Assembly: GCA_002269645.1 (NCBI GenBank)
Contig: NIVC01004947.1
Coordinates: 1 to 30,409 of the forward strand
From: Macrostomum lignano
Taxonomy: Eukaryota
Reading direction: 5' to 3'
DNA: 30,409 nucleotides
The position numbers and the translations under genes were made by a program. Under the pieces are notes generated by a model. It made no database searches. It worked only from the letters and a program-made list of their open reading frames with translations, and had not been told where the DNA came from. This document shows positions 1 through 30,409 of the stretch, piece by piece. The stretch's first letter is position 1. Every line of letters begins with the position of its first letter.

Positions 1-990
<990 letters not shown>

Positions 991-1917
991 CAGTATAAAA
1001 GTGGCACATGACAGGCACCTAATTGCATAAAAATGAAGGAAAGCTTTAAGAACCAGTTCGGTCACATACCATAACTGCGCATATAAATAAGAATTTTAAA
1101 TAATTAATGCCTTGACTTGACATAGCAAAAATGCGTCTTTATGGGCATACCAAGTCTTGATTAATTCGTTTTTTTAGCTCGCAAGTCTTCTGGCAATAAT
1201 CTAAGACGGAAATTGGACTGCAAATGAGCTTTCTGCCAGGGTTTCAGTACTGAACCTGCTGTGTCGTACCTACGAGCGTTAAATGATTTTTTGTTTAAGT
1301 ACACCAATATTCATTTTTCAGCCTCTGCTGCTACCACACGGTCACCTCTATTTCATAACGGATCAATTTATATAATTTTATAATTTTTCTAATAAATTTA
1401 GAAGTGGAATGTACTCGCGGTTTTCTGAGACATAGTTAATTGGTTGAATCTTTGTTGAAAAAAAACAAGAATGTTGTTCTTTTAAAAGCAAATTTCTCAA
1501 TAGTTTATTTGTGATGCAAGTTTTAAGCTGTGCATCAAACTACAAATCCAACACTTAAAGTATCCTATGTTTTAATGAACAATCAGCCTACTAACAAGTA
1601 GCAAATATGAGACATGCAATGGGCTGCCTAGGAAAGACTAAGTTAAACTTGAACTGCCATAGTGCAGAACAATACTCTAATTGAAGTTAGTCCAAGGCCG
1701 AATCTCTCAACAACTATGAAAATTATTTGAAGGCTTAACTTCGCACATTGGATGTGACCACGCATATACTCTGTCAAATTTAAATATTGAAAAATAAGTC
1801 TACCAAAGACTGGAAAAAGCAAAATTCAAGTTAACATACGTTGATAAAGAGAGCCGAGTCCGATCTGTGGCTGTAAATATTACAGAAACTTATGCACTGT
1901 AAGCATGAGATGAAGAG

Positions 1918-2020
1918 CAGAGATCAGAGACACAGTGTGAGACACAAGGCCGAGATCAGAGACACAGGCTGAGACACAAAGCAGAGGTCAGAAACACAGG
2001 CTGAGAGACACGGCAGAGGC
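1918..2020 (-). repeat. About 3 degenerate copies of the 32-bp minisatellite, inverted relative to the 3428-4216 array
   Basis: GCAGAGATCAGAGACACA-G(G/T)(C/G)TGAGACACAA(G/A)GC matches the reverse complement of the unit TGTGTCTCTGATCTCTGCCTTGTGTCTCAGGC. Confidence 0.85.
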
Positions 2021-2329
2021 ACTGCTATATTGCTTTATCTGTTAAAATAAATCAAGCCTAGACAGACTCAAGTCAAATGCGATATCGATGGGTAGCCTAC
2101 TCACTTGACAACTCCCCAACCAGCAGCAACAATACGCCACCACGTTCTACTTTATTGCTCCTAGCCTGCTGACGTCAGTCGATTTGACTGGAACCTAGTT
2201 TGAGTCAATCTTTTAAATAGATAAAGCAGTTTTCTTTTAGTTGAAGCAAATAAAAGCCGTGAATCTCCTGGTCCACCTCAATATTTGCGGACACGCCTCG
2301 GTCTTTAATAGGTAGCATCGATTCCCCAA

Positions 2330-2930
2330 ATCACACCTGCTCTGCAGTGGGTGCAATTGCAGCATTTCGTTGGATGAAATCGAAAAATGCGGCACCTTTC
2401 GCAGCTCCTGACCATCGAACCCACCGACTTACGGGTGCCTCATCGGTTCTCCAACCTCAACCCAGCTTCTTACCCGCCCGCCTGCAGCTGAAGCCGCATC
2501 TCGCCATGCTCAACACGCCTCTCCATCTGCTCCTTCTGTGTCTGACGACCGTCGCTCTCCCGAGTCGCTCCGCCTGACGGCCACAAGTGGCGAAGGTCTG
2601 GAAGCTCTCGTGGCTCAGGTGAGTGGGTCATCCCACAAGATTAGCACTGCCCATGCATGCAAGCACACGCAGCTTTGTCAGCAGCCTCAGCCTCAAAGTT
2701 TTCAGCCCACAGTCGGCCATGGCAGCCCGAGAGACCACCAGTCAGTTCAGTCGCCGAAGTCCACCAGCTTGCTGTGAAGATGTGGCGCGGGATGAAGAGA
2801 GGATTCTGGGATCGGTACAAGTACTGCAGCAGCTTCTACCAGCCGCTCTCGTGCTGGGGACTGCCTCGCTAGCGGCTGAGCCATCCACAGACCTGACAAG
2901 AGGCCTGACACTCCTGACGAGAGGAGTCTG
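2330..2930 (+). pseudogene. Possible decayed retroelement ORF1/gag-like fragment
   Basis: GC-rich island in AT-richer flanks. One frame reads LLCSGCNCSISLDEIEKCGTF, then a Ser/Pro/Ala-rich low-complexity stretch broken by stops. No diagnostic motif is complete. Confidence 0.2.
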
Positions 2931-3427
2931 ACAACTATGACTAGCTCTTGTGTTGTGTACAAAGCTCTTCCTTATCACAGTAGGGCCTAGCGGGGCCGTA
3001 GCCAAGAGGTCAGTGGGGTCCGTGACCCCCATTGGCTGACTAAAGAACATGGAGTCCCCTGACCAGCAGCTCCGGCTCTTCCTTCAAAACTTCCTGTGCC
3101 CCCCTACTGAAACTCCTGACTGCTCCTGCAGCCAGTGCCAATACCCGTACAAGTAGGTCTCAAACGCACCAGAAATCGTCTCTAAGCTCTCAAACGCCCC
3201 CACACCGAGTCTCAATGTCTCAAACTACTCTAAATATTTTATCAAGTGCAATCAGTAGCAAGTCTGCAGGCGTACTGGCTTTTGTATCTTAATAAGCGCT
3301 CGCTTTTGTCCAGAGCAAATATGCAAAAAGTACTTCACTTTAGTTTCTTGGCCCCAAACAAGTGCCTCAAGTACATTATCCACACCCTTATATTAAGGTA
3401 GAGCTTGTGTCCCGTGCTCAGTAGTGG

Positions 3428-4216
3428 CTGTGTCTCTGATCTCTGCTTTGTGTCTCTGATGTCTGAATTGTGTCTCTGATGTCTGAATTGTGTCTCTGAT
3501 CTCTGCCTTGTGTCTCAGGCTGTGTCTCTGATCTCTGCCTTGTGTCTCAGGCTGTGTCTCTGATCTCTGTTTTGTGTCTCAGGCTGTGTCTCTGATCTCT
3601 GCCTTGTGTCTCAGGCTGTGTCTCTGATCTCTGCCTTGTGTCTCAGGCTGTGTCTCTGATCTCTGCCTTGTGTCTCAGGCTGTGTCTCTGATCTCTGTTT
3701 TGTGTCTCAGGCTGTGTCTCTGATCTCTGCCTTGTGTCTCAGGCTGTGTCTCTGATCTCTGCCTTGTGTCTCAGGCTGTGTCTCTGATCTCTGCCTTGTG
3801 TCTCAGGCTGTGTCTCTGATCTCTGCCTTGTGTCTCAGGCTGTGTCTCTGATCTCTGTTTTGTGTCTCAGGCTGTGTCTCTGATCTCTGCCTTGTGTCTC
3901 AGGCTGTGTCTCTGATCTCTGCCTTGTGTCTCAGGCTGTGTCTCTGATCTCTGCCTTGTGTCTCAGGCTGTGTCTCTGATCTCTGCCTTGTGTCTCAGCC
4001 TGTGTCTCTGATCTCTGCCTTGTGTCTCAGGCTGTGTCTCTGATCTCTGCCTTGTGTCTCAGGCTGTGTCTCTGATCTCTGCCTTGTGTCTCAGGCTGTG
4101 TCTCTGATCTCTGCCTTGTGTCTCAGGCTGTGTCTCTGATCTCTGCCTTGTGTCTCAGCCTGTGTCTCTGATCTCTGCCTTGTGTCTCAGGCTGTGTCTC
4201 TGATCTCTGCCTTGTG
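3428..4216 (+). repeat. 32-bp minisatellite (TGTGTCTCTGATCTCTGCCTTGTGTCTCAGGC), about 23 regular copies plus degenerate leading units
   Basis: Direct reading shows the period. The unit consists of 20-bp and 12-bp sub-repeats that both begin TGTGTCTC. Confidence 0.97.
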
Positions 4217-4561
4217 TCTCTCTCTCCACGCCTCTCTTTCGCCCTCTCTTCATCTACCTCACCAACTCCCCCCTGTAAGCGCCTGCTGCCTAGTGCGTGG
4301 TGGCGCGCATGGCAATGATTTTACTCCTGGTATTGCTTATGCAATGTACATCCAGTGTGCTTTCTTGCCGAATAATTTGTCCCTGGGTGGCTGGAGTCCT
4401 GCGAAATTTTTGCCTTTTCCAACTTCAAGTAGTCTAAAGACCCCCATCCATCGCAATGCATTGTACAAAAAGGCCTGAAAATCAGTATAATATATAAGGA
4501 GAAGTGAGCCTCAAAATAAAATTTCATAATTTCGTAGTAGGACGTGCACTGAGTGCCTCAC

Positions 4562-4710
4562 TCTTAAGCCCCTTTCCTCTGATCAGGCGGCAGATCGGCC
4601 GCAGCAGAGGGCCAGCTGTCTCAACTGTCTCTGCGCTGCGTAGCCGCGAGGACGAGGGGAGGTCGCCGCTCCTTGAGGCCTGCAGCTGGATGCCAGGGGA
4701 AGAGATGAAG
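4562..4710 (-). other. Candidate isolated internal exon (149 nt)
   Basis: Minus strand reads CTCCCTAACCACTCTTTCAG| (branch-like CTAAC, pyrimidine tract, AG) and ends AAGA|GTGAGG. One frame is open throughout (FISSPGIQLQASRSGDLPSSSRLRSAETVETAGPLLRPICRLIRGKGLK). Confidence 0.25.
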
Positions 4711-4888
4711 CTGAAAGAGTGGTTAGGGAGAGAACTGTTGAATTTGTTGAAATTCAGCCATAAAAAATATAAAATTTGACTTTACGAGCCGAACAGTCTT
4801 CCTTACACTCTATCTCATATTTGCTTAGCACTCCCCCTACTGGGGGACGAAACTATCATGTCACCCCGTTCGATCACACTTCACAATG

Positions 4889-5275
4889 TTCCATCACCCT
4901 CTCCGATGTTCCATACCCTCTCCGATGTTCCATACCCTCTCCGATGTTCCAGCACCCTCTCCGATGTTCCATCACCCTCTCCGATGTTTCATCACCCTCT
5001 CCGATGTTCCATCACCCTCTCCGATGTTTCATCACCCTCTCCGATGTTCCAGCACCCTCTCCGATGTTGCATCACCCTCTCCGATGTTCCAGCACCCTCT
5101 CCGATGTTCCAGCACCCTCTCCGATGTTTCATCACCCCTCTCCGATGTCCCAGCACCCTCTCCGATGTTCCATCACCCTCTCCGATGTCCCAGCACCCTC
5201 TCCGATGTCCCAGCACCCTCTCCGATGTTTCATCACCCTCTCCGATGTTTCATCACCCTCTCCGATGTTCCATCA
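4889..5275. repeat. 20-bp minisatellite (A(T/G)CACCCTCTCCGATGTT(C/T)C), about 19 copies
   Basis: Period is visible directly. A few units carry 1-nt indels. The ORFs 4776-5348, 4858-5310 and 4886-5317 are repeat artefacts. Confidence 0.96.
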
Positions 5276-5866
5276 CTCTCATCCTCATTCTTTCTCATTC
5301 CTCTTCATAAACTTTGAGAACCTTTTTGGCCAAGCGAAATTTTTGTAATAAACAAGGCAAAATGTTTTATTCGAGCCTGGAAATTCTCCCGCCCTTCCTG
5401 CATCCGGTTCTATCCAAGGAACCCTAACCGAAGCTCGGGATGGACCGCCTACTTTACAAATTGATATTTTAGAACTAAACTGGTATTTCTGATCACCGCA
5501 GCGAATTTATGTAAATACAAATACATCGCCACACTCTGGAATACGTTGGTATCAGTACTCTTGGGACTCGAGCAGTGCAAAATCCCAACGGATCCTATCC
5601 TGAACACCAGCGCAAATACCAGTCAAACTTGTTATTGCTTCTGACTTTGCTGTCTACTAAGCCTAAGGTGGGTGGAGATTAAAAAGAATAATTCTCTACA
5701 GTGAAATTGCGTGCGAGATCGACTTCTACTCTATAGCAGACTCCAACTCCTCAATGGCAATTTCCGATCTCATTTCAAACAGCCTCTCTCCGTGAGCAGA
5801 ACTCCTTTGCAGCCGCGTCTCCCTACCCGAGAGGCTTTAATCCGAGGCTCCTTTCCTGCCTGCAGC

Positions 5867-7469
<1,603 letters not shown>

Positions 7470-8030
7470 AGTCAGTAAGCAGACTGGCCCGGCAATCTAC
7501 ACTCCTCTATGCCGCGAAATCATTCGGCATGCTTTGTGAAGCCGCTTCTCTGGCCGCGTTATAAAATAGAGGATGGGAGAAAAAGGAAATTGGGGAGAGT
7601 CTGGGAGAGAGACAGGAAGGGATCCGATGAGGAACAGGCTGGCATTGCTCGCGAAGGAGCGGACTCGTGGGAGCAGAGGAGATTGGGCCGCCTGGCTGGC
7701 TGGCTGTTCGCCCCTCTGCCAATCCACAGCTTTTTCATTAAAACCGATCGCCCATTCAAACTGGGTGTACGCGTTCGGTGCTTCTGTCCCTCTGCACCTG
7801 GGTATAGGCCTTCTCAATCTGGGACACGACAGTTCTCAGACTGCTCATCACTAATGCACTCTCTTCCTGTACTATATTATACACCTATTCCTGACAAACA
7901 GACAGATGGAGAATGACTTGGAATGGCTGTTTTCATGATCGATTATTGAATAGCAATCGGTGCTTGAATGGAACAACTAAGGCGTATGTCGAGACTTATA
8001 AAGTTGGGCTTATTTTCCACAAATTTTCAG

Positions 8031-8195
8031 TGCAAGGCGACAGTTCTCATTACAAAGCAGAGGCAGAAAGACAAGTCAAGTACCTGGTACTTGTGGATCT
8101 CGTGGAAGAAAACCCATTTGTGAAAACTGAAGTCACTGTAACAAGCTCCGCGAACGACTGCCGAACAAGTCTGTCGTCATCGCCCAGATGCAAAC
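8031..8195 (+). other. Candidate internal exon (165 nt, phase 1 to 1)
   Basis: AATTTTCAG| acceptor and C|GTAAG donor. A single open frame reads QGDSSHYKAEAERQVKYLVLVDLVEENPFVKTEVTVTSSANDCRTSLSSSPRCK. The parent gene is unresolved. Confidence 0.3.
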
Positions 8196-8760
8196 GTAAG
8201 AACATAATTGCAATATAGTTTGCAAAAATCAACACAACTTTAAAGTGAGAAGTCAGTTCTGTGGCTACACCTTTTATTCCCATGACTTGAAAATACAGCA
8301 AAGTTTTGCTGAGGTTGGAAGTCCTAAGGCTGTGCTATATTAGTGTTATACTAGAAATTTGCATACCATACAAGCTCTAGCTATGCTCAACTCTGAACTA
8401 CACTTACTGAATTGCACAGCAGAGAGCCATCGTTTAAATCATTAATCATTCCTTGTTTTTGCATTCGATGCCGCATTATGACAACAGCGTTGAATCGGTT
8501 TTCATCTGACGGAGGGAACTATGACGGATTGCGACGGTGGGCAAGGCTTCTAAGTGATTTGCCAATATATATCAGCCTCTGTCAGCGAGGCTTTGGATTG
8601 GGAAGATTCCGATGATTTGTTGCTTAATTCTGGAGAATAAGGGCGAGTTCTGACGAGTCGACGACGTAAAAAGCAAGCTAATGGGTGTTTTTTAAGGCAA
8701 CTATTAGCCATTTTGTTTAGTGGGGATCTATGCCTATAGAACGCAGCGCAGTGCTGGGGT

Positions 8761-10296
8761 ACCAAGGGGCTTTAGCACCAAGGGGCTTTAGCACCAAGGG
8801 GCTTTAGCACCAAGGGGCTTTAGCACCAAGGGGCTTTAGCACCAAGGGGCTTTAGCACCAAGGGGCGCCAGCACCAAGGGGCGCCAGCACCAAGGGGCTT
8901 TAGCACCAAGGGGCGCCAGCACCAAGGGGCTTTAGCACCAAGGGGCTTTAGCACCAAGGGGCTTTAGCACCAAGGGGCGCCAGCACCAAGGGGCGCCAGC
9001 ACCAAGGGGCGCCAGCACCAAGGGGCTTTAGCACCAAGGGGCTTTAGCACCAAGGGGCTTTAGCACCAAGGGGCTTTAGCACCAAGGGGCTTTAGCACCA
9101 AGGGGCTTTAGCACCAAGGGGCTTTAGCACCAAGGGGCTTTAGCACCAAGGGGCGCCAGCACCAAGGGGCGCCAGCACCAAGGGGCTTTAGCACCAAGGG
9201 GCTTTAGCACCAAGGGGCTTTAGCACCAAGGGGCTTTAGCACCAAGGGGCTTTAGCACCAAGGGGCTTTAGCACCAAGGGGCTTTAGCACCAAGGGGCTT
9301 TAGCACCAAGGGGCTTTAGCACCAAGGGGCTTTAGCACCAAGGGGCTTTAGCACCAAGGGGCTTTAGCACCAAGGGGCTTTAGCACCAAGGGGCTTTAGC
9401 ACCAAGGGGCGCCAGCACCAAGGGGCGCCAGCACCAAGGGGCTTTAGCACCAAGGGGCTTTAGCACCAAGGGGCTTTAGCACCAAGGGGCTTTAGCACCA
9501 AGGGGCTTTAGCACCAAGGGGCTTTAGCACCAAGGGGCTTTAGCACCAAGGGGCTTTAGCACCAAGGGGCTTTAGCACCAAGGGGCTTTAGCACCAAGGG
9601 GCTTTAGCACCAAGGGGCGCCAGCACCAAGGGGCTTTAGCACCAAGGGGCTTTAGCACCAAGGGGCTTTAGCACCAAGGGGCTTTAGCACCAAGGGGCTT
9701 TAGCACCAAGGGGCTTTAGCACCAAGGGGCTTTAGCACCAAGGGGCTTTAGCACCAAGGGGCTTTAGCACCAAGGGGCTTTAGCACCAAGGGGCTTTAGC
9801 ACCAAGGGGCTTTAGCACCAAGGGGCTTTAGCACCAAGGGGCTTTAGCACCAAGGGGCTTTAGCACCAAGGGGCTTTAGCACCAAGGGGCTTTAGCACCA
9901 AGGGGCGCCAGCACCAAGGGGCGCCAGCACCAAGGGGCGCCAGCACCAAGGGGCTTTAGCACCAAGGGGCTTTAGCACCAAGGGGCTTTAGCACCAAGGG
10001 GCTTTAGCACCAAGGGGCTTTAGCACCAAGGGGCTTTAGCACCAAGGGGCTTTAGCACCAAGGGGCTTTAGCACCAAGGGGCTTTAGCACCAAGGGGCTT
10101 TAGCACCAAGGGGCTTTAGCACCAAGGGGCGCCAGCACCAAGGGGCTTTAGCACCAAGGGGCTTTAGCACCAAGGGGCTTTAGCACCAAGGGGCTTTAGC
10201 ACCAAGGGGCTTTAGCACCAAGGGGCTTTAGCACCAAGGGGCGCCAGCACCAAGGGGCGCCAGCACCAAGGGGCGCCAGAACCAAGGGGCTTTAGC
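8761..10296. repeat. 16-bp minisatellite, 96 units of two variants (ACCAAGGGGCTTTAGC and ACCAAGGGGCGCCAGC)
   Basis: Strict 16-bp phase across 1536 bp. By hand, 18 units are the GCC variant and the rest are the TTT variant. Confidence 0.98.
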
Positions 10297-10299
10297 CAG

Positions 10300-10950
10300 C
10301 ACCGAGGTAAGAAACCTTCGTCTGCTTGACGTGGATGTCCTTATCCAGAAGCAGTTCGCATTTAGAAAGCGGAACCTCCGGCCGCACGGCGACCTCAGCC
10401 TGCGAGACCTGGAAGCAGCGGAAGGCCAGCTGACTCTCTCGAACAGAATCCCTTTGCCCTCCACTAAAATCCAAAAACATTATTCCCCTACGTCATGAAT
10501 AAGAGGCAATTGGAACCCCTGTGAAATCCACTTCTTCAATGACGGATCCCAAATCAACTCCGACTCTGGCTACGGCTACTGCTTCGTACCTGGAGGGAGA
10601 CCGTGGCGACCTTCTCTCAGCACACTGGTACCTGCTTTACCGTCCTTCAGAAGGGAGAGATCTATATGAAGGAGATCACCCTCCTCTTGGACAGTCAAGC
10701 AGCGATCCACGTGTACAGTCCTCGACTGCATCGCGCAGCTTAACCGCTTCTAAAGGCGCCTCCAACAAGGTGTCCCTGATTGGATCTCCGGGCACTCTGG
10801 CCACCCCGGCAATGTGTCGACGATCGCCTGACCAAGGCTGGCTCAACCTTGCCTTTTACTGGTCCCCGTGGCCCGAGAGTTTCTGCCAGCTCGTCCGCAA
10901 CTTAAGAGCTGCCGGGCGAGCAACCATCCACCTCCTGGACTCTCCAGAAT
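10300..10950 (+). mobile_element. Decayed non-LTR retrotransposon fragment (tether + RNase H)
   Basis: Frameshifted translation gives IHFFNDGSQ (about 10528), EITLLLDSQAAI (about 10672) and WISGHSGHPGN (about 10780). These match the RNase H motifs TDGS, DSQAAI and [11 protein letters not shown] of the better-preserved element at 28405-29592. Confidence 0.8.
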
Positions 10951-11446
10951 AGGTATTTTACTGTTGGTTTGTCTAATAATAATATGGTTATTTTCTCTGA
11001 CACGAAAATACGTTAAACTAATTGATAAGAATATTTTTGCGTGGAATTCCCTACAGCGTGCAGTTGTTTAGCTGCAGTTTTCTAAAAATAGAAATTACAC
11101 ACCCGCGGCCTCACCTCGCTTCGCGAAATTGTTCACTTTAAATGTACTGTACTGTGCACTATGCTAAATGCAATGCAATGCGTTAGTGTTTATTTTAAGC
11201 CATGACCAGTACAATTACGTCCTTGTTAGTTTGTCAGAACTGCGGATTACCTAATTACTATTATTGTTGATGACTTCTTAGCGCAGAAAACAAGGCACTT
11301 TACCCTCTTGCAGTATAAAAATGGTACTATAGGTAGATTGTAAGTCTATAAACATCAAAACCTGTAAAAAACGTTGCCTGCAATATACGAGCGTACAATC
11401 TATAGGTTTAGTCTTATACTAATCATGAATTGCCTGCCGATTGCAG

Positions 11447-12042
11447 AGTTGGTGATGCATTACACACTAATCTGTGTGAGCACAGTCTGCTTGTGCATAG
11501 AAATCCAGCTCAATGAGATATTCGATGGACTCAACTCTGAGTACAGCAGATACCTCGGCTACATCTGCCCCGTTGTGGGGACGCTACTGAGCTTACTCAG
11601 GCTAACTGTCATCATCTTCAAGAATTGTTGCAAAAGAAAGAACAAGAAAAAATCTGGAAGCGCAGAGAGAAGCTGCGGCTGCAGCTGGTGCTCGTTGATG
11701 CAGCTTCTGGCTTGGCTCGCCTGCGCCGCTGGCTTCTTGGCCATGACCGTGCTCATCACCATCGGCCTGCCGCACATTCAAGGCGTCGTCTCGTCGGCGT
11801 CATCAGCGACGATGTCAGACTGTCCAGGAATCAACTTGGCCATTCGACTGTGGCGATTTCAAGCGGCAGTGGCCGGAGTGGCGGCTGGCGAGTGTCTGGC
11901 TCTCTTCGGCCTGAGAATTGCAGGGCTGGTGACGGCCCCGAGACTGCAAGGAAGGAGGATGGCGTCATTTTCCAAGAAACATGGTCGTTTAGACCGGGAG
12001 CGGCAAAAAAGCAAATCCCTGTGTAAAATTTGTTTGTTACAG
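11447..12042 (+). CDS. Exon encoding a small, Cys-rich, four-transmembrane-like protein (orphan)
   Basis: A 230-codon ORF in non-repetitive sequence, with acceptor TTGCAG| at 11446, a possible ATG at 11455 and donor CAG|GTAATG at 12043. It has four hydrophobic segments (LVMHYTLICVSTVCLCI, YLGYICPVVGTLLSLLRLTVIIF, LMQLLAWLACAAGFLAMTVLITIGL, FQAAVAGVAAGECLALFGLRIAGLV), with a basic KRKNKKK loop after the second. Confidence 0.65.
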
Positions 12043-12814
12043 GTAATGTTTGCAGTGATGTTATAAGTAGTTCTTACCGAATCTTGTAAAATACAGACGT
12101 TTAATCCATACTTATTTGTTTGACTAAGTGCCTGTGACTTTTGCTGGCCAAAAGTTACAAACGAGGATTTTAATGGCTCAGTAAAATTTTTATAGCTTTA
12201 GTAAATTAGTTCTATTCTTATGTCATTTAACTTTTCTACAGACTTATACATTATAACTAATGATATGCTATATTTTAATCGTTACGAGTTACAAAGATAA
12301 TAATACAAATTGTACATAAATTTAGAAACTATAGTTATAATTATCATGTTGAATTATTAGGGTACTAAACTATTAGCGCCAGACTATAAAATGTAAATTA
12401 TTATGTAATAAAACAACTGGCATACAGTATAATTGATAACACTTGTAGTTGAGAAATAATACTAATTTTCAATACACTAAAAATGGGAAGTCAGGATTTT
12501 AGAATTGTTGGTGCTCAAAACTGACGGGTCATAATAGGAATCTGCTGTCTGACTTTAGACATCTCTCTTAGTTCGTAAAGTGTACACGAGTACTTTATAA
12601 TCGCTTCGATAGCCAGTCAATTGACGTTCTAAAGTTTATCTGAAAAAAACAGTAAAAATTTTGTCTATGGCACAGAGAAGGCGATCTTTTCTGCGTTGAT
12701 GTCAAATTTGAAGTCAAAAGAAGAGAGATCCCGGCCCAACTTCTTTGTTAAAGCTGCTTTAAAAGAAATTAAAGGTTGCTCTAGACGACTTTGATTATAA
12801 TAAAGACAGGAAAG

Positions 12815-14859
12815 ATGGACCAGAAAGAGGACTCAGAAGCGACAGTCGATCTGAAGCAAACATTCTGCTTCGACTTTCTATCCGGGCCAGAAACTACGGA
12901 GGCGGCCAGTCACAGCAATCAGAGCAACCGCACCGACATCATGAAGAAGTACTTAGTCTACATGGAGCTACCCAAGATTAGAGTGAGTGTCTGATATCTC
13001 AACTAATCTACTGGTAGTAGTTTAGATTTAACAAAAACTTTTGGTATTAAAAAGATTTTCATCACTGTTCTTACCAAGCCATTTTTATCTACACTGTACA
13101 GATTGGAGACTACAGAAAGTCGAGCTGCGTCTCCGGCAACGTGATCCGCTTTCACTTTCTGCTTCGTATCGCTCGCGATGAAGAGAATATGGTGCTGCGA
13201 CTGCAACCCATCAAGGCCTACAAAACGCCCGTGGTGAACTTCGCCGTCATCCATCGGCCTTTCCTTGACGATGACAGCGCTAAAGGTCCAATTCCAAAGA
13301 GTCCCGGTGTGCGCAGCCCGCTGATCAACTACGAAGGCGAAGAGACCAGTCCAGGAGTGCCCGACAGTCGTACCGATGATATCATTGAAGACTTTCAAAG
13401 CGACAAAGCTCAAGCGCCTAGTGTCGAAGATGAACAAAAGCAACAACAGGGACAGAGGATATCAAGCGATGCTAGCATCGGTAAATCTCAACCTAAACTG
13501 AAAGAAAGCCCGAAGAGGCGGTCCAGTCAGGCGAGTATCGACAAAGACAAAGTACAGCAGAAATCCTCAGAGAGCCCGAAGAGGCGGTCCAGTCAGGCGA
13601 GTATCGACAAAGACAAAGTACAGCAGAAATCCTCCGAGAGCCCGAAGAGGCGGTCCAGTCAGGCGAGTATCGACAAAGACAAAGTACAGCAGAAATCCTC
13701 CGAGAGCCCGAAGAGGCGGTCCAGTCAGGCGAGTATCGACAAAGACAAAGTACAGCAGAAATCCTCCGAGAGCCCGAAGAGGCGGTCTAGTCAGGCCAGT
13801 ATCGACAATGCCAAAGTACAGCAGAAATCCTCCGAGAGCCCGAAGAGGCGGTCCAGTCAGGCGAGTATCGACAAAGCTCAACAAGAGCAGGCAAAGAGTC
13901 CCCAGAAACATTCGAGTTCAGAAAAGACCCAGACCCAGCCCTCAGAGAGTCCCAAGCGACGATCTAGTCAGGCAAGCACCGACGAGCAGCAGCGGTTAGA
14001 AGTAGAAGCGCCCGTGAGGCGGCCAAGCCAGACAAGTCTCGACCAGTCTAAAATGGCGATCGTTGATCAGAGACGCTCGAGCCAATCAAGCACAGGTGCT
14101 CAGCAGCAGCGATTTGAAGTTGAGGCGCCCGTTAGGCGGCCAAGCCAAGCTAGCGAAGATCTGCTTCAGCAGGCCGGGGCAGCAAGGCAGCAAGAGAGTC
14201 AAACCAGTTCGGAAAATCGTCAGTCTCAGGTACCGGAGACGTCTCAACAGAGACCTGCCCAGGGCATCTTGGCTGAGTCTCCAAAAAAGGCCCGACTTGA
14301 GATCGAGTCACCGACACCTCGTCAGGACATTTCCCCAGCTAGACTTCTCTCAGACGATAATGCAACCACTCGCACAGATACGACCGGTCGTCAAAAGCAG
14401 CGCCGTCCAAAGAAGTATTTTGTCTACTGCGAGATACCGAAGATCCTCCTTGGCGACTATCGCAACTCCAGCGTCATCTGCTCTGAGATTATCCACGCGC
14501 ATTTCCTGATGAAAATTGCCAAAGATGAAGAAAGCAACCAGCCGCGTCTGAAACCGATCAAGCGGTATCACCGGCCAAAAGTGAACTTTGCAGTCATTCA
14601 CCGGTCGCTACTGGTTGACGACGACGCAATCGGGCCGATTCCTCGCAGCCCGAACGTTCGGTCACCGATGATCCGCGAGGACGAGCCCGAGGAGGAAGAC
14701 GACGTTCCGCCAGACAACGTGATGCACGCCACAATGGGCTTCTGCTACGGTCGCCTGCCCCGCTCTAAGTACGAGCTGATCACGCAGTGGTCGTTGGTCA
14801 ATGGAGACGGTGGTGGACCGCCACTTCCTGAGCTCGTGCTCAGCAAGGCCGATGTGTGA
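12815..14859 (+). CDS. Two-exon orphan gene, 641 aa: duplicated 88-aa domain flanking an S/Q/R-rich tandem repeat
   Basis: Exon 1 is 12815-12982 (donor AGA|GTGAGT), the intron is 12983-13101 (TGTACAG|) and exon 2 is 13102-14859. The internal duplicate independently supports the splice: PKIR|IGDYRKSS aligns without gaps to PKILLGDYRNSS. Confidence 0.88.
13504..13880 (+). repeat. 66-bp coding tandem repeat (ESPKRRSSQASIDKDKVQQKSS), 5 full copies plus 1 partial
   Basis: Units start at 13504, 13570, 13636, 13702, 13768 and 13834 and are nearly identical at nucleotide level. Confidence 0.95.
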
Positions 14860-15451
14860 TTTTGTCAAGTGCCATTCGGCGTGCTTAGCGGTGAAATCAA
14901 TAACCACGGCGTTCATTTTTGTTCAGCGTCAGTCATCGAGCGACCGATTTTTCAGTTTTACTTCTTTGGAACTCTTCAAACATTTTTTTCGTCTTTACAG
15001 ACAAGTTTTTTTCGGCCTGCGCACTGCAGGTGCAATCAATCGCTCAGAAATTTCCTCTGCAATTTATACTAATCCTCTTTTACTACCTGTGCCCATACAT
15101 TGTTTAGACAGAAGCGACCACTAAATTAAACCGGATTTTTTATTTCAACTATACACACTTGCTGAAACAAAATAAGTCGTTGATGCATCATTTTCACCTA
15201 AATAGGCCTTGCACTTTCTATTCCGTCAAATTTTAACCAGCCTTGATTACTTAGATTATTTAAATTACTTATTAGCCGATAAGTAGCTCGGATAATTAGG
15301 TCCGTAAACTACTATTTTTTAGATCAATCCGATATTCTATTCGATAAATTCTTTATTCGATAAGATTGAATAGCTACAAAGAAAACTTTAAATTACAGCG
15401 TGTCAATGTCCACATGGACTTGATTATACATCATTCTAGGAAATCGTAATA

Positions 15452-16706
15452 TTGGGTTGTAGCAAAAGTTTCGAGCGTTTTCTTTAAACTTCTAGCGCTT
15501 TCTCTAGAGAAATTTCTGGAATGTTCTATGGGGGTATACGAGTATAAGAGTGACCAGTGCGCACTACCGTATCCACTTCATATGCTCAACCTTCAGCTAC
15601 AATGGTTACGAAACAACACGATCAACGTCACCTCATTCGAGCATCTTTACTTTTCTGCTTCAAGCTGGGCAACTCAGCAGCTGAGGTGCATCGCAAGTTA
15701 TGTCAGGCATGTGCCGAAGACTTTCTGAGCGATCAACGCTGCCATGTCTGGTTTGCGCAGTTCAAGAAGGGTACGACGAATTACTCGAAGGCAAGTAGCT
15801 CTCCGGTTACCCACCTGAGCTCGATATCCAGCAGCTTGCCCTGCTTTTCGAAGCTGAGCCATATCTTACAACACGTGAAATTGCAGAGTACTTTAAAGTC
15901 TCTGCCATGACCACCGACCGCGGCCTTCATCAACTCGGCAAAGTGCACAAGCTTGGTCGATGGGTTCCACACGAACTTTCCCGTGAGAACAAGGATCAGC
16001 GCATCATCACATGCACCCAACTCCTGTCCTATCGTCGCAATCCAGGATTGCTCGATACTGGTTACTGGCGATGAGGAGTGGGTGGCCAGTTTCAACACCA
16101 CGCGCAAGCGCCAGTGGCTTTGCATGGCGGATCAGCCACAGCCAACGCCCAAACCTGATCTACACCAAAAGAAGGTCATGATGTGAGTCTGGTGGAATTC
16201 CAGTGGAATCGTCCACTGGGAGCTCCTGCCTCGTAACACCAGCATCACTGCCGATGTCTACTGTGAGCAGCTGGACAGACTGCATCAGGCTTTTGTCAAG
16301 CAGCAGGGCGCTGGCGCTAAAATTCGATTTCTTCACGACAACGCCCGACCTCGTGTGGCGAAGAAGACACTACAGAAGCGGCTCGAGCTAGGCTGGGAAG
16401 TGATGCCCCACCCTCCCTACTCGCCTGATCTTGCGCCATCTGACTACCATCTGTTCTGCTCTATGCAGAGCCACATAAATGGTGTGACGTTAAAAGACGA
16501 GGAGGAGGTGACAGCCTGGCTCGAGCAACACTTCAAGTCGCTGCCGCCTGAGTTCTTTAAGAAGGGCATCCACGATCTCATCGCCAGATGGCAACAGGTC
16601 ATTGATCAGGATGGTGATTATATCCTGGAATAGAAACTGTTAGGACTGGAAAAATGAATTCAAAGTTTGAGTGCAGAAACGCTCAGAACTTTTGTTACAA
16701 CAACAA
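15452..16706 (+). mobile_element. Mariner (Tc1/mariner, DD34D) DNA transposon, full length and inactive
   Basis: About 30-bp imperfect TIRs (left TTGGGTTGTAGCAAAAGTTTCGAGCGTTT; right reverse complement TTGTTGTTGTAACAAAAGTTCTGAGCGTTT), with TA flanking both ends (15450-15451 and 16707-16708). Length is about 1.25 kb. Confidence 0.93.
15602..16633 (+). pseudogene. Mariner transposase pseudogene
   Basis: N-terminal HTH-like region (LLFCFKLGNSAAEVHRKLC...WFAQFKKG), WVPHEL, TGDEEW, HDNA and YSPDLAPSDY, with exactly 34 residues between the second and third catalytic Asp. Frameshifts occur near 15780 and 16055, and a premature TGA lies at 16184-16186. Confidence 0.93.
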
Positions 16707-18583
16707 TAACTTAAGTGAGCATTAAATGTAGTGAATTTTTTTAATGAGCCCAGTCTTCAGTTTAACACTATATATATGCGATATCAATCTGACGAACTTA
16801 AGGGAACTTCAACAGCCAATAGAATGGAACGGGGGTACCAGGATTCCAAAAGTAAAAAACGAGAAAAACAAACAGTAACTCGGTCAGATTGGCACTCCAT
16901 CATTATTTTCTTTCCGATCCATGAATACACACAGTTAACAAAATTTTTTGACTTTAGCAACACAGGAGCAGCAAGTAGCTTTCACTATTAGTTGACAGTA
17001 GATAGCAAACAGTTAAATTAGTAATAGTCAGAGTTAGTTTTTACAGTTACACTTTGTTAGTGCAACACATAGCAGCGAAGTTAGCAGCTCAAACCGGAAA
17101 GTGTGTGACGTCACATTTTTTCAAAAAGCGAACCACGACTGGCAACTATTCTGCATTTAAAACAAAATTTAATATTTCAATATATACTTACCTTGCCTAA
17201 TTGATAGTGGCAAATTCCAAAAATGTCTAAAACTGCTAACTACTTTCTAAATAGATACTTTAGAAATAGTTTTAAACAGAATAAGTAGATAACTCGTGGA
17301 AACTATTTGCATCCAATTCTCACCAAAACTATTTTTGGCGATTTTAATTTTTCATCACATTAAACACCCACTGAGCGTCAAGTCAATGTTTCAGAAAAAT
17401 CGGAATTATTTTGTCGACCTAAACTTAAAGAAGCTTGATACTCCGTCTATGAACCCGTCACGGACTACTTAAGTACTACTTATCTACTAGTGGTCCTTGG
17501 AACCCGTCTGTGTGCCGAATTCTGCAATGCTAAGGCTACTCAAGGATTTGTGCAAAACTGCATGGTTGCCGCGTGAGCTGACGGTGGAGCACAGGACGAG
17601 CTGATTGAGCGCTATTTATCAAGTGGTTCAAAATCGTTCATAACTTTGGAAAAATGCAGCCAAGCCTAAAATTTTATGGAACCACGACACTTCAAAGTCT
17701 ACATATTTAAAGTTTCATTCAAATCAGACGCTCTGGACGTGAGCAATAGTACAGAAAGTTTTGCAGCTTTATCTTGGACACACAATATCTTGGAGACGTC
17801 CAACTGATACGTGTCTAGGAAGTTGCTGGCGCATCACAAAACACTTGTCTGCAGCGTCACGGATATCGATACGTATTTTTGTCTTAAGGGTCTGAACTAC
17901 GGTGAAAATGCACATACAGGATTGGGAGTCTGAAAAAGCTGTGCACGGATGCATCATCTTTGGCTTTTATGTTTGGCGTCCTTTTACTTCTAATTTATTA
18001 CATGTACGTGTCAACAGTTCTCAACAGTATACGAATTCAAACTCCGACTCCAAATACTCCGAATGGAAAGAAGATTGTCAGTCGTGCACTCGAACTTCTC
18101 TGAGCAATATAAATATTGCCGTGTATTTGATCATAGACTGATGCGTTAGGCAAAATTTTCTGGTCAAAGTAAATATTTCAGTCTTCGGATTGACTTCAGT
18201 TCTCAAGCAGTTTGATCTTCGCAGTGCTCAGCTCCTGAAGACAACACACATCGGTTCGAAACACGAATTGGCGAATTTTGCTGATTTCTCTCAGAGTCTG
18301 GAATTCAAAATAAAAAAATGTTTTGCGCTGATTGTCAAAGTAGTGCCAGAAGAAATCAGGACATATCTGATCAAAATTTTCAGAAAAGTAAATGTCCAAA
18401 ATCTTGTTTGAAACAAACAACCAGGAATAGCAAATGGCGTAATGGCACTTTATACACATACGAGTACTTTTTGAATCTGCGAATCCGGGATCCTCATCCT
18501 TGATCAAAATTCGAACTATAGGACCCAGATTCTAATTTAGAATTTAAATCCGGAATCCTCATCCAGGACTGAATTCAGAAGTG

Positions 18584-18892
18584 CTATGAGCAGAGTATAA
18601 AGGAGCAACAGAGCAGCATCACCCACCGCCAGACGTATCGATCCTTTTTCGACGCTCGTCGCTCAAGGTGTCGATAGCGTTTGAGCAGCGTCTCGCGAGC
18701 AATTTCGTCATCATAGGGCTCGACGGTCTCGAAGCGCCGTTTCAGCGTGAACATGTTGCTCCAGGGACTCTCGTCACCTCCGTCGTTCGCGGGGACGGCA
18801 TTGACAACGGCGTCCTTGGCAACGAGGCTGCCGGCAAGGAGCACAGCGCCGGACAGGACCAGCAGGGAGGCGAAGGCGTTGTTGCCGAGCAT
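18584..18892 (-). CDS. Candidate secreted neuropeptide/prohormone precursor (3' end uncertain)
   Basis: A non-coding upstream exon ends at 19624 (AAG|GTGAGT, with an in-frame TAA upstream). The intron is 19623-18901 (TCTTCCTGTCCTCAG|) and the ATG is at 18892. The product has a signal-peptide-like N-terminus (MLGNNAFASLLVLSGAVLLAGSLVA), an acidic spacer and basic cleavage sites KRR, KR, RR and KK. A likely donor CG|GTGGGT at 18626 means the stop at 18584 may be intronic. Confidence 0.6.
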   Translation of the reverse strand: MLGNNAFASLLVLSGAVLLAGSLVAKDAVVNAVPANDGGDESPWSNMFTLKRRFETVEPYDDEIARETLLKRYRHLERRASKKDRYVWRWVMLLCCSFILCS

Positions 18893-18929
18893 GAGTTCCA
18901 CTGAGGACAGGAAGATTGCGATTGGATAG

Positions 18930-19536
<607 letters not shown>

Positions 19537-19542
19537 GATATT

Positions 19543-19543
<1 letters not shown>

Positions 19544-19581
<38 letters not shown>
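19544..19581. repeat. (TA)n microsatellite
   Basis: A TA dinucleotide run immediately after the TATC array. Confidence 0.9.
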
Positions 19582-19583
<2 letters not shown>

Positions 19584-20839
19584 ATTTATCTATTAATAAA
19601 CTATTCATACTGTACAGACTCACCTTCTAATTAGGAGTTTTCAGTTTTACGAATATATCAGCTGGTTTTGGTGAAAGTCACTGCGAACAGCTACAGCTTG
19701 ATCCTCTGTTCAGTGCCTTATATAGCAACAAGCTACCAGTATTCGAGCTTGAGCTCCCATTGGCTGCTCGGAAGGGCCCTGGCCCGTGTCTAATTCGAGA
19801 TTCAGTCTCGAATGGATCACGCAGCGAGTTTTAGCCCCAAAATTTGAATAAATATTTCAGAGCAAGCAGCTCGCGAGTTTGACCCAGTGACACCCCAAAT
19901 ATGGCCCTTGAAATTCTTGAGGCCTCATCACTTGAAACCCCTCGAATTCCCACGGGATTGAGGAGCAGAACAAAAAGTTTATCCAGAGTGAAACTTTGAC
20001 TCCGTCACTGTGGAGCTGACGTATTTCACCGATACGTGGAATCTTGAATGCGTTTTGTTCGTTTGCATAATTAATTTTGTGGGCATGTCAAGCGTGCTCA
20101 GCCTGGGCTGAGTTGGCTCAAATGTGGCTCTGGATGGCTAATCGAGTTTCTGGAGCGAGACTCGGACTGTGTGGCAACCAAAGCCAGCGAAGCTGGAATG
20201 GCGATGCGGCACAAATGTGTCGCGAATTGCGAAGGCCCTGCTGGTTGGCTTTGATTGACCTATAGGGATACGACCAAGGAGCGGTAGAAGTTGCAGTTGT
20301 ATCGCGACTTAAGTAACACCCATGATCAATGGAAAATTGTTTAAAGGCTCAACTAAAACTTTCATTGGTCCTTTGGCGTGACCGTGGATAGACCTACAAC
20401 ACCTTCGAAGGAGGACAACGTCCCACAATCAGCGTGGAGGCAATTCATTAAGGAAACCACGCCACATGTTGACTTCATGTTACTGATAATCAATCACCGC
20501 AATAAACTGTTTTCAAATTTGTTTGACACACAAAAATAAGATGGTTCCAAAATCATGTTTCCTCCCTGAGAGAAACAGAGCGCTTATTACAAAAGTGGAT
20601 GACTAGTACAAGTTTTCTCTCGCTCAAGCTGTCTCTTCGCACGCAATTCGTCAGTTTACAACTTAATTTATGCGAGCTATAACCACCTTATTTTGAGACA
20701 GCACTTCTCTGCAAGTCGCTTTTAAACCTAAATGATACTGCAGACTAATTTCGACTATTTTAATTGGCTTAGCCAAAAAATTGTTTAAAAGACTTTTGTC
20801 AATCAGGGACGTGGTAAGGGGTAGGGCTACCAAAACTAT

Positions 20840-21037
20840 GGCGCCCCTTGGTGCTGGCGCCTCTTGTTACTGGCGCCTCTTGGTGCTGGCGCCTCTTGGT
20901 GCTGGCGCCTCTTGGTGCTGGCGCCTCTTGTTACTGGCGCCTCTTGGTGCTGGCGCCTCTTGGTGCTGGCGCCTCTTGGTGCTGGCGCCTCTTGGTGCTG
21001 GCGCCTCTTGGTGCTGGCGCCTCTTGGTGCTGGCGCC
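20840..21037 (-). repeat. 16-bp minisatellite (GGCGCCTCTTGGTGCT), 12 units; inverted relative of the 8761-10296 array
   Basis: The reverse complement AGCACCAAGAGGCGCC differs by one base from the GCC variant of the first array, and the first unit (GGCGCCCCTTGGTGCT) is an exact match. Confidence 0.96.
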
Positions 21038-23083
21038 ACACCCCATAGTCCAAGCTATGTCAACACAAAAATTACCTTAGCAAAAATATTTCAGTAGGCG
21101 AAATGACAGAACATACACAGCAAGGACCCCCAAAAGTTACCATTTCGCAAAATTTTATTTCCTTACATACTACCCCTCTGATGGCGTTCTTAGTAGTTCG
21201 ACTAGCAATCTAGTGCCCCCCTTCGGGGCAGCCAATAAGCAAGGGACGAAAATTATTTATTTATGAATCCTTTTTGCCTCGACATCGAACCAATTCTCCC
21301 AGTAAGAAGCCTTGACATCTCAGCAATCTTCAAATAAGTTAATTTTTGTATATTGAAGCCAAAGGGAGCTATAGGCCTGATCTAAGACGAAGTCGGAGAA
21401 GGGACACACATTGTTTTGCAGCAGCGTCTCATGTAAAAAACCTATGCCACGTCGCTCACCCGTGCCGACCGAAAGTGACTAGATTCCCTTAAAAATATTG
21501 AGGCTTGCATGGTTGCCAATGGTAATTCGCAAGAGTTTTTGCTATTGTCTAATAATTTAAACCGGCTTTAGTGTGTCTGTGGCCAATAATATAGTAGTAC
21601 AGTGGTGTATTAGCACCCTTAAAGTATGGCTATATCAATGATATTGTGCCATAGACATTTTTGCCAAAGCTACGCTCGTATCAATTGGAAGGTAATCGTG
21701 ACGGGGCGGAGCCATACTCACTACCATAGACATATTTTTGTTTTGCCCATAGAGTAAATATAGAGTTTGGCCATAGACAGTTGGTTGTATCAACAAATTC
21801 TGGTGCTTCTCTCTACCGCTCGATTAGCAAGCATTATTTAATGGGCCATCTATGGCTATTAACAGGCACCGATATTGGCCTACCAGACAAAAGGGCCATG
21901 CTATTGAACATAATCAGTAGTGTTGAGTCAGGCTGTAGCAAATTTCATAGTGTATTAAATGACCCCAGAAATTTAGTTTTTGGCCGCTTAACCACCCACT
22001 GCTTGGAACCAAAGAGTCTTTCGAACGAAAAATCATTTTATATTTTCAAAACTAAAAAAATAATGTTAGCTAGATAGTTATAGAGAAAAATATTCTATTA
22101 ATTAATTGCTCGTTTAGGCTTCTAAATTATCTGAAGCTAATGCAACTTTTCATCTTGCAAGTCATGCACTCTCCAGTTGCCTGAGACAAAATTGATTGCT
22201 ACCTAGGGGGCTGGGGGCAGAGCAGACTATTGTTCCCAACTCTGCAGGTACTTCTGGGAAAACTGCGGGAGCCTCTTCACCCGCAGCCTTCCCGTCGCCT
22301 GCATCGCCTTAGCCCTGTCGTCACGCTGCGCGCCCGCGGGAAGAAACGGCAGGCTTTAAAGCCTAATTTCTTTAGCAGGCAAAGCTCTTCACGCAACAAT
22401 TGCCTGGCATTGTCTGTCAGGTTGTTGCCATTCCTCAGCAGCTGCGACTCAGGTGCCGATAGAGCCGGCTGCTTTAAAAAATAGAATCACTCCGTACTGA
22501 GAAACGCGCGTGTGAGATGATTTTTTTAGAATCTCTTTACTCGCGTGGCTGCAACGACAGGTGCCTGTATTGTAGCAGCCAGTTTTGTTATTGGTAGCGG
22601 TTGCTATTGACAACCGAAATGCTGCGCGCGACTGCCACCTCCTCCGCCCCTGTGCAGCCTGGACTGAAACCATCTTGAATGAAGAGAGGGAGGACATGCT
22701 GAGGGAGTGAGGGAGGAACCAAAGAGAGAGAGGGGGGGGGCAGAGAAACGGGGGCCACAGGATTGCACTGGTGGACTAGCAACTCAAGTCATCTGCTTCA
22801 GGTGCGCCATTCCCAAGCATTAATTAGCAGTTGCGGTGGGAGAGAATATGCTACTGGCATGGACTGGGAGAGTTGGACGGCTGTTGCAGCAGTTTTGGGT
22901 GGTTGGCAACAAAACGGATGGGGTGTTTTTTCAACTGGCAATATTAAGCGCGCGGTGGCCCGAGAGCCAGGCTGCATCCAGCTGCCTTGTCGTTAGTTTG
23001 AGCTAAAAAAGAGCCAGCAATCATTAACCGCAGGGTAATAAAATTGACTAGCAGGACTCAGCCAGATCTGTACCGCCTGAGCC

Positions 23084-24671
23084 ATGCCGGAGCCCGCAGC
23101 TGCTGCAAACGACGCCGCTAGCAAGCGGTCGACCTCCCCAATGCCGCCAGTTAGAAACTCCAGCGGAGGCGCGTCGGGGCGCGGCGGTGGTGGCGGTGGC
23201 GGCGGCATCACCGAAGAAGTCGACGTGGTATTTCTGGAGAGTTTGGACAAGAAGTACGAGTGCCCCGTGTGCGGCCAGGTGCTGCGCTATCCTGTACAGT
23301 TCGAGGAGTGCGGACACCGCTGCTGCAGCTCCTGCCTGCCCGACCTACTGAGGTTGGTCTTTGTCAGTTTGGTTAATATTTGGTTTGGTTGGAAGTTAAT
23401 ATGCTGGATGGGAATAATTATTTGATGAACAGACTGTCTTACTGTCTTAGCCCATTTGCTTTTCACCGAAGGGTGGAGAATAATCAATAAAGTATTATTA
23501 ATAAAATCTTTTCAATTGGCAGGAAAAGGCAGAGGTTGTTATTAATACACATTAATACTTTCTTTAAGCTGCCTTTTCAACAATTGCACGCACTGTAGAA
23601 GAAGTAGAGTGACCTGTAGGGCTTGTGTAGGTCTACAGTTAAATTGAATTAGTCCACAACTTGAAGCTTTACCACTAATATAAGCTGCCTCTGACCTCTG
23701 TCACAGGGTCTTTAAAGTTCTGCGAGTCTTGAACGGACTTAACCCCTTAACTCTTCAAAAAACTGACAGGGTGGCGCCTCGATGCCCGATCGACCAGCAA
23801 ACAATCGACAAGGACAAGGTGTACGCTGACAAAGCCTTCCAGAAGGAGACGGACAGCCTGGGCGTTAAATGCTCGTTTTTTGAGCGCGGCTGCAACTGGA
23901 CCGGCGTGCTCTCTGAGCTGATGGTGAGCTATTAGATGAGCAAATTATCTGTTAGCTTTTCTGTCCAAGACAACGGATTGTCATGCTGATCCAGGGTCTG
24001 TGGTGTTTGAGCGGACAAACGCGACGATTCGTGGAGTTTACGACTCCAAATTGGGACTTTAAAATGAGCTTACATGTAGTAAGGGATAGCCTGATAATAT
24101 TCAGACGAATAGGGACTTAAAAAGGCCCCATATAATTTGGGTTAAACGGTGACGAACAAAAAATTTGACAGGCACCAAAATTAGGGACTTAAAACCTGCC
24201 TTTAAATGTCAAAATGGGACCTAAAGAAATATCCAAATGTAACCTACTCGTATGTAGGGTTGAGAGAGTTTAAAAGACAAAGGTTTCCGAAAAAGAGAGT
24301 GAGGAAATAAACTCACCAAGTACTATTTCCGTCCATTTACAATCCACAGTCGCATATCGAAGGCTGCGACCGCATGCTGACCACATGCCCCATGCGCTGC
24401 GGTGTGGAGTTTCAAAAACGTTTCCTGGAAAAGCACCGATTGGAGGACTGCCCTAAACGGGACATTCAATGCCAGTTCTGCGAGATTGGCCTCGTGGCCG
24501 AACAGGAGGCCGGGCATCTCGAGACCTGCCCGAAGTTTTTGGTGCCCTGCCCGAACAAGTGCAAGAAGAAGGAAGTGGCCAGGGAGATGATGCAGGAGCA
24601 CCTGGAGAATGAGTGCATGCGGCAGGACCTCTGCTGCCCGTTTTCCACGTACGGCTGCGACTTCAGCGTAA

Positions 24672-24729
<58 letters not shown>

Positions 24730-26345
24730 TTCGGTGTCTCAGTGCCTGACTTAGTGCATGTCTGTTTGTCAGTTCGTCAGCCACAGCCACTCCCGCGCTC
24801 CTTCCAGGGCCGCAAGAAGCAGCTGAAGGAGCACATAGCCGAGAAGCAGCTCAACCATATGGAAATTCTGTGCTCGGCCGTGAAACAGGGCGACAAAAAC
24901 CAGGAGAAGCAGCAGAAGCAGATCTTAGAGATGGAGAAGAAGCTGGTGGGTGTGGAGCGCCGTGTTGGCGGCCTGGAGAATCTGTTCGGACCGCAGCTGG
25001 TGTGGCGCATCGACAATTACCAGGAGAAGCTGGCCGAGGCCAAGGCGGGAAAGAAAGCCACCATTTTTAGTCCGCCGTTTTTAACAAACCGGCATGGCTA
25101 CAAACTGGCCTTGTCCGCCTGCCTATACGGCGATGGGAAATGTGAGTGCATGCTTGGTTTGCATGTTGTCTTTTAGTTATGTAAGTTCGCAGGATGGGAG
25201 CCTTTGGCAGCTGTCTTTAGTATCGCGGGCGGGAATCGCTCGACCAGCCAAAGGAAAGTTTGCCTGCGAACCACGAATTGGTGTGGCTTTGCTAGAAATC
25301 GAACTACACTGTACGGCGTGTTGCCGCTCCGCTACTCAACCCTCGTGTTAGTAATTTTGTTATTTGCAGTGGGGAGCTAATTTGAACAGTGCCGCAAGTT
25401 AAGGCGACAGTCTACATGCAGCCAGCGATCGGAGACAAGCTGTCCTTGTCCTTTCTGCTGAGCACACCCACGGATACGTACGCAGTACGCAACGTCCCAC
25501 GTACGATGATACGTACAGGGACTTATTCGTAATCAGACAGGTGTACGTCCCTGTACTTAATTGGTTAGCCCAAATTGCCGTGATTCGCACAGCAGAAAAG
25601 CCCCATGTCAATTTTCGTGACCGACGACTAAGTCGTATAGTAATATATCGTCTATCTATTATAAATCGGACCCAAGTACCCAGGGACTTGGGCGGGAACA
25701 CGTATACCGATCGGTACTCAATGTTCTATTACACACACTTTATAGTTAACAGCAGAATGGAGCTTGAAAAATCATGAGCTCATGAAGATGAATGTATATG
25801 ACGTGTCACCACACCGCATAGGTAAAGATGTTTGATTAAACGCACCCATTAGACATGCACAGCTCAAAGTGAAAACCTGTACTGGTGCAATTATAATAAT
25901 CGCACTTACTTTTCTTTATGCTTAAGTTTTGCCCACCCTAGTAGAAGTATGAATAGCACAGCCGTTTTTTAGCCTAATGCTACAAATCGTATGCGATGCA
26001 ATTTTAACTTCCGCAGTCCGAGGCCAGTATATGTCCCTGTTCGCCTGCATCTGCAAGGGCGAAAACGACGCCCTCCTTGCCTGGCCGTTCGCTTACAAGC
26101 TGACCTTCCAGCTCATCGACCAGTGCGAGGATGTGTCGGCCAGGAAGAACATTGTCTACACCGTGACACCGAACCCGTGCAAAGAGAATCGACCATTTCT
26201 GGGTCGACCGCTTGGCGAGAGGAATGCGAGCTTCGGAGCGGCGAGGTTCGCCGAGCTGGACGCCATCGGGAAGCTGGACTACATCAAGGACGACACCATG
26301 TACGTGAAGGTGACGGTTGATCTGGAGAATCTACTGCCGCTGTGA
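23084..26345 (+). CDS. TRAF4-like: TNF receptor-associated factor (TRAF4/TRAF6-like): RING, five TRAF zinc fingers, short coiled coil and MATH domain; 467 aa in 5 exons
   Basis: Exons are 23084-23352, 23770-23923, 24350-24667, 24808-25141 and 26017-26345. All introns are GT-AG and phase-compatible, and the total is 1404 nt. Motifs: RING CPVC...CGHRCCSSC...CPID; zinc fingers CSFFERGC...HIEGC, CPMRC...HRLEDC, CQFC...HLETC, CPNKC...HLENEC and CPFSTYGC...H; MATH LVWRIDNY...FSPPF...GYKLALSACLYGDG...MSLF...LLAWPF...IKDDTMYVKVTVD. Paralog assignment is uncertain. Confidence 0.93.
24673..24728. repeat. (TCTG)n microsatellite in TRAF intron 3
   Basis: 14 units starting at the last base of the GTAAGT donor. 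Confidence 0.95.
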
Positions 26346-26426
26346 TTTGAGGTTTGAATTCTGAGGACATTGATTTTGAGTAGCCCTGTAGCTAAGACTA
26401 GAACTTGTACTCGAAAATATTATTCC

Positions 26427-26526
26427 AAGGACCACTAGAAGTTACCGTTGTATCAGGATGTTCAAATAATTTTGCAATATTTACGAGTGTTTCGTCCTGA
26501 TACAACGGTAACTTATAGTTGTCCTT
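26427..26526. other. 100-bp inverted repeat (34-bp arms, 32-nt spacer): MITE-like element or RNA hairpin
   Basis: Left arm is AAGGACCACTAGAAGTTACCGTTGTATCAGGATG and the right arm reverse complement is AAGGACAACTATAAGTTACCGTTGTATCAGGACG (31/34 identical). Confidence 0.85.
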
Positions 26527-26850
26527 ATATTATTCTCGTACAAACTAAGAGGTGTATCTTAAACGGCTTAATAGAAGTGCACTCTCTACCCTGATCCATG
26601 AGCACAGCTGCGATGCGTAAAGCCTTACACAGTTACAGCTTTGTGAGGTGTGAGGCCTCACACTGCGAGGTCGCACGTTTAACCACGTTTGCTGTTCCGT
26701 ATCGGTAGAGAAATGTATCCTCTGACGCGAATCGCATATTTTTCTGCATGTTTTACAACTGTTTTCGATGTACATGGATCGTTACTGCAGTTTACTGCAT
26801 GTACATGTACATGTAGCTTAATACTGACTCAATTTTTTTTTCTACAGCAA

Positions 26851-26897
26851 AAACCGGGACTATACCGGGACCGGGACCGGGAACCGGGACCGGGACT
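26851..26897. repeat. Short (CCGGGA)n-like repeat
   Basis: AACCGGGACTATACCGGGACCGGGACCGGGAACCGGGACCGGGACTATA. Confidence 0.8.
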
Positions 26898-27727
26898 ATA
26901 TATGAGCATCATATATTTTTGTGATCCGCTATTTCTATCGGATGTTAGCTTAACAAAAACTGCGAGCCTGGCCATGAACTAAATGTGGAATAGTTTTTGT
27001 TACTCTTAGCTTATCAGAAAAAGCACTCAAATTAATCATTTTTAAGTGTATAATTATTGGACGATCTGATTTTAAAATATAAAAGTAAATACTCTATAGA
27101 GGATCCCAACTTTAACGATCAATTTTCTCATATCAACTAAATGATAAGCACGCTAGTAACATGTTTGTTATCGTCTTTTAAGATCATGATCATTTACAAG
27201 TACGTATATATATATTTCCTTTAATTGCGATCAAATATCTGTAGTAGTGGAGCTACATGTACATGTATACTGAACTACATGCATGTGCTGATCATGCAAA
27301 CAAAGAATACAGTTACATGTAATTTTTAGCTTAGCGCACTGTTACATCTAAATGTACTTGGCGAAGATCAGAGTACATGTAGCTCAGCGATAAAGTCTGG
27401 CTTGCACTACGAACCCCTTAAGTTAGTTTGAAATTACTTCGACGACCATATCTATTAATTTGTGGCTTGTTGTGCACAAAACATAGGCCGCGGGTTGCAA
27501 TGCGATTCATGCAGCCAGCTGCGGGAGGCCGCGGGCCATGCAGCCCCAAAGGCGCAGGGAGTTGTACATGCCTATAGCTGATTATTAGAATCGATCGAGA
27601 ATCCTTAACATACATATCTATATATGCACATGTGGGATAAAAAGATGACGACCCTAGAAGACATTGACTTGTTGATTCAACAGATCTTATCTATCTTCTT
27701 GGGCTGCGCAATGCAATGGTTTACCCC

Positions 27728-27908
27728 CGATTCGCCGAATCCTGATTTGCCGATTCCCAGCTCGCCGAATCCTGATTCGCCGATTCCTGGTTCGCCGAAA
27801 TTCCCGAGTCGCCTATTCCCGATTTGCCGAAATTCCTGATTTGCCGAAATTCCTTATTTGCCGAAATTCCTCATTTGCCGAATCCCAACTTGCCGATTTC
27901 CTGATTCG
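27728..27908. repeat. Degenerate 15-16-bp repeat array (GAT(T/C)(T/C)GCCGA(A)(A/T)TCC(T/C)), about 12 copies
   Basis: Recurrent TTCGCCGAAT, TTTGCCGAAATTCC and TCGCCGATTCC units. Confidence 0.8.
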
Positions 27909-28057
27909 CAAAAATAATATGAAACTCTAAAGTTTATTAAATTAAATTAAAAAAATTGCTAAAATAACAGGTTGCTGAAATAAAGCTTCCGGCTTTGTTA
28001 TATTAACAAGAAAATTTAAAGTTTGTGACGTTCTATTTTTTGCAAATAGCTAATGCT

Positions 28058-30049
<1,992 letters not shown>

Positions 30050-30409
30050 TGCTTAGCTAATATAAAAACGCGAGCGTGTGTGCGCGGAATAACACGGTCA
30101 CAGAAGAGGAGTCTTGCTGCGGACCACGCGATTCTGTCTGGTGCTAGGGTCGTATATATATTAAGCTATGCAAATAGCAATTGCTAATTTCTAATTAATA
30201 ATTGAGCTATCTATAACTTTCCTTATTGATTATTGTTAATGTATTGAGGCCTTCTGTAAATAAATTAAATACAATATTATAACATTACAAAAAGCCATTT
30301 TTGATTTTATTTTGATACAAATCTTGAGAATGGTTATTAACATTAGGGCCTAATTGCAATAAAAGAGCAATATAAAAAATAGTAATGGATGGAAATTTGG
30401 TTTTGATTT

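Follow-up and report, generated by a model that had tools for sequence, protein, structure and literature searches.

Does the contig NIVC01004947.1 of Macrostomum lignano encode a genuine protein built around two copies of a domain that belongs to no characterised family and, if so, what might such a protein do? The question was raised by a preliminary description made from the letters of the contig (GenBank assembly GCA_002269645.1; the whole stretch of 30,409 nucleotides is called the window here), which proposed a spliced gene for a protein in which two 88-aa units are joined by a long, repetitive linker. The window itself contains many satellites and transposon fragments.

A transcribed gene with two copies of one domain

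At this locus M. lignano has a real gene (locus tag BOX15_Mlig032993) that is transcribed and codes for a protein. When the two exons are joined, 12815-12982 to 13102-14859, an open frame of 641 aa results; the unspliced frame reaches a stop already at 12994. The features of the locus, in window coordinates, are as follows.

12667..12699, + strand: upstream ATG with a 10-codon open reading frame (MAQRRRSFLR, then a stop) in the 5' UTR of the window gene; the corresponding ATG of the duplicated locus L002 shares the frame of the main open reading frame
12815..12982, + strand: exon 1; from the start codon on it encodes an acidic leader of 43 aa and then the 13 aa that open domain copy N (KKYLVYMELPKIR)
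12944..13326, + strand: domain copy N, which spans aa 44-131 and is split by the intron (12944-12982 plus 13102-13326); predicted beta-rich, net charge +8, with the end GPIPKSPGVRSPLI
12983..13101, + strand: intron of 119 nt, phase 0, GTGAGT...ACAG (GT..AG), with the same junction in PAA67425.1
13102..14859, + strand: exon 2, which encodes what remains of domain N, then linker, domain C and tail, and closes with the stop codon at 14857-14859
13327..14409, + strand: linker, aa 132-492, of low complexity, with ten RRxSQxS motifs
13507..13876, + strand: young tandem array of the 66-bp (22-aa) unit SPKRRSSQASIDKDKVQQKSSE; 5.6 copies with 97% matches by Tandem Repeats Finder
13940..14147, + strand: older, diverged copies of the unit of the 66-bp array
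14410..14673, + strand: domain copy C, aa 493-580, without an intron; net charge +6, with the end GPIPRSPNVRSPMI
14674..14856, + strand: C-terminal tail (aa 581-641), in which an acidic patch precedes the conserved MGFxYGxxPxSKYxLxxQWSLV...PELVLSK

The proposed splicing holds. PAA67425.1, a GenBank protein annotated from an RNA-seq assembly that was guided by the genome, reads ...PKIR/IGDYRK... across the junction, exactly at the predicted splice site (12982/13102), and the corresponding model, BOX15_Mlig032993g1, carries this junction together with a 5' UTR. In the paralogue Mlig032245, discussed below, an intron of 119 nt lies at the homologous codon boundary, again in phase 0. The start codon at 12815 (MDQ) matches the position at which the paralogue begins (MAQQK...). 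We considered and rejected a longer N-terminus starting from the upstream ATG, which in the window, unlike in the duplicated locus, does not share the main frame; since two 1-nt indels separate the two copies, the stretch that follows this ATG is most likely an untranslated leader. The GenBank CDS of Mlig032993g1 translates that stretch, as a 'partial' CDS.

Our recount of residues 44-131 against 493-580 agrees with the earlier one: the two domain copies are identical at 54 of 88 positions, free of gaps. With domain C as a tblastn query against the window, the N copy is found at E = 4.5e-28, and a 12-aa piece encoded by exon 1 appears as a separate match; the similarity of the two copies is far beyond chance. 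The protein has neither a signal peptide nor a hydrophobic segment.

A small family in M. lignano

A profile search (hmmsearch) of 1.84 billion (1.84e9) representative proteins recovered only Mlig032993 and its M. lignano paralogue Mlig032245, which is represented by BOX15_Mlig032245g1-g3 (PAA55697.1, PAA78611.1 and PAA64615.1; UniProt A0A1I8H7A5 and A0A267ESS9). What emerges is a small family, seen so far only in M. lignano, with this one paralogue group. The paralogue, 369 aa long, has both domains, the acidic patches and the C-terminal tail, the last of which occurs once in each protein. Its domains are identical to the matching copies of the window gene at 60/88 (N with N) and 62/88 (C with C) positions, and N with C comparisons among the copies of the two genes give 45-54/88; 40 columns of the domain are invariant and nine are specific to the N or the C copy. 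The internal duplication of the domain predates the split between the paralogues. Mlig032993 and Mlig032245 share the signature K.Y.VY.E.PK...GDY..SS ... HFL..I ... PIK.Y..P.VN.AVIHR ... GPIP.SP...SP, present in two 88-aa copies, and both also have the MGF.YG..P.SKY.L..QWSLV tail and the phase-0 intron after ...LPK(I/V)(R/K).

Known families offered no home for these sequences. Searched with hmmscan against Pfam-A, the complete window protein had no match at E<=10, and neither had its N and C parts, its relatives in GenBank and UniProt, the isolated domain copies, the four-copy consensus or the tail. A profile of the four copies matched 0 of all PDB chains (hmmsearch, E<=10), and a sequence search of the PDB returned ceruloplasmin alone, a noise match with E about 0.6. 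In metagenome contigs, 172 stretches fitted the family patterns, but none was confirmed. A word-index protein search with the C-terminal 159 aa and the four-copy alignment found only the window's own fragment; this method also missed the Mlig032993 and Mlig032245 proteins. The NFACT-R_1 domain (PF05670), a label that comes from an automatic UniRef name only, was rejected as an assignment, having yielded neither a Pfam match at E<=10 nor, with the four-copy profile, any PDB chain, those of NEMF/RqcH type included. The orphan status of the domain pair is thereby supported. The preliminary description had not recognised the domain, and the Pfam, PDB sequence and profile searches likewise found no match to a characterised family; its suggestion of an undescribed family stands in that the only relatives among the 1.84e9 proteins are from M. 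lignano, but the sequence is not new, since GenBank and UniProt already list it under the name hypothetical protein.

Structure prediction drew on few sequences. AlphaFold2 gave a mean pLDDT of 34.4 for domain C plus tail (2-row alignment) and of 33.6, with a pTM of 0.19, for the full-length paralogue (3-row alignment), and with these 2- and 3-row alignments no residue of the domain reached a pLDDT of 50. The sole part with higher values, a pLDDT of 62-76, was a helix at residues 151-190 of the paralogue.

The linker and the copies of the locus

That helix belongs to the linker of the paralogue, which differs from that of the window gene in nearly every respect: about 85 aa rich in E, R, K and Q against 361 aa rich in S and Q. 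Within the paralogue linker, a helix of 40 residues rich in E, R and K is predicted and a bipartite basic cluster, KRRRR-x10-KKRKK, is present; RRxS occurs once in it, SPKR and a tandem array not at all. The RRxS/SPKR array, being absent from the paralogue, is a trait of the window gene copy and not of the family, and for the same reason the RRxS array cannot be essential to the core function of the family.

In the window gene, the linker has the length and the motifs attributed to it beforehand (about 360 aa, ten RRxS and seven SPKR, in agreement by count and place), and six of each motif do lie within the young 22-aa repeat, for which Tandem Repeats Finder gives a period of 66 bp. The linker is 19% S, 15% Q, 9% K and 9% R (18% K+R), with a hydrophobic fraction of 0.11 and a net charge of +16 over its 361 aa. 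Beyond the young array, older copies of the unit are recognisable at 13940-13983 (80%) and 14000-14043 (61%), and there is a further pair, 13985-14030 and 14102-14147 (89%), at a spacing of 117 nt. All ten RRxS motifs are instances of the longer motif RRxSQxS, copies of one unit that differ in age. They exceed expectation (10 observed against 0.58 expected) and remain enriched when a single unit stands in for the young array (5 against 0.36). After the same collapse, SP in the linker is not enriched over composition. Nor is S/TQ, with 16 observed against 12.5 expected and 13% of shuffles reaching 16; we rejected a reading of the linker as an S/TQ cluster domain (a substrate region for ATM/ATR), given this lack of enrichment over composition. 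By motif, the linker has the clustered R-R-x-S in a disordered segment that marks a multisite basophilic-kinase substrate array. Because all ten RRxS sites descend from one unit, they do not count as separate lines of evidence that phosphorylation is under selection.

Two other copies of the locus allow the history of the gene to be followed. On contig NIVC01001896.1 (GCA_002269645.1, Mlig_3_7), which is 99.84% identical to the window, the number of 66-bp units is the same as in the window; in that copy a CCC run at 13951 has a 1-bp deletion which, if real and not an assembly error, would truncate the allele. The other is a duplicated gene copy, BOX15_Mlig032993g1 (PAA67425.1) on NIVC01001484.1, the locus called L002 above, which is syntenic and 90-99.7% identical in DNA. 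It has two units fewer, so that the repeat number varies as predicted: six units in the window, four in the genome copy on NIVC01001484.1 and three in the deposited, transcript-based CDS. Between the proteins of the window and the duplicated locus there are seven substitutions and one indel of 1 aa; these differences are confined to leader and linker, where 7.5 nonsynonymous and 17.5 synonymous changes are counted and the ratio of nonsynonymous to synonymous change in the linker is about 0.13. The domains and tail have 0 nonsynonymous and 3 synonymous changes; all three fall in the tail, domain C is without any difference and domain N is without nonsynonymous ones. Between the window gene and the paralogue, pN is 0.18-0.21, and synonymous sites are saturated (pS 0.71-0.82). 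These substitution patterns show strong purifying selection on the domains, which has preserved both copies since their duplication.

Possible roles of the protein

We tentatively favor, at somewhat less than an even chance, the reading that this M. lignano gene family encodes an intracellular bivalent adaptor or tether with an evolvable linker. The plan of the family is fixed: after a short leader come domain N with an acidic patch, the variable linker, domain C with a second acidic patch, and the conserved tail of about 40 aa. The protein presumably resides within the cell. The linker is the part free to evolve, with about 85 aa in the paralogue and 361 aa in the window gene, where it has grown by repeated tandem duplication of a single RRxSQxS-bearing unit, the number of which differs between the duplicated loci. 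Two like modules may engage the same kind of partner, with the spacer keeping them apart; in the window gene, the number of units would determine the length of the spacer, its charge and its capacity for docking, plausibly together with phosphorylation of the ten RRxS sites by a basophilic kinase, a modification for which the motifs are suggestive. A cross-linking role, as was proposed at the outset, would follow the same lines. Nothing pointed to the cytoskeleton, cilia or sperm, where that role had been placed, and neither Mlig032993 nor Mlig032245 is mentioned in the full-text literature or the supplements of M. lignano papers searched for expression. Generic bivalent tethers, with ER/K single alpha-helices or disordered repeats as spacers, likewise combine like modules with a variable spacer. 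The spacer appears to be a charged helix in Mlig032245 and a repeat-expanded disordered segment in the window gene, and the resemblance to such tethers would be one of functional analogy only, with no homology.

A possible but rather unlikely alternative is that the two halves and the single tail pack as one pseudo-symmetric, beta-rich globule, from which the linker emerges as a disordered insertion loop of freely variable length. A linker that differs more than four-fold in length between the paralogues (85 against 361 aa) and by two units between the duplicated loci, set between domains whose sequences are frozen, is what such a protein might show. The nine columns in which the N and C copies differ in what they conserve look as if the halves had distinct, complementary roles; the protein is asymmetric, since the tail is present only once; and split domains with unstructured bisecting regions do exist, as in fission-yeast Duc1. 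The AlphaFold2 model of the full-length paralogue, however, has no confident packing between domains, although a prediction from three aligned rows says little, and the long, stiff helix predicted for the paralogue linker would tend to keep the domains apart. The low nonsynonymous-to-synonymous ratio given above also means that the linker of the window gene is not a neutral loop. The likeness to Duc1 invites a closer comparison, namely that this animal family is related, very distantly, to the fungal DUF1769/Duc1 family (PF08588), which we consider quite improbable. The members of the fungal family are cortical proteins with basic patches and a domain bisected by an unstructured region, for which binding to PI(4,5)P2 of the plasma membrane has been proposed; Duc1 has basic patches and a DUF1769 domain bifurcated by an unstructured portion (Duc1 paper). 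Its two-part domain around an unstructured stretch, the basic character of both of our domain copies (+6 to +8) and the automatic UniRef name of the paralogue, 'DUF1769-domain-containing protein', all speak for kinship. Yet PF08588 gave no Pfam match at E<=10 for whole proteins, isolated copies, consensus or tail, no precomputed Pfam match is on record for the paralogue, and a near-identical sequence was automatically named 'NFACT-R_1 domain-containing' instead; because near-identical sequences are named differently, both labels look like borderline automatic matches. No fungal protein is among the profile matches from the 1.84e9 proteins, and DUF1769 is reported from fungi only (Duc1 paper). 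The resemblance is one of architecture, the sequence match to PF08588 being absent, and the FFAT-like VAP-binding motif of Duc1 would seem to have no evident counterpart in the window protein.

The linker motifs suggest another role, that of a chromatin or sperm-nuclear protein, in which the SPKR/RRxS linker would bind DNA in SPKK fashion and be released by phosphorylation, with a basic cluster before domain C serving as nuclear import signal. The seven SPKR motifs fit, as does the KRRRR-x10-KKRKK of the paralogue, which conforms to the classical bipartite pattern of nuclear localization signals. We nevertheless judge this role improbable: a linker with only 18% K+R, in which S and Q dominate, falls far short of the basicity of sperm nuclear basic proteins, and the very high K+R and dense SPKK-type array of such proteins or of SPKK histones are not found here. 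SP, moreover, is not enriched once the young array is collapsed, and the paralogue does without any SPKR. What likeness there is to the sperm histones with SPKK motifs lies in repeated S-P-K-R beside phosphorylatable serines; the window linker is much less basic, its context is rich in S and Q, and it is flanked at both ends by non-histone domains, with no histone fold. Many lineage-restricted genes of Macrostomum are related to reproduction, according to the abstracts of published work, and this would favor a sperm protein. That the reading frame might instead be decaying or non-functional, derived from a transposon or an assembly artefact and of no use to the organism, is hardly credible to us. 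The frame of the Mlig_3_7 copy is broken, satellites and transposon remnants abound around the gene, and no relatives were found outside M. lignano among the proteins and metagenome contigs searched; but the broken copy owes its state to 1 bp in a homopolymer of a long-read assembly, the frame is intact in both the window and the duplicated locus, an RNA-seq-based gene model exists, and the intron position is conserved in the paralogue. Purifying selection, strong over a synonymous distance to the old paralogue that has reached saturation, has largely refuted this reading already.

If the bivalent tether is the right reading, a bolder form of it can be put forward, though we think it unlikely: the 88-aa unit would be a new fold or ligand-binding module that arose within macrostomids and now serves in a bivalent tether whose reach and charge are tuned by rapid expansion of tandem repeats and by multisite phosphorylation, perhaps in a process peculiar to the lineage such as those of the germline or of reproduction, in which genes of Macrostomum evolve fast. 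Were the domain a new fold, it would be one more entry among taxonomically restricted protein domains; otherwise this is one uncharacterised, species-restricted gene among many in M. lignano. Its general importance is modest at present, given that the protein is already deposited as hypothetical and is tied to no known pathway. The family nonetheless offers a clean natural experiment, in which two old paralogues of identical domain architecture have wholly different spacers, a charged helix and a repeat-expanded array of phospho-motifs, and in which two recent copies of the gene differ only in repeat number, if the substitutions in leader and linker described above are set aside. Since RNAi and transgenesis are available in M. 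lignano, the function of the protein is directly testable.

Gene structure and copies of the locus

The gene lies on the plus strand, where an ATG-initiated frame within 12815-14859, read unspliced, closes after 59 codons (ORF 12791..12994, ending in ...KIRVSV*). Removal of a phase 0 intron yields a continuous frame of 641 aa, and since the second copy of the domain (C) runs uninterrupted, the splice can be seen to restore the start of the first (N).

12815-12982, plus strand, first exon
12983-13101, plus strand, intron of 119 nt, GTGAGT...ACAG
13102-14859, plus strand, second exon, with the stop codon TGA at 14857-14859

The 12982/13102 junction had been predicted in the preliminary description, and it is borne out by P0002, the deposited protein of a duplicated locus (L002, NIVC01001484.1), which reads ...ELPKIR|IGDYRK... 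at this point and also carries translated 5′ UTR; the Mlig_3_7 GenBank annotation, of which P0002 is one model, was built from a genome-guided RNA-seq transcriptome. The locus of a paralogue, Mlig032245, likewise has a 119-nt intron at the identical codon boundary (ELPKVK|IGDYHK), and despite equal length and position the two intron sequences are unrelated. In both paralogues only the N copy is interrupted. Upstream, an ATG at 12667 opens a 10-codon uORF (12667-12699); in L002 that ATG reads into the main ORF without meeting a stop. Because two single-base indels separate the window from L002 in this stretch, and because the paralogue's start aligns with MDQ, the stretch from the upstream ATG to MDQ is best read as 5′ UTR.

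Two further copies of the locus can be compared. NIVC01001896.1, from the Mlig_3_7 genome project of Macrostomum lignano (NIVC00000000; GCA_002269645.1), matches window 4053-17653 at 99.84% identity, and the window extends beyond its end. Within the gene the two differ only at 13951 (about 9900 on that contig), where NIVC01001896.1 lacks one base of a CCC run. The loss disrupts the frame, and as a consequence only a 268-aa fragment (P0001, the window's own ORF fragment) is called there; it may reflect a homopolymer error of long-read sequencing or be a true null allele. Synteny between L002 and the window extends over about 14 kb, with 90-99.7% identity, which fits the large-scale redundancy known for the M. 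lignano genome. At 6160-8068 its genomic ORF is intact and encodes 596 aa with four 22-aa linker units, versus six in the window gene; the deposited CDS has three, one 66-nt unit of its own locus having been dropped, most likely because the transcript mapped there was collapsed.

The surroundings are rich in repeats. Long tetranucleotide microsatellites, (CTAA)x247 at 1-990, (ACAG)x166 at 6087-6751 and (CTAT)x166 at 18930-19593, yield spurious long ORFs (CLSVCLSV..., YLSIYLSI... and the like). At 8761-10296, roughly 2.5 kb upstream of the gene, stands a 16-bp minisatellite, ACCAAGGGGCTTTAGC, of 96 copies with 96% matches, to which L002 aligns partially at 76-77%.

Other tandem arrays in the window
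3489-4220: period 32 bp, 23 copies
4886-5280: period 20 bp, 20 copies
20839-21037: period 16 bp, 12 copies

On the same strand upstream, a 230-aa ORF (11374-12066), possibly the gene's neighbor, has a weak, sub-threshold match to Tweety, a chloride channel (E = 5.6e-4; 19 bits, where the cut-off is 31.8); L002 has a called gene of 196 aa at the corresponding position. Just downstream of the main gene, the ORF at 15557-15910 contains a Mos1/mariner transposase HTH_48 domain (E = 7e-15) and is probably a transposon remnant. Farther along, the 395-aa ORF at 28405-29592 contains an RNase H domain (E = 2e-13), matches RVT_3 weakly, and probably represents the 3′ portion of a retrotransposon pol gene. 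A TRAF-like multi-exon gene occupies 23084-26345 on the plus strand; near 24700 both strands read as CLSV/TDRQ-type peptide repeats, which suggests an ACAG-type microsatellite.

Parts of the TRAF-like gene
23084-23425: RING finger
24374-24754: TRAF-type zinc fingers
about 25000-26345: MATH

The duplicated domain and its relatives

All the numbers first given for the two-copy domain, the linker motifs and the repeat were reproduced. The gap-free alignment of residues 44-131 with residues 493-580 shows 54/88 identities, and with the C copy as tblastn query the window returned the N copy at E = 4.5e-28, a 12-residue piece in exon 1 being matched separately. Both modules are conserved, basic (+6 to +8) and followed by an acidic patch; the conserved tail is single, and the protein has neither a hydrophobic leader nor a membrane segment. 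Both modules are probably beta-rich. Two AlphaFold2 models of low confidence (mean pLDDT 34.4 and 33.6) do no more than hint at four strands in each copy, with two or three more in the tail.

The preliminary description held the domain to be an unrecognized orphan, and within the reach of our tools this stands. Whole proteins, N and C parts, isolated copies, the four-copy consensus and the tail matched no Pfam-A family at E<=10; the paralogue has no precomputed Pfam match on record; phmmer and the four-copy profile found nothing credible among all PDB chains. The automatic UniRef names, "DUF1769-domain-containing protein" for the paralogue (P0003) and "NFACT-R_1 domain-containing protein" for a nearly identical sequence (P0005), are mutually discordant and were not reproduced by the Pfam-A scan (E<=10).

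A HMMER search with the two-copy domain profile against 1.84 billion representative proteins gave exactly two matches at E<=0.001, both from M. lignano: P0002 (PAA67425.1, "hypothetical protein BOX15_Mlig032993g1, partial") and P0003 (PAA55697.1/PAA78611.1, "BOX15_Mlig032245g2/g3"). The protein is thus already public as a hypothetical protein. Since each representative stands for one 50%-identity cluster, sister-species orthologues 50-90% identical could be hidden; relatives beyond that range would give separate matches, and none appeared among the 1.84 billion. No family member turned up when JGI metagenome contigs were scanned by pattern. A word-indexed protein search with the C-terminal 159 aa and the four-copy alignment returned only P0001, missing P0002, which contains the 159-aa query exactly, and P0003, whose own domain segments were in the four-copy query, though both belong to the set it searches; it is therefore uninformative here, and when it comes back empty for an annotated eukaryotic protein, no weight should be put on that.

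In P0003 (369 aa) the parts follow one another as in the window gene: a leader, domain N and after it an acidic patch that ends in ..EEDF, the linker, then domain C with its own acidic patch, and the tail. Over the 88-aa core the N copies share 60/88 residues and the C copies 62/88, against 45-54/88 for N-C pairs; all four copies agree at 40 columns, and at 9 others the N copies agree with each other, as do the C copies, but N and C differ. The higher like-with-like identity and the copy-specific columns place the internal duplication before the gene duplication, and each copy has stayed distinct since. Between paralogues the domains have pS of 0.71-0.82 (saturated) and pN of 0.18-0.21, which indicates long-term purifying selection on the domains.

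The linker and its constraint

The linker of 361 aa is 19% S, 15% Q, 9% K and 9% R, with a mere 11% of hydrophobic residues, and carries ten RRxS and seven SPKR motifs. All ten RRxS share the longer form RRxSQxS (ESPKRRSSQASID, EAPVRRPSQTSLD, DQRRSSQSSTG, EAPVRRPSQASED). A 66-bp unit is repeated 5.6 times at 97% identity at 13507-13876; beyond these six young units the DNA has a seventh, 80% identical, at 13940, an eighth, 61% identical, at 14000, and a separate pair at 117-nt spacing (89%). From these three layers we conclude that the array arose by several rounds of duplication of one unit. With the young array collapsed, RRxS is still enriched (5 observed versus 0.36 expected); SP and S/TQ in the linker are not enriched over composition.

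The paralogue's linker is 85 aa long (E 19%, R 16%), with one RRxS, zero SPKR, and KRRRR-x10-KKRKK directly before domain C; its residues 151-190 are predicted to form one long helix, which no other part of either AlphaFold2 model equals in exceeding pLDDT 60. Because the linkers differ in this way, the phospho-motif array is specific to this gene and not a family property.

Nei-Gojobori substitution counts, window versus L002
Domains and tail: nonsynonymous 0, synonymous 3
Leader and linker: nonsynonymous 7.5, synonymous 17.5

All the protein differences between these two copies, seven substitutions and one 1-aa indel, fall in the leader and linker (0 in domains and tail). With a nonsynonymous-to-synonymous ratio of about 0.11 for leader plus linker, and no nonsynonymous change in the domains, the linker is less constrained than the domains and not neutral.

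Possible roles of the protein

Across the gene, its paralogue and L002, the spacer has been free to change in length and chemistry. The likeliest role of the protein is that of a bivalent adaptor or tether: its two like modules would bind the same kind of partner, held apart in the paralogue by what would be a charged helix and here by a putatively disordered array offering up to ten basophilic-kinase-type sites, the number of which unequal exchange might alter. The preliminary description proposed a phospho-tuned cross-linker, perhaps in cytoskeleton, cilia or sperm; the linker part of that proposal is not conserved in the family.

The chief rival to an adaptor, with which the data are equally compatible, is that both halves and the tail would fold together, the linker being a mere insertion loop. 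In the only experimental paper on DUF1769, on the fission-yeast protein Duc1, an unstructured stretch is described as cutting the domain in two; the architecture is alike, the parallel is superficial, and the same paper confines DUF1769 to fungi. A Duc1-like cortical role is a weaker reading, as is one in chromatin or sperm. The selection analysis all but excludes a non-functional ORF.

The finding is worth a note and cheap follow-up. It will be no surprise to the specialist, such genes being common in the M. lignano genome; what it offers is a lineage-restricted family, with a domain that has no credible Pfam or PDB sequence match, in a tractable model flatworm.
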